Part shown: piece by piece, positions 1 to 61,036 of the stretch
How the letters are laid out: each line of letters opens with the position of its first letter
Position numbering within the stretch: position 1 is the first letter of the stretch
Origin: a virus
Lineage: Duplodnaviria; Caudoviricetes
DNA length: 61,036 bases
IMG/VR virus record: IMGVR_UViG_3300050343_000189
Span: 1-61,036 of that record
Strand: one strand, 5' to 3'
Notes under the pieces: generated by a model
Seen by the model: only the letters and a program-made list of their open reading frames with translations
Databases searched by the model: none
Told to the model about the DNA's origin: nothing
Program-made: the position numbers and the translations under genes

Positions 1-1107
1 GGTAAACCTCTGGGTGTCCAGAGGTATGATTCTTACAAGTATCCTGTATTTGATAAACTTACCACACAACAATTGGGATATTTCTGGAGACCTGAAGAGG
101 TTTCTTTGCAGAAGGATCGTGGTGACTATCAATTGCTCCGTCCAGAACAAAAGCACATCTATACTTCTAATCTGAAGTATCAGATCATGCTTGACTCTAT
201 TCAGGGTCGTGGTCCTGGTATGGCATTCATTCCTTACTGTTCTTTACCTGAACTAGAAGCATGTATGGAAGTATGGGGATTCATGGAGATGATCCATAGT
301 CGTTCCTACACATATATCATCAAGAACGTCTATGCAGACCCTTCAGAAGTCTTTGATAAGATTGTCACTGACCCACGTATTTTAGAGCGTGCCAGCAGTG
401 TCACAGAAGCATATGACGACTTTCATTGGTAGTGCTCACCAATATGACAACTCTAATGATTGGCAACATGCATTGGAGCAAGTTCCTACAGCACTAGAAG
501 GAAAGTATGAACTCAAAAGAAAACTCTACAGAGCAGTGGCAAACGTCAACATTCTGGAAGGTATACGATTCTATGTCTCCTTTGCTTGCTCGTTTGCATT
601 TGGTGAACTCAAGCTTATGGAAGGATCCGCTAAAATCATCTCTCTTATCGCACGAGATGAAAATCAGCATCTTGCAATTACTCAAAATATCCTGAACAAG
701 TGGAAGCAGGGGATGACCCTGAAATGAAGCAGATCATGAAGGAAGAGGAAGAGTGGACCTACAAGGCATTTGATCGTGCTGTGAATGAAGAGAAGCGTTG
801 GGCAGACTATCTGTTTAAGGATGGTTCTATGATTGGTCTAAATGACAAACTCCTTCAGCAGTATGTTGAGTGGATTGCTAATCGTCGTCTCAAAGCAATT
901 GGTCTGAGACCTCAGTATGACATTGCAGCAAGCAACAACCCACTGCCCTGGACACAGCACTGGATCTCTTCTAAGGGTCTTCAGGTGGCACCACAGGAGA
1001 CTGAGGTTGAGTCCTATGTTGTTGGTGGAATCAAGCAAGATGTGAAAAAGGACACATTCAGTGGATTTCAAACTCCCCAACCTTATCTTGAATTTGTGCT
1101 TAAATAG
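1..1107 (+). CDS. nrdB: Ribonucleotide reductase class Ia beta subunit (5' truncated, split by indels)
   Basis: Three ORF pieces carry NrdB motifs: [46 protein letters not shown]. Confidence 0.97.
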
Positions 1108-1132
1108 GGGGACATGAGCTTAAATTCCTCCT

Positions 1133-1295
1133 ATGCCTAAGAATGAATTGAAGAAAGAAGAGTTAAAAAATCGTGTACTCAAATTAAAAAATGATGTATA
1201 CGAAGAACCTGAGACCAGTATGGCAGGGGGATCGAGATATGGCACATAAATATCTCGATAAGGTATTAAACATTATTGATGAGTATCGATATTGA
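1133..1295 (+). CDS. Small hypothetical protein (one frameshift)
   Basis: Manual translation MPKNELKKEELKNRVLKLKNDVYEEP...WQGDRDMAHKYLDKVLNIIDEYRY. Confidence 0.55.
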
Positions 1296-1719
1296 TTATG
1301 AAAATCCATGGATCTATTTGGAGAGACCTTTTACTAGTGACGATGTTCACGACTACTATGGTTTTGTTTATAACATTACCAATCTCACAAACCAACGACA
1401 ATACATTGGGCGAAAGTATTTTTGGAGTCATCGGAAACCTCCAGGAAAGAAACGCCGAGTAAAAAAAGAATCTGATTGGAAAAAGTATTATGGGTCTTGT
1501 CCGGAACTTAAAGAAGACATTGAACGATTGGGTAGACAAAATTTTAGTAGAACTATCCTGTCATTACATAAAACACCTGGCAAAACAAACTTCGAAGAAA
1601 CAAAACAACTCTTCCTCAACGGAGTCCTCACCGAATCCCTTGACACAGGAGGACCTGCATACTACAATGGCAACATCCTCAGCAGGTACTTCCGAAAAGA
1701 TTATTATGGTGGAGACTGA
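1276..1719 (+). CDS. GIY-YIG endonuclease (T4 endonuclease II/DenA-like)
   Basis: GFVYNITNLTNQRQYIGRK (GIY-YIG variant), YYGS, conserved E and C-terminal YYNGNI. Confidence 0.85.
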   Translation: MMSIDIDYENPWIYLERPFTSDDVHDYYGFVYNITNLTNQRQYIGRKYFWSHRKPPGKKRRVKKESDWKKYYGSCPELKEDIERLGRQNFSRTILSLHKTPGKTNFEETKQLFLNGVLTESLDTGGPAYYNGNILSRYFRKDYYGGD

Positions 1720-1936
1720 AGAAATTGTATCAGAAGTTCGTGAATGGGCAATTGGTAAAGTCCAAGAGTACAATGACAAAGGTGTAGAACGAATCTACGA
1801 TCAAATGGCAATCATGGCAGAGTTTGATGAGTGGTTCGATCCCAAAGAAGATTTAGAAGTCGTATCACTTGACGAAATCACAGAAAAGCAGTATGATGAT
1901 TTTGTCGAAAACAACGACGGTATTGAAAGGGGTTAA
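1706..1936 (+). CDS. Acidic hypothetical protein
   Basis: C-terminal part of ORF 1490..1936 from MVETEEIV, overlapping the stop of the upstream gene. Confidence 0.6.
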   Translation: MVETEEIVSEVREWAIGKVQEYNDKGVERIYDQMAIMAEFDEWFDPKEDLEVVSLDEITEKQYDDFVENNDGIERG

Positions 1937-1948
1937 TCCCCTACCTAT

Positions 1949-2022
1949 GACTCAATAGCTCAGCAGGATAGAGCAACTGCCTTCTAAGCAGTCGGTCGTA
2001 GGTTCGAATCCTACTTGAGTCG
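1949..2022 (+). tRNA. tRNA-Arg (TCT)
   Basis: Acceptor GACTCAA/TTGAGTC, anticodon arm ACTGC-CT TCT AA-GCAGT, T-loop GGTTCGAATCC; no encoded CCA. Confidence 0.96.
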
Positions 2023-2023
2023 T

Positions 2024-2071
2024 TGGGCATCAAGAGAGACCACCACCACCTCCTCTCTTGTGTAAGGCCCA
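2024..2071 (+). ncRNA. Unassigned stem-loop between two tRNAs with a C-rich loop
   Basis: TGGGC/GCCCA and CAAGAGAG/CTCTCTTG stems enclose ACCACCACCACCTC. Confidence 0.5.
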
Positions 2072-2078
2072 TTCATAT

Positions 2079-2149
2079 GCGGAATTAGTTTAGAGGCAAA
2101 ACTAAAGGTTTCCAACCTTTCGTCACCAGTTCGATTCTGGTATTCCGCT
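2079..2149 (+). tRNA. tRNA-Gly (TCC)
   Basis: Acceptor GCGGAAT/ATTCCGC, anticodon arm AAAGG-TT TCC AA-CCTTT, T-arm CCAGTTCGATTCTGG. Confidence 0.93.
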
Positions 2150-2166
2150 TTCTCCAAACTATTATT

Positions 2167-2361
2167 ATGTCTCAGTATGATTTTGGAGGACTTGAAAGAC
2201 ATCCTGTCAATATACTAAGATTGATTAGTGAATTGGAAGGGTCATCCCAAATGTGTAAATACATGGGATTTCAAGATGATATGGATACTCTCAATGAAAT
2301 GAAGAAGAGATATTATAAACTCTACTTCAAAACAAAGAAAGAGTATAACAATCCTCTGTAG
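2167..2361 (+). CDS. Hypothetical protein, 64 aa
   Basis: Clean ORF between tRNAs; its last codons overlap tRNA-Asn. Confidence 0.7.
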   Translation: MSQYDFGGLERHPVNILRLISELEGSSQMCKYMGFQDDMDTLNEMKKRYYKLYFKTKKEYNNPL

Positions 2362-2423
2362 CTCAGCGGTAGAGCCGACGACTGTTAATCGTCTGGTCGC
2401 AGGTTCGAATCCTGCCGGGGGAG
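2352..2423 (+). tRNA. tRNA-Asn (GTT)
   Basis: TCCTCTG...CGGGGGA acceptor, GACGA-CT GTT AA-TCGTC anticodon arm, GGTTCGAATCC. Confidence 0.95.
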
Positions 2424-2425
2424 TT

Positions 2426-2497
2426 GGGCGAATAGCTCAGCGGTAGAGCACCTCCTTTACACGGAGATTGTCGGGGGTTCGATCCCCTCTTCGCCCA
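2426..2497 (+). tRNA. tRNA-Val (TAC)
   Basis: GGGCGAA/TTCGCCC acceptor, CTCC-TT TAC AC-GGAG anticodon arm, GGTTCGATCCC. Confidence 0.95.
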
Positions 2498-2519
2498 TGT
2501 AGAATTCAAAGTATTACTA

Positions 2520-2768
2520 ATGATTACTATCAGATGCAAAGAATGTAGAAAAGAACTGACAAGCACTAGCAAAATTCAGTTCTGTGGTTGTCCCAATCAG
2601 ATGAGTGTTGTGGATATAAAGATCGGTGCCAAAGACTTGGATAAAGTTGTGATGGTATCTAATAACGTAGAGAGAAAGATTGATAGTCACTTCTCTAGTC
2701 AGGAACTAATCTATCAAGAAGAAAGACGTAGACGCAAAGTTCGTAGATTGGACTTTGATGTTCGTTAA
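2520..2768 (+). CDS. Hypothetical protein with putative Zn ribbon
   Basis: CKEC...CGCPN motif, basic C-terminus. Confidence 0.7.
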   Translation: MITIRCKECRKELTSTSKIQFCGCPNQMSVVDIKIGAKDLDKVVMVSNNVERKIDSHFSSQELIYQEERRRRKVRRLDFDVR

Positions 2769-2840
2769 GATATCCACATAGTTGGCATTAGTGTAGCATC
2801 TTGCTACATTAAATAGCATTGTAGACACTTTCTTTCTACC

Positions 2841-2996
2841 ATGCATCCAGACGAATTCGCCAATTGGGCAAAAATCAAAGAAACCTTTGAGGAAAACGGC
2901 ACAACAGACAACTACTATTATAAGCGAGCTTGTGCTATAGTAGGGGGACAACCAGACCCAATGAAGAATCTTCCAAATGTCTCACAGGATGAATGA
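2841..2996 (+). CDS. Small hypothetical protein, 51 aa
   Basis: Manual translation MHPDEFANWAKIKETFEENGTTDNYYYKRACAIVGGQPDPMKNLPNVSQDE. Confidence 0.55.
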   Translation: MHPDEFANWAKIKETFEENGTTDNYYYKRACAIVGGQPDPMKNLPNVSQDE

Positions 2997-3122
2997 AATC
3001 ATACCTGACCACCTTGTATCTAAAAAGGAGTGTCAGGAAATGATTGATAAAGCAATTGACAAACACAATAAAACTGCTACAATTATAAGTGCCATCCTTG
3101 GTGGTATCCTCCTTGCGTTTTA

Positions 3123-3418
3123 CAAGCAGTTAAATCTGATGGTAAGAATTTACTAGTGCAGGAAGAATTCCTGGTATCTTTCAGATTACACTTCCAGAGC
3201 AAAAGGCAGAAGATACACTTGATGAATTGCTACCTTTACTTGAGGAGGGTGATATCATTATTGATCATAGTACCAGTGACATAACAAAATGTCAGGAACT
3301 GGAACTGTATTGTTCTAAGTTAGGTATCTCATATATCTTCTCTGGGGTATATGGAGCATCTGGTGCTATTGATGTTTGCTCAAAAATTTTCCAATCTCTT
3401 TCACCAGGTAATGTTTAA
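3123..3418 (+). CDS. Truncated 6-phosphogluconate dehydrogenase NAD-binding-domain-like protein (5' end missing)
   Basis: DTLDELLPLLEEGDIIIDHSTS...LGISYIFSGVYG resembles the Gnd N-terminal domain (DIIIDxGNS, GVSGG); no catalytic C-terminal domain. Confidence 0.6.
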
Positions 3419-3891
3419 TGATTTTATGTATTGGACCAAGCACTATTGTCGGAACACTAACAACTGCAATACTTGGAGTTATGAGTCCAGATAGTGTTAA
3501 AACCTATGTTGGAGTCAATATAGAACCATATGATACTGAGCAATTTGATTTAAATGAACCTTCTGGTTCCTTTGGTATTGAATATGACATGTACACACAT
3601 ATAAGATTGTTTGCTGAACATCTTTCATCACCAATGCAGTGTGATGATCATCCTGGTATCAATCATGCAGGTGTAAAATTTTTAGCACCACTATCACAAG
3701 ATCTTACGGTGTATAGTGGTATATCTGTGAATAACTCAAAGTTTGATAGTAAAGATAACTTTGAAGGTCCTCTAGGATCTATTGGTATTGAGTATGGTAA
3801 TGATTTAAAATTATTTGCTGAATACTTAAGCAGCATAAAAGAATTTGAAGGTGGTAGAACATCTTTAGGATTAAAATATTTTTTCCATTAG
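3418..3891 (+). CDS. Putative small beta-barrel outer-membrane-like protein
   Basis: Hydrophobic N-terminus, alternating strands, internal repeat (GSFGIEY...RLFAEHLSS / GSIGIEY...KLFAEYLSS), C-terminal LGLKYFF. Confidence 0.6.
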   Translation: MILCIGPSTIVGTLTTAILGVMSPDSVKTYVGVNIEPYDTEQFDLNEPSGSFGIEYDMYTHIRLFAEHLSSPMQCDDHPGINHAGVKFLAPLSQDLTVYSGISVNNSKFDSKDNFEGPLGSIGIEYGNDLKLFAEYLSSIKEFEGGRTSLGLKYFFH

Positions 3892-3932
3892 GAACCCCTG
3901 ACATAAGTATAACAACTTATCGATATTTTTAT

Positions 3933-3980
3933 AGATAGAGATGACTGCACTATTTTTCTGCAGTTGTCTCTATCTTTTTG
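3933..3980 (+). terminator. Long hairpin plus T tract, probable intrinsic terminator
   Basis: AGATAGAGATGACTGCA / TGCAGTTGTCTCTATCT inverted repeat followed by TTTT. Confidence 0.55.
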
Positions 3981-4117
3981 TGCGGTAAACAAAATGTTAG
4001 CAGTAGTTAGAACTCTTATGGAGAACGATGCGTTTCTCTTTATCTTGTGCTATGCTTTAATAGTAGTTCCAGTTATAGGAATTGCAAAAATTCATAATAC
4101 GGAAATACATTTGGATA

Positions 4118-4306
4118 ATGGAAAAGAAGTATAAAAGTAGATTCAATTTTGCAATGTCATCATTTGCAAGAATGTATGGTCCAAGAGGTATCACGGAAAA
4201 GATGTGTAATCTTTGTAAGACTTGGGCGAGTAATGATATTGAACCACCAACCGGAAGTTTGACTCAGGTTGATTTTTACTTCAGAGATATCATGCAAGGT
4301 AATTGA
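4118..4306 (+). CDS. Hypothetical protein
   Basis: ORF from MEKKYKSRFNFAMSSFARMYG. Confidence 0.6.
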   Translation: MEKKYKSRFNFAMSSFARMYGPRGITEKMCNLCKTWASNDIEPPTGSLTQVDFYFRDIMQGN

Positions 4307-4331
4307 CAGAGTAAATTTTGAGTAGTATAAT
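4303..4331 (+). promoter_or_regulatory. Consensus sigma70-type (early) promoter
   Basis: TTGACA-17 nt-TATAAT exact. Confidence 0.85.
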
Positions 4332-4336
4332 TTAAA

Positions 4337-4403
4337 AGTTGAGAGATCAACTGCGGTGCTCCCCTTTGGCAGGTTCAGGAGTAGCGGCGATAGGAACTTG
4401 CCA
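4337..4403 (+). ncRNA. Unassigned structured RNA (hairpin plus possible pseudoknot)
   Basis: GC-rich island right after the promoter; AGTTGA/TCAACT hairpin; TGGCAGGTTC/GAACTTGCCA stem whose loop GGAGTA can pair with upstream TGCTCC. Confidence 0.55.
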
Positions 4404-4430
4404 CATAATTTCATTATACATAATGCAACT

Positions 4431-4603
4431 ATGGAATTTTATTCAGTGGAATACTGGCAAAAGAACTGGGAAAATTGATGGAAAGAGTGGAGAATGGAGA
4501 GACGATAGGAGTGGAAAATAAAAGGGGTGAGAGGGCAGTAATGGTGCCTGCTGATGATGAACTCATACGAATATACACAGAGCAAAACAACGAAGGATCC
4601 TGA
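4431..4603 (+). CDS. Phd/YefM antitoxin-like small protein (one frameshift)
   Basis: Manual translation MEFYSVEYWQKNWE..MERVENGETIGVENKRGERAVMVPADDE; matches the Phd N-terminal pattern xxRVxxGExIxIxxxG..AVxxP. Confidence 0.6.
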
Positions 4604-4675
4604 GGGACTGTCGCATATTGGTTAATGCTCTCTGCTTATAACGGGGTAAACTGGGTTCAATTCCCAGCAGTCCTA
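4604..4675 (+). tRNA. tRNA-Ile (TAT)
   Basis: GGGACTG/CAGTCCT acceptor, CTCTG-CT TAT AA-CGGGG anticodon arm, CTGGGTTCAATTCCCAG T-arm. Confidence 0.85.
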
Positions 4676-4678
4676 TTT

Positions 4679-4751
4679 GCTTCCTTAGCAATCTGGTGAA
4701 TGCAGCAAACTCATAATTTGCCTAAGGTGAGTTCGATCCTCACAGGAAGCA
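4679..4751 (+). tRNA. tRNA with CAT anticodon (elongator Met or Ile2)
   Basis: GCTTCCT/AGGAAGC acceptor, GCAAA-CT CAT AA-TTTGC, GTGAGTTCGATCCTCAC; lacks the initiator GGG/CCC anticodon stem. Confidence 0.9.
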
Positions 4752-4752
4752 C

Positions 4753-4782
4753 TTGACAGAAACCCTGTCAAACCCTTATAAT
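4753..4782 (+). promoter_or_regulatory. sigma70-type promoter with inverted repeat over the -35 box
   Basis: TTGACA-18 nt-TATAAT; TTGACAG-AAACC-CTGTCAA palindrome. Confidence 0.65.
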
Positions 4783-4804
4783 ACTAAGGTCAACAAACGG
4801 AACA

Positions 4805-5017
4805 ATGACACTGACTACTAAGTTCAAGAAAGATATCCAAACTCTTAGGGGTGCGGTAAATGGAGAGTTCTTCCTGGATGTGAAGAATCCGAAACTTCTC
4901 AAAAAGGTCCGTCGTTATTATGAAAACACTGGTGTTGTCTTTTCAGGCGATGCTCTTGATGATTATGATATTTTGATGGAACAAATCTCTGTCGATCTTG
5001 AAGCAGTCGAAGCATGA
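4805..5017 (+). CDS. Hypothetical cyanophage protein
   Basis: Clean 70 aa ORF downstream of promoter. Confidence 0.75.
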   Translation: MTLTTKFKKDIQTLRGAVNGEFFLDVKNPKLLKKVRRYYENTGVVFSGDALDDYDILMEQISVDLEAVEA

Positions 5018-5261
5018 AAGTTCTATTAGAACGTGGACCTTATAGGTTTGTTGAAAGTGTGGTACATTGAACTCAATGGTATGCCAGACTATCGTATTCA
5101 AAAAGCAAACTACCTGGTCAAAGAGATATAGTGATATGTACCTCCTTGACAACCAAGCACAATGCAACTTCTGACTGCGAAGATGACTTTGAGTACACCA
5201 AATGGTTAGATCCAGATGGTGTACCTTGTTATATAAAGACTCGGTAAGTCGTGAAAACTAG
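5014..5261 (+). CDS. Hypothetical protein (frameshifted)
   Basis: ATGA-coupled start; pieces MKVLLERGPYRFVE, LNGMPDYRIQK, DMYLLDNQ, FEYTKWLDPDGVPCYIKD. Confidence 0.5.
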
Positions 5262-5327
5262 CCCTGGTCGGGATGATCCCAAAGTCACGGATTGACTCTA
5301 ACAGAACTGGTGGAGTCATTAGACCCT
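5206..5327 (+). ncRNA. manA-like RNA motif
   Basis: GACTCGGTAAGTC hairpin, CTAGCCCTGGTCGGGA, AGTCACGGATTGACT hairpin, ACTGGTGGAGTC; next to tRNAs and sugar genes as reported for manA RNAs. Assignment from recall; boundaries approximate. Confidence 0.6.
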
Positions 5328-5367
5328 TCTAAAAACTAAATAATCCAAGAGTTAATTTTATAGTTCT

Positions 5368-5575
5368 ATGTCAACTAAAGGAACAGCAGCAAAGTCTGCA
5401 AGTGGAGCAGCAATGTCTAAGTATGATGTTGAAGTCGAATCAAGACTAGAAAGCATTAGAAGCAAAAGCAAATGCTCCAGTTTCAACTGGTGGGGAATCT
5501 AGTGAATTGGAAGCAAAAGTGGATGGTTATTGAGCTCTAAAATCAAAAATGCCTGGTCAGTTTAAAGACCTTTAA
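5368..5575 (+). CDS. Small hypothetical coiled-coil protein (frameshifted), late promoter upstream
   Basis: MSTKGTAAKSASGAAMSKYDVEVESRL...; CTAAATA at 5336-5342. Confidence 0.5.
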
Positions 5576-5576
5576 T

Positions 5577-5666
5577 GGTTTCTTACTTTACCTAAGAGTA
5601 AGTGGTGCGGATGGGGTACTCCCGCCCTGTTTCTTGCTTCAGGTAAAAGAGCAAGTGGCGTGCATG
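5577..5666 (+). ncRNA. wcaG RNA motif
   Basis: Two repeated units GTTTCTTAC..GAGTAAGTGGTGCGGA and GTTTCTTGC..GAGCAAGTGGCGTGCA around a GGG/CCC hairpin, upstream of an NAD-dependent epimerase gene. Confidence 0.75.
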
Positions 5667-5678
5667 ACAAGACCTTCA

Positions 5679-5714
5679 AAGACCCTTGACAACAAGGGTC
5701 TTTTTTTGTATGAT
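5679..5714 (+). terminator. Intrinsic terminator overlapping a sigma70 promoter
   Basis: AAGACCCTTG-ACAA-CAAGGGTCTT plus T tract; TTGACA (5686)-17 nt-TATGAT (5709). Confidence 0.75.
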
Positions 5715-5738
5715 ATATAAGAAGAAACTTTTTTATTA

Positions 5739-6810
5739 ATGTCTGAATATAAGAAGACTGCACTGGTTCTTGGTGCTGGTGGATTTATTGGAAGTCATAT
5801 GGTTAAACGACTACGTTCAGAAGGATACTGGGTGCGTGGTGTTGATCTTAAGTATCCTGAGTTCTCTGACACAGAAGCAAATGAATTTGTTCAAGGAGAC
5901 TTGCGTGATGTAACTTTTGTTCCGTGTCATTCAGTTTAAAGGTACAAGGTAATTTCTATAACTCTGTTCCTTATCGTTTGTATCCGTCCTTTTGATGAGA
6001 TCTATCAGTTTGCTGCTGATATGGGTGGAGCAGGATTTGTATTCACTGGTGAGAATGATGCAGACATCATGCACAACTCTGTCACTATCAACTTGAATGT
6101 TCTTGAAGAAGTTCGTAAACTGAATGAAACCTTTGATGGTGTAGAGAAGGAACTGGATGAATGTAATCGTCCTGCTTTGGAACAACCTACTAAAATCTTT
6201 CTACTCTGGTTCAGCATGTATGTATCCAGAGCACAATCAACTAGACCCTGATAATCCAGACTGTCGTGAAGAATCAGCATACCCAGCAAACCCAGACTCA
6301 GAATATGGATGGGAGAAACTCTTTCAGTGAGCGTCTCTACTTTGCTTACAATCGCAACCATGGCATCCCTGTTCGGATTGCTAGGTATCACAACATTTTT
6401 GGACCTGAAGGAACCTGGGACGGTGGAAGAGAGAAGGCACCAGCTGCAATCTGCCGTAAAGTTGCTTACCTCCCGGAGTCAGGTGGAGCAATCGAGGTGT
6501 GGGGAGATGGCTTACAAACTCGTTCCTTCCTGTTCATTGACGAATGCATTGAAGCAACTACAGAATGATGAATCAGTGACTTCATGGGACCAGTTAATAT
6601 TGGTTCTGAAGAGATGGTTACTATTAATCAACTTGTAGATACTGCTGCTAAGTTGCTGGTAAAGAAGTCTCTAAGATTCATATTGATGGACCTCTTGGAG
6701 TTCGTGGACGTAACTCTAATAATGATTTGATTCGTGAGAACTTGGTTGGGATTATTCTCAAACTCTTGAAGAGGGTATTCGTAAAACTTATAATTGGATT
6801 GTTTTGTAAG
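5739..6810 (+). CDS. NAD-dependent epimerase/dehydratase (GDP-mannose 3,5-epimerase-like; frameshifted)
   Basis: LVLGAGGFIGSH, AADMGGAGF, YGWEK, RYHNIFGPEGTWDGGREKAPAA, VWGDGLQTRSF. Confidence 0.92.
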
Positions 6811-6858
6811 AAATGATAGAGAACTAGATCCATTTAATAGAGAAAAGTATTTACTAAA

Positions 6859-7700
6859 ATGAAAAATTTTAAACTATTAAATGATACTTTTGTTCACCTT
6901 ACTAATGGGAATAAAGGATATTCAACTCATGGAAAAGAATCTAAGTATATTAAGTGGATTCATGAAGGTGAAGGTAAACAACAACTTACCTTTAATAATC
7001 TAACTCCTGATGATGAAACATTCTATGTTGATAGGTTTATCCCATAGGACTACAAGATAATGTGCAAGTAAGAAGAAATATGCTATTATCTTAGAATGTT
7101 GTTGGATTAGTTAATCCACTTATTGAAGAGATTAAGAATAATCTTGATGCATATGAATGCATATGATAAAATTTTTACTTGGAGTGAAGAACTGTGTGAA
7201 CTTCATGAAGAATTCTGTTGGATTCCTGGCAATGGATCTTGGATTCGTGAACCACAGATCTATCCAAAGGACAAATTAGTTTCTATAATTGCATCTAATA
7301 AGTCTCATCTTCCTGGTCACCAACAGAGAATGCATATGCTAGAACAATTAAAGGACTATGCTCCTTTGTTTGGTCGTGGATTCAATGAAGTAGAATACAA
7401 AGAAGATGCACTAGCAGACTACATGTTCTCAGTTGCTATTGAGAATGCTAATGATTGGTTTACAGTGAAAAAATTCTTGATTGTTTCTTGACTGGAACTA
7501 TTCCAATCTATTATGGTACTCCTAGTATTACCAAGTGGTTTAATACTGATGGTATGATTTTCCTTGAGGATGGATTTGATATTGAAGAACTAGATAAAGA
7601 TCTTTATAAATCTATGGAATCTGCAATCAAAGATAACTTTGAACGTGCAATGAAGATGGAAATGTTAGAGGATTTTATCTGGGAGACTTACTTTGAATAA
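6859..7700 (+). CDS. Glycosyltransferase, GT10 fucosyltransferase-like (frameshifted)
   Basis: YMFSVAIEN...SEKILDCFLTGTIPIYYG. Confidence 0.75.
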
Positions 7701-8400
7701 GATTTGTCTAATACATCATTGGGCTGGTATTGGAGATATCTTTTATCTCCAATCAGTTGCAAAGAAATACATCTCTATGGGGTATGAAATTATCTGGCCT
7801 CTTAGGGATGATATTTTATGGTTAGGTGATTATATTAAAGGTATTACTTTCTGCTCTAAAGAAGATAACTTTCCTGGTAAAGAATACTATGGGCAAGACG
7901 CAGTTATCATTACTCCTAACTTTGTATATCTTGGTATCATGAGACCTCATTTATGGGGTATTGGTGATGATAAGATTATGTCTTCTAAGTATAGTATCTT
8001 GAATATGGATCACACTGACTGGAAGAGTGGGTTTACTTTTGATAGGAAGTTTGATAAAGAGAACGATCTGTATTATAATGTCCTTGGTCTCAAAGATGAT
8101 TCTGAGTTCGTGTTCATCAATAATCTCTACAATGAGAATAGAAATTGTGAACTGATGCGTTCAGAAAACTATGACTTACCTGTCGTAGAACTTCAATACA
8201 TTGATGGATTTACACTGCTTGATTGGTGTAAAGTCTTTGAGAAAGCAAAGAGTGTGTTTACAATCAACACTTCTTTGAATTATATTATTGATACTCTGGA
8301 CACCTCTTATGAGAGATACGTAGTTGTTGCACATAATGAGCAGAATGAGAAAGAGATTGATTACCTTTTCAGCACACCACATGAGATGATATGCAAGTAG
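7693..8400 (+). CDS. Hypothetical protein, possible GT-B glycosyltransferase
   Basis: N-terminal AGIGDIF; located in the sugar island. Confidence 0.6.
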   Translation: MNKICLIHHWAGIGDIFYLQSVAKKYISMGYEIIWPLRDDILWLGDYIKGITFCSKEDNFPGKEYYGQDAVIITPNFVYLGIMRPHLWGIGDDKIMSSKYSILNMDHTDWKSGFTFDRKFDKENDLYYNVLGLKDDSEFVFINNLYNENRNCELMRSENYDLPVVELQYIDGFTLLDWCKVFEKAKSVFTINTSLNYIIDTLDTSYERYVVVAHNEQNEKEIDYLFSTPHEMICK

Positions 8401-8880
8401 TAGAGTATAAAGGAGATACATATCCACACTTTCAAACAATTGGCAATGCATCGCAGTTTGCTATTCCATTTGCTAAACATGTTTGTAGTGGGTATGGATA
8501 TGATATTGGATGTATGAAGAAGGAATGGTCTTTCCCAGATTCTGTTCCTATTGACCTATCATTTGATAATGGATGGGAAGCAGATAATCTTCCACCTGTT
8601 GAACCTGACTACATTTTTTCTAGTCATTGTCTAGAACATGTTCCTGATTGGGTTGCTACAATGGATTATTGGTATGCAAGACTCAAACTGGGAGGTGTTT
8701 TGTTCCTCTATCTTCCTGATTATAGTCAGAAGTATTGGAGACCTTGGAACAATAGAAGACATAAGCACTGCTTGAAACCTGAATTCATTCTATGATTACA
8801 TGATTGATAAGGGATATAAGAATGTCTTTGTATCGGGTATTGATTTAAATAACGCATTTATGATTATGGGGGAAAAATGA
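8391..8880 (+). CDS. Class I SAM-dependent methyltransferase (frameshifted)
   Basis: GYDIGC, DYIFSSHCLEHV, LKLGGVLFLYLP. Confidence 0.85.
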
Positions 8881-9734
8881 AAAAGATTTTAGTTTCTACT
8901 TGGTGTACTGATGATTATGCAGAACTTTTGGGTGTAGAAAAACTAGCTAACTCAATTAAATATTTTCATCCAGAGGTGGATCATGTTATCTTTGATACTA
9001 AGATGACTGAACAGATACATTCTGAAATGCCATGGATGAAACCTATTTGGATGATGGCAGCCACTTGTCTTCCTTTTGTTGAGGAATACGATATGGTTGT
9101 TCATTTGGATGCTGATGCTGTCGTTACTGGACCAATGACCGAGTTCTTTGAGAGTGAAGAAGACATTATTGGGGTTCGAAATAATAACTCTTTAGACAAA
9201 GCATCTGGACATGACTTTGGTATAACAATTACTCATCTTCCACCGTTTGGAAATGGTCAGCAGATTCCAATCCAAAACTTTATCAATGCTGGCATGATTG
9301 GTGCTAACAACAAAGAGTTCTGGGTAGACTGGCACGATGTAAACAAGCAGTCGGCTAAGATTAAAACAGAAGTTAATCCTTATGCTCATGGTATTGGTGA
9401 TGAACAAGATACTCTGAATCAAATATTTCATTCAGGAGAATATACTACTAAGATTGTAGATGCCATGGGATCAAATGTTTCCTATGGTATTTCTAATCAT
9501 TGGGGTAAGAACGATAACCATTGGGAAAGTTGGTCGCAAATTTACGTAAAAGGTGATAGACTATACCTTGATGATCCTAAGACAGGGGAACCGATGTGTA
9601 TTAAAGTCATGCACCAAGCTGGTGGACATGCTGCAGCACAATTAAATAGAGGAGCAGGTGGATTTAGAAATTGGTTGTCCTCTGTTGTATCTGACGAAGT
9701 TAATGACTACTTGAATGAGGTTCAAAATGGTTGA
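8877..9734 (+). CDS. GT-A glycosyltransferase (GT8-like)
   Basis: VVHLDADAVV, INAGM, DEQDTLN, VMHQAG. Confidence 0.75.
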   Translation: MKKILVSTWCTDDYAELLGVEKLANSIKYFHPEVDHVIFDTKMTEQIHSEMPWMKPIWMMAATCLPFVEEYDMVVHLDADAVVTGPMTEFFESEEDIIGVRNNNSLDKASGHDFGITITHLPPFGNGQQIPIQNFINAGMIGANNKEFWVDWHDVNKQSAKIKTEVNPYAHGIGDEQDTLNQIFHSGEYTTKIVDAMGSNVSYGISNHWGKNDNHWESWSQIYVKGDRLYLDDPKTGEPMCIKVMHQAGGHAAAQLNRGAGGFRNWLSSVVSDEVNDYLNEVQNG

Positions 9735-10999
9735 TATTGAAGCACTTCTTGAGGGTGTAAATCCACCCTACTTTGCTAATAGTAAGTGGGAACCAGGCAA
9801 TCCTGTATATTATTCTGGTCCTTACTGGGATAATCAAGAGTTGGGAGCAGCTGTCAATGGACTTCTGAATGGTAAGTGGTTACCATCTGGTGAGAAGGTA
9901 TATGAGTTTGAGAAGAAGTTCTCTAAACAATTTAACAAGGGACACTCTTTGATGGTGAACTCTGGTAGTTCTGCCAACCTGGTTATGATTGCTGCTCTGA
10001 AGAAAAGATTTGGTTGGCAGGATGGTGACGAGATCATTGTGTCATGTGTTGGTTTTCCTACCACCATTGCTCCGATCGTTCAGAATGGTTTGAAACCAGT
10101 CTTTGTTGACATCGACTTCTCTGATCTAAATTGGAGTATTGATGAGATTGAGGAAAAGGTTTCTACTAAGACCCGTGCCCTGTTCTCTTCTCCTGTTCTT
10201 GGTAATTCTTATAACTTAGGTGATGTTCTAGATATCTGTGATCGTAACAAAATCATGTTGATCTCAGATAATTGTGACAGTCTGGGTAGTAAGTGGAATG
10301 GTTCCTTTCTTACTGATCACTCTATTGCTGCTTCTTGTTCTTTTTATCCTGCTCATCATATCTGCACAGGTGAGGGTGGTATGATCTCTTCTGATGATGA
10401 GGAACTGATCAATATTGCCCGTAGTCTGGCATGGTGGGGTCGTGATTGCTATTGTGTAGGTCAGCAGAACCTGCTTGCTTGTGGCACTTGTGGTAAGAGA
10501 TTTGATAAGTGGATTGAGCATTATGATGGTATCATTGATCACAAGTATGTGTATTCTCAGATGGGATACAATCTCAAACCTATGGACTTCCAAGGTGCTA
10601 TTGGCACTGTGCAACTGACTAAACAAGATGAGATTCATCGGTTGCGTCGTAAGAATAAGATTCTGATGCAGGAAATCTTTGAACGTATTCCTGGTGTTCG
10701 TAGTGTGGATGAACTTCCTGAAGCAGAGACCAGTTGGTTTGGTGTCCCTATTATCTGTGATAGTGCGGATACTAAGGTTAGACTGACAAAACATTTGGAG
10801 GATAATAAAGTTCAGACTCGTAACTACTTTGCAGGTAATATTCTGATGCATCCTGGATATAGGCATCTTGATTACTATCGAAACTATCCGAATGCTTGTA
10901 AGGTGCTTGACCTTAGTATTCTTTGTTGGTTGTTCTCCTACAATTACTGAGGATATGATTGAATATGTTGGAACTGTAGTTGATTCTTTTGAGAAATGA
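9727..10999 (+). CDS. rfbH: CDP-4-keto-6-deoxyglucose 3-dehydrase (RfbH/DdhC, DegT/DnrJ family)
   Basis: VNSGSSANL, GFPTT, DNCDSLG, SFYPAHHICTGEGG (His replaces the Schiff-base Lys), WGRDCYC..CG Fe-S motif, DHKYVYS.MGYNLK. Confidence 0.9.
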
Positions 11000-12682
11000 G
11001 AGTAGCAGATTATGTGATCGACCAGATTTACAAGGCAGGTTGTGAACATATCTTCCTTGTAACTGGTGGTGGGAGCGATGTTTTTAAATGATGCAATTGC
11101 TGCTCATGAAAAAATTGAACCAGTTTGTAATCATCATGAACAAGCATGTGCAATGGGTGCAGTCGCATATGCAAAATATAAAAATAGTCTAGGTGCCGTT
11201 TGTGTTACCACAGGATGTGGTGGAACTAATGCAATTACTGGTCTTCTGGATGCATGGCAGGATAGTGTTCCTGTTATTTTTGTGTCTGGCAATGTAAATA
11301 GACCACATATGGCTCCTGCAGGTGTAAGAAATCTTGGAGTTCAGGAAGCAAACATTATTGATATTGTAAAACCAATCACTAAGTATGCAACTGTGGTTGA
11401 AGATCCTGAGATGATTGATGAGGTAATGAAAGATGCGATTCGTATTGCTACTCATGGTCGTCCTGGTCCTGTATGGATCGATATTCCTATGGATGTACAG
11501 GGTGTTGAATGTTTTAGTATTGAGGATGCCGTAAAGAGGGCAAAGAGACCTTTGATTCTTGCTGGTAATGGTATCAACTGTGCTCAAGCAAGAGAAGAGT
11601 TTAAGTTCTTTGTTGACCAGACAAACATTCCAGTTGTTACTTCATACAATGGTGTTGATCTTATTTCCTCTGATGATAGAAACTATGTTGGTAGAGTTGG
11701 AGTAAAGGGAACTCGTTCTGGCAACTTTGCAATGCAAAATTGTGATCTACTTCTTGTGATTGGTTGCCGTCTTCCTGTTCCTGTGACTGGATATAACTAT
11801 AAAACTTTTGCTAGAGAAGCAGAAGTTATTGTTGTTGATATTGATAAGGATGAACACTCAAAGGATACAGTAAAGATTGATAGATTTATTAATCGTGATG
11901 CAAAAAACTTTCTTGATCTTTACTGGTTTGATCGTAGTAAGAGTGATTGGAATTATCTTTGCGAAGAGTGGAAAGAAAAATGGCCAGTGTGTCCTACAGA
12001 AAATTCATCTGAAAAAGTAGATCTCTATTACTTCATGCAATGTCTGAATACTTTAAAGAGAGATGACGATGTTTTAATTTCTGATGCAGGTTCTGCATTC
12101 TATGTTTGTTCTCAAGCAACTACAATTAAAAATCAACAGAGATATATCACATCTAGTTCTCAAGCAGAGATGGGATTTACAATTCCTGCTTGCATTGGTG
12201 CTGCATTTGCCAAGTATGGAGATGTAATTGGTGTAACTGGAGATGGTTCTTTTATGATGAACCTACAAGAACTTCAGACTATCAAACACTACAACCTTCC
12301 TATCAAGTTGTTTGTATGGAATAATGACGGATACCTCTCTATTCGCACAACTCAAAAGAAATTTTTTGAGGGTAGGGAAATCGGAACAGATGCTGAAAGT
12401 GGTGTCTCTATCCCAAGCATCCGTGATGTGGTAAAGAGTTTTGGTATTGAACACATTTATGCTGATGCAAAAGGTCTAGAACATGCAGTTCAAACTACTC
12501 TTGATTGTAGTGGTCCTATTGTATGTGAGGTCCTTTGTGAGAAGTGGCAGGAAGTTGTTCCTACAATGCAAGGTAGAAAAAATGCAGATGGTACGATTAG
12601 CGCACCACCTTTAGAAGATATGTATCCTTTCTTGTCAAGAAAGGAATTTTATGATAACATGATTATTAAGCCCTTAGACTAA
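10996..12682 (+). CDS. ThDP-dependent acetolactate-synthase-like enzyme (YerE-like)
   Basis: MRVADY..GCEHIF.VTGGG, HHEQA, TTGCGGTNAITG, GRPGPVWIDIPMDVQ, GDGSFMMNLQEL..WNNDGY. Confidence 0.92.
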
Positions 12683-12683
12683 T

Positions 12684-13550
12684 ATGCCTGCTGATAATAA
12701 AGATAAGGTAACTATTCTAAAGTTACGCAAACAAAAAAAGAACAAGGTAAAGACTGTTGGTGTTACCGCATATGATTATCCACAAGCATTGATGGCAGAC
12801 AATGCTGGTGTTGATTGGATTCTTGTTGGTGATTCTCTTGGTATGACCACTCTAGGTTACAAGAGCACCATTCCAGTGACTATGGATGATATGCTTCGTT
12901 CTGCTGGAGCAGTGTCCCGTGGTTCTAACCGTGCATTCACTGTAGGGGATATGCCCTATATGTCCTATCAAATTTCTAATGAAGAAGCAGTAAGAAATGC
13001 TGGAGACTTCATCAAGGCAGGTATGGATGCTGTAAAGGTTGAAGGTTGTATGGTAGAACGTATCAAAGCAATCTGTGATTCTGGTATCATGGTGATGAGT
13101 CATCTAGGATTGACCCCGCATACTCGCGCAAAACTGGGTGGATATCGTGTTCAGGGTAAGACTGCTGATCAGGCAAAAGTTATTCTTGATCAGGCACTAC
13201 GCCTTCAAGATGCTGGATGCACTTTCTTACTTCTTGAGGGTATGCCTAGAGAGTCTGCTGAAATGATTGCAACTAACTTAGATATTCCTGTATATGGAAT
13301 TGGTGCTGGAGACAGAGTTGACGGTCAGTTGGTTATTATGCATGACTTGGTTGGACTTTTCTGGGAGTTTAAATCTAAGTTTGTTAAACGTTATTGTGAA
13401 GCAGGTCAAATGATTCAGTCTGCTCTCACTGATTATGTTAATGAAGTTCGAGATCTTCAGTTCCCTGCACAAGAGAACTTCTATGAGATCAAAGATGAAG
13501 AACTTGAAAAACTTTTAGGACAAGGAGCAGGTTGGAAACATGACAAGTAA
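12684..13550 (+). CDS. panB: 3-methyl-2-oxobutanoate hydroxymethyltransferase-like protein
   Basis: TAYDYP, ILVGDSLGM, GDMPYMSY, AVKVEG, HLGLTP, GGYRVQGK, GIGAG, DGQLVIMHD. Confidence 0.95.
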   Translation: MPADNKDKVTILKLRKQKKNKVKTVGVTAYDYPQALMADNAGVDWILVGDSLGMTTLGYKSTIPVTMDDMLRSAGAVSRGSNRAFTVGDMPYMSYQISNEEAVRNAGDFIKAGMDAVKVEGCMVERIKAICDSGIMVMSHLGLTPHTRAKLGGYRVQGKTADQAKVILDQALRLQDAGCTFLLLEGMPRESAEMIATNLDIPVYGIGAGDRVDGQLVIMHDLVGLFWEFKSKFVKRYCEAGQMIQSALTDYVNEVRDLQFPAQENFYEIKDEELEKLLGQGAGWKHDK

Positions 13551-14385
13551 AAAGATTCTTTTCACTGGTGGTAATGGTTTTATTGGTCGTCAGATTATTC
13601 CCTTCATTCAGGAAGCAGGATATGAGATAGTTAGACCCAGATCAACTCAGGTTCGACTTCAGGTTGATGAAGAAGTTGCTACCCTATTTGATGATGGTCA
13701 ACACTATGATGCAATCATTCATGCTGCCATTGTCGGTGGTAGAAGAGATCTTGATGATGATTATAGAGTTCTGTATACTAATCTCAATATGTTTGAGACT
13801 CTGTATAAGTATGTTGATCAGACTGACATGTTCATCAATCTGGATAGTGGTGCATCATATGGTCGTCCTGCTCCCGTTGATGAACCCTCACCAGAAGACT
13901 TTGGTAAAGTTATTCCAAGTGATCCATATGGATTCTCAAAATATGTTATTGCCAAACGTGTATTAGATAATCCAAAGGGTGTGAATCTTCGCATCTTTGG
14001 ATGCTTTGGTGAGCATGAAGAGAGCACACGATTCTTTAACACTAACATCAATCAATATATTGACAAGAAACCTATTCAACTTGTCAAAGATCGGAAGATG
14101 GATTTTATCTTTGCTGATGACCTCTACAAGATTGTTAAGTATTATCTTGATGGTAATTATGGACCCAAAGATGTGAATTGTGTTTATGATCGTAAGTATA
14201 TGCTCAGTGATATTGCTGAGATTATCAATCACTTAGGACCTTACAAGGTTGATATTCAATCTGAAGGACAGCATCCTATATTTCCGTATGTTGGAAAAGC
14301 AAATAACTTGCCTATTGAATATAGTGGTTTAGTAAATGGAATTCGCAAAGTCTATGAAACATATCTTTGTCAACGGAACGTTTGA
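13540..14385 (+). CDS. NAD-dependent sugar epimerase/reductase (extended SDR)
   Basis: FTGGNGFIG, SGASYG, YGFSK, LRIFGCFG. Confidence 0.9.
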   Translation: MTSKKILFTGGNGFIGRQIIPFIQEAGYEIVRPRSTQVRLQVDEEVATLFDDGQHYDAIIHAAIVGGRRDLDDDYRVLYTNLNMFETLYKYVDQTDMFINLDSGASYGRPAPVDEPSPEDFGKVIPSDPYGFSKYVIAKRVLDNPKGVNLRIFGCFGEHEESTRFFNTNINQYIDKKPIQLVKDRKMDFIFADDLYKIVKYYLDGNYGPKDVNCVYDRKYMLSDIAEIINHLGPYKVDIQSEGQHPIFPYVGKANNLPIEYSGLVNGIRKVYETYLCQRNV

Positions 14386-14755
14386 TATTCTACATCGAGG
14401 CCATATTGAACTCCTAAACTATGCAAAAAGTTTAGGAGACTTTTTATTAGTTGGAATTGATACTGATGATAGAGTAAAAGAAAAGAAAGGTCCTACCAGA
14501 CCCATACATAGTCAAGAAGAAAGAAAGTTTTTTCTTGAAAACTTAAAAGCAGTAGATGGTGTCGATACTTTTTCGTGTGACGAAGAGTTAGAATGTATGA
14601 TTAAATCATATAAACCTGATATAATGATTGTAGGATCAGACTGGAAAGGAAAGTCTGTAATTGGATCTTATTATGCTGCTGAACTTAGATTCTTTGATCG
14701 AATAGGTGATTATGCCACAACAAAAACAATTCAAAGTATTATTGATCGGAGATAG
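14354..14755 (+). CDS. Cytidylyltransferase-family nucleotidyltransferase (HldE/RfaE domain II-like)
   Basis: NGTFDILHRGH, VGIDTD, KGPTRPI, KPDIMIVGSDW. Confidence 0.9.
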   Translation: MKHIFVNGTFDILHRGHIELLNYAKSLGDFLLVGIDTDDRVKEKKGPTRPIHSQEERKFFLENLKAVDGVDTFSCDEELECMIKSYKPDIMIVGSDWKGKSVIGSYYAAELRFFDRIGDYATTKTIQSIIDRR

Positions 14756-15462
14756 TTGTATCGATGAATATGTTTATGGGATATGTGAAAGACTTAATCC
14801 AGAAGCACCAGTACCTATTCTTAAGAAAACTAGAGTAAAAACTCAGAAAGGAATGGCATGGAATGTGAGAGAGAATCTCATGTCATTTGGAGTTGAAGTT
14901 TACATTCTTACTCAGGAAGAACAGGATTATAAAACGTAGATTCATTGATGAAAGATATAACCAACAACTTCTTAGAGTTGATGTAGAGGATCCTACTAAA
15001 CCTCTTGATTATGATCTACCAGAAGATAACTTTGATGCCCTTGTCATATCGGATTATGATAAGGGATTTATTACAACTGAAAGAATGTTTCAGTTGGTAG
15101 AATGGTTTGATGGTCCTGTGTTTATCGACAGTAAGAAAAAAGTATTACCTACAGATAATGCATATGTTAAAATAAATGCTGATGAATATTCTAAATTAGA
15201 AACTAAATCTAATAATTTAATTGTGACCAAAGGTTCTGGTGGTGCAGATTACCAAGGTGTAAATTATCCTGGTATTGGAGTGGGAGTATTTGATGTTTGT
15301 GGTGCCGGGGACACTTTCTTATCTGCACTTGTTTACTTTTATCTCCTGTATGCTAAAATAGAGAAAGCAATACCATATGCAAATAAAGCAGCTGCGATTG
15401 CTGTAACACATTTTGGAACCTATGTATTATCTGAGAGGGATGTAAATGAGATATGTGATTGA
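14712..15462 (+). CDS. PfkB-family kinase (HldE/RfaE domain I-like; frameshifted)
   Basis: LIGDSCIDEYVYG..RLNPEAPVP, ISDYDKG, DVCGAGDTF. Confidence 0.9.
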
Positions 15463-15775
15463 TATTGACGGTACTATATGCACTCCAGGTTCCACAGAGG
15501 AGATGAGATATGAACAGGCGATGCCAATTCAGGATCGTATTGATAAAATAAATAAACTATACGAAGAGGGTCATACCATCGTATATCTAACTGCCAGAGG
15601 GATGGGTAGGTATAAAAATAATGCAGACCTGGCAAAAAAAGAATTCTATGAATTTACTGAGATACAATTAAGTTTGTGGGGATGTAAGTATCATCAATTA
15701 TTCCTTGGTAAACCTTCAGCAGACTACTACATAGATGATAAAGGAATCCACTCTGATGACTTCTTCGGAAATTAA
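15446..15775 (+). CDS. Small HAD-family phosphatase
   Basis: IDIDGTIC, YLTARGM, GKP..DYYIDDK. Confidence 0.85.
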   Translation: MRYVIDIDGTICTPGSTEEMRYEQAMPIQDRIDKINKLYEEGHTIVYLTARGMGRYKNNADLAKKEFYEFTEIQLSLWGCKYHQLFLGKPSADYYIDDKGIHSDDFFGN

Positions 15776-16112
15776 GCATGTCCCTAAAGGTTGGGGATAT
15801 GAAAAATGGATTGTAAATACTGATGAGTATTGCGGAAAACTTCTTTTCTTTGATGAAGGGAAAAGATGCTCTTGGCACTATCATAACTTAAAGGATGAAA
15901 CATTTTACCTGCAGTCTGGTAGAATACTTTTGTACTATGGTGATAGTGATGACCTGGCAAAAGCAAATGATTGTATCCTAGAACCAGGAGATAAATTTCA
16001 CATCTATCGTGGACTGAGACATCAGATGATTGCAGTCGAACCATCTGAACTTTTTGAATTTTCCACAGAACATTTTGATGAAGACAGTTATAGAGTAATT
16101 AAAGGAGATTAA
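15756..16112 (+). CDS. Cupin protein (mannose-6-phosphate isomerase-like)
   Basis: VPKGWGYE, SWHYH..KDETFY, GLRHQM. Confidence 0.85.
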   Translation: MTSSEIKHVPKGWGYEKWIVNTDEYCGKLLFFDEGKRCSWHYHNLKDETFYLQSGRILLYYGDSDDLAKANDCILEPGDKFHIYRGLRHQMIAVEPSELFEFSTEHFDEDSYRVIKGD

Positions 16113-16113
16113 T

Positions 16114-17700
16114 ATGAAAGTTGTTATTCCCATGTCTGGTATGAGCCGTAGGTTCATGGATGCTGGATATACAGTGCCGAAATATCTTTTAGAGATTGAT
16201 GGCAAAACTGTCATCGAACATATCATCGACTTGTATCCTAAAGATACTGAGTTTGTCTGTATTCTGAATAGGAAGCATCATGATGAAACAGATGTTGCAG
16301 GTCTCTTACTTCACAAACTCCCTGAAGGATCTTCGATTAGAGTTATTGATCCTCATAAGTTAGGTCCAGTCCATAGTGTTCTTCAGGCATTGAAGGACAT
16401 TGATGATGAAGAACAAGTCATTGTAAATTACTGTGACTTTTCAATGAAGTGGGATTATGATGATTTTGTTTCACATGTTACTGATACGGATTGTGATGGA
16501 TCTGTAATTTCATATACCGGATTCCATCCTCACATGTTGGGTAGTGATAATTATGCTTTCTGTAGACTGAAAGAAGGTTCATTTCAAATTGAAGAGATAC
16601 GTGAGAAGCGACCATTTACTGACGATAAGATGTCAGAGTATGCTTCTACTGGCACTTACTATTTCAAGAAAGGTAAGTATGTTAAGCATTACTTTCAACA
16701 ACTGATTGATGAAGATGTTAATATTAATGGAGAATATTATGTTAGTTTGGTTCACAATCTGATGATCAAGGATGGATTATACAACACTGTATATGAAGTT
16801 CCAAACATGCTTCAGTGGGGAACACCACTAGATGTGAAGATGTATCAGCAGTGGTCTGACTATTATCGAACAGTGATTGTAATGTCAAGAGCAAGTTGAA
16901 ATTGAAGGGATGTGTCACTGCACTTCCTATGGCAGGTGCAGGTAGTAGATTTCCAAGGAGGGATATGGTGTGCCGAAACCATTTCTTATGGTTAATGGTG
17001 AGTACATGGTTGATCAAGCACTTAGATGTCTTCCGGAGACGGATAAAACTATCTTGCATGCTCTTAGAATCTCATATGAGTATGCTGCCACTTGAAGAGT
17101 ATCCAGTAATGTTGTATGGATTGATGACTGTTCTTGAAGGTCAAGCTTGCACAACATCGATGATTGTAGAAAGAGTTGAAGATGACACTCAATTTTACTT
17201 GTCTGCATGTGACAATGGAGCACTTGTATGACTCTGATAAGTTTGCTGATTTGATTGAAGATCAGGATAATGATATCGTTGTCTGGAGTTATAGAAATAA
17301 CTACACAGCACATCACAATCCTAACATGTATTCATGGTTGGATGTTGATGATGAATGAGACTATGTAAGGGTAAAGTAAATGTTAAAAAATTTAGATGGA
17401 GAGAACCCTATAGATGAATATGCTATAGTGGGAACTATGTTCTTTAGCAACAAGAAGGTATATAATAAATCTCTTACAAAATTATTATGAAAAGAATGAG
17501 AAGTAATGGTGAATTTTATGTTGATAGTCTTGTTAAATGTTGCAATTGAGTCAGGATATACTGTAAAGAATTTTGAGATCGATCATTATATTTGTTGGGG
17601 AACACCTAACGATCTCAAGACATATAGATACTGGCAAGAATTTTTTCATAAAGTTGATTGGCATCCTTATGACTATATAAAAGATTACTTTACCAATTAG
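16114..17700 (+). CDS. Two-domain sugar nucleotidyltransferase (frameshifted)
   Basis: IPMSGMSRRF...PKYLL and a second LPMAGAGSRF; NGEYYV/NGEFYV and WGTP motifs each occur twice. Confidence 0.8.
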
Positions 17701-18789
17701 ATATTGGGACCAAGTCCTACGAGAAAAATATCTAGCTACAGGATGAAAAGTGGTAGAACTATTGAAGTTGCATATTTTTCTTGTCCAATTTACTGGACTA
17801 TCAAAACATTATCCATTACCTCTTGTATATTCTTATACAAATAAAAGACTTATATCTTCCCTCAGAGAAAAATTTATGTCTCTTGATAGAGGAACTGTAT
17901 ATGAAACTGGTGACATGAATTATGAGATGAACATGTTCTCTTAGGGAAAACATGTGATGTTCCAATGTTTTACTTTGTGTATAATATGGCAAACTATTAT
18001 CACTTCATATATGATACTTTGCCATATCTCTATTCTTACTTCAATGAAAAATATATTCATCCTGACATGAAATTGCTTGTCAGTCCTCCAGAGGGACAAG
18101 ATGATCTTTATCCTTTTGTGTGGGATAGTCTTGCAATGTTGGGTATCACTAAGAGATGATGTGGTATTTCTTGACACGGATGTGATGTATAATCGTGTAT
18201 GTATTTCATCTTCATTGACACATAACGGTCTATCTAACTGTCCACCTCATAAAGGAGTGTTTGAATATCGTCAATCAGATGGAAGAGTGACTATGTGGGA
18301 CCTGAGAAGATCTATATCTCTCGTCGAACCTGGTTGCATAATACACATCATAACATTGGAACGAACTACACGGAACGCCGTAGATGTGCATCAATGAAGA
18401 TCAAGTTGCACAGATGTTTATTGATCAGGGTTTCAAAGAAGTATTCTGTGAAAACTTGACAATGAAGAAAAGATTGGTATGTTTAGGAATGCAAAGTATG
18501 TTGCAGGTCCAATTGGTGGTGGAATGTGTAATGTCATTATTCTCTCCTCCAGATACTAAAGTTTTCTCAATTAATAGTCCAACTTTCTTTGATGTGAATT
18601 TTAGATTTGGGTATTCTATGGAACATACAGACCTTACTCATTTTGAACATACTGAATTTACTGATCAAGAAAGAAGAGTCTATTGAGAGTGACGGATCAC
18701 TTTCAATCTCTGGAGGACTTAATTCTCCTTGGCAAGTAGATCTAAATAAACTATCCAAATTTTTATGCAAATGGATACCTCAATTTTAG
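17700..18789 (+). CDS. GT61/DUF563-like glycosyltransferase (heavily frameshifted)
   Basis: NYYHFIYDTLP, KIYISRR, INEDQV, GFKEVFCENL. Confidence 0.65.
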
Positions 18790-19438
18790 AACTTGCATGG
18801 GCATTGGGTCCTTACGCCATTTGTGGTGAAGGGTAATGTCTCTGTGAGAGATGATGACAGTTTTTGGATGAAGGCAAGTGGTGCTTCGTTAACCAATCTT
18901 GGAAAATCTGAGATGGTTGCCTGTAAGATGACAGGTGTGCCCTTTGATTCATTGGGACCAAAACCAAGTATTGAAACTGGTTTTCATGCATGGATTTTAA
19001 GAGAGTTTGAAGATATTAATTTTGTAGCTCATACTCATCCAGCAAAGACCATGCAGGTGTTGTGCTCTGAGCAGATCTATTCATTTGCAGATCATAGACT
19101 ATTTCCTGATCAGGTAGTGAGGAATGGTGCTAAGTCTTGTGTAGTTCCTTATGCAATGCCAGGTAAACCTTTACTTGAACAAATTAAAAAGTATGTAACC
19201 TATATTTGTTGAAGAGTATCAATACTTTCCTAAATTGATATTACTTGAAAATCATGGTATAATTGTAGCATCTTCTTCTCATAAAGAATGTATTGCTTCT
19301 ACAATGATGTGTGAAAAATCTGCAGAGATTTTTATTGGATCTAAGGTTCTTGGGCAAACTAATTTCCTTACGAGTGAACAGGTCAGTGAGATAGACAAAT
19401 GTCCCAGTGAAAAACATAGGAGAAAAATGTATCAATGA
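18771..19438 (+). CDS. Class II aldolase/adducin family protein (frameshifted)
   Basis: GNVSVR, MKASG, PSIETGFH, VAHTHP, PYAMPG, LLENHG. Confidence 0.88.
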
Positions 19439-19749
19439 AAGTGTAATTTATGTTGATATTGATGAAACGATTTGTAATCGAGAATCATCTACAGATTTTG
19501 GAACAACTCATGATTACACCAAAGCAAAACCAATTCAAAATAACATTGATAAGATTAACCAATTGTATGATCAAGGAAATACGATTGTGTATTGGACAGC
19601 AAGAGGAAGTAGAAAGCAGATTGATTGGACTAATCTTGACACAGCAACAACTGTCAGACTGGGGATGTAAGTATCATGAACTTCGTGTTGACAAACCATT
19701 TTACGATCTCTTCATTGAAGATAAATCATTACGCATTGAGGAAGTATGA
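19435..19749 (+). CDS. Small HAD-family phosphatase (frameshifted)
   Basis: YVDIDETIC, YWTARG, KPFYDLFIEDK. Confidence 0.8.
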
Positions 19750-20196
19750 GAATTATATCTCACAGAGGTAATGTTCGGGGACGAGTTCCTGGTAGAGAGA
19801 ATGCTCCCAGTTACATTGATTGTGCTCTTGGTAATGGTTATGATGTAGAGATTGATGTATGGGATATTGATGGTGAGTTTTGGTTGGGTCATGATGAACC
19901 ACAATATAAAGTAACTTGGAATTGGTTCTTTAAGAGGCAAGATAATCTCTGGTTGCACTGTAAGAATGTAGAGGCAGCAAAGACTTGTGAAATATTCCAA
20001 TCCTTTTGTCACACTGGTGATCCATATTCATACACATCAAATAAAAAAATTTGGTTACATGATATAGAACAAACTTTTGATGACAAAACTATCATTCCAC
20101 TTGCTTGATTGGGAGATGGTAGATAGTTTTAAAACACATATTAAAGATGAAGTGCCATACGGCATCTGTACAGATTATCCCTACATGTTATCATGA
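19746..20196 (+). CDS. Glycerophosphodiester phosphodiesterase/PLC-like protein
   Basis: IISHRGN, REN, DVEIDVW, LGHD, WLHCKN, GICTDYP. Confidence 0.8.
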
Positions 20197-20287
20197 CAAG
20201 AATTGCACTTTGTTATTCAGGAAGACCAAGAAGTTATCAAGAGTGCCATCAAAATCATAAAGAACACTTTCGTCTAGGTCAAAATGA

Positions 20288-21102
20288 TTAGGATCTGCTG
20301 GACAGATCGGTGCTTATCTATCTGAGTACTTAAAAGATAAAGGACATCATGTAAGCAATGTTGATATTGTAAATGGTGTTCAATATGATCTTGAGAGTAA
20401 CACCTAACACTGTAGTAGAGAATGCAATTCAGTATGCTGACTTTGTATTCTTTCTTGCCTTTGATGTGGGTGGTTCTACGTTACTTGAAAAAGTATCAAC
20501 ATACTTTGAGTTTGTTAATAACAATACTCGTATGATGGCAAATACTTTTCGTTTACTTGGAGAAGTATAAGAAGAGATTTGTCTTTGCATCATCTCAGAT
20601 GAGTAACATGTCTTACTCTCCCTATGGTGTGATGAAGCGTGTTGGTGAACTTCATACCACAGCACTGAAAGGACTGACTGTTAAGTTCTGGAATGTCTAT
20701 GGTATTGAAAAAGATATGGAGAAGGCTCATGTGATCACTGACTTCATCCGTAAGGGATTTGAAGAGGGTCAATTTGAGATGATGACTGATGGTACAGAAG
20801 AACGTCAGTTCTCTATGCTGAGGACTGCTGTGAAGCATTAGAGACGGTTATGGAAAACTATACTGACTTTAAACCAGAAGATCCACTTCACATTACATCA
20901 TTCCATTCTAATACTATTAGAGAAATTGCTAATATTATCAGGGTTGTTTTGGATTGATTGATAAACATGATGTAAAGATCAACTCTGGACTTGCTAAAGA
21001 TAGTGTTCAGATGGATAAAAGAAATGAGGCAGACTGGTGGGTTCCCAAGACTACTATTGATGAGGTATCAGAAAAGTATTCAATGAAATGAAGAAGGAGT
21101 AA
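20288..21102 (+). CDS. NAD-dependent epimerase (5' end missing, frameshifted)
   Basis: LGSAGQIG, FLAFDVGGS, FASSQM, YGVMK, FWNVYG, DGTEERQF. Confidence 0.8.
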
Positions 21103-21239
21103 TTATATTTTAAATTGGTGGGTTCCCAAGACTACTAATTGATGTCCAGGTATCTGGAGTGGATGAGTAGAAAAGTATTTGAACGAAATGAAGCAAGGAT
21201 TTCTGATAATGGGCTATCTGGAAAACTGGATGATGGGCA

Positions 21240-21438
21240 GAGAGTGCCCTGGACTGATCTGTGTCTGATGTCTCTCTGTACTGATGCTATCATCGCCAAC
21301 AGTTCATTTTCTTGGTGGGGTGCATGGTTAATTGATAATCCTGAGAAGAAAGTAATTGCACCTAAGAAGTGGTTTGGTCCACAATATGACCACTATCATA
21401 TGGATGATTTGATTCCCAAAACCTGGACTGTTCTGTAA
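21240..21438 (+). CDS. C-terminal fragment of a GT11 alpha-1,2-fucosyltransferase
   Basis: DLCLMSLC..AIIANSSFSWWGAWL...VIAPKKWF; N-terminal part absent. Confidence 0.75.
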
Positions 21439-22244
21439 TGGATCTTACCTTCCTGATTCCTACGAGAATTGAGACTGAAGACCGATTGAGAAACATCATC
21501 TCATCGGTCTCTTATCTTTTAAGACATGTATCTGCAAAAGTTATAGTTAAGGAAGTATCTGGTCGTAATACTTTTCTGCATAGGGCTTTGCCTGAGATTA
21601 GGAAGTACGCAGATACAGATAAATTAACGCATATATTTGAAGAGAATAATGATCCATTATTCTGTAAAAGTAAAGTATTAAATGATCTTATAGTTGCTTC
21701 TGATACAACTGTAGTTGCAAACTACGATGCTGACTGTATTCTTCCAAAAGAATCATATCGTCAAGCATATGAAATGATTTACAATCAAGAGGCAGACGTA
21801 GTTTATCCATATGGTTGTGGGATATATCAGTGGAGAGCCGACTATAATATGCAAATTTATGATGAGTTTGTGAATTCGTGGGATGGAACATCTGTCCTTG
21901 ATAAAAATAAAACTCTATCTAACTCTACTATTGGATGGACACAATTCATTAGACGAGAGAACTATATCAATTCTTATATGATGAATGAAAACTTTGTGTC
22001 CTGGGGATGTGAGGATGATGAGTTCTACTTTCGTATGAGCACATTGGGCAATCGTATTGCAAGACTTGATAATTATGTCTACCATCTTGAGCATGGTAGG
22101 ACACATAACTCCTGGTTCAGTAATCCAAACTTCAATAATAACTATCAACTCTGGAATACAATCAAAACATTTGACAGAGATCGGTTGGTGAAGTATTATG
22201 AGAACCAGGACTATCTGAAAACACGTAAAGCACAACTGAAATGA
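21438..22244 (+). CDS. GT2/GT7-like glycosyltransferase
   Basis: YDADC, WGCEDDE, YHLEH. Confidence 0.85.
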   Translation: MDLTFLIPTRIETEDRLRNIISSVSYLLRHVSAKVIVKEVSGRNTFLHRALPEIRKYADTDKLTHIFEENNDPLFCKSKVLNDLIVASDTTVVANYDADCILPKESYRQAYEMIYNQEADVVYPYGCGIYQWRADYNMQIYDEFVNSWDGTSVLDKNKTLSNSTIGWTQFIRRENYINSYMMNENFVSWGCEDDEFYFRMSTLGNRIARLDNYVYHLEHGRTHNSWFSNPNFNNNYQLWNTIKTFDRDRLVKYYENQDYLKTRKAQLK

Positions 22245-23041
22245 TAGGATTTAATGCACTAGGACGAATGGGTCGTCTTGGTAATCAGATGTTTCAGTAT
22301 GCAGCTCTTAAAGGGATTGCAAAAAATAATGGGGCAGACATTACCATCCCATATTATCAGGATGCTGTTGATGATGGCATTGGCAATATGCTTCGGACTG
22401 AATTGTTTGACTCTTTTGATCTGAATGTTAATATTGGTCTATTAAATAATGGACATGCACCAGTTGTCATGAGAGACATTTTCATTTTGATGAGGAATTG
22501 TTTCGTATGTGTCCTGATAATGTAGTATTCGTGGATATTTTCAGACAGAAAAATACTTTAAGCATATTGAAGATGAGATCCGTGATGACTTTACTTTCAA
22601 GGATGAGATTCTGAATCCTTGTAAGGAGATGATGGAAGATGTAGAAATCCTATTGCACTTCATGTTCGTCGCACTGATTATGTGACTAATAGTGCTAATC
22701 ATCCTCCATGTACTCTTGAATATTACAAGAAAGCACTGAAGCACTTTGATGATGATCGCAATGTGATTGTGTTTTCAGATGATCCTGCATGGTGTAATGA
22801 ACAGGAGTTATTCTCTGGAGATCGTTTCATGATCTCTGAGAACGAAGACAATAGAATAGACCTTTGCTTAATGACACTCTGTTCTGATTTTATTATTGCT
22901 AACTCTTCATTCTCTTGGTGGGGTGCATGGCTTGCTAACAGGGGTAAGGTCGTTGCTCCTCAACAGTGGTTTGGCACTGATGGTTATACTAAAGATCACA
23001 ATACAAAGGATGTAGTACCTGATGGATGGACACGAATTTAG
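22241..23041 (+). CDS. GT11 alpha-1,2-fucosyltransferase (frameshifted)
   Basis: GRLGNQMFQYA, GYFQTEKYF, HVRRTDY, VFSDD, ANSSFSWWGAWL. Confidence 0.9.
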
Positions 23042-23045
23042 TAAA

Positions 23046-23801
23046 ATGGACAAGAATAAGTCTGCACATAAACTAAAAGGACTTCCTGCAATTTATTGGT
23101 TAAACTTAGATGCTGATACTGATAGACGGTTCTATATGGAAGAGCAGTTTAAGTATTGGAATGTTAATAATCATACTCGTATTTCAGGATATGATGCAAG
23201 AGAAGATGATGCTTCTGAACATTTGAAGGGAAGAATACCTGATAATGTAAGTCAGACAGAACTTGGATGTTGTATGTCTCATCTGAAAGCAATCAAGCAT
23301 TTCTATGAAGAGACTGATGATGACTACTGTATGATTCTTGAAGATGATGTAGATTTTTCTACTGTCAAGTATTGGAATTTTACTTGGCAAGAATTTTCTG
23401 GTCTTCTTCCTTATGATTGGGATTGTATTCAAATGACTGCAATTACTACAGGTGACATTCATGTCAAACTACATCTTAAGTATATTAATGATTTTTCTGC
23501 TGCAGCTTATTTGATTTCTCGTCACCATGCTGCAAAAATAGTAAAGCATCATATCCGTGGTGATAAATCAAATTAGATAATGGTGTAAAACCTAGAGCAG
23601 TTTCTGAAGATACGATCTTAGAAACTGGTAAAACATATACTATTCCAATATTTCTCTATAATATTGCATTAGGATCAACCATTCATGCAGAGCATATTGG
23701 AGTCTTTCATAAGGGTCCACAATGAACTATGATCCTTACTTGGGTCGGATTACTGAAAACTCTGCTGCACAACAGCAAAGGACGGATAACCCACCCTCTT
23801 G
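23046..23801 (+). CDS. GT25 glycosyltransferase (frameshifted)
   Basis: YWLNLD...RR, ELGCCMSH, ILEDD, SAAAYLIS. Confidence 0.85.
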
Positions 23802-23833
23802 ACATACTACGAAGACTTCGAGTAGTATAAATA
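23799..23833 (+). promoter_or_regulatory. Composite sigma70-like and T4 late promoter
   Basis: TTGACA at 23799, palindromic spacer TACTACGAAG-A-CTTCGAGTAGTA, TATAAATA at 23826. Confidence 0.7.
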
Positions 23834-23947
23834 CTTAACCTTTTGTCTTTCAGTAATTAAAGTAACAAAGGGTATACTTAACACGGGACAGTCGAGTCCC
23901 TATCCATCTGCGGGTATCCATTCCGCAAGTAACTAAAGGTAAAACAA

Positions 23948-24312
23948 ATGTTTAAATCTGTATTCGCAGCCTCCGCTGCTCTGTTCGCTTCTGCTGGCGC
24001 TGCCCTTGCAGGTCCCTACGTTAACGTAGAAACCAATGCCGGTTGGGTTGGCGATGACTACACTGCTGCCACGACAGACCTTCACGTAGGTTTTGAAGGA
24101 GAAGCAGGTGCTGCTTCCTACTACGTCCAGGCTGGTCCTGCAATCGTCGCTGTTGACGGCGAAGAGACTGACACCCAGTTCTCTGGTAAAGCAGGATTGG
24201 ACGTCCCCGTCTCCGATGCCTTGGCGTATACGGTGAGCTCTCCTTCCTGACTGCTGAAGACGAAGATGACTTCGGTCTTGGTGGTAAGTTGGGCGTCAAG
24301 TACAACTTCTGA
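23948..24312 (+). CDS. Small outer-membrane beta-barrel protein with signal peptide (one frameshift)
   Basis: Signal MFKSVFAASAALFASAGAALA; alternating strands; C-terminus GGKLGVKYNF (beta-signal) in the shifted frame. Confidence 0.8.
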
Positions 24313-24349
24313 TTATTCATATAGACAAGTAAACATCTAGATGTTATAC

Positions 24350-24378
24350 TGGGGGTGCGACGGCATCCCCATTTTTTT
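24350..24378 (+). terminator. Intrinsic terminator
   Basis: TGGGGGTGC-GACG-GCATCCCCA plus T7. Confidence 0.8.
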
Positions 24379-24588
24379 GTGAAAAAATTACCTTATAAAC
24401 TTCATAACAAATCCAGGAACACTAACCTCCCTTCTGTACTTTGGAATGATAGCACTGATAGGGATGCACTGCATAACCATGCTCACTATGAAATGACTAT
24501 GGATGCAGATTCTTACGTGAGGCAAGTGGTGTAGAGCATCAGCAGAAAACAAAAAGACCTGCATCCGTTATGGTGGAGACATGGAGTA

Positions 24589-24617
24589 TTGACAAAACTT
24601 TATGTTTCCTATATAAT
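24589..24617 (+). promoter_or_regulatory. Consensus sigma70 promoter of the hli operon
   Basis: TTGACA-17 nt-TATAAT exact. Confidence 0.85.
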
Positions 24618-24644
24618 ATGTAAAGAAACATTACGGAGTGTATC

Positions 24645-24860
24645 GTGACTGTAACAACGAATGATCGTGGACGCACAAATCTGTTCGCCAGAGAACCCCA
24701 AATGTATATCTCACAAACTGATGCAGAACGTTACGGTTATGAGTCATATGCAGAAAAGGCAGAGAAATTGAATGGACGCACTGCTATGCTTGGATTTGTT
24801 GCTGCTGTTATCTCTTATACTAGTGGTAGTGTATTTTTCTTTGGTGTCTTCGGATTCTGA
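24645..24860 (+). CDS. hli: High-light inducible protein
   Basis: NLFAREP, AEKLNGRTAMLGF. Confidence 0.93.
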   Translation: MTVTTNDRGRTNLFAREPQMYISQTDAERYGYESYAEKAEKLNGRTAMLGFVAAVISYTSGSVFFFGVFGF

Positions 24861-24946
24861 TGACTGAGATTATTTTCACCGTGACGACAGTTGCTTTTTT
24901 CTGTCTACTCGGTTATACTGTGGAACAACTTTCAGAAACCTACTGA
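24860..24946 (+). CDS. 28 aa single-TM peptide
   Basis: MTEIIFTVTTVAFFCLLGYTVEQLSETY; TGATG-coupled on both sides. Confidence 0.6.
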   Translation: MTEIIFTVTTVAFFCLLGYTVEQLSETY

Positions 24947-25172
24947 TGGAACCCTCTTTACTTGAAATTCTGACTTATTATGTAATTGGAGGAGCTCTTT
25001 TATTGGTGCTCCAGGAGTATTCTTTTTCGTAGTCTTCATGTCAGCTCTTCAAAATACGAAGGGTCGTATGGTAGGTTACAAAGACCACAAACAGTATGGT
25101 GACATTTCATCTTATGAGAATGCACCAGTAGACCAAAGCAAATTCTATTTCGTATTGAGTGAAGGCGAATAG
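24946..25172 (+). CDS. Small membrane protein (one frameshift)
   Basis: MEPSLLEILTYYVIGGAL..GAPGVFFFVVFMSALQNTKGRMVGYKDHKQYGD. Confidence 0.55.
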
Positions 25173-25194
25173 ATAGAAAACATTTCTAATTATT

Positions 25195-25344
25195 ATGCCT
25201 GATCCCAATGCTCTCTATGATGACATGGAGAAACTCAATGCTTTATACGAAGAACTTTGCTGGGATCATGATGACGAACTGATGTTTAGTCATGATGGAA
25301 GCAAAATTATCATTTACAACAAAACACAGGAACTAGAACAATGA
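25195..25344 (+). CDS. Small acidic hypothetical protein, 49 aa
   Basis: MPDPNALYDDMEKLNALYEELCWDHDDEL...; ATGA-coupled to hli. Confidence 0.6.
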   Translation: MPDPNALYDDMEKLNALYEELCWDHDDELMFSHDGSKIIIYNKTQELEQ

Positions 25345-25448
25345 ACGAAAACGCAGAACGCATCAATGGTTGGGCAGCAATGATCGGAGTCATTGCCGCA
25401 ATGGGTAGTTATGCAACCACAGGACAAATCATTCCAGGTATCTGGTGA
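25341..25448 (+). CDS. hli: High-light inducible protein (short type, 35 aa)
   Basis: MNENAERINGWAAMIGVIAAMGSYATTGQIIPGIW. Confidence 0.95.
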   Translation: MNENAERINGWAAMIGVIAAMGSYATTGQIIPGIW

Positions 25449-25509
25449 TGGGATTTGTAGTAGCAGCACTGCTGTTTCTTATTCCAATTGGTGCAGCAGT
25501 TAGAAACTC

Positions 25510-25656
25510 ATGAGTATAGAATGGGCACAGACAACTATTTTTTTATTGGCACCCCTATTCTTTATGCTCCTCTTCATAGAAACTAATGAAGATGATGATG
25601 GACCACCAGACGGAGGGATGATGACACCAGTTTATGCACCGTCCCCTTCTGCTTGA
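25510..25656 (+). CDS. 48 aa single-TM peptide
   Basis: TM segment followed by EDDDGPPDGGMMTPVYAP. Confidence 0.6.
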   Translation: MSIEWAQTTIFLLAPLFFMLLFIETNEDDDGPPDGGMMTPVYAPSPSA

Positions 25657-25715
25657 CAAACTAAATATTTTGAGATATATTACAGGAGCACTAAAAATGC
25701 TCCTTTTTTAATGGT

Positions 25716-26111
25716 ATGATTTTAGAAACGATCCTAGGACTAACTGCTCTTGATTATGATCACTTGGCGAGAGTCATTCAGGTGGAGGCAGCTGTGAATA
25801 CTTTTGATGAGTATTGCGTTGCTGCATCAGTTCTTAATAGAGTTAGATCCCCCCTTTATCCAAATACAGTTGCAGACGTTGTGTATGCTCCTGGTCAGTA
25901 TCAAGGATTTGATTACAAGAGACCTGTTGCCAATATGAACTTGGTTAATGAACTTAAATCTGAAAAAGGAAAAGAGAACCTTCTAAAAGCATATAGTATT
26001 ATTGGAGACCGAACAAGTTTCAAAGGTCAGAGTATGCTCAGATATAGGGTTGCATCTGAAGACCCAATGTGTCATAATAGAGGAAACTTCTACCACTATC
26101 ACTGGCAATGA
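25716..26111 (+). CDS. Cell wall hydrolase, SleB/Hydrolase_2 family
   Basis: LARVIQVEA, VAASVLNRV, PNTVADVVYAPGQY. Confidence 0.85.
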   Translation: MILETILGLTALDYDHLARVIQVEAAVNTFDEYCVAASVLNRVRSPLYPNTVADVVYAPGQYQGFDYKRPVANMNLVNELKSEKGKENLLKAYSIIGDRTSFKGQSMLRYRVASEDPMCHNRGNFYHYHWQ

Positions 26112-26488
26112 TACTCAAAGCAATTAAAAAATTACTCAAACCTAAACTTACTGAAAAAGAAATTACTAGGATTGAGGCACCAGTTGCTGAGTGTGGTCCA
26201 GGACATTTACTCAAGGTTATGGTTTTATAGGAATTCCTGCACCTGTAGTTTGCCCTGATGATCCTTGGTTTGGTCCTTCTCCAATTAAAAGTGAAAAAGC
26301 AAATGACTCATGAAGAAATGCTTGAAGAAGCATCACGAAGAGAAGAAGAAAACCGAAAGAAGAATGTAAAGAACCTGACAACATCCATGAAGTGATGTAT
26401 GATATGGCAACCAAGTGTGGTAAAACTACAACTCAGTTAGACCCAGTTGGTGGATCAGAAAACTTCCAAGGAGGATCGGAGAACATTC

Positions 26489-26710
26489 ATGGTTGATGAT
26501 TGGAGATACAGTAAAGAGAAACTCAAACTCAGAGAACAAGCTCTTCTCATTTTGTTAAGTAGGTATGGCACCGAACTTGACAAAACAAGAAAATCAAAGT
26601 ATGCTAATCAATCTATATACGAGTGTGCCCATGACTGGGTATCTCAAGGTAATGTAAATTGTAATGGCATTACCAAATACTACGAGGCTTATTATGCAAA
26701 AAGTAATTAA
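26489..26710 (+). CDS. Hypothetical protein
   Basis: MVDDWRYS...IYECAHDWVSQG. Confidence 0.6.
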   Translation: MVDDWRYSKEKLKLREQALLILLSRYGTELDKTRKSKYANQSIYECAHDWVSQGNVNCNGITKYYEAYYAKSN

Positions 26711-26949
26711 TGTTTTAGCAGTCCTATCATTTGTAGGAACTGCAGGTATCGTCGGTGGCGGTACTGCACTATATCTCAATAAAGATTCTATTGTTGAGAA
26801 CATCAAATCTCAAGTTGCATCTGCAGCAGCAGAAGCAATTGCTGGTGCAACTTCCTGGAATGATGGATTCTGCAATGCCAGAACTTCCTGATGCTACTGG
26901 TGGTGCTCTACCACTTCCCACAACTACTGGACCTGCTCTACCTTTCTGA
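26693..26949 (+). CDS. Membrane-anchored hypothetical protein (frameshifted)
   Basis: N-terminal TM MQKVINVLAVLSFVGTAGIVGGG; Pro-rich C-terminus. Confidence 0.6.
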
Positions 26950-26950
26950 T

Positions 26951-27622
26951 ATGAAAAAAATTATTATGGCCTTGATGGCAGCATGTCTTGCTGCTCCTGT
27001 AATGGCAGATCCTCTTGGAAAGGATGATTATTATACTATCATTCTATGGGATGTATGCTTCTTCAAGAATGTACTGATGATGTACAAGAAGTGAATTCTC
27101 TGTTAGATGTTTCTTCAAAGTATGATAATACTGAAGCATTTACTTCAGTGGCAAAGAGTTTAATCATATGCTTGTTCACTGAACCAAGTTGGTGTTAAAG
27201 TGTATATCTTGCTGATGAGAAGTATTTTCCAGTAGGACATCGTGGTGTCTATCATACTGTAAGTAATAACTTCTTTCTAAACAAAACATTTATGGGTCGT
27301 CCTCATGTATTGATGAGTGTGATGCGTCATGAAGGATGGCACGCTGCACAGGATTGTATGGCAGGAACTATTGATAATAGTTTGATTGCTATTATCAAAC
27401 CAGAGGAGAAGTTCCTGATGATGTGGCAAGAGATGGTACGAACGGACATATGCATTGCAACCCGGAGCAATTCCGTGGGAGAAGAAGCAATGTGGGCAGG
27501 TAAGACTGAACACATGACTATGAATGCACTTGAATGCTTGTGCTGCTGGTCAGATGTGGAATGAATATTCTCCTACTCCATTGACTCGTAAATACCTGGT
27601 TGAAAACGGTTACATTAATAAA
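26951..27622 (+). CDS. Exported HExxH zinc-metallopeptidase-like protein (frameshifted)
   Basis: Signal MKKIIMALMAACLAAPVMA; RHEGWHAAQDC; downstream EAMWAG. Confidence 0.65.
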
Positions 27623-27723
27623 TAATAAGACCTAAGACAATCCAGGTACTCACCCAAGACAAATTTTTGATAATCCTTAGACTTGTAATGTAAAATTTGT
27701 TGTTGGAAAACAAGCAATTACAT

Positions 27724-27918
27724 ATGACACATTTAACAAGAGATGTGTTAATCAAAGCCATTGTTGCCGAAGAAATGAAAGATTTCAATGGTGAAGATTA
27801 CTTCAAGTCTCTCAAAGATGCGTATCACAAATGGGAACATCAATCAAGTGATGTTCTCTGTAATCAATACAACTCTATAAACAAAACAAAACTAACTGTT
27901 GACGCACTCAAACCATAA
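27724..27918 (+). CDS. Hypothetical protein
   Basis: MTHLTRDVLIKAIVA... ORF. Confidence 0.55.
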   Translation: MTHLTRDVLIKAIVAEEMKDFNGEDYFKSLKDAYHKWEHQSSDVLCNQYNSINKTKLTVDALKP

Positions 27919-27943
27919 ATAAAACTGCCTCGGCTTTCTATCC

Positions 27944-28391
27944 ATGCCCGAAGAAGTTAAGAAGGAAGATCCCAAGAAGAAAGGTATTCTTGGAAAAATG
28001 AAGGAGGCAGCAAGTGACAAAGAAGAACAACTTGATATTCTGTCTACTTTTGTTAGGCTTGGCATCCTTGTTTGGAGCGGCGGAATACTCACGCTGGCGT
28101 ACATCCAGTTACCACCCGTACTCGGTATTCCAGAGCAAAAACTAGATCCAACTTTTATCGCCAGTGTCTTTACTGGAGTGCTTAGCGACTTTTGGTGTTC
28201 AGGCAGCAAAGAAAGGTGGCAATGGAAATGGTAATGGATCTTCTACTGGTGGTGGTATCAGTAAAGCAGATATGGAAAGATTGATTGCTGCTGCAGCACA
28301 AACTGCACCTGCACAAACTATTCGTGTGGAGCAAGCACCAATCAAGTTCATCACTAATGATGATGAACCACCCGTAAAACCTACCGTATAA
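27944..28391 (+). CDS. Two-TM membrane protein (one frameshift), late promoter upstream
   Basis: TM segments FVRLGILVWSGGILTLAY and FIASVFTGVLATFGV; CATAAATA at 27915. Confidence 0.65.
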
Positions 28392-28395
28392 TCTT

Positions 28396-28962
28396 ATGAA
28401 CTTCTTTAAATGGACTGCATTAGGAGTTGGTGGTGTTGTTGCCGTAGCACACATTGGTGTTCTGGGTCACATCATTACAGCAACCAAAGTGCCAGAAGCA
28501 CCAGTTATTAATTTCCCGAGGGGAGATTATTCCTCATATAAGGTAGAGGCAGGTAAAGAAGGTTATAGTATAGAATACAAAGCAAACGATCCTGCTGTTC
28601 TTGAGTCACAAAAATCTCTATCATTAGATAAAGAATAAGAGAGGATTCTTTGGTGGTGGTAATGAAAGTCGCCGTGAGTGGCGCAAAGATCAATACACTA
28701 TGGATGGCACTAGAAATCTAGGAGGTGCACATTAGACGGCGAGGGAAAGTCTGCAAAAGACATAGAGTGTATCGTGGCGGACGCTGGAGCACGGTCACAA
28801 GGTGCGATGGCAGGAAGTAGTATTGCTGCTGGAGTTGGTGTTCCTGCTGTGATTGGCATTCCATATGTTGGATGGTTAGCAGCTGGTTGGGTATCACTTT
28901 TGGGTGGTAGACTGGGATCTGAAGCAGGATCTACTGTTGGTTCAGTCTTTAATGATTGCTAA
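28396..28962 (+). CDS. Membrane protein with C-terminal glycine zipper (frameshifted)
   Basis: N-terminal TM; GAMAGSSIAAG...GWLAAGWVSLLGGRLGSEAGSTVG. Confidence 0.65.
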
Positions 28963-29137
28963 TGTTGGTATACAATTATTTAATGATTGTTAATGAATTT
29001 AATTGAATTTGTTATTACATCCTTTGGATAATCCAAATGATCCTGTATGGTCAGTGATTTTTATGGTATTCCTTTCTGTGGCTATGGCAGTTTATGTCAT
29101 CATATACATATTAGGAATAGATGAGAGAGAAGAACAT

Positions 29138-29594
29138 GGGAGCCATGACACCACCAAGCAGGAAGAGTTGTTACAACTTCCGAGTGACGGAGATCAATCG
29201 TGTTCTTGATGGTGATACTATTGATGTCACCATTGATCTTGGGTTTGATCTATACAAGAAAGAAAGAGTTAGAGTTGCAGGAGTTGATACGCCAGAGAAG
29301 AGGACCAGAAACTTAGAGGAGAAGGCACTTGGAATCGAAGCAACCAACTGGCTCAAAGAAAAACTCGAAGGTACGTTGGCTGGTGATGATGAGTTGTCTG
29401 TTAGGACTGAACTTGTTGGTGGCACTGGGAAATATGGGCGTCTTCTGGGTTGGCTTTACATTGGGGACGACAGTGTGTCCCTTAACGAGCAAATGATCGA
29501 GGAGGGTTATGCTCATGCATATGACGGAGGAACAAAAAACATGGACCTTGAAGCACTCAGAGAAATCAGAAGGGCACACGGTACGTTGGTGTAG
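29138..29594 (+). CDS. Thermonuclease (SNase) family nuclease
   Basis: VLDGDTIDV, RVRVAGVDTPE, GKYGRLLG, LNEQMIEEGYA. Confidence 0.9.
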
Positions 29595-29890
29595 AAGTGC
29601 TGTCTGTGGATCTGCCCCCTTTATCCCAGACTCTGAATTTGGAGGGGAAAACTGCGAATTAACTTGTAACATTACAAAGGATTAAAATGAGAAGAGAAAT
29701 GATTGATGCACTCAAAGCAAGTGCTATTGGAAATATTAAAAGAGCCAAGATGAATTGAGGTTTACTTTAGAAGTCCTGTTGGTATTGGTGAGCACCCAGA
29801 TATTATGAGTGCCATTCAAGATCAAATTGATATGATCGCAAAGGAACAAGAACGTCTTGACGTTTTAGAAAAATACTTTGATGAAGACTG

Positions 29891-30701
29891 ATGGAGATAG
29901 TTCCAATATCACTATTCCGAATAATGATATTCGTATTGGTAATATTCGTGATTTAAATATTAATGTAATGCCTGATTGGATGGTTAATCCTCCACAGGCA
30001 CTACCAATTTACCCACCCGTGTCTACACAGGTGGGTGTTCCTATTGTTAATATACCTGGATGTGTTGAGTCTCATAGAGATAGTAGTGAGAATCAAACAC
30101 TAAAGAAGAAGATAAGGATGGTGTCCAGACATTCTGTGATGCAGGAACACCTAGTTATAGTCCATTAGATTATGACCCACGTAGATTAGAAGTAACTACA
30201 ACATCTCCACCTCCACCACCATATAAAGCACCAGAAGCAAAACCACCACCAACTCCTGATGCACCATCAACTCCTAAAACTGATGCTGCAAAAGCAGAGT
30301 GTCCTACAGTAGAGCACAACAATTAAAAAACCCTGTAGGAAAAGTATCCTAGAGGGTAATAAAAAGATTACTAGGTATGAGACAGTAGGAAAAGAATGTC
30401 TCCCTGTATTTGAAAATTTAAATATACCAGATCAGATTGTCCAGAACATACCATCAGCAGGTATGTAACTGTTACTGCATCTATCGCTGTGGTGGCAACG
30501 ACCTCGGCACTGCTTGCAAAACCTCTTGCTGATCTTTTGTTAAAAGTGGTGAAACCTGTGACGAAGAAGGTTGTGAAGAAGATTGCTGCCTTACGGGGTA
30601 AGAAACCCCCGGTACTGTCTGCGTCTGAGAGGAAGGCGGAGCAACGCGACCGGAACCGGGCGATAAAGATCTTACGTTCGGCACTGAAACCGAAGGGATA
30701 G
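29891..30701 (+). CDS. Pro-rich hypothetical membrane protein (frameshifted)
   Basis: PIVNIPGCVESH, Pro-rich linker, TM ATTSALLAKPL, basic tail. Confidence 0.55.
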
Positions 30702-31470
30702 AGTGACGATGTTGCTTGACGGTGTTAACATTTTGAACTACAACATCTGCACATATTTTAAAGTAAGGACTTCTGGGTGGAAACTGATTCCTCTCTGCAT
30801 TAATTCACCACAATTTTTAAGTCTCGCAATCTCAAAGTCTAATCTTTTATTGGCAATCAATTGTTGCTGCATTTGGATTTGAGTATCTGCTGCTTGTTTA
30901 CAACGTTCTTGTAGTCCACCATCAAGTGGGAAAGAGATTGTTGCAGATAAACCAAGACTGGTACTGTAGTTTTTAGTATCACCAGTTCTTACTGGTTTCT
31001 GCCAGAGTTCTGCTCCTGGATTATCGGGCACACCATCACCCATCATTTCCATGTTCAGTGATGGTCATATCTTGACCATCTTCATATGCACGAACAGTTT
31101 CACCATCTGAATTAGTATATGTTCTATCATCATACCATGTGATTCCCACGGCCAGTTCTTTACTACCTTTTGAGTTTCTACTAATTGACCTTCAAAATCT
31201 CTGTTATCATACTGAGGTTCCATGTAGTGTGTCTCAAATGGATCCTTCTCATTACGAGCATGAGTAATGAATGGTGTGATATTAGCAGTCGGTCCTTGAC
31301 ATGCAATACCACCACCATATTGGTTAGTGATATATGGTCCTTGTAAAACCTGAATAGCTTGGTTGGTAACTGAGCCTGAACTATTTGCGATTGGGTTTGC
31401 TGTTGCAGAAACACCCCCTACATCAGCTGCACTGCAGGGGCAGTTACAACCACAGTCATGCAGATAGACA
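30672..31470 (-). CDS. Exported hypothetical protein (frameshifted)
   Basis: VGGVSATANPIANSSGSVTNQAIQVLQGPY...SFPLDGGLQERCK...RLDFEIARLKNC. Confidence 0.6.
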
Positions 31471-31478
31471 TAATACTT

Positions 31479-31949
31479 TTACTGGGTAAAGATACTTGTT
31501 GTATCGGTGATGCTTGTAACCTCTGTGGTTCTTTGAATCACAGTTTGATTTGTTACACCCGGTCCCATGTAGGTCTGAGTGAACTGGAATGCTGCTCCTG
31601 GTTCTGCGATTGTGAAACTCTGTCCATTTAAATCGAGACCAGAGTTGGCGCTTGTTACTTGCCCCTCTGTTCCTCCTAATGGATTCACTATCACTGAGTT
31701 TGTCGTTGGGTTGGGACTGAGGGATTGCCCCCCGTTGGTCACGTTTGAACCCGATACTGAATATTGCCATCCTGTTGCATAGTCTATAGAGTTAATCGTT
31801 TCAGTCACCTTCGATGTTGTTTCCGTGTGACTTGTCATTGACCCCTGTGTGAAGTTTGGGACCACGGGGACCGCCAGGGCAGTGGCAGGAATAAGACTTG
31901 CTGCCACTGCAGACATCACAATATATATGATTGTCTTTCCAGAAGTCAT
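31479..31949 (-). CDS. Exported Thr/Ser-rich hypothetical protein
   Basis: Signal-like ..ATALA-VPVVPNFTQGSMTS. Confidence 0.75.
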   Translation of the reverse strand: MTSGKTIIYIVMSAVAASLIPATALAVPVVPNFTQGSMTSHTETTSKVTETINSIDYATGWQYSVSGSNVTNGGQSLSPNPTTNSVIVNPLGGTEGQVTSANSGLDLNGQSFTIAEPGAAFQFTQTYMGPGVTNQTVIQRTTEVTSITDTTSIFTQ

Positions 31950-31970
31950 GTTTTCTGACCTCCATTTTAT

Positions 31971-32465
31971 TTAGTGTAGAATCGTGAGCTCACTGACAAA
32001 TTGTCCAGTAGCATTTGTACCAGCACCACCAGCCGTCAAAGTAATAGCACCAGCAGTACTAAGAGTACCAGCTAGAGAACCAGCAGATCCTGCAGTTGTA
32101 GATGTAATATTGCCAAAGTTTGCTACATCACCAACAGTGACTGCACTGGTTGGGATTGCATCTGCCTGTGTATAAGACTGAGAGAAACTAAAAGAACTAC
32201 CAGGATTATCCTGAGTGGCAGCAATTGTACCTGGGGCATAAATTCCACTGGTAATTGCACCAGTAGAAATTGTATTAACTGTTGTTCCGTCAGTAGTATC
32301 TACACCGCTGCCTGAAATTGAGAAGTTACTACCAAGTCTTGTGACATTAGTAGCAGCAGCATCAACGGTTAATTGAACACTAGAAGATAACTTATGAGTA
32401 AGAGCACCTGCATTTGCTGCTGGTGCGGTCATCAATAACATTATGAAAGGTAGAAACCGTTTCAT
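31971..32465 (-). CDS. Exported Thr/Ser/Gly-rich hypothetical protein
   Basis: Signal MKRFLPFIMLLMTAPAANA; late promoter CTAAATA on the minus strand near 32493-32499. Confidence 0.75.
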   Translation of the reverse strand: MKRFLPFIMLLMTAPAANAGALTHKLSSSVQLTVDAAATNVTRLGSNFSISGSGVDTTDGTTVNTISTGAITSGIYAPGTIAATQDNPGSSFSFSQSYTQADAIPTSAVTVGDVANFGNITSTTAGSAGSLAGTLSTAGAITLTAGGAGTNATGQFVSELTILH

Positions 32466-32577
32466 AGTAAACCGAGAAGGGTATGTATATGTATTTAGAG
32501 AGATGTATTTTCAAGAGCAAGTAAATGTTCTTAGTGATACTTTTTCAATAAAATAAATAATTAAAAAATATGCTGAA

Positions 32578-33108
32578 ATGTCTATTAGGACTGCTGCAAT
32601 AGTTATAGATAATTTTTTATCTGAAGATCAATGGAATTGGATTCAGAGTAATTTGAATGATTATATGAATACTGATGAGTTTGTTGAAAATGTTCATGAA
32701 CCATATGTAACTTCTATTGGGTGGATTAAAGATAAACTTTCTTCTTTTGATTTTTTCAATGAACACTGGAATACTAATTTAGATTCTTGGTCTTTTATTA
32801 ATACACTACCACCAAATATTGATAGGGAATCTTCAGGAACTGGATATCATATTGACTTTGGTGGATTTGTATATTATATTCATCCTACATGGGATGAGTC
32901 CTGGGGAGGAAATCTTCTATTTCAAAATTGTGATGTAGATAAGATTACCCCAGTTCCAAATAGATTTGTTTGGATTAACCCTAAAGTTCCTCATGGAATT
33001 GAAGTTGTAAATGATACTGCAACTCATAATAGAATTACTATCGTTGGTTGGCCTGAAGGATGTATAGAATATCCTGACGCAACTCAACAAATAAATATTA
33101 CATATTAA
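32578..33108 (+). CDS. 2OG-Fe(II) oxygenase
   Basis: IDNFL, HID (HxD), WGGNL, PHGIEVV, RITIVGW. Confidence 0.85.
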   Translation: MSIRTAAIVIDNFLSEDQWNWIQSNLNDYMNTDEFVENVHEPYVTSIGWIKDKLSSFDFFNEHWNTNLDSWSFINTLPPNIDRESSGTGYHIDFGGFVYYIHPTWDESWGGNLLFQNCDVDKITPVPNRFVWINPKVPHGIEVVNDTATHNRITIVGWPEGCIEYPDATQQINITY

Positions 33109-33117
33109 GTGCAATCG

Positions 33118-36100
33118 ATGGCAAATAAGTATAGCAAAGCATTAAAGCACCTAAAGAATAAAAATATTGATGAGAAGTTGAAGTTGCTTGAGCAAATTCC
33201 AACAAATAATACTGGAGGATTGTATGTTGATGTCCTGGAGAATTTGAGACAGAGGAAATTGGACCTGTAGAATTATTGCCGAAGGTCAGCAGATCTTGCG
33301 GAAGATGGAGACGGTGCTGAAGGATATACTGGAAATGATACAACTGGATTATTTCTTGCCGATGGAACAATGTTAATAGTAGAACCACCTGGTGATACTT
33401 CATATATTTTAGGACCCATGATTTCCATGTGGTATGCATGGGCAAACTATACTCAGATTGGATATGTTCGTCAGTCTGATAGAAAGATGGTGAACCTTGG
33501 TAGAATTGCTGGTGAAATGTCTGCCTGGGATGGTGAAACTGGATTTACTGGTTATGGTCAATTGAGTATTGAGCAGGCAGTATGGTATAAAGATCAAAAA
33601 GAGCAGACTATCGTGCATTCTATCCAGGTCCACCATCAAACCCCCTGATCAGTATGGTAGATATATTGGTTCGATAGTTGATGTTTTTAAACCAACAGAG
33701 AGACAAGACCCTAGGTTCTGGGATCCAGGAACTCAGAGGGGATTTAATCCTACTGATGATCATTCTCTTGCTATGGATAATATGGGTGGTTGGTTAGCAG
33801 CTGCTGCAATATTAGGATTTGTAGGGAAAACGGTTTATGATTTTTATCAATGGTGGAATAGGCAAAATGAAGAGATGAGACAGAAACTTCGTGATCTTGT
33901 TAATCCTCCAAAATATTCAAGAGAAACTCAATATAGAGACTTGGCAGGATTGAGACCTGATGGAACTCAAGGTATGAATAGACTTGGTGATACGAATAGG
34001 GGACATGATGGAACACTTTATAGATTGCAGAAGAGAACTCTACCAGATGGAACTCCTGCTGGTTACAATATATGGTCGCCTGTTCGACAGGCAGGTGGGG
34101 GTGGTAATAATATGGTTGCTCATCATGAACCAAAAGGATTGGTTCTTACTGAAAGTCGTAAGAAAATTATTCGTGATATTAAGAAACCAGTACAGGTTAA
34201 AGAGATTCCAACTAAAGTTAAAGTATCCCCTAAGTTGAGAAAAAATAAATCTGTTGGTGTTGATATGATGAAGATACCTGATGTTCCAAAACAATATAAA
34301 CCACAAACAAGCATTTGGGGTAAAGCAGATTACAATGCAAATGTTAGAGCATCACAAGAGAAAAAGAATGAAGTTCTTGAATTAGTTGGTGCAGCAGAAC
34401 ATCATTGGACTTACTTGACTGAGGATAGAAGGAAGAAACAGCAGGAGAAAGTCAATGAAATGATGTCTGCAGAATATGATAAGCAGATGGAACTTTTATA
34501 TGAGAAGCACAGAATAAAGGAAGGCAAACTTGAATAAAGCAATATCTGCTTTTAGAAAACCTACTGATATTGCTCCAGAGTATCCCAAAGAACCGCCACC
34601 ACAATTAGATCCACAAACTGGTATGCATCCAAAATTTGGAAAAAATTATAAGCATGATAAATTAGATCCACAAAGTGCAGAAGCTATGCCGCCAACTGGA
34701 AATCCAGAAATTGATGCAAACATGTCAAGAAGGCAACCAACGCAAAAGAGAAGTCAAGAAAACTCAAAGTTCTTCTTGGGAACAGGAAAAAAATTAGTGA
34801 AAGTATGACCACTGCTTCTTTGATGAGCACAACTCTTCCTGCTGAGGGTGATGTTGATTTAGTTAATGTTGATGTGAGTAATGCAGATACTTGGATAGGG
34901 TCAGGTAATGATGCAGGAACAGTTTCTGCATCTGGACTATCTTTTGATCAATTGCCTAGTGGTGGAGGTTCTGCTGTAAACTGGTCACTTGGAAATGCGA
35001 CTAGTGCATTTGATGCCACAACAGTTAATAATTTAAAAGTAACTGTTACTACTGGTACTGGAATTGATGCTCCAAAATCAAGTAATCCTTTAAAAGTTCA
35101 GTGGGTTTCATCTTCAGATTTTGGACTTTTAGGAACTTTTTCTGCGGTTGGTGGAACACAAGTTTTTGAATTACCTAAAGAAGCAAATGTAAAAGATTTG
35201 CGTATTTTTTACAGTGTATCTAGTGATGGGAATAGTTCTTATCAACAAGAGTATACAAATGAATATCTTGTAGGCAAAAGTATTTTTAGTGGGACTATGA
35301 ACTCAACTGATTCTTTAGGTGCTATGGGTATGTTGAGATTAGGAAATCCTCCATCTCCATTTCCACCAAATTATCCAACTTCCGAAAGTGTAAAACTTTT
35401 ATCTGGAGGAGTTTGGTGGATAAATGCTTTATCGGATGGAAACCCTAGAGGATATCAAGCCCCCTCAGGAAATCCAATCGTTGATCAAGACCGACTTGCT
35501 ATATGGAATCAAGTATTCAGTTTATATGGATCATTCGCTAACAGAGGGTCTAATTTATATACAATTACTAGTACAAATTTTCAAAGAAGAACTCCAATGA
35601 ATGTCTTTGTTAGTCTGGATAGTCCAGAGGCAACTGCATTTATTAGAACTGATCCATCAATGCAAGGTCTTTCTGCAGAAGAAAGGAGAAAGAAATTGAT
35701 TGATATGTTGGATGCGGGCGATGAATACTTACTGAAGTATCTTGGTTTGATTGGTAGTAAGGCTAGACCTTCTGAAGTTATTATGCCAGATAGTTGGGAA
35801 CAGGCTGCACAGAATAGTTCTATGGACATTCAGGTTGGTGATGAGAGAATTACTAAAGTAGATGGAAAAACGAAAACTGACACCACTAGAGGAATTAAAG
35901 ATGGTAAAATAGACGGTAAAGATTTTAATACACAACCAAAATCGCAACCACAATTCCAACCACAATCGCAACCAGATTCTGAAAAAGAAACATCAATTTC
36001 TAAAGAAAAAGCTGTAAAAAACATTTTTGAACCAATTTCAAATGTGAATAATTCTGACAAAGCAGAACTTGAAAAAAATATTGAAGCATCTTGAAACAAC

Positions 36101-36682
36101 TTGAAATTGATAATGAGCAATTAAAAGGTGATTCTCTTAAGAGAAATATTACAACAGCTGTTGAATTGGGACTTGATGTTCTCACTGTAGCTTCTATACC
36201 TAGCCACTGGGGATGGATCAGGTGCATTGGCTCTTGCAGCATCAAAAGCAGGTGTTAAAGCAGGTGTGAAAAAAGGAGTGACAACTGGTGTGAAAACTGC
36301 AGTTCAAACTAGTACTAAAACTGCAGCACAAAGAACAACTATTGATGCGTTTCAAAAACAAGTGACTAGTCCTAAAACTCTGGATGCTGCAAGTCAAGCA
36401 ATTAAAAGAGCAGGACCAAAATATGCTAAAGATGTAGCAATTCCAATCAAAGTACAAGGAAAAACTATTAATATAAAAGCAAATGAAATTTTAAGGAATA
36501 AAGGAATTCAAGCAAATTCATATAAACCAAAAGGAGAAACAATCATGGAAAAGAATGGATTCCATCCTGACTTGGTTGATGGTAAGAAGATTGCAAATAG
36601 ATTTAATCCTAGACCCTCCAAGGCAATGGGCAACCCCCATATTGATAAGAAAGTCAGAGCAGCAGCAAAGAAACCAAAATAG
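33118..36682 (+). CDS. Large hypothetical protein or two proteins (multiple frameshifts), putative virion-internal polyprotein
   Basis: Continuous + strand coding from MANKYSKALKHL to RAAAKKPK across ORF pieces; internal repeated motifs. Confidence 0.55.
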
Positions 36683-36686
36683 GGGC

Positions 36687-36720
36687 TTGACAGGTCCGGG
36701 AAACCGTAGTATTATAAATA
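36687..36720 (+). promoter_or_regulatory. Composite sigma70 and T4 late promoter of psbA
   Basis: TTGACA-17 nt-TATTAT overlapping TATAAATA. Confidence 0.8.
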
Positions 36721-36764
36721 AGTCGAGAGGTTAAGGAACCAACACATTTCTTAACTGTTCGTTA

Positions 36765-36870
36765 CACCCCGCAAACCAAGACCTATAGGGTGTCTAAAAA
36801 CGTCTTTAATACCTGCCTCTGAGGGTGATACAGGAATAGTAAAACCATCATTTCCCTGATGATCTTACTT
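36765..36870 (+). ncRNA. PhotoRC-II-like psbA leader RNA
   Basis: ACCAAGACCTATAGGGTGT..GTCTTTAATACCTG..TGAGGGTG..CAGGAATAGTAA..CATCA-TTTCCC-TGATG directly 5' of psbA. Confidence 0.75.
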
Positions 36871-36880
36871 TTTTTCAACA

Positions 36881-37961
<1,081 letters not shown>

Positions 37962-37983
37962 TTAATCTGCTATAATTAATAGG

Positions 37984-38012
37984 AAGGAGGGGTCTTCGGT
38001 CCCCTTTTTTTT
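37984..38012 (+). terminator. Intrinsic terminator after psbA
   Basis: GC-rich imperfect hairpin with TTCG loop plus T tract. Confidence 0.7.
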
Positions 38013-38046
38013 ATTCTCAAATGTTAAGTTTAATTACTTATTCTTA

Positions 38047-38300
38047 TGATTGGAAAATTAGATCCAGAAGAAAGAATTTTGAATGATGTCCTACCAGAAT
38101 TACCAAAATGGTTTGCTCAAACTTCTGACGAACCATATGATAGGCATCAATACCGATTGGTATATTCAAATAAACAATCTACAATATTTGATTCATGGGA
38201 AGAACTGAGATATGAATGGTTTTAATACCATCACAGTTCAAATCTCATGATAGAAGTGTTAGATAAAAACACAAAAAGAAAAAAACTAAGGAGGTTTTAA
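38047..38300 (+). CDS. Small hypothetical protein between psbA and psbD (frameshifted)
   Basis: MIGKLDPEERIL...WFAQTSDEPYDRHQY...KGF. Confidence 0.5.
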
Positions 38301-38307
38301 ATAGAAA

Positions 38308-39363
38308 ATGGTTGCATCAACTTTACAACAACAAAGGAGGGGATGGTTTGACGTACTCGACGACTGGCTTAAGCGGGATCGTTTCGTTTTTATTGGCTGG
38401 TCTGGACTTCTTCTTCTACCCACTGCTTATCTTGCTATTGGCGGTTGGCTTACTGGTACGACTTTCGCTACGAGCTGGTATACCCACGGTCTCGCTAGTT
38501 CCTATCTTGAGGGTGCAAATTTTCTTACAGCGGCAGTTAGCACTCCAGCTGACGCTATGGGTCATTCTCTTCTTCTTCTCTGGGGTCCTGAGGCTCAGGG
38601 GGATTTCGTCCGCTGGGTCCAACTTGGGGGACTCTGGAATTTTGTGGCGCTCCACGGAGCATTTGCCCTCATTGGTTTCATGCTTCGTCAATTCGAGTTG
38701 GCTAGGTTAATTGGAATCCGTCCGTATAATGCTATTGCGTTCTCTGGGCCTATCGCTGTTTTTGTCAGTGTGTTTCTCATCTATCCTCTCGGACAGTCCA
38801 GTTGGTTCTTTGCACCGTCGTTTGGTGTGTCTGCGATATTCCGCTTTCTACTCTTCCTACAGGGTTTCCATAACTGGACGCTCAACCCTTTCCATATGAT
38901 GGGAGTTGCTGGTATACTTGGAGGAGCATTGTTATCTGCTATTCATGGCGTAACTGTAGAGAATACTCTCTATGAAGATGGGGATCAAGCAAACACTTTC
39001 AAGGCTTTTGACTCTACGCAAGAGGAGGAGACTTACTCGATGGTTACTGCGAACCGTTTCTGGTCACAGATCTTCGGTATTGCTTTTAGTAATAAGCGTT
39101 GGTTGCATTTCTTTATGCTCTTCGTTCCCGTCATGGGTCTCTGGACAAGTTCTATCGGTATTATTGGACTCGCTCTTAATCTACGTGCTTACGACTTTGT
39201 ATCTCAAGAGATTCGTGCAGCAGAAGATCCAGAGTTTGAGACTTTCTATACCAAGAACATCCTATTGAATGAAGGACTACGTGCATGGTTAGCACCAGTT
39301 GATCAACCACATGAGTCATTCGTATTCCCAGAAGAAGTTCTACCAAGAGGTAACGCATTGTGA
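38308..39363 (+). CDS. psbD: Photosystem II D2 protein
   Basis: [11 protein letters not shown]...[12 protein letters not shown], 351 aa intact. Confidence 0.99.
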
Positions 39364-39758
39364 TTCAATCTCTAGGATTCTTATTACTTCGTATAGCGAT
39401 AGGCACTATGCTTATCCATCATGGATATGAGAAACTAGAGAACATTGAAAACTTTGCGGATGCATTTGTAAGACCATTGCATCTTCCATTCCCAATCGTC
39501 TCCTCATACTTCGCAGCATTTGCTGAGATTGTGGGGAGTTGGATGGTTATCTGTGGACTCGGCACTCGTCTGGGTGCCTTAGCAATCTTAGGTACAATAT
39601 CATTCGCAATTTATCATGCCCTAGTTACATCTGGATTTAACATCTACTTGTTAGAACTCTTAGTTCTTTACTGGGGAGGTGCAGCATGTATCGTTCTCAG
39701 TGGTCCTGGTAATTTCTCAATAGACCATCTCATAAAACGGAGACTCACAAATGATTAA
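39360..39758 (+). CDS. DoxX family membrane protein
   Basis: [34 protein letters not shown]. Confidence 0.88.
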
Positions 39759-39996
39759 AGCACTATACAGTATTATGTTTGCTGCTCTAATGTGGGTACA
39801 AGTCCCACAGTGGAGTGACGATTGGTCTAAGTGTGCAGTAGATGTACCAGACACAGCATGTCATTGGTATATCACAGCACCCGATAGCACAATGGGTGAA
39901 GGATTTAGTTGGGCAAATGCCCCTTGGTTCAGTGCTGAAGGTCTCCGTGATATTGGAGAACTTCACAACACAGTTCAATCTCTACAGGAAGCATGA
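39751..39996 (+). CDS. Hypothetical protein
   Basis: WVQVPQWSDDWSKCAVDVPD. Confidence 0.7.
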   Translation: MIKALYSIMFAALMWVQVPQWSDDWSKCAVDVPDTACHWYITAPDSTMGEGFSWANAPWFSAEGLRDIGELHNTVQSLQEA

Positions 39997-40160
39997 ATAA
40001 CTTTGAAGTCTTTCTTTATTTTGTATGCTTTGCTGCCATTGGTGGTGCTGCATTTGCAATGATGTGGAGTAACATTCAATCTATTAATATAGAGATGAGT
40101 AAACCTCCTAAACCAAAGCATCCTGAAGCACCTGAAGCAGGTGAAGAGTAATGATGTATG
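39993..40160 (+). CDS. Small membrane protein (DUF2973-like; 3' end corrupted)
   Basis: LYFVCFAAIGGAAFAMMW...KHPEAPEAGE. Confidence 0.5.
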
Positions 40161-40246
40161 TCCAGATGCCCATTATCTTTTTTTAAGTCAGAGAAAAACT
40201 TTCTCATAGATACTGTAGTTGAACAAATTTAGATGAAATTAGAGAA

Positions 40247-40330
40247 GTAGACATTCAAATGGGATCAAATGGAAACTTGATTTTTGATCCTTCTGATGTT
40301 ACAATCAATGCAGGAGATACCATACACTTT
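40247..40330 (+). pseudogene. petE: Plastocyanin fragment
   Basis: VDIQMGSNGNLIFDPSDVTINAGDTIHF matches the mature plastocyanin N-terminus; signal peptide and Cu ligands absent. Confidence 0.7.
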
Positions 40331-40395
40331 GATGGTACCTTTACAAACAAGATAAATGATTGATATACTAGGGGTCTATCGGACCTCGTTTTTTT

Positions 40396-41042
40396 ATGAG
40401 AATTTTTCTTAGATACAGCAGACACAGAAGTTATTCGTAAATATTTTAGTACTGGACTAGTTGATGGTGTCACAACTAACCCTTCACTTATCTTAAAGAG
40501 TGGTCGTAATCCTGAAGATGTATATCAAGAGATTAAAGATATTGGTGTTCAAGATATTAGTATGGAGGTGATGGGTACTGACCTTGAGATGTATTGATGA
40601 AGGTATTCGTCTGTATGAAAAGTTTGGAGTGTTGCTACCGTAAAGTTCCATGCACACGAGAAGGTCTTGCATTGTATGCAAGTCTCTATCTGATCAAGAA
40701 CATCAAGGTTAACGTTACACTTATCTTCTGTGCCTCTCAGGCAGTCTAGCAGCAAAGGCGGGGGCAACATATGTTTCTCCCTTTGTAGGACGCTTAGACG
40801 ACCAGTCAGTAGCAGGTCTGGAGGTTGTTAGATCTATCTCTGAACTGTATCGTATTCATGGATGTCAACTCAGGTTCTTTCTGCATCTATCCGTAGTGTG
40901 CAACGTGCTATCAGGTCATGGTATAATGGAGCACAGATTTGTACGATGCCACCTAAGGTATTTGATCAAATGTATGATCACATTCTTACAGACAAAGGTA
41001 TGGAAATTTTTGAAAACGATTGGAAAGGAGTATGTGAAATGA
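40396..41042 (+). CDS. talC: Transaldolase TalC (frameshifted)
   Basis: [41 protein letters not shown]. Confidence 0.93.
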
Positions 41043-41272
41043 CTTTTACAGTATATTCAAAGGATGGTTGTCCTTATTGTGATAAAGTTCAACAGTATTA
41101 CAACTTGCAGAAATTAAGCATGTGATATATAAACTTAACAGGGACTTCACCCGCGAAGAATTCTATGATAAGTTTGGAGAAGGTTCTACCTTTCCAAGAG
41201 TAGTCAAAGATGATACTTATTGGTGGATGTATGGAAACTGTTAAGTATCTAAGGGAACAAAATTTAGTCTAA
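41039..41272 (+). CDS. nrdC: Glutaredoxin (frameshifted)
   Basis: [23 protein letters not shown]. Confidence 0.85.
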
Positions 41273-41631
41273 TGGAACAAAACCTCATCGACATTTATGA
41301 TCTTATTGAACATGCTATTGATAATGCCTTTGAGGGGAGAATGAATCTAAAATTTTATGATTATCTAAAAGATAATAAAACTAAGAAACATGAAATAGAT
41401 CATTTTATTGAAAGTTCTACAGCAGCTGAACTGAGTGAACTTACTATGGATCTTGATGAGTATCTTGTTGGTGGTTCTGATAATGAACATAAACAACTTC
41501 GTGAAGGTTATGGTCACATTCCCAAACCACAAGCAAGAAAAATAAAAACATATTTGTATAGTATCTTAGAAGATGCTTGGAGGTATAGTCGTGACAGACG
41601 ACCTGGACGAAGAAAAAAGCAATCTAAATAA
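41272..41631 (+). CDS. Hypothetical cyanophage protein
   Basis: Clean 119 aa ORF with QLREGYGHIPKPQARKI. Confidence 0.75.
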   Translation: MEQNLIDIYDLIEHAIDNAFEGRMNLKFYDYLKDNKTKKHEIDHFIESSTAAELSELTMDLDEYLVGGSDNEHKQLREGYGHIPKPQARKIKTYLYSILEDAWRYSRDRRPGRRKKQSK

Positions 41632-41813
41632 TCAGAAACCCACATTAATCGTGGGGTAGAGTTATTACTAAGAAATAGGAGGGTAAACCAGATCCGCCAA
41701 AAACTTTTCAGATAAAGTTTGGTAATATGGTCTCCCTTTTTCGAAGAGAGATTGTCTTTCACCTTAAACTTCTATCTGGACATTAGAAAGAAATAAATCT
41801 CTGGAGTAGAAAC

Positions 41814-42035
41814 ATGTTAGCAGTAACACTTACAATTGGAACACTTGTTTCAATTATGTTCTTTTTTGTAGGAGGTGTGGTAGGATGGTTAGCAAGAGAA
41901 AACACCTGGGTAAATCAACCAATTTATACGCATCCAGAGATGTTTGACGAAAACGGGAATGTATTACCCGACGAAATTTTAGCAGTACGATTTGAAAATG
42001 GCTATGACGAACTCGACGAAGAAGACGACAACTAG
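41814..42035 (+). CDS. Small membrane protein
   Basis: N-terminal TM, HPEMFDENGN. Confidence 0.7.
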   Translation: MLAVTLTIGTLVSIMFFFVGGVVGWLARENTWVNQPIYTHPEMFDENGNVLPDEILAVRFENGYDELDEEDDN

Positions 42036-42630
42036 AAAACCAACAACTAAACCAACCTGCCACTAAAGGTAAGTTTGCAAAGAAAGCAGCACCAGAAACT
42101 CTACCGGAACAACAATCCTTTTGTATTATGAGATTTTTGAACTTGTTAGTAAGCAAAGATCTAAAGCAAAGAAAGTTGAAGTTCTTAAAGAAGTATGAAC
42201 ATAATTCAATTAAAGTGTATTTTCATTTGGAACTTTGATGATCTGTGTTATCTCTATCTTCCTGAAGGTGAAGTTCCTTATGGAGATCCAGATGATCAAT
42301 CTGCATTATGCTGGTTCTCTCTCTGATAATATTTCTAGAGAGAAGCAAAAGGTGGAGAATCTGCAACTGGACAAGATCTTGATGGTAGAAACAAAACATC
42401 TCTCCGCAAAGAATGAGTTAATCTTTATCATTTTGTGAAGGGTGGTAATGATTCTCTAACAAAACCCGTAGAGAGATGATGTTTATTAATATTCTTAGAG
42501 GACTTCATCCTAAAGAAGCAGAATTCTTATTCTTAGTTAAAGACAAACTTCTTACTGACAAAGTATAAAATTGACAAAAGATATTGTAAAAGAAGCATAT
42601 CCAGAAATTAATTGGGGAGGTCGTTCCTGA
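41998..42630 (+). CDS. Hypothetical T4-like phage protein (frameshifted)
   Basis: WNFD..SILPEGEVPY, FVKGGND, REMMFINIL.GLHPKEAE. Confidence 0.6.
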
Positions 42631-43258
42631 TGACAAATCAATTAGGTGAAATGCCTAGTAAAACAGAGGAGAAAGAAATGGCCAATTATGGGTCAGAGGA
42701 AAGTAAAATTAATCCATCTGATTATGATTGTCAAATTCTTCTTGAGAAAACAACACATGAAGCATTGCAAATGATAAGTCTTTTCCTACAGATGCAAGAC
42801 TTATCTGGTACATTGTTGATGGTGTAGAGTGTATGGATCTTACTCGATGTAATAAAGTATCAAAGATGTTTGATATGTATTATGATCGATATGGAAAGGG
42901 ATCAGTTCAAAGAATTGACTTTGGATATGGTTCTATCAATCCAAAACTCTGGGGTATTAAACCAAAAGAACAGAAGAAAAGAAAATGAAACCTAGTGACG
43001 AAGATCTTAAAAAGGCGGTTGATATGTTAATTCGCCAAGAAATTCAAGAAAATATAAATGATTATGTTGATACAAAAGATACCACTAAAAAAGTGGACTT
43101 GGATTTGTTGAAGAAGATGAGTTGATGGTAAGTGTCTCTCAAAAAGAGATTGAAAAAATTATCAAACAATATAAAAAACTCAAAAAAAGTGAGAAATCAA
43201 ATCTATCTCAAGATTAAAAAATTAGGCACAGAATAAATATACCAGCAGGTAAATACGT

Positions 43259-43576
43259 ATGCTTTCTACCCAATATAGGTTGCGACTTGAAGCAATCTGC
43301 GAAAAGATAATTCTTAACGAAGAAGTATCTTTATCTGATATGATCTGGGCAAACAAATTAGCAAAGTCAAATCAAAGTGCATCATCAATACTAAGGAAAG
43401 CACGTAGACAATCAAGAAACCCTGACATGAAGGAGGGTGGTCTTGATGATTTTATGAACCAGATGGACCTTGGGGACCCTGATCCATCTAATCATTCATC
43501 AGGGTTCGGTAGTGCTGATGACATTGCAGACTGGTTTTCTCATGAAAAAACTGATGACTGGAGACAACGTGATTAA
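43259..43576 (+). CDS. Hypothetical cyanophage protein
   Basis: MLSTQYRLRLEAIC...DDWRQRD, clean ORF. Confidence 0.75.
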   Translation: MLSTQYRLRLEAICEKIILNEEVSLSDMIWANKLAKSNQSASSILRKARRQSRNPDMKEGGLDDFMNQMDLGDPDPSNHSSGFGSADDIADWFSHEKTDDWRQRD

Positions 43577-43704
43577 AGATTATGTTACAATCACAACATG
43601 GGATAGACAATTCCAGTGTGTGCGTTATCATTATGTTCATAAGTCTTCTCCTAATCCAGTAAGAGAAGTAAAAAATTTATTCCCATTCGAGGAAGTATAC
43701 GAAG

Positions 43705-43947
43705 ATGCAAGCAGTAATTTACAGTAACGGTAGTCAAGAATGTGAACGAGCTGGTATGCTCTTGAAAAGTATTCACGAAGATTTCCATGAATACTTTTTG
43801 GATGAAGACTTTACAGATAAACAGTTTCATGCAGAGTTTGGTGGAAATGCAGAGTATCCACAAATTTCTATTGGACTCAAGCATCGTGGTGGTCTCAAGG
43901 AGACCTTGCATTATTTGAATAACCATAATTATAAATGTTCGTGTTGA
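43705..43947 (+). CDS. Glutaredoxin-like protein lacking CxxC
   Basis: IYSNGSQECER, AEYPQISIG..HRGGLKET. Confidence 0.7.
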   Translation: MQAVIYSNGSQECERAGMLLKSIHEDFHEYFLDEDFTDKQFHAEFGGNAEYPQISIGLKHRGGLKETLHYLNNHNYKCSC

Positions 43948-43958
43948 TACGAAGACAC

Positions 43959-43987
43959 TTGACTAAATAATGTATGAGGTCTATAAT
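43959..43987 (+). promoter_or_regulatory. sigma70 promoter with embedded late promoter
   Basis: TTGACT-17 nt-TATAAT; CTAAATA at 43963. Confidence 0.8.
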
Positions 43988-43996
43988 AAGACCTGA

Positions 43997-44222
43997 CGTT
44001 CATCCCACTCTTGGGTGGGACGCAAGTAAGTCGCGGAACGGAGCCGTTCATCCCATGATTGATTTTTCTTATATTCAACACTCAGTTGTTCTGATGCCGA
44101 TGCAATTATGCTACGGATGAAGAATAATGAAAATCTTAACAATCAAGTTAGGATTGAATTGATTGAGGTTATGAAGGAGTCATCTCCTGATTGCTATTGG
44201 GACGCAAACGACTAAAGGAACG
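43997..44222 (+). promoter_or_regulatory. Glutamine riboswitch (glnA-type) with nested second module
   Basis: P1 CGTTC/GAACG, P2 TCCCAC/GTGGGA, CGCAAGTAA, P3 GTCG/CGAC, TAAAGGAACG; lies upstream of a DUF4278-like gene. Confidence 0.75.
44055..44215 (+). CDS. ~53 aa hypothetical protein inside the riboswitch (one frameshift)
   Basis: GGAG at 44040, ATG at 44055; MIDF..LYSTLSCSDADAIMLRMKNNENLNNQVRIELIEVMKESSPDCYWDAND-stop. Confidence 0.6.
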
Positions 44223-44257
44223 GACCTAAAAATCCAACTACTTTAGGAGTACCTACA

Positions 44258-44425
44258 ATGAACACACTAAACATGATCAAGAAGCAGATCAACAAAGCAT
44301 CTGCTGTTCACGACGCACAGATTACTCACACCTCATATCGTGGTGTTGAGTATTCTACTCGTTGTGTAGAAAGCAAAGAGTCTCACGGGACTTTCTGCTA
44401 TCGTGGACGCACTTACACTAAGTGA
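44258..44425 (+). CDS. DUF4278-like small protein (GS inactivating factor-like)
   Basis: 55 aa with two YRG motifs (SYRGVEY, CYRGRTY); SD AGGAG at 44245. Confidence 0.75.
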   Translation: MNTLNMIKKQINKASAVHDAQITHTSYRGVEYSTRCVESKESHGTFCYRGRTYTK

Positions 44426-44452
44426 TTGTCAAACCGATTAAATAGTGTTATG

Positions 44453-44477
44453 ATGGGAGGGAAACCTCCCATTTTTT
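44453..44477 (+). terminator. Intrinsic terminator
   Basis: ATGGGAGG-GAAA-CCTCCCAT plus T tract. Confidence 0.85.
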
Positions 44478-44657
44478 ATGGAAAGAGATAAACTAAAACT
44501 GATAGTAAAGAATCTAAAACTGCTGGTTGATGCTCTTGAGTCTGAGGTATACTCTGATGTAGATGTATACACGACCAAGCAAGAAAATTTTGATGATCCT
44601 GCTTCCAACTACATATTAGATTATGACGAAGTTTTTGAGGACGACGATGGATAAGAT
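44478..44657 (+). CDS. Small acidic hypothetical protein
   Basis: MERDKLKLIVKNLKLLVDALESEVYSDVD...DYDEVFEDDDG. Confidence 0.6.
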
Positions 44658-44797
44658 AGATACACAAGGGATGAGTTTTCCTAGTAGTGGTAAATCAAAA
44701 TCAAAGAAATCATATCCACCACTGGTAATACCAAAACGAAATGTCTTTACTGATTTAGAAAGACAAGAACTAAAAGACATTATTAACGAGACACTTG

Positions 44798-45445
44798 ATG
44801 AACGAGAACAACGTAAAACTAATCAGCGCAACTCCTGATGCAGAGAAGCACATGGCATACTGTGCCCGTGTGTCGAACCCTAACAACCAGGAGAATGAAA
44901 AGTTCTCTGGACTCCTCAAGTATTGTGTGAAGCATCAGCACTGGAGTATTTTTGAGCAAGCATATATGACTCTGGAGTTGAATACTACTAGAGGAATCGC
45001 AGCTCAAGTGCTTCGACATCGTTCATTTACATACCAGGAATTTTCACAACGATATGCTGATAGTTCCCTACTCGCGGAGGAGATCCCTCTACCTGAACTA
45101 CGCAGACAAGACACCAAGAATCGTCAGAATTCTATTGATGATATTGATGCGTTTGTTCGACAAGAGTTCCAAATCAAAATGCAAAAACACTTTGAAGAGG
45201 GAATGAAACTATACAAAGAGATGCTTGATGCATCGATTGCAAAGGAGTGTGCTCGCTTTGTGCTCCCTTTGGCATGTCCCACCAAAATTTACATGACAGG
45301 ATCAGTTCGGTCGTGGATCCATTATATCGATTTGCGTTCTGCAAATGGTACACAGAAGGAACATATGGATCTTGCATTAGGTGCAAAAGAAATCTTCTGT
45401 GAACAATTCCCTGCTGTTGCTGAAGCAATGGAATGGGTTTCATAA
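44798..45445 (+). CDS. thyX: Flavin-dependent thymidylate synthase
   Basis: HWSIFEQ, LRHRSFTYQEFSQRY, KECARFVLP. Confidence 0.96.
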   Translation: MNENNVKLISATPDAEKHMAYCARVSNPNNQENEKFSGLLKYCVKHQHWSIFEQAYMTLELNTTRGIAAQVLRHRSFTYQEFSQRYADSSLLAEEIPLPELRRQDTKNRQNSIDDIDAFVRQEFQIKMQKHFEEGMKLYKEMLDASIAKECARFVLPLACPTKIYMTGSVRSWIHYIDLRSANGTQKEHMDLALGAKEIFCEQFPAVAEAMEWVS

Positions 45446-45468
45446 ATATTTACACCAACAATTGAGCT

Positions 45469-45718
45469 ATGCCAACATACCCCGTTATTAATTTAGAAAC
45501 AAAAGAGAAGAAGACACTCAGTATGACTATGAAAGCATACTCGGAGTGGAAAGAAGAGAACCCAGGATGGGATAAAGATTGGTCAGAAGGATGTGCAGGA
45601 CAGTCTACTGAGTTTAAGTGGACTGGTGAATCCTAAATCCAGTGGATGGAATGAAGTTTTGGATCGTGCATCTAAACAACCAGGTGCAAATGTCCGCAAA
45701 AACCGTTACTACGGTTAA
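45469..45718 (+). CDS. Small hypothetical protein (internal in-frame stop, probably an error)
   Basis: MPTYPVINLETKEKK...WKEENPGWDKDW...GWNEVLDRASKQPGA; CATAAATA at 45442. Confidence 0.55.
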
Positions 45719-45740
45719 TTCTTCTAATCTTTTATAGTGT

Positions 45741-46492
45741 ATGCCAGCAAAAAGAAAGACTCAAACTCCAGTCCCATTTGGGATGTCCAATAGACAAATG
45801 AAAAGAAAAAAACCAATCAACTCAGACTTAATGAGGAAGATTGAACCCCTGACAGAAAATCAGGAGGAACTCTTCCGTTGCTATAAGAATGATCAGAACC
45901 TTGTAGCATATGGTGCAGCAGGAACAGGTAAGACCTTTATTACCCTCTACAATGCTCTTAAGGATGTTCTTGATGAAAGGACACCTTATGATAAGATCTA
46001 CCTTGTCAGGTCTCTTGTAGCAACCAGAGAGATTGGTTTTTTACCTGGAGATCATGAAGACAAGTCTTCACTTTATCAAATTCCATATAAGAATATGGTA
46101 AAGTATATGTTTGAGATGCCTACTGATACAGACTTTGAAATGCTGTATGGCAATCTTAAAGCACAAGGAACAATTAGTTTCTGGTCTACTTCTTTTATCC
46201 GTGGTACTACACTTGATAATGCAATTATTATTGTTGATGAATTTCAAAACTTGAATTTTCATGAACTTGATAGTATAATTACAAGGATTGGACAAGAATC
46301 TAAAATCATGTTCTGTGGTGATGCCACTCAATCTGATCTTATTAAATCTGCAGAGAAGAATGGTATTGCAGACTTCATGAGAATTCTTAGAACAATGCCA
46401 TCATGGATATTATTGAGTTTGGTGTTGAAGATATTGTTCGTTCAGGACTCTGTAAAGAATACTTAATTGCAAAAATGGATCTTAATCTATGA
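45741..46492 (+). CDS. phoH: PhoH-family ATPase
   Basis: GAAGTGKT, IGFLPGD, FIRGTTLD, VDEFQN, CGDATQSD. Confidence 0.95.
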
Positions 46493-47173
46493 CATTTATT
46501 CATCATAATTTTCTAGGTGACCTTGAATTAAATAAGAAAGAAACAACTGGCATCCGTCTCTATAACTTACCTAATGGAGACTGGGTGCCTTCTATTACGT
46601 CTGTAACTTCTTTTTATAACCGACAGATTTTTGTTAAGTGGCGTAAACGAGTTGGTGTTGAAGAAGCAAATCGTATTACAAAAAAAGCAACTACCCGTGG
46701 TACTGATTTCCACGAAGCAGTTGAAGTATACATGAGGAACAATGAAATAAATTGGGATGACTTTCGTCCACTCACCCAGTTTATGTTTCATCATGCCAAA
46801 CCATATCTAGATAAGATAAATAACATACACGCTATTGAAAGAACTCTGTACTCTGAGTATCTTGGATTAGCTGGTAGAGTTGACTGTATTCGGCGAATAC
46901 GAAGGAGAACTTGCAGTCATTGACTTTAAGACTTCTGAAAAGATTAAACCAGAAGCATGGTTAGAAAATTATTTCGTTCAAGAAACTTTTTATGCTGCTG
47001 CCTACTATGAACTGACTGGTATCCCCGTTAAAAAACTCATCACTATCATGGTTACACCTGGTGGAGAGGTTAAAGTATTTGACAAAAGAAACAAAGGGGA
47101 TTATATTAAGTTATTAGTTAGATACATTAAAGAGTTTGTACATCACAATACTAGGTCAGAGAATGGGGAATGA
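46489..47173 (+). CDS. PD-(D/E)XK exonuclease (RecB/Cas4-like; one frameshift)
   Basis: PSITSV, RGTDFH, AGRVDC, IDFKTS, YFVQ..YA. Confidence 0.9.
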
Positions 47174-47420
47174 ACTAGAAAAAGCACTAGAGAATAAGTT
47201 TTTCTGCCCCTCTCGTTTTGCACAAGAGATTGAATCTCTTGTTCTCAGTGCTGAAAAAATGAGTTATATTGATGCTATTATTCACTTCTGTGAAAAGAAT
47301 AGTCTTGATCTAGAGTCAGTTCCTAAACTGATATCTAAACCTCTAAAAGAAAAAATTAAATGCGAAGCTCAGGAACTTAATTTCCTGAAGAGAAGTTCCC
47401 GTGCCAAATTACCCCTTTAA
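47163..47420 (+). CDS. 33: Late promoter transcription coactivator gp33
   Basis: FAQEIE, SYIDAI, LKEKIKCEAQELNFL; next to gene 59. Confidence 0.88.
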   Translation: MGNELEKALENKFFCPSRFAQEIESLVLSAEKMSYIDAIIHFCEKNSLDLESVPKLISKPLKEKIKCEAQELNFLKRSSRAKLPL

Positions 47421-47474
47421 ATCCATTTGGGGGGGAAAAAATTTCCGGCAAAAATTTGACTCTATTACTTTTTC

Positions 47475-48068
47475 ATGATGCCGTTTGATGCCTACAAGCA
47501 ATACCTTTCGTTGAAGAATCACTTCACGAAAGAAAAGTATGACTACCACAAGTATTGTGGTAAAAGTCGTGCTACAGTTCAATCTTTTTATAAAAGAAAA
47601 GATAGATTTTGGTTTGAAAAGTTATCAAGAAATAAAGATGATAAGGAAGTAATTGAGTTCTTCATATCTAATTTTATTACTTGCACTGATCCAAGTAAAC
47701 TTTGGATAGGAGAAATGATACGAGAGGGTGAAGGTAGATATACTTCATGGAAGAAAAGAACACAATCACTTTCGTATGTTTTTAAAGAAGAAGTAGAAAA
47801 AATATTTTCTGATAGTAATTTTGATTCAATATTCTCTTTAGATGAATCTACACATCCTCAGATACTTAAAGAATATCTGAAGGATAATATTTCAATTGAA
47901 ACTTTTGTTATTCTTGATAGAATACTTGGTTTCAGAAAAGACTGGGATGAAAAATTATCTGATCCAGTTTGGGAGACAGTCAGTATGAGAATGAAAAAGT
48001 ATTCTCCATTCCTAAATATTGATGTATCTCGTTATAAAAAAATTCTTAAAAAGGTTGTGATAGGGTAA
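47475..48068 (+). CDS. 59: Helicase loader gp59
   Basis: YLSLKNHF..KYDY.KY, F.KRKDR, ISIETF. Confidence 0.92.
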   Translation: MMPFDAYKQYLSLKNHFTKEKYDYHKYCGKSRATVQSFYKRKDRFWFEKLSRNKDDKEVIEFFISNFITCTDPSKLWIGEMIREGEGRYTSWKKRTQSLSYVFKEEVEKIFSDSNFDSIFSLDESTHPQILKEYLKDNISIETFVILDRILGFRKDWDEKLSDPVWETVSMRMKKYSPFLNIDVSRYKKILKKVVIG

Positions 48069-48413
48069 TGAGTTTTTTCGATTCTGATGTAGTCCGTGCA
48101 GAAATGACGGAAATAGGTGAGTTGCAAGATGATGTTTATCGTAACGTCTTCAAGTTTCCTAATATGTCAAAAGAAGAGCAGAAATTTCATGTTGCTCTTC
48201 TTGAAAAACTTGATTGATAAACAAAGAGTTTTATATACTCGTTTAAGTTTATCTGATGATCCTGAAGCAAAGATGATGAAGGATCGCATTATTGAATCTG
48301 CAACCATGATGGGACTTCCTCCCAACACAGGCATGAATACTGTCTTTAGTAACATGTCTAAAATGCTTGAAGTGATGAAGAAACAGATTGACAAAACTGA
48401 TTCTGACCTATAG
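48068..48413 (+). CDS. DUF1825-like protein (frameshifted)
   Basis: MSFFDSDVVRAEM...KQRVLYTRLSLSDDPEA. Confidence 0.7.
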
Positions 48414-48416
48414 AAT
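48388..48416 (+). promoter_or_regulatory. sigma70 promoter of gene 32
   Basis: TTGACA-17 nt-TAGAAT. Confidence 0.75.
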
Positions 48417-48460
48417 GAAGAGGTACACAAAAGCCAAATCCAAAAAATCTAAAGAATCCT

Positions 48461-49386
48461 ATGTCTTTCGCAAATCTTAAAAAGCAATCCTCTCTTGGTT
48501 CCCTTACCTCTAAACTGGTAAAGGAAGTTGAGAAGATGAACAATACCAGTAGCGGTGGAGATGACCGTCTCTGGAAACCTGAAATGGATAAGACCGGCAA
48601 TGGTTATGCCGTCATTCGTTTCCTCCCTGCTCCTGAAGGAGAAGATCTCCCTTGGGCAAAGATGTACTCCCATGCCTTCCAAGGTCCTGGTGGATGGTAC
48701 ATTGAAAACTCTTTGACTACAACTGGTGGTAAAGACCCTGTATCCGAGTACAATCGTGAACTCTGGAACAGTGGTAATGAATCAGATAAAGATACTGTTC
48801 GTAAGCAGAAACGCAAACTCTCTTACTATGCCAACATCTATGTTGTGCAGGACAAGGCTAACCCTCAGAATGAAGGTCGTGTCTTCCTGTATAAGTTTGG
48901 TAAGAAGATCTTTGATAAGGTCATGGAAGCAATGCAACCTGAGTATGAAGATGAAACAGCAATCAATCCGTTTGACTTCTGGCAGGGTGCTAACTTCAAA
49001 CTGAAACTGAAGAAGGTTGCAGGTTACTGGAACTATGATTCTTCTGAGTTTGATCACCTTCACCTCTTCTGGATGATGACGATGCACTGGAAGCACTGTG
49101 GAAGAAGCAGTATTCATTGACTGCTCTCACTGCTGCAGATCAATTCAAGTCCTATGAACAACTACAAACACGTTTGAAGATGGTTCTGGGTCAGAAGTCT
49201 GCACCTGCTCGTTATGATGAAGAGACTGACAACGAAGACAACTCTCGCGGTAGTTTTGCTCCTGACTGGGCAGCAAAGAGTGCTCCTGCTGCAGACTTCA
49301 ATGCACCTGACATCACTCCAACAAAGTCTGCTGACTCTGATGAAGATGATGCTCTGTCCTACTTCCAGAAACTTGCTGAAGAATAA
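48461..49386 (+). CDS. 32: Single-stranded DNA binding protein gp32 (one frameshift)
   Basis: DDRLWKP..DKTGNGYAVIRFLP, YKFGKKIFDK, NYDSSEF, acidic tail DDALSYFQKLAEE. Confidence 0.96.
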
Positions 49387-49502
49387 TGGATAGTGCAGTT
49401 CATGCATGGAACACCATGAGTTACGGAGAAGGATTTCTCTTCTCCGTCTGGTTGTTAGGAATGTATTACATCAAACTTAGGATGGACAAATACTTCCAAT
49501 AA

Positions 49503-50159
49503 TCAACTATAAATCCTAATATTATCTCCCGTTTTTAAGGTTCTAGTCTTATACTGACTAGAACCTTTTTTATATGTCATAAGAAGTTCAAGATCATCTA
49601 AAACAATCTGTAGGTATCTTGGTTTTAATAAGAATATATTTCTTCTATTTGTTTGTAGTTCCTCTTCATATTGATAATTTGTTATTTCTTTAGTTGGATA
49701 TGATGTAGTATATCCACCATTATCAAAGTATGTGATACTGTAATCAGAAGGAACTCTAAGACCTGGAGTTACCATTACAACACCGTCACTATTTTTAGTT
49801 TCTACAGTTTCGTAATGATGAGTTGAGTATAGATTATCATAAGTATCATACTTCTCTAGGAGGAAGGAATCAAATCCTCTTTGAGTTAATGGCCATTCTG
49901 TTTGAATATTTTGAATATTATTACAAACTAAAACCAACCAATCTAAATTTTGATCACCATAAAATTCAGATGCAACATTATCTGGTCGATCGTCTCCTCT
50001 AATCTGATACTTTGAGAACACAGAAAGATCTTGAAAAATATCTTCTCTGAGTTTGCCTCTTTTAAATAGATTTTTTACAGGAATGTAGTCTGATATATTA
50101 GCATCTGGAAGCCTACTAACATATTCAAAATTTGGAACTCTGCTAAAGTAGTTTGACAT
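49503..50159 (-). CDS. 53: Baseplate wedge subunit gp53
   Basis: YFSRVPNFEY, DRPDNVA..YGD..DWLVL..N, HHYET, YQYEE...R.I.LLKP. Confidence 0.88.
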   Translation of the reverse strand: MSNYFSRVPNFEYVSRLPDANISDYIPVKNLFKRGKLREDIFQDLSVFSKYQIRGDDRPDNVASEFYGDQNLDWLVLVCNNIQNIQTEWPLTQRGFDSFLLEKYDTYDNLYSTHHYETVETKNSDGVVMVTPGLRVPSDYSITYFDNGGYTTSYPTKEITNYQYEEELQTNRRNIFLLKPRYLQIVLDDLELLMTYKKGSSQYKTRTLKTGDNIRIYS

Positions 50160-50160
50160 T

Positions 50161-51290
50161 TTAGAATCCTATTGCGTCATGTGGGAATATCGTCAAATCA
50201 TCATAATCTTCGAAGAATACAGGCTCAAGTTCTTTAAATGACATTGATATTGTATATGATGTCATAACTCCATCTTCATATGTAGAGTAGTTTCCATCTG
50301 GAGTATAATCAACCTCAAATGATGTCATTGCACATTCTTTCATTCTTCCTATAAATTTATGTTCATCTGATCCACCGTTTCCTCTATGAAGATAGTGTAC
50401 CTGAAAAGTATTTGGTGCTTTTAAGAATAGGTTTGCAGATTCTCCACCACTTCCACCACCTTTTTGTGGTGCCATATTTTGTTTGAAGAATCTAATAATT
50501 TTAATAATTTGTTTTGCTTCGTTTGCGTTCCTTGCAGACATTCTAAACTGAAAAGAGAATGGTCTCAGTGTTGGTTTTTGGAAAAGAAGTTCAAGGTTAG
50601 GATTTTGATCTTTCCTTGGTTCTTGATAAAAGTCCTTTTACTTGAGCAGCATTTTCTGCAAATTTAGTTGCTAAAGCTTCTTGAAACGTCTGCTGTGTCA
50701 GTTTGTATTTGACCTTTGCTTCGTCTATAGCTTTTCCCATACCAGCACCTCCTCCAGTGATAGTTTTCAGTGCTATCCCTGCCAGTGCTATTTGACCAGG
50801 ATCCATTGTTTCTTCACCCCAACCAGCAGCATTCTGATCTTTGATACCAGACTGAATAGGAAGAGTTACTGTTCCCTTGCTTCTACCACCTGTAGTTCCA
50901 GTTGGAACTCTGGGTCTACCTCCAAAAGTGAATCCAGTTAATTGTTTTACTGCATATGAGAGTGCAGTAAATTGTATAACATCCTGTCCATCTGCTATAG
51001 TTTTGAGGATACTGCATGTTTTCCAAAGTCTCTAGTAGTAGTTGATGGGGGTGCACCTTGCGAATCTCCAGATTCTGGTTGTGTGGAGGTATTTTTTGCA
51101 CTAGAAATAATATTACCTTTCTCTTCAGGTGATATAGTTGGTTCTTTATCTATTTTTTTCTGAATATTAGCATCAATATTTTTTTGAATATCACTTCTTT
51201 TACTTGAACCTAGATCCTTAACTAAATCAGCACCTGCTACTCCATCCATTAAAGGATACTTTGGATCAGAAAATTGATATGTTTTTATCC
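50161..51290 (-). CDS. 48: Baseplate tail tube cap gp48-like (frameshifted, 5' end corrupted)
   Basis: VTLPIQSGI, PNLELLFQKPTLRPFSF, FLKAPNTF, VDYTPDG, SFKELEP. Confidence 0.78.
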
Positions 51291-51312
51291 TTTGTATTTA
51301 GCACACACTTTT

Positions 51313-51689
51313 CTTATAGTTTAGTGACATAAGAACTGTCATCAAGTTCTTCTTGATTGAACAATCCATATGGAGGGGTTCCTGCACCTTGACTTCCTAG
51401 TTCTGACATAAGGTCCAAGTTCTTCTTGTTGTATATTGTTCTGCCCTATAATCTCTGAGATGAAAGTTAATTCCACGAAATCCCCATGGGAATATATCAC
51501 TTACTGCAACTAATGGGTGTTGATCATATGTAATTTTGGTGTTTTGCATAATACTTGAAGGTGCATATAGTTCCTGCTTCAGGTATTGGTGTCACAGTAT
51601 CATTCAATGCATATAGTATCAAATCCATCCTATCTTCAAGATCTTTTTCAGATTTAAACTCTTGAATATTAGGTTCTATGCGGTTCATT
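51313..51689 (-). CDS. Hypothetical protein, possibly gp2 DNA-end-protector-related (corrupted)
   Basis: YDQHPLVAV..FPWGFRGINFH. Confidence 0.5.
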
Positions 51690-52129
51690 TGATACCTAGT
51701 TCGTCTTCTGTGATTATTTTAAAATTTATTCTTCTGTCTTCACAAAATTCAGTTGCTGCTTTCCACTTTGCTTGATTGACAGCATATGTTTTGCATTCAT
51801 AAATGTATGATTTAGTTACTCTTGATTTTTTCTTTGGGGGTTGAGTCTGTCTTTTAGGTTTCACCTCAATCACATAAGTTTTTATTTGCCCCGTACTTTC
51901 TTTTACTTTGATAATAAAGTCTGGGTAAGTACTTATGAATTCTTCTATCAACTGGTGAGATATATGGGATATGAAATTCTTCACTACCCCACTGGAGAAT
52001 GTTTTCATTTAAGTCACAGTATCTACAGAACTTACGTTCCCAACTACTTCTACATATAATATTTGATGAATCACCTTGATATTTGTTTGGAAATGATGGT
52101 TTGTATTTACTCTTAATACTTTCTGCCAT
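51685..52129 (-). CDS. 4: Head completion nuclease gp4 (one frameshift)
   Basis: KYQGD...RSSWERKFC, WGSEE..IPY.SP, YPDF, IEVKP, NQAKW.AA. Confidence 0.9.
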
Positions 52130-52159
52130 ACATAATATACAAGGTAAAACTATTTATAA

Positions 52160-52795
52160 ATGCCATCCTCAAAGACGATAGCTGATTTAAAAACTAAATT
52201 TCTTAAACCAGCATTAACTTCTCATTATGAAGTTACGATTCCTTTAGGTTCTTTACCAGAGGGTATAAAAAGTATTGGAAAAGGATTAAGTGCTTTAGAT
52301 CAAGCAGATTTAAATTTAAGTTGTATGGAGACATCATTACCTGGTTCTTCATTAGCAACCTTTGAAGTAAAGAATGATTATACTGGTGTAACTGAGAGAC
52401 TTGCTCATAGGAGAATGTATGATGATAGAATTGATTTTACATTCTTAGTTGATGCAGAAAAATATTTTGCAATAAGAATTTTTGAAAAATGGATGAGATA
52501 TATTGCCGGAGAAGATGCTGATCGTGAGGATGGAGAAACACTAACAACAAGAGGTGTAAATTATCATTACAGAGTTAGATATCCAGGAACTGGAGCTGAT
52601 ACAACTGGATATAGATGTACAGATGGTTTAACGATAACAAAATTTGAAAAAGATATGAGAAATAGTTTAACTTATGAGTTTATTGGAGCATATCCAATAT
52701 CAATATCTTCGATGCCAGTGTCTTATGAATCATCAAGTCTTTTAAAATGTACAGTTTCTATGTCATATCTAAGATATGTCATGACTGAGTTGTAA
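52160..52795 (+). CDS. Tail tube-like protein (gp19/gp54 family)
   Basis: LSCMETSLPG, RMYDDRIDFTF, FEKWM, AYPISISSMPVSY. Confidence 0.72.
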   Translation: MPSSKTIADLKTKFLKPALTSHYEVTIPLGSLPEGIKSIGKGLSALDQADLNLSCMETSLPGSSLATFEVKNDYTGVTERLAHRRMYDDRIDFTFLVDAEKYFAIRIFEKWMRYIAGEDADREDGETLTTRGVNYHYRVRYPGTGADTTGYRCTDGLTITKFEKDMRNSLTYEFIGAYPISISSMPVSYESSSLLKCTVSMSYLRYVMTEL

Positions 52796-53082
52796 AACCA
52801 GATCCTACTCCTACTATTAAACCACAAGCAGCTAAAGCAGATAAAGAAAATACTCAAGAACTACCAGTTGCTCAAAAAAATGAATCTAAATCCAGGCAAC
52901 ACTGCTGGAGAAGGCACTGCATTTGTTGAGACCGATAGTGCTACTGGAGATAGACCAGGCGCAGATGATGGACCATTATTAAAAGCTGATGGAACACTTG
53001 CGTATGATTCATCAGGTAACGTACAATAAGTTCTTAAAAAACCTCTCTAAATAATCACACTGAAACATATCTATAGGTTATT

Positions 53083-53804
53083 ATGCCATTACCAAAGATT
53101 GCTACACCCAAGTATGATCTTGAGTTGCCATCAACAGGACAAACAATTCAGTATAGACCTTTTCTAGTCAAGGAAGAAAAACTTCTTGTCCTTGCAATGG
53201 AGAGTGAAGATACAAAACAGATTACGACTGCAATCAAATCTGTTCTTAAGAATTGTATTCAGACTAAAGGAGTTAAAGTAGAGAACCTACCTACATTTGA
53301 TATTGAGTATCTCTTCCTTAATATTCGTGGAAAATCTGTTGGTGAAGAGGTTGAAGTTAATTTAATCTCACCTGATGATGGGGAGACTGAAGTAAAAGTT
53401 ACTATTGGACCTTAGATGAAATCCAAGTGAAGAAAATGATAGATCATACAAAACAATTAAGATTGATGATACCTTGATGATGGAGATGAAGTATCCATCT
53501 CTTGAGCAGTTTATTTCTAACAACTTTGATTTTAATGAAAAGAATCAAATGGAACAATCCTTTGATTTGATTGCATCTTGTGTTGATAAAATTTATAGTG
53601 AAGAAGAAGTATGGGCTGCTGCTGATTGCACTAAGAAAGAAATCAAAGACTTTCTTGAGCAAATGAACTCCACTCAATTTAAAGAAATTGAAACTTTCTT
53701 TGAGACTATGCCTAAACTTTCACATACAGTGAAGTTTGAAAACCCAAATACAAAAGAAAGAAAATGAAGTTCTCCTTGAGGGGTTAGCAAGTTTTTTCGC
53801 CTAG
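53083..53804 (+). CDS. 26: Baseplate hub subunit gp26 (frameshifted)
   Basis: MPLPKIATPKY, RPFLVKEEK, FDIEYLFL.IRGKSVGE, FFETMPKL, EGLASFF; CTAAATA at 53047. Confidence 0.92.
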
Positions 53805-53806
53805 GC

Positions 53807-53960
53807 ATGATCCATATGGATCTTGAGGCTTACTTTAGACTCAATTTTGCCTTGATACAGTATCATAAATACTCATTAACTGAGATTGAAAACATGATGC
53901 CTTGGGAACGAGACATCTATGTTGAACTTCTAAAGCAACATCTTAAGGAAGAAAAAGAAA
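53807..53960 (+). CDS. 51: Baseplate hub assembly protein gp51 (appears fused to the next gene)
   Basis: NFALIQYHKYSLTEIENMMPWERDIYV. Confidence 0.85.
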
Positions 53961-56900
53961 AGCTTCGGTCTAATATTAAATATAATGCACCGCAGGCAAA
54001 GAAGACAAAGATATCTACAGATAGTTTCAAGAAAGGGACTGCAACAGAAACTGCTCCTCAATCTATAGGTCAAAAAGCACTACCACCTGCCATAAAACCA
54101 AAGACTTCAATCATTCCTTATGTAAAACCTGATGAGGTTGATGATGAAGAGGAAGGTGGTAAAAAGAAAAAAGCAAGAACAAGAAAGAAAAAAGATAAAG
54201 ATCAAAATTTATTAGAAGGAATTGCAAAGAGTGTCAGTAACATTGCTGATATTCTGAAGAAACAATATGGATTGAAGAAAAAGAAATCATCAAATGATGC
54301 AAAAAAAGCAGAGGCAGAGCAAAGAAAACTTAAAGAAAGTGGATTAGAAAAAAGATTTAAAGGATTATCAAAAGTAGCAGAGAAAGTTATTGCTCCTGTT
54401 AAGGGTGTTATTGATAGAATTCTTGACTTCTTTCTTAATATAATTGTCGGAAGATTCCTTGTTAAATTTATTGGGTGGTTTGGTGATCCTAAAAATAAAA
54501 AGAAAGTTGATTCTGTTGTAAGGTTCCTTACTGATCATGGACCTAAACTTTTAGCTGCATTTTTATTATTTGGTACGGGCATTGGTAGATTTACTGTTAG
54601 ATTATCTGCCCTTTTAATAAAAGGTGCTCTGAGATTAGGTGCTGCTGCTGCTAAGTTTGCACTTGGATTTGCAAGAAGACATCCTGCTGCTGCAGCCATA
54701 ACTGCGATTGTAGGTGGTGCCGCCCTTGTTGGCGCCATGAATAAGAAAGATGATGCTGGTTCTGTAGATGTTAGTAGTCAAAATGAAAATCCAAATTTAA
54801 ATATAGACAAAGATTCTGCTCCAGCAATGAGAGCAGGTGGATTAGTTCCACAGTATGAAGATGGTGGTGAGATAGATTTTAAAATCAAACAAAGCAAAGA
54901 AGAGAAAGAAAGTTTAATATCAAACCTCTTTGGGATGACTCCCACAGGAATGGCAATTAAAGGTGCTAAATCTGCTGGATCATCTGTCAAAAAGAAGGGT
55001 CTTGGTAATGCAGCAATGGATTTTGCTGGTGGTGCATTTGGTAATCTGAAAGGATTTATGGATGAAAAAGGCATCACTGATGTCTTAATGCAACACCCTC
55101 TTGCTAAGATGGGTGCTTTCGGATTAGGAAAAGGTAAAGAAGCATTTGGTAATCTGAAAGGCTTCATGGATGAAAAGGGTATCACTGATGCCATGATGGC
55201 ACATCCTTTTGCTAAGATGGGTGCCTTTGGTATTGATAAGTTCATGAACTTTGGCAAAGACCCTGCCAGAGATATTACAGGACAAAGTGGTCAGGATGTT
55301 AAAGGTGCTGGTGTTGATACTCAATTAATCTCTGCACGACCAGGAGACTTTGTTGTTAATAAAAAGACTGCATCAGCGATGGGTCCTGATTATTTTGATT
55401 CTATTAGTGCTAATACTGGAGAAAAAGTATCTGGAGCAGGTCCAGATACTCAAATGATTGCCGTTAGACCAGGTGAAATTGTTGTTAATAGAGAGACTGT
55501 TGGTGCTCTTGGAGCAGACCATTTCTTAGATCTTAATAGGACATTTGGTGGTTCTGGGCTAACAAACCAAAAATGGCAGAGGTTCAAGCTGCTTCTGGTG
55601 GTGGGTTTGTTCTTCCTACCTTTAGTACTGGTGGTTATGTTAGTGGCACCGATACTGGAAAAAGAGGAACACCTAATCCAAAGAAAGAAGAGAGTTCTGG
55701 TGGGGGAAATCCATCTACAGGAGATAGATCTAAGACTGAAGGAATGTCAGTTGTTTCAGTTTCTCATCCCAACACTGGCAGTGGATTTGGTATAGATGGA
55801 GTAACTGATTATAAAGGTAGACCAGGAGTATTCTCAAAAGGAGCTGCAGAAGCATTTGCTAAGATGATAACTGACTCTAGTGGTCAGGTCAAAGGTAGTG
55901 ACATTGCTAGTAGTCAGAGAAGTAAGTCATATAACGCGCATGTAGGAGGTGTTTCTAATTCTAATCACCTATATGGTAATGCTCTTGATATTCATGGAAC
56001 TTCTCAAACATGGATGAGAGCAAATGGTCAAAAGTATGGATGGATTGTAAACGATTATCCTGGGTCACACGGAGGACACTTTAACTATAAGGGTGCTGGC
56101 GCATCCCAGATGAACACACCTGATGAGGGAAGTCCAGTTGCGACTGGTCAAGGTGGTAGAGCATTAGGAAGTACAACTAGAAGAGGTGGTTCTAGTGGAG
56201 GGTCTGGTGGACCTGGTAAATCTTCTATTGTCCTTTCACTTAAAAATGGAGTACAAGGTAAGTTAAATACTGCAACTGGTAAGTTTATCTCCAGCAGAGT
56301 TTTCACCTGCTGAGAGAGCAAGATATACTCAGTTTGGGGGGGCAATTTCAGAGAAAAAACAAAAGCAAACCACAGAATAAACTTCTTGGTGCGTTGAAAG
56401 GTGCTGTAACAGGTGCTGCACTTGGTGGTGTGTTTGGAGGACCATTAGGTGCTCTCATCGGTGGTGTTTCTGGTGGTGTTTTAGGATCTGGCATACTTAG
56501 TGGACAGTCAGAGAAAAAGCACAAAGCAAAATCTTCATCGACCACAGGTCCTTCTTCAGAGGCAACGAAGAGACATGCTGAGTTGATGAATTCCAAGGAT
56601 CCTTCATCACAAAAGAGGATTGCTGATTATGATGCCAAGCATGGAGAGGGTGCATACTCTAAAGAGTTGCAGAAAAAACTAAACAAGATATATCCTGCTG
56701 CTGCAAAAGATCCTAAGTCTGGATCACCAGTAACACCAACAGGAAAGGTTGTTGGTAGAGATAAGTTATCACCTAGAGCACAGAAAGCATTATCACGAAT
56801 GGATGCACAAAAAGCAGGTGGACTGCAACCCGATATGAAAACAAGTGGACCAGCATTGGGTAGACTGGCAATGGGTGCATTAGGAGGATCTCTGCTAGGA

Positions 56901-57296
56901 CCCATGGGTATGATGGGAAGTGCTTTCTTGGGTGGTGGTGTAGAAAATATAATGGGAAATATTAGTAATGCAATGACTCAATATGGTGGGAATGTGAAAG
57001 ATGGAAATGTAGGAACACCAACAGCACAAGAACAAAAAGATTTTGACAAGCTTGCTGCTAGTAAAGAGAAACTTCGTGTAACTGAAGCTAAGTTAGGAAC
57101 TACGAATAAAGATCTAGTCACACCAGCACCACCTCCTGGTGGAGGTAATAATGTGAAAGTTGTCAGAGCACCATCTCCTGGTGGTGGAAATAATCCAAAT
57201 GATAATCAGACTGGTGGATCTGATGTAGATGCTTCATCACCTGGTAATGGTAACAAGGCAAAATGGAGTATCTTAGGTATTCCTATGCCGTTCTAA
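53961..57296 (+). CDS. Large baseplate-hub/tape-measure-like protein with an M15-type peptidase domain (frameshifted)
   Basis: Coiled coils, hydrophobic Gly/Ala segments, DTQ...PGE/DxVVN repeats, SSQRS..N..VGG..NSNHLYGNALDI...HGGH. Confidence 0.7.
55034..55230 (+). repeat. Intragenic 108-bp (36 aa) tandem duplication
   Basis: AFGNLKGFMDEKGITD..M.HP.AKMGAFG starts at 55034 and 55142. Confidence 0.9.
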
Positions 57297-57309
57297 GGAG
57301 ATATAAGAT

Positions 57310-60300
57310 ATGGCATTACCCGCATTACTAGGAGCAGGAGCAAAAGCAATTGGTGGATCCATGGTTAAGGCTGGTGGCAGAGCAGCTGCTGGCAAAGTTT
57401 TAGGTCGTGGAAGAAGGAAGCAACCAGGAAGAATCGTTCCTGGAAGAGAAGGAGTAGATGGTGGTAAAGGTGGTGCGATTATAAAACCAAAAGTTAAAAT
57501 GGTCTCTGCAAAGGAGATAAAGTCTTTGCAGACTGGTGATGCAGTATCTCCTGGAAAAGATCCTTTAAAATCTATCTATAGTAATGTAATTATAATTGAA
57601 AAAATTCTTAAAGGAACTCTCGCTGCAGAAAAAGACCAACAAAAGCAACAGAAAAAAGATGATAAGAAAGGTGATAGAGAAGCACAAGAAAAAAAATTAG
57701 AAACAAAAACTCCAAATCCGGAAAAGAAAAAATTGAAGATGCCAAAGGTTCCTGGTATGGGAATTTTTGGATTCATTAAAAATTTTATTGGCAATGTTAT
57801 CTTAGGATACTTTGCCGTAAGATTGGTAAAGTTTCTTCCCCAGATGTTGGGGTTACTTAAAGGTCTTGGTAAAGTTGTTGATTTTGTAACAGATGTTGGG
57901 ATGTTCTTGGTTGATGGTGTAGCATCATTTATTAATTTTGCTTATAATGTTTATGATGGCACCCGAAATTTGATGAAGAATATTGGTGGTGATGCATTAA
58001 TGGGTGCCTTTGATGGCATTATGAAAGCAGTTGAAGTTGCCATCACAGTATTAACATTTGCATTAGGTGCAAAGTCATTAGGTGGATTTGGTGATAGTAG
58101 AGGTGGTGGTAAAGGTAAAGGCAAACCACAGACTAGAGTTTCAGGACCAAAAGGCAATCTTTTAGGTAGTCAAGATAGAGTAACATCATCTAGTGCTGCA
58201 AGAAGATATGCCAACAGATTTGGCAGAGACGCAGCAGAAAAGAGATTTGGTAAAGATGCTGTCAGTGGTCTTGGTGGTAAGTTTGGTAGATCTAAAGCTA
58301 CTAACTTTGCTAGAGGTGCTGCTACTGGAGTTGCTAAGAAACTTGGTGGTAGAGGTGGTGTCAAGATGCTGGCATCTCTTGGAAAGATAGGTAAGTTTCT
58401 TAAAGTTCCTGTTATAGGATCTATTATCAGTGTTGTCCTTTCGTTGATGGCTGGTGATCCCATTCAGAAAGCATTATTCAAGGGAGTGGGATCTGCAGTT
58501 GGTGGTGCTCTCGGTGGTCTTCTCTCTACTGCTATCGGTGTTCCCCCATTAGGACTATTTCTTGGTGGTATTATTGGTGATTATGTTGGGGACTTACTCT
58601 ATACATTATTCTTTGGTGGAGGACTTAAGGCTGCTGGTTCTAAACTTGTTAATGATCATTAAGGGAATGTTTACTGGGATTGGTGATGGTGCCAAAGCAA
58701 TCTTTAGTTGGGTATTTGGAGGAGGTCTGCTTGATTTACTGAAGAATGTTGGTGGTGGTCTGCAAAGTTTGCACTTTATACCTTGAATCCTGGCGGACTC
58801 CTTTGGGATATTATAAAAACAACTGGTGCTGCTTATAAGGCTGTATTTGACTTTATATTTGGTGGAGGATTAATAGATCTGATTAAGAATGTTGGTGGTG
58901 GTGTTCTGAAGTTCATAGGTTATATTTTGAATCCTGGTGGATTACTATTTGATGCACTGAAAGCAGGTGGTGCTGCTGCTAAGATGATTCTTGATTTTGC
59001 TAAGAGTATTGTAGGTAATATTGTTGGTGGTGCTGTTGAAGGAACAAAAAGAGCTACTGGTGGATTCTTTGATGCACTAACATTTAATCTGTTTGACTTT
59101 GATAAAAAGAATGAGGTTGAGATCTAAGAAGAGCAGGTGGTGTAAGTTGGTAGAGGATTCCAAAAAGATACTATAGATGCTCAGAAAAAAGCAATCAGGA
59201 AAAAACCATCTTATCAAAAGATTAAAGTCCCAGAGGGTGGAAAAATAAAAACTGGGAAGAAGACTGAGAGAGCGTATTGGGATTTCCTAGGATGGGCAGG
59301 AACTGGTGGTGAAGATGAGACCGTACAACTTGGTAGTGGTGGTATGATGCTCGCTAATAAGGTTGCCAATGTTGGTAATTCTTTTGGTGACCATCCTTAT
59401 TTTGGACCTATCTTATCTCTTGCTGCTAAAGTAATTCTTGGACAAACTCCTGACGAACGAGAATATAAAAACGTTGGTTATGGTCTTAATATGTTAGTTG
59501 GTGATGGAATTAATAAAGGAAAAATTAACGAAGGTGTCAAAGGATATGAGGATGGTGGTCTTGTTAAAGAGGCTATGGCAGGAGTTGATATTAGTAGGTG
59601 GGCAACTGATACATTTAGAAAAGAATTATCTGAAACTCTTTATAAAAACTTTGATAAAAAATCTAGTGATGGATCTACTTCAGGTCCTGGTAGTGAAGGT
59701 GGAAATAGAGACTCTGCGACAGGAGAACTTCAAGATAGATCTGCAGGTGGTAGTATTACCATGGGCAGTGACTTTGAATCCACTCTTGCAAAACTTTTAA
59801 AGAATTACGAGGGACTTAGAACACAGGCATATTTGGATTCTGTGGGTATTCCGACTATTGGAATGGGAGCAACTTATTATCCAAAAGGATTCCGTCTCTC
59901 AGGTAATGTTCAAATGGGACAAACTATTACAGAGGAAGAAGCACTCTTTATTAAACAACAACATATAAAGGAACACAGAGATAGACTTTTAAGAGAACTT
60001 CCATCTTCGACTTATAATAAAGTTCCTGATAATGTAAAAGCAGCACTTGAATCTAAAGTTTTTAATTACGGAAGTCTTGGTTCAACTTTGACTAATTTAG
60101 TTACCACAGCAACTGAAAATGATAATTATAAACCAGTTTCTGACTATTTTAGAAATAGTCTTGCGGGACATGATGGTGGCATTAATAGTTGGAGAAGAAA
60201 TGATGAGGCAGGTCTCATAGACACTGGAACAAGTTCTAGAGCAGGATTATCTTTCCCTAAACAATCTGGTTCTAAAGCTGCTGAAGTATACAAAACTGCT

Positions 60301-61036
60301 AAAGTAAATGTTCCATCTCTACCAGATGAACCTGGTAACACTGATACATCTGGCAGTGGAAATATTAGTGCTAGTGGTTCTGGTGTTGTTGCTATTGGAA
60401 AAGATCTTATTAGTAAAGGGTTCTCTGTTGCAGAGCATCCAGACTTTACCAAAACTCCTACCTCTTCTGGTGGAGCATATACTCCAGGAAAAGGATCCGT
60501 ATCTAATGTACATAAAGGGGCAGGGCACTATGACGGTAGAGCAATTGATGTTACTGATTGGAGAGGATCTCTTGCAGATTCTAAGGCAAGATATCGTTCT
60601 GTCTTGACATCTCTTCAAGACAATCCTGCTATCAATATGTTAATTCATGATAGTTGGGGTGGTATGTATGCTCCTGGTCAAAAGCAAGGACCTGGTGCTC
60701 ATGGACACCCAACACACATGCACATTGAGACTAAGAGATCTCATGCAGGAACTAAACTCTCTAATAGAGAGCAGATGCTCAAGATCCTTCCAGGTCAGTC
60801 TCTGCTTGATGAGAATACTTCAAAGGCATTAGGTGCAACTAATCTTGCAAGATTTAATGCTGCTTCCACACCTGAAGAGATGAAAAATATTGCTGGACAG
60901 ATTGCAGGAGTGTCTGACTATGCATCATATGAACAAGGTGCAGAACAGACAGTCATGGTTCAAGATCCACCGCAACAACAGATGCCAGAATCCCCCAGTT
61001 CATCTGGTGGAGGACTGATGGTAATGGGTGGAGGTT
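57310..61036 (+). CDS. Large baseplate-hub/tape-measure-like protein with GH24 lysozyme and M15-like domains (frameshifted, 3' truncated)
   Basis: YEGLRTQAYLDSVGIPTIG (E-x8-D-x5-T) near 59810, RRNDEA near 60195; GHYDGRAID...HPTHMHIE near 60525-60730. Confidence 0.75.

Follow-up and report, generated by a model that had tools for sequence, protein, structure and literature searches.

A phage gene module pairing PanB with a YerE-like ThDP enzyme: a predicted route to an acyl-branched 3,6-dideoxy sugar

Organization of the module

The stretch of viral DNA analysed here (referred to below as the window, 61,036 nucleotides) comes from a T4-like cyanophage with genes for psbA and psbD. Inside an island of glycosyltransferase genes, four consecutive genes on the + strand at positions 9715–14385 encode an E1/RfbH-type 3-dehydratase, a ThDP-dependent enzyme similar to YerE and JanthE, PanB, and an extended SDR (Table 1). 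The ThDP and panB genes are separated by a 1-nt gap, and the panB and SDR genes overlap by 11 nt. After removal of extra bases from the record, the dehydratase gene overlaps the preceding GT8-like gene by 20 nt and shares an ATGA with the ThDP gene that follows. An earlier reading of this DNA, made from the sequence only, had described four tightly coupled genes in a glycosyltransferase island, and this is borne out by the ORFs, by the Pfam and NCBIfam matches, and by the junctions, although two frame breaks of the record had been missed. The end of the module at 14385 stands as proposed, whereas its start does not, since the first gene begins at 9715 and the proposed position, 9727, is the second in-frame ATG. 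In an intact relative (L010), the dehydratase, ThDP enzyme, PanB, and SDR comprise 427, 561, 288, and 281 residues, respectively.

Table 1. Features of the module and of its surroundings in the window
Feature	Position	Strand	Matches and remarks
Fragmented extended SDR, GDP-fucose-synthase-like	5763..6800	+	Not a clear 4,6-dehydratase
GT8-like glycosyltransferase	8877..9734	+	PF01501 E 1.3e-4, below gathering score
E1/RfbH-type PMP-dependent NDP-4-keto-6-deoxyhexose 3-dehydratase	9715..10999	+	PF01041, NF011936; ORF in record ends at 10950
YerE/JanthE-like ThDP-dependent carboligase	10996..12682	+	PF02776, PF00205, PF02775; ORF in record 11066-12682
PanB (2-oxo acid hydroxymethyltransferase), viral ThDP-linked clade	12684..13550	+	PF02548, TIGR00222, clade, catalytic positions
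Divergent extended SDR, nucleotide-sugar type; candidate for reduction of the side-chain ketone (as YerF/ErwF)	13540..14385	+	PF01370, PF04321
Cytidylyl/adenylyl-transferase, RfaE domain II-like	14336..14755	+	PF01467; TIGR02199 108 bits, under cut-off
PfkB sugar kinase, RfaE domain I-like	14712..15462	+	Frame broken near 14900; intact L010 orthologue (252 aa) TIGR02198 134 bits
Small HAD-like phosphatase	15446-15775	+	L010 orthologue TIGR01689 39 bits, under cut-off
Cupin	15735-16112	+	L010 orthologue PF07883
Double nucleotidyltransferase	16114..17697	+	One 525-aa ORF in L010; three frames here

The two frame breaks within the module are each due to a single base. One extra base near 10915 shifts the frame of the dehydratase gene, the true C terminus of which reaches the TGA at 10997–10999, and an extra G near 11071 shifts that of the ThDP gene, which starts with the ATG at 10996. 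Both bases are missing in four relatives (L004, with 100% identical proteins, as well as L005, L008, and L014) and in the contigs of all four public runs aligned to the stretch. Since these four independent assemblies lack both bases, the dehydratase and ThDP genes are intact in nature, and decay into pseudogenes, which was also considered, is rejected on the evidence of the relatives and runs alike. At least 13 frame breaks relative to L010, spread over ~13 kb of the window, look like errors of the record.

The GT10, GT61, and methyltransferase genes of the island were recognized via L010. A GT8 orthologue is found upstream of the dehydratase gene in 24 of the 80 viral loci compared below. 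L010 also has a gene of the class II aldolase/adducin family ~5 kb downstream, outside the conserved core.

The dehydratase and the SDR

The ORF at 9715–10950 matches PF01041 with an E value of 3e-68. NF011936 (RfbH), scored on this shortened ORF of the record, gives 341 bits, below its cut-off of 423. The closest solved structure, with the intact L010 orthologue as the query, is that of Yersinia E1 (3bcx, 253 bits). The lysine that binds PLP is replaced by histidine (SFYPAHHICTGEGG, aligned to SFYPAHHITMGEGG of E1), with the His motif SFYPAHH, and the entry for the H220K mutant (3bb8) has a lysine at the aligned Schiff-base position. The Cys-rich motif WGRDCYC...C..C, aligned to WGRDCYCAPGCDNTC of E1, contains cysteines that we take to be the ligands of a [2Fe-2S] cluster. 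With both its Schiff-base histidine and its Cys-rich motif, the DegT protein is thus an E1/RfbH-type dehydratase, in agreement with its original assignment to RfbH. Histidine occupies the Schiff-base position in all 65 DegT proteins located near the module in different loci; 50 of them have a Cys motif like that of E1, and the other 15 resemble ColD. Dehydratases of these types are described as producing the 4-keto-3,6-dideoxy acceptor that is used by YerE (PMC9306805).

No clear 4,6-dehydratase was found in the window, where only fragmentary GDP-fucose-synthase-like SDRs are present, and TIGR02622 gave only weak matches (65–83 bits) in three of six related records; nor was an E3-type reductase noticed in the lineage of the window, which speaks against the proposed pathway. 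In lineages B and D, an SDR resembling dTDP-glucose-4,6-dehydratase (~300 bits) adjoins the module. The SDR of the module itself matches PF01370 and PF04321, and a search of the PDB returned weak matches only, with no close characterised relative.

The ThDP-dependent enzyme

The window protein contains three ThDP domains (PF02776, PF00205, and PF02775), as well as the motifs GDGSFMMN...NN and HEQ, the former presumably binding ThDP and the latter presumably providing the catalytic Glu. When ranked against solved structures alone, the protein is nearest to JanthE (8rph, 355 bits), followed by PpYerE (5ahk, 227 bits), whereas the best AHAS reaches ~207 bits. JanthE, and then PpYerE, precede every AHAS in three divergent lineages (the window, L029, and L046), the JanthE scores of the latter two being 298 and 307 bits. 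Acetolactate synthase names of NCBIfam do match the protein, every one of them under its cut-off. Among solved enzymes, it thus resembles the YerE-like ones more than any acetolactate synthase, as had been suspected.

JanthE from Janthinobacterium sp. HH01 is the closest solved relative of the viral enzyme, although its ThDP motif is CDG (PMC12247030), whereas the viral one is the canonical GDG. JanthE accepts pyruvate among several donors, and its physiological substrates are unknown (PMC12188165).

PanB

The PanB protein matches PF02548 over the full length of the model (323 bits, positions 1–258 of 259) and scores 278 bits with the equivalog TIGR00222, above the cut-off of 208. Residues D50, S51, D89, K118, E120, H140, and E185, which we take to be the catalytic residues of PanB, are invariant across the 106 rows compared. 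The phylogeny, put forward by the sequence-only reading as a way of telling this protein from housekeeping enzymes, places it in a clade that comprises 40 of the 106 rows (SH-aLRT 100), is ThDP-linked, and lies far from the housekeeping PanBs of Prochlorococcus and Pelagibacter. Judged by this tree, the window PanB is not host-derived. Four of five genomes or bins that hold a copy of the module type have a second, housekeeping PanB.

Several substitutions located beside the catalytic residues are fixed in the viral clade (V119, S139, H146, T147, R148, M187, and V217). Position 146 is occupied by His in this clade and by Gln in all 62 housekeeping rows (Q146H). Because these substitutions are fixed so close to the catalytic residues, the substrate or cofactor of viral PanB may differ from that of the canonical enzyme. 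Residues I206, L216, and I218 correspond to I202, I212, and V214, which were engineered as hot-spots in E. coli KPHMT (PMC7610986). Viral and housekeeping rows do not differ at these three positions, which therefore provide no clue to specificity. E. coli KPHMT converts many 2-oxo acids to 4-hydroxy-2-oxo acids (PMC7610986, PMC11331486). The housekeeping enzymes (E. coli, 1m3u; N. meningitidis, 1o66) and viral PanB have a common fold and catalytic positions; however, the viral proteins form their own clade, carry Q146H and the other substitutions, are always accompanied by a ThDP partner, and have no pan genes nearby.

Conservation of the linkage

The ThDP gene adjoins panB in all 80 viral loci compared (the best 80 of 120 confirmed matches), which are partly redundant and originate throughout from marine or aquatic metagenomes, versus one of 76 cellular loci outside the viral-type clade (Chloroflexi, L089). 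When the rows are dereplicated at 93% identity, each of the 40 PanBs of the viral type is ThDP-linked, and the linkage is thus conserved elsewhere. An SDR of the window family lies within the fetched flanks of 77 of the 80 loci.

Across 78 loci, PanB identity ranges from 67 to 100% and that of the ThDP enzyme from 27.5 to 100%. In 36 pairs, PanB is at least 86% identical, yet the ThDP enzymes share less than 45%; the two genes are found in either order. Since PanB stays similar while its partner diverges, the pattern fits a role of PanB as the constant part, supplying a small molecule to differing sugar scaffolds.

No match to PanC, IlvD, KARI_C, or ApbA/PanE is present within the window, which covers ~32% of a genome, confirming the reported lack of panC, panE, ilvC, and ilvD from it. 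PanC and IlvD are also absent from each of the 12 other viral records with the module that were searched, and two of these are at least 90% complete.

Proposed pathway and alternatives

Because the PanB–ThDP pair sits in a sugar island and recurs in all related viral loci checked, a branched sugar, not a vitamin, is its most likely product. Those checks proposed with the sequence-only reading that could be made by computation all turned out in favor of its interpretation. The reading that we favor, with a probability of roughly 0.55, is a viral pathway to a 3,6-dideoxy sugar with an acyl branch at C-4, for which PanB would supply the branch; its chemical steps, the donor, and the destination of the sugar are predicted from gene content. 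The E1/RfbH-type dehydratase, relying on PMP, with His in place of Lys and an Fe–S-type Cys motif, would remove the oxygen at C-3 of an NDP-4-keto-6-deoxy sugar. PanB would hydroxymethylate a 2-oxo acid of the host, most simply 3-methyl-2-oxobutanoate, yielding ketopantoate, a 4-hydroxy-2-oxo acid. The YerE/JanthE-like enzyme would then decarboxylate this product and attach the resulting acyl-anion equivalent to the sugar nucleotide at its C-4 ketone, the extended SDR would reduce the new ketone of the side chain, and neighboring glycosyltransferases would transfer the sugar to an acceptor. For a destination on the virion or host surface, no support was seen beyond these glycosyltransferases. 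Ketopantoate has a quaternary carbon beside its keto group, and no published test of it with a ThDP carboligase was found; for these reasons, a less hindered acid may be the actual donor. We know of no sugar with such a branch.

Similar gene clusters, brought together in the unifying scheme for acyl-branched sugars (PMC9306805), are those for erwiniose (ErwE/ErwF/ErwI/ErwJ), caryophyllose (MMAR_2331–2333), and gastriose (MyGE/MygF/MygI). They share with the viral module a 3-dehydratase route to an NDP-4-keto-3,6-dideoxy sugar, a YerE-like ThDP carboligase, an NAD(P)H reductase, and an adjacent enzyme that makes, or here would make, a 4-hydroxy-2-oxo acid; ErwE rejects pyruvate and favors 4-hydroxy-2-oxo acids from the adjacent aldolase. 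In those clusters, the donor is made by a pyruvate aldolase, whereas its place beside the viral ThDP enzyme is taken by PanB, a folate-dependent enzyme (PF02548) of the PEP-mutase/ICL superfamily. In the branch expected here there would be a gem-dimethyl or hydroxymethyl pattern, unreported among those sugars, and the carriers, unlike those of the described clusters, are phages. The balance tips slightly towards the module being a variant of the published scheme for acyl-branched sugars in which PanB replaces the aldolase, and no published description of such a variant was found.

The pathway to yersiniose A in Yersinia pseudotuberculosis (DdhC (E1)–YerE–YerF) likewise has a His/Fe–S dehydratase just upstream of the ThDP enzyme and a reductase downstream, but YerE works with pyruvate and without a PanB partner, and JanthE is a closer relative of the viral enzyme than PpYerE is. 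The viral ThDP enzyme might similarly add a C2 unit from pyruvate, with PanB either hydroxymethylating the acetyl branch after coupling or serving an unrelated step of the island. The dehydratase, ThDP enzyme, and SDR alone would indeed follow the logic of DdhC–YerE–YerF (PMC9306805), and the nearest solved relative, JanthE, has pyruvate among its donors (PMC12188165). We nevertheless regard this as unlikely, since PanB occurs without the ThDP enzyme in none of the 80 loci, and since it remains 67–100% identical while the dehydratases (E1-type or ColD-type) and ThDP lineages are swapped, which argues for a small-molecule substrate. Moreover, its full-length PF02548 match contains no insertion that might be expected to accommodate a nucleotide sugar.

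Similarly doubtful is the possibility that the joint product of PanB, the ThDP enzyme, and the SDR is a free branched compound (a hydroxy acid, an aldehyde, or an acyloin), which becomes linked to a glycan later on, through an ester, amide, or ketal. Ketopantoate could, for example, be the acceptor of an AHAS-like reaction or be decarboxylated to hydroxypivaldehyde, and in lineage B, where genes for NeuB, a CMP-transferase-like protein, an MptE-like protein, and a class III aminotransferase adjoin the module, the product could decorate a nonulosonic acid. In the lineage of the window, however, neither an acyl-activating enzyme nor an ATP-grasp ligase or an acyltransferase was seen; the DegT proteins, being dehydratases and not aminotransferases, would provide no amino group for an amide; and the SDR belongs to the nucleotide-sugar type.

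Viral PanB has so far been viewed as a vitamin-related AMG: pantoate transferase was the most abundant of these in one virome study (PMC8940887), PanB has been noted in prasinoviruses (PMC6851583), and a prasinovirus acetolactate synthase has been assigned to amino-acid synthesis (PMC5371798). That the module boosts host cofactors in this way, by means of an acetolactate synthase, ketopantoate made by PanB as a precursor of CoA and pantothenate, and the SDR as ketopantoate reductase, seems very improbable despite the equivalog-level score and intact catalytic positions of PanB and the sub-threshold acetolactate synthase names of its partner, since in three lineages the partner resembles YerE-like enzymes more closely than AHAS, PanC, IlvD, KARI, and ApbA are missing from the window and PanC and IlvD from the 12 other records, the SDR is not an ApbA-type reductase, sugar genes with His-type 3-dehydratases (65 of 65) always surround the module, and PanB is not host-derived.

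The branched-sugar pathway can be extended to a broader, tentative proposal, which we place somewhat below even odds. Viral PanB, now counted in ocean viromes as a pantothenate AMG, might be a portable side-chain cassette. It would make ketopantoate or, if it functions as a class II aldolase, longer hydroxy-2-oxo acids of the gem-dimethyl kind, and YerE-like enzymes that can replace one another would join these acids to 4-keto-3,6-dideoxy sugars of the CDP or GDP type. With the resulting neopentyl-type branched sugars, a family not known from chemical analysis, T4-like phages that infect marine cyanobacteria and other plankton would remodel surface glycans. If PanB is one half of a sugar-branching pair, the vitamin and CoA interpretations of viral PanB need revision. 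A new class of branched deoxysugars and of carboligases would then have been predicted from sequence alone, the unifying scheme would gain a second, folate-type route to the donor acid, and ketone-accepting ThDP enzymes with hindered donors would become available for biocatalysis. The module would also represent a variable and widespread glycan trait in marine phage–host interactions.

Carriers and occurrence

A prasinovirus or giant algal virus as the carrier was considered and set aside. No NCLDV capsid match was obtained in five large module-bearing contigs, which is a weak negative because the control for that family matched nowhere; T4-type gp23 is present in three of the five. Deposited phage genomes contained no true counterpart: PanB matches do not exceed 46% identity and lie mostly in bacterial-looking records, and ThDP matches, labelled acetolactate synthase, do not exceed 32%. 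Microcystis phage MaAM05 has panB together with panC and suf genes. In a search of metagenome proteins, at least 120 relatives of PanB with at least 76% identity are found among the matches listed, and the stretch itself was detected in runs from 13 studies. One run from an RNA library yielded contigs that cover parts of all four genes, which could be explained by DNA carry-over.

Organization of the module and its reading frames

The 61,036-base IMG/VR virus fragment, with a completeness of about 32%, carries baseplate genes together with psbA, psbD, and a PhoH-like gene, the latter three being typical auxiliary genes of cyanomyoviruses. Because of this gene content, as well as of a DNA identity of about 70% between its dehydratase gene and genes of Synechococcus myoviruses, the source is judged to be a T4-like cyanophage. 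T4-type gp23 is found in three of five large records that bear the module, and in the window more glycosyltransferases and methyltransferases flank it on either side.

Features of the window discussed in the text
Feature	Position	Strand	Basis
GT8-like glycosyltransferase	8877-9734	+	ORF listing, family scans
DegT/RfbH-like protein (dehydratase)	from 9715	+	ORF listing, family scans
Three-domain ThDP enzyme	between DegT/RfbH-like gene and PanB	+	ORF listing, family scans
PanB	12684-13550	+	ORF listing, family scans
Extended SDR	13540-14385	+	ORF listing, family scans
RfaE-II-like nucleotidyltransferase, PfkB kinase, small HAD-like phosphatase, cupin, double nucleotidyltransferase	after SDR	+	ORF listing, family scans
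psbA	36881-37879		matches photosystem II D1 PHROG
psbD	38308-39363		matches photosystem II D1 PHROG
PhoH-like gene	45741-46466

The four tightly coupled genes described by the sequence-only reading are confirmed, with the correction that the dehydratase and ThDP frames are broken in the record, the former ending at 10950 and the latter being readable only from 11066. Reading of the DNA and alignment with four relatives place one surplus base near 10915 and another near 11071; with both removed, the dehydratase extends to the TGA at 10997-10999 and the ThDP enzyme starts with the ATG at 10996, creating an ATGA overlap. Both bases are missing from the contigs of all four public runs (three DNA libraries and one RNA library). 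In L010, an intact relative, the dehydratase, ThDP enzyme, PanB, and SDR comprise 427, 561, 288, and 281 residues, respectively. With L010 as the reference, at least 13 frame breaks fall at about 6.8–20.2 kb of the window (6800-20200), affecting the genes of GT10, a methyltransferase, RfbH, the ThDP enzyme, PfkB, the double nucleotidyltransferase, GT61, a class II aldolase, HAD, and one other gene, which suggests that the record is indel-prone. The comparison with other public assemblies covered the two breaks within 9700-14400, and the breaks are read as probable errors of the record rather than as gene decay.

The region 9700-14400 is nearly complete in 14 DNA runs (share of words 0.89-0.95), and 61% of its words are present in an oligo-dT RNA library. 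The runs carrying it span 13 metagenome studies (seawater and viral); therefore, this phage lineage is widespread.

Two features of the island concern its other genes. The double nucleotidyltransferase, whose two domains share a single 525-aa ORF in L010 (10439-12016), is spread over three frames in the window (16114-17697), and the small HAD-like phosphatase occurs twice (15446-15775 and 19443-19746), with about 46-56% protein identity between the copies.

Identity of the four proteins

The solved structure that matches the dehydratase best is that of Yersinia E1 (3bcx, 253 bits), followed by ColD. The protein carries SFYPAHH at the site of the aminotransferase Lys and retains the Cys-rich stretch of E1, WGRDCYC..C..C. 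A His occupies the Schiff-base position in all 65 DegT proteins found near the module; 50 of them carry the E1-like Cys motif, the other 15 resemble ColD, and none is an aminotransferase. On these grounds we infer that deoxygenation of a 4-keto-6-deoxy sugar nucleotide at C-3 belongs to the conserved chemistry. The product of such a reaction is the acceptor of YerE and the proposed acceptor for ErwE, MMAR_2332, and MyGE (PMC9306805). No clear 4,6-dehydratase was found for the arrangement of the window (A), in which genes of heptose-type activation stand after the SDR.

The ThDP enzyme, with a canonical GDG motif, scores 355 bits with JanthE (8rph), 227 bits with PpYerE (5ahk), and about 207 bits with the top acetolactate synthase. 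Two papers describe JanthE as YerE-like and give its physiological substrates as unknown (PMC12188165, PMC12247030). The ThDP enzymes of arrangements A, C, and D have only about one third of their residues in common, and each of them scores JanthE and PpYerE over acetolactate synthase.

The PanB of the window lies above the TIGR00222 equivalog cut-off and retains all positions invariant across 106 PanB rows. In the viral clade, fixed changes adjoin catalytic residues, namely V119, S139, H146, T147, R148, M187, and V217, with H146 replacing a Gln that is invariant in all 62 housekeeping and all 4 sister rows. In turn, the SDR is divergent and of nucleotide-sugar type, and no close characterised relative of it was found.

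Linkage of PanB with the ThDP enzyme

With the PanB protein as query, 120 relatives were confirmed in IMG/VR, of which the best 80, with 71-100% identity, were retained. In the neighbourhood search that had been proposed for rfbH–yerE–panB, the linkage of PanB with the ThDP enzyme proved to be conserved, the two being neighbours in 80/80 of these best loci. Clustering of all their ORFs assigned PanB to 80, the ThDP enzyme to 78, the SDR to 77, and DegT to 65 of the 80; the two ThDP misses are one split gene and one contig end, and the enzyme is visible at both on the locus view.

Gene arrangements around PanB in viral loci
Arrangement	Genes
A (window)	GT8, E1-type dehydratase, ThDP, PanB, SDR, then sugar-activation genes
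B	ThDP, PanB, SDR, E1-type dehydratase, 4,6-dehydratase, then MptE-like, NeuB, CMP-transferase-like, aminotransferase
C	B12-binding radical SAM, PanB, ThDP, RmlC-like epimerase, radical SAM/SPASM protein, ColD-type dehydratase
D	ColD-type or E1-type dehydratase, 4,6-dehydratase, ThDP, PanB, SDR

Across 78 loci, identity is 67-100% for PanB and 27.5-100% for the ThDP enzyme, and 36 pairs combine a PanB identity of at least 86% with a ThDP identity below 45%, with the gene order either way. PanB is thus the constant element, with the sugar-handling enzymes swapped around it, a pattern consistent with its supplying a single small molecule.

PanB of cellular genomes and phylogeny

The PanB query was also run against one genome per prokaryote species, and 80 loci were retained. 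Four of them (71-74% identity), from a Prochlorococcus single-cell assembly and three bins, have a ThDP neighbour, and their contigs look viral. Among the remaining 76, the pair occurs once, in a Chloroflexi bin (L089, 58% identity), in the order ThDP, PanB, ColD-like His-type DegT, SDR, NUDIX, B12 radical SAM, and methyltransferase. Four of five genomes with a module-type PanB have a second copy of housekeeping type.

In a maximum-likelihood tree of 106 PanB rows (quick search, LG+G4, midpoint root only for drawing), the protein stands apart from housekeeping PanB, in agreement with the sequence-only reading: all 40 viral-type rows form a single clade (SH-aLRT 100), with cellular loci L088 to L091 as its closest neighbours. 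The housekeeping proteins of Prochlorococcus and Pelagibacter lie outside this clade and far off, on long branches that make their exact placement unsure.

In several loci of Bacillota and Syntrophobacter (L095, L096, L128, L137, L162), two to three PanB paralogues share a stretch of 8 kb, and one set of paralogues forms its own well-supported clade. The sole match in a cultured phage, Microcystis phage MaAM05 (L173, 263312-266471), was rejected as a viral module; panC and a suf operon adjoin it, and the region looks like cellular housekeeping DNA.

Proposed pathway

Viral PanB has been interpreted as a gene of pantothenate or CoA synthesis (PMC6851583, which names the prasinoviruses OlV7, OlV2, OlV5, OlV6, and OtV-2; PMC8940887), and a prasinovirus acetolactate synthase as one of amino-acid synthesis (PMC5371798). 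In the window, about 32% of the genome, there is no match to PanC, IlvD, KARI, or ApbA, and PanC and IlvD have none in 12 viral records with the module, of which two reach a completeness of 90% or more. In full-text searches of literature with few subscription journals, no paper was found that joins PanB with a YerE-like or acetolactate-synthase-like enzyme; the single match for ketopantoate together with YerE was a general review that keeps them apart.

The branched-sugar interpretation put forward from the sequence is backed by every computable test, and its chemistry is proposed here. In the published scheme for acyl-branched sugars, a 4-hydroxy-2-oxo acid is made by an aldolase whose gene adjoins that of the ThDP enzyme, and ErwE favours such acids and refuses pyruvate; dihydro-2H-pyran-3(4H)-one served as a surrogate ketone in that work (PMC9306805). 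KPHMT (PanB) of E. coli makes 4-hydroxy-2-oxo acids from many 2-oxo acids, even with aldoses as electrophiles (PMC7610986). Since PanB makes exactly the class of compounds favoured by ErwE, we propose that, whereas the donor acid of the published scheme comes from the aldolase, PanB would take this place in the viral module. The 3-dehydratase would act on the sugar nucleotide, PanB would provide the donor acid, in the simplest case ketopantoate, the ThDP enzyme would add it at C-4, the SDR would reduce the product, and the glycosyltransferases adjoining the module would transfer the sugar. Ketopantoate would be a sterically demanding donor. In practical terms, an abundant 'vitamin' gene of viruses probably belongs with the glycan genes.

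Two arrangements have additional genes beside the module. In arrangement B (L050, 11056-14798), it adjoins MptE-like, NeuB, CMP-transferase-like, and class III aminotransferase genes, a set of nonulosonic-acid type; a sugar of this kind might there be decorated with the branch or with the corresponding acid. In arrangement C, a B12-binding radical SAM protein is encoded directly upstream of PanB (L029, 5431-6999), and one is also present in the Chloroflexi locus (L089, 6014-7528); methylation of the side chain or of a precursor may be its role.

Follow-up and report, generated by a model that had tools for sequence, protein, structure and literature searches.

A cyanophage leader that is probably a glutamine riboswitch with P3 capped by a second, permuted aptamer core, and with a small gene enclosed in relatives

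Glutamine riboswitches have been described as ON switches upstream of DUF4278/IF17 genes, and for the gifB leader of Synechocystis it has been proposed that glutamine releases a masked ribosome-binding site such that the DUF4278/IF17 gene is switched on (PMC6212724, in its accessible text). According to the accessible part of PMC6698751, the glutamine site is nearly identical in aptamers of types I and II, with contacts to the ligand from the G of the ACG strand and from the C:G and G:C pairs that end the CGUUC/GAACG helix. More than one aptamer may occur in a leader: the available text of Sherlock 2022 describes 157 doublets and 4 triplets as pseudo-cooperative tandem glutamine riboswitches with multiple expression platforms, and the word 'nested' is absent from that text (PMC9481103). 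In the portion of the Weinberg 2010 alignment that was accessible, the halves of the arrangement reported here are listed as separate P3-less hits, and cyanophage and marine-phage papers, as far as their accessible passages go, mention glutamine riboswitches without structural detail. A literature search, with Ames & Breaker 2011 (RNA Biol 8:82) outside its scope, returned neither a nested glutamine aptamer nor an aptamer that contains a gene in the accessible portions of the texts retrieved.

The leader described here lies in a 61,036-base IMG/VR virus fragment (the window, by which we mean this whole stretch of DNA) that comes from a T4-like cyanomyovirus and has its closest matches among Synechococcus and Prochlorococcus phages; the coordinates of its features are collected in Table 1. 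Under the nested-aptamer reading, which as a whole we consider probable, the element would be the leader in a small transcription unit of its own, made of a promoter, this leader, a DUF4278-like gene and a terminator. The sigma70 promoter that a previous sequence-only reading had placed upstream of the element was recovered as a sigma-70-like promoter, and the transcript would start a few bases 5' of the CGUUC at 43997. The -10 box TATAAT is contained in an inverted repeat, AGGTCT ATAATA AGACCT (43978-43995), and similar repeats are found around the -10 boxes of relatives. The downstream gene had been announced as coding for a DUF4278 protein; its product is DUF4278-like and belongs to phrog_545 (E 9e-36), but its match to PF14105 (DUF4278) stays below the family cut-off (22.2 bits, E 1.9e-4, against 25.3). 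The unit seems to be closed by an intrinsic-terminator-like hairpin (44452-73) and T-run. Another terminator-like hairpin, at 44175-88, is not conserved in relatives and was treated as incidental. One 397-nt contig from the RNA library X18 covers 44015-44410, RNA-library contigs not being proof of transcription. Elsewhere in the window, Rfam models located a wcaG RNA (5574-5669, 94.1 bits) and a PhotoRC-II RNA (36752-36847, 66.3 bits), and six tRNA genes are found at 1949-4751.

Table 1. Features of the leader and its flanks, in window coordinates; roles are predicted.
Feature	Position	Strand	Basis or remark
Sigma-70-like promoter: TTGACT, 17-nt spacer, TATAAT	43959..43987	+	11/12 positions match
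Outer P1, 5' strand CGUUC-1	43997..44001	+	pairs with 44218-44222
P2a hairpin UCCCAC/GUGGGA, loop UCUUGG	44003..44020 (arms 44003-08/44015-20)	+	2/4 counted pairs with compensatory changes
Outer junction strand CGCAAGUA	44021..44028	+	Rfam consensus alignment
P3, 5' strand AGUCG	44029..44033	+	pairs with 44209-44213 across inner core and insert
Inner hairpin GAACG-GAGC-CGUUC (permuted P1')	44036..44049 (44036-40/44045-49)	+	in MFE fold
P2b, 5' arm UCCCA	44051..44055	+	pairs with 44198-44202; overlaps ATG 44055-57
Remnant of embedded gene (phrog_504 family)	44055..44215	+	ATG 44055, stop TAA 44213-15
P2b, 3' arm UGGGA, and inner junction strand CGCAAA (44203-08)	44198..44208	+	bases kept in ORF-less forms
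P3, 3' strand CGACU	44209..44213	+	covariation
E-loop, 3' half CUAAAG	44212..44217	+	alternative anti-SD partner of 44241-44246
Outer P1, 3' strand GAACG-2	44218..44222	+	pairs with 43997-44001
CUUUAG (44241-46) and SD AGGAG (44245-49) of downstream gene	44241..44249	+	complementarity with 44212-17
DUF4278-like (IF17-like) gene, 55 codons, presumed regulated gene	44258..44425	+	Pfam/PHROG profiles
Intrinsic-terminator-like hairpin (44452-73) and T-run	44452..44479	+	9-pair stem, then TTTTAT

All the RNA motifs that the sequence-only reading had listed were present at their coordinates. The outer part of the element has what is expected of a Glutamine-I aptamer, namely a CGUUC/GAACG P1, a P2 hairpin with E-loop strands, and a P3 in a three-way junction. 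The E-loop is a conserved non-Watson-Crick junction motif. Its 5' half, AAGUA, occupies 44024-28 of the outer junction strand, where the ligand-site G is nucleotide 44022, and the UAAAGG stretch at 44213-18, directly before the 3' strand of P1, aligns to the Glutamine consensus. In the place of a simple P3 loop the RNA probably carries a second, circularly permuted glutamine-aptamer core made of the GAACG/CGUUC hairpin, P2b and the ACGCAAA strand, such that the two cores would share P3. The GGAG that serves as SD of the embedded gene (44040-43) lies inside the inner hairpin, P2b encloses about 142 nt (44056-44197), and the stretch 44198-44208 doubles as the codons for a C-terminal W-D-A-N. An additional inner stem, GCG/CGC (44033-35/44203-05), had been proposed; it conflicts with the covarying pair G44033:C44209 and was discarded for that pair.

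Compared with Glutamine-I (glnA, RF01739; the gifB/IF17 leader in the accessible text of PMC6212724), the locus has the same CGUUC/GAACG P1, the P2 followed by ACGCAAGUA, the E-loop strands and P3, it precedes a DUF4278-type gene, and its ORF-less relatives pass the family cut-off. Unlike Glutamine-I, P3 appears to be capped by an aptamer-like core and not by a loop, the inner-core hairpin (in some relatives the outer P2 as well) encloses a whole gene, and the window, with 24.5 bits, falls short of the cut-off of 35. With Glutamine-II (Downstream-peptide, RF01704) it shares the ligand-site nucleotides, as given in the accessible part of PMC6698751, an inner core devoid of E-loop and P3, and a possible reading from CGUUC-2 to GAACG-2 that reaches up to 34.0 bits (in L035); it differs in having no second hairpin that presents GGAACG in its loop as a pseudoknot, and the window scores 24.7 bits against 33. 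As in the tandem glutamine riboswitches there are two glutamine-aptamer cores per leader, whereas those, in the available text of PMC9481103, are separate aptamers with their own platforms, and here the halves interdigitate and share a covarying P3.

The layout is, judging from pattern matches in phage records and viral contigs, common to many ocean cyanophages. A 1.2-kb query from the window matched 426 phage records, many of which span 43964-44426 at 75-80% identity, and the core is unchanged in an alignment of five phage genera. Four annotated phages of different genera, ACG-2014e, S-RIM14, S-SM2 and S-MbCM6, keep all of it, and each has an annotated CDS of 54-55 codons where the window has its insert. 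When viral contigs were scanned with an 18-base core pattern, at least 120 loci were obtained, which with the window and the four phages made 125 hits; 115 of them were complete by motif tests and 111 were unique. Conservation on this scale goes well beyond chance. The family core reads CGUUCA-[P2a]-ACGCAAGUAAGUCGCGGAACGG-(2-4 nt)-CGUUCA-[P2b]-ACGCAAACGACURAAGGAACGG, and its invariance is partly by construction since the loci were chosen with patterns and regexes containing those motifs. Twelve of 130 pattern hits (a number that includes the genome_contigs loci added later) failed the motif tests; among the causes were truncation at the locus ends (five), a U:G or G:U wobble in P3 (three), a C-to-A change in ACGCAAA (two), changes in the first half (one) and the absence of CGUUCA-2 (two). 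In the last two, L080 and L121, the second CGUUCA is missing together with the P2b 5' arm, and the ORF, P3, E-loop strand and GAACG-2 are all retained; they look like natural 'outer aptamer only' variants. When one genome per prokaryote species was searched with the core pattern, which is narrow, 7 hits were obtained, all in MAGs or odd contigs, of which some have the size of a phage genome. These (L151-L157) fall in bins named Synechococcus, Verrucomicrobiales, Nonlabens, Sphingobacterium and Euryarchaeota, two of the contigs are of about 188-194 kb, and they are probably cyanophage contigs placed in the wrong bins.

Within the 111 listed unique elements, P2b is a short hairpin in 10 and bears an insert in 101. 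The inserts measure 149-209 nt, mostly 159, 162, 165 or 168, and the window is the sole listed element with 158 nt. A further insert of 208-243 nt, in P2a, is present in 26 of the 111 and constitutes an ORF of 65-75 codons whose AUG and stop codon lie in the 5' and 3' arms, respectively (L012, L017, L020 and L024 are examples). The P2a arms of these ORF-bearing forms covary (UCUCAUG/CAUGAGA, UCUUAUG/CAUAAGA and UCCUAUG/CAUAGGA).

The long-range pairs of the nested fold, for which covariation had been named as a check, do covary in P3 and in P2b. As P3 was fixed by the first pattern, variants of its 5' strand were collected in a separate scan, which gave 26 loci, not dereplicated. All of the 25 loci for which the 3' part is available carry the complementary change (AUCG/CGAU in 14, AUCU/AGAU in 3, UUCG/CGAA in 3 and GACU/AGUC in 5), such that P3 exists in five helix versions, four besides the common one, and three further loci have a U:G or G:U wobble. 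Pair counts were made on a 58-sequence alignment (A2), where the nested structure is paired in 99.6% of cells, with six pairs changed on both sides, and where its covariation score was reached by none of 500 shuffles. Three of the five P3 pairs are changed on both sides and 100% of the P3 cells are paired; P2b, equally 100% paired, has one compensatory pair, and its ends pair over at least 4 bp in all 111 listed elements. The window preserves each of the 24 pairs counted for the nested fold. The outer P1 shows zero variation in A2, partly through row selection, and is without covariation evidence, as is the inner hairpin, whose stem is invariant among the listed elements. Because neither P1 helix nor the inner hairpin ever varies, covariation says nothing about whether CGUUC-1 pairs with GAACG-2 or with GAACG-1. 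The support for the outer P1 comes from the Rfam model, which pairs the corresponding strands in nine of the eleven ORF-less relatives, and it fits with L080 and L121, which in the absence of CGUUCA-2 retain P3, the E-loop strand and GAACG-2.

At gathering cut-offs, Rfam found no glutamine-family match in the whole window. With relaxed thresholds the window gave the two scores already mentioned, both models aligning locally and over the first half only (43994-44048). The natural ORF-less relatives, which served in place of the proposed in-silico deletion of the insert, behave differently: nine of eleven score 38.4-46.8 bits against Rfam Glutamine (cut-off 35), and in those nine the model covers the nested element from end to end and treats 38-48 nt as an insertion in P3. 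As for the two others, L024 falls below the cut-off because its P2a holds an ORF, and for L043 just the second half is reported. The minimum free energy fold of the aptamer region taken by itself is also the nested one, at -61.9 kcal/mol for the window and -25.6 kcal/mol for the ORF-less L011. Together, the covariation of P3 and P2b and the scores of the ORF-less relatives support the nested architecture that had been suggested from the sequence.

We also weighed the reading in which the same motifs make two side-by-side, P3-less glutamine aptamers, or in which these are one state of a strand-exchange switch. Aptamer 1 (CGUUC 43997 with GAACG 44036-40) would control the embedded gene, and aptamer 2 (CGUUC 44045 with GAACG 44218-22, folded around that gene) would control the DUF4278-like gene. 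It is exactly the local aptamer 1 that Rfam aligns in the window, at 24.5 and 24.7 bits; under the aptamer 2 reading the ORF-less relatives obtain 25.9-34.0 bits with Glutamine-II, and one of the eleven (L035, 34.0 against 33) passes the cut-off; and the side-by-side pairing is only 0.8-1.0 kcal/mol less stable than the nested fold. This small energy gap and the Glutamine-II score of L035 make a strand-exchange equilibrium possible. Yet the covarying P3 joins the two halves, and between side-by-side aptamers it would have to link two internal loops as a pseudoknot. AAGUA belongs to the first half only and URAAGG to the second only, such that the E-loop is assembled by the nested fold alone. 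The inner linker is of 2-4 nt in all 111 listed elements, as for a hairpin loop, and the nine ORF-less forms that reach the Glutamine-I cut-off do so only as a nested fold. Two independently folding aptamers were not what we found, with the E-loop halves split between the copies, P3 joining them and the local halves scoring below the cut-offs. The side-by-side reading is therefore, in our opinion, rather unlikely, and the nested fold, in which a permuted core caps P3, is preferred in what follows.

The loop enclosed by P2b had been taken for a single ORF of about 145 nt. From ATG 44055 to the TAA ending at 44215 there are 161 nt, which is not a multiple of three, and a single ORF over 44055-44215 was rejected since the stretch spans two frames. 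The frame of ATG 44055 stops at 44118-20 after 21 codons, and the conserved frame, closed upstream by a TGA (44060-62), is open only over 44063-44215. That frame matches positions 4-53 of the 53 of the phrog_504 profile (E 6e-26), and it is the frameshift that separates it from ATG 44055. Alignment to relatives shows that a single base is absent from codon 3, within five consecutive T (44063-67). Environmental contigs of 90% or higher similarity from three runs (X1, X2 and the RNA library X18) have one more T following 44062, which brings ATG 44055 back into the conserved frame, and among the contigs listed none bridges 44062 without the extra T. The 1-nt deletion of the window could be a real (knock-out) variant or stem from faulty assembly of the homopolymer. 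The contigs of X3, in which a short hairpin links 44041/42 to 44199/200, represent ORF-less alleles. The arrangement claimed from the sequence, with the SD in the inner hairpin, the ATG overlapping the P2b arm and the TAA in the outer junction, holds as to positions, but the gene to which these signals belong is frameshifted in the window.

In relatives, the embedded gene is intact in 98 of the 101 listed ORF-bearing elements and has 53-56 codons. In 93 of the 101 it runs from an AUG situated 9-16 nt after CGUUCA-2 to a stop placed exactly at the URA of CGAC-URA-AGG; of the others, five stop slightly earlier, two read through, and the window alone stops after 21 codons. A linker AG, AGC or AGT, which completes the GGAG, is found in 97 of the 101 ORF-bearing and in none of the 10 ORF-less listed elements. 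In 78 CDS of 50-57 codons, the median dN/dS is 0.28 over 2044 pairs, and the entropy at the three codon positions is 0.97/0.48/1.27. Lack of conservation of the embedded ORF, which had been named as an observation that would speak against the whole proposal, was not encountered: the ORF is conserved and selected in relatives, where the insert appears from these comparisons to be the gene of a selected two-cysteine microprotein of 53-56 codons. In the last five codons (W-D-A-N-D) the third position is invariant, as is expected if the RNA also constrains them. The protein (phrog_504) has two invariant cysteines and no Pfam match. A profile comparison (hhalign) between the P2b gene and the P2a-loop ORFs gave 75% probability and an E of 2.4e-5 over 39 columns with both cysteines aligned, so that the genes in the two loops are probably distant paralogs.

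Downstream of the aptamer lies CUUYAG (44241-46), which has complementarity to the junction strand CURAAG (44212-17) and shares bases with the AGGAG of the DUF4278-like gene. When the junction has A (UAAAGG), the partner has U (UUUAG) in 34 of 34 listed elements; when it has G (UGAAGG), the listed partners have C (UUCAG) in 47, U (UUUAG, a G:U pair) in 20, and are unclear in 10. On A2 this R:Y pair is GC in 25 sequences, AU in 19, GU in 9 and other in 5, and the anti-SD helix is 89.7% paired, the misses being mostly relatives with a different downstream sequence. The MFE fold that includes the SD region (-71.2 kcal/mol, z -2.37 relative to shuffles) uses the anti-SD helix, and forcing the nested P1 in that context costs about 6 kcal/mol. 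This helix is the sole candidate expression platform that has comparative support. About 10 of the 58 relatives in A2 have other sequence where the SD and the DUF4278-like part would be: L003 (S-SM2), L015, L036, L055, L069, L073, L093, L126, L128 and L157 have after GGAACGG a different conserved sequence, GGGAAAAACGGAUCC..GCGAAAGC..AGAAGG.., in place of the CUUYAGGAG SD and the DUF4278-like start. A separate complementarity, between GUUCAU (43998-44003) and AUGAAC (44258-44263), is paired in the MFE fold; an ATGAAC or ATGAAT start occurs in 85 of the 111 listed relatives and may only reflect a conserved Met-Asn.

How such an RNA would work can be proposed from the fold and its conservation. 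We are somewhat inclined to consider the nested RNA a glutamine-ON translational switch for the DUF4278-like gene, where, without glutamine, the junction strand would mask the SD of this gene, and glutamine would stabilise the nested fold such that the SD is freed and the gene is turned on, in line with what has been proposed for the gifB leader. Each of the two cores has the contact nucleotides given in the accessible part of PMC6698751 (C1, G2, the G of ACG and the CG of GAACG). Whether the inner core would take up a second glutamine is nonetheless uncertain, since this core is without an E-loop and its ligand-site base pair is closed by a loop of 3-5 nt; we think such binding conceivable, though slightly improbable. 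Folding of the aptamer and translation of the enclosed gene would be mutually exclusive, and it is doubtful that this exclusion is used as a regulated toggle. It would be just as tentative to suppose that two glutamine sites sharing P3 give a steep response, with ribosome traffic on the enclosed gene competing with glutamine. In such a two-input device, low glutamine and an unfolded sensor would give the two-cysteine microprotein, and high glutamine and a folded sensor the IF17-like glutamine-synthetase regulator.

Two other explanations dispense with glutamine as the main signal. One holds that no ligand is sensed and that the flanks are sites where a mobile microprotein cassette recombines or inserts, or are conserved only as C-terminal codons; it would account for an ORF that some close relatives have and others lack, for paralogous ORFs in both hairpin loops, and for a 3' arm that doubles as W-D-A-N-D codons. 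But these bases persist in ORF-less forms, whose scores are those of glutamine aptamers, the invariant third positions of the last five codons go beyond what coding alone would require, and P3 and the anti-SD helix covary, so that we regard this explanation as very improbable. According to the other, the enclosed gene is the main input: ribosomes that terminate at the CURAAG stop would open the anti-SD helix and couple the translation of both genes, with the aptamers only modulating. The stop lies exactly in the anti-SD strand in 93 of the 101 listed elements, at about 43 nt from the next AUG, as coupling would have it; however, 10 of the 111 listed elements, and in effect the window, keep the anti-SD helix and the SD without a translatable enclosed gene, and coupling therefore cannot be required. 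Coupling as the main input is thus improbable, if less so than the cassette, and the glutamine-responsive nested fold is the reading whose consequences are discussed below.

Riboswitch aptamers are usually treated as compact non-coding domains, and here a second sensor core appears to lie inside a helix of the first, with a sensing fold that spans about 225 nt because a gene sits inside one of its hairpins. The c-di-AMP riboswitch ydaO and the tandem glycine riboswitches are pseudo-symmetric and have two ligand sites, and the homing-endonuclease ORFs in group I intron loops illustrate that a peripheral loop of a structured RNA can house a gene; the present element is similar to these in its internal duplication and in the gene in a loop, and differs in ligand and fold. 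To our knowledge, no riboswitch aptamer has been described with a gene inside a core hairpin. If the nested reading is true, the same bases would serve as sensor and as codons, routine covariance-model scans would undercount glutamine riboswitches in cyanophages, and, should the two-input view also be true, a gene would form part of the hairpin loop of a riboswitch aptamer. The natural ORF-bearing, ORF-less and frameshifted alleles are ready-made experimental comparisons. For the phages, the reading would mean that they may tune an IF17-like regulator of the host glutamine synthetase to the nitrogen state of the host by means of an unusual two-core device.
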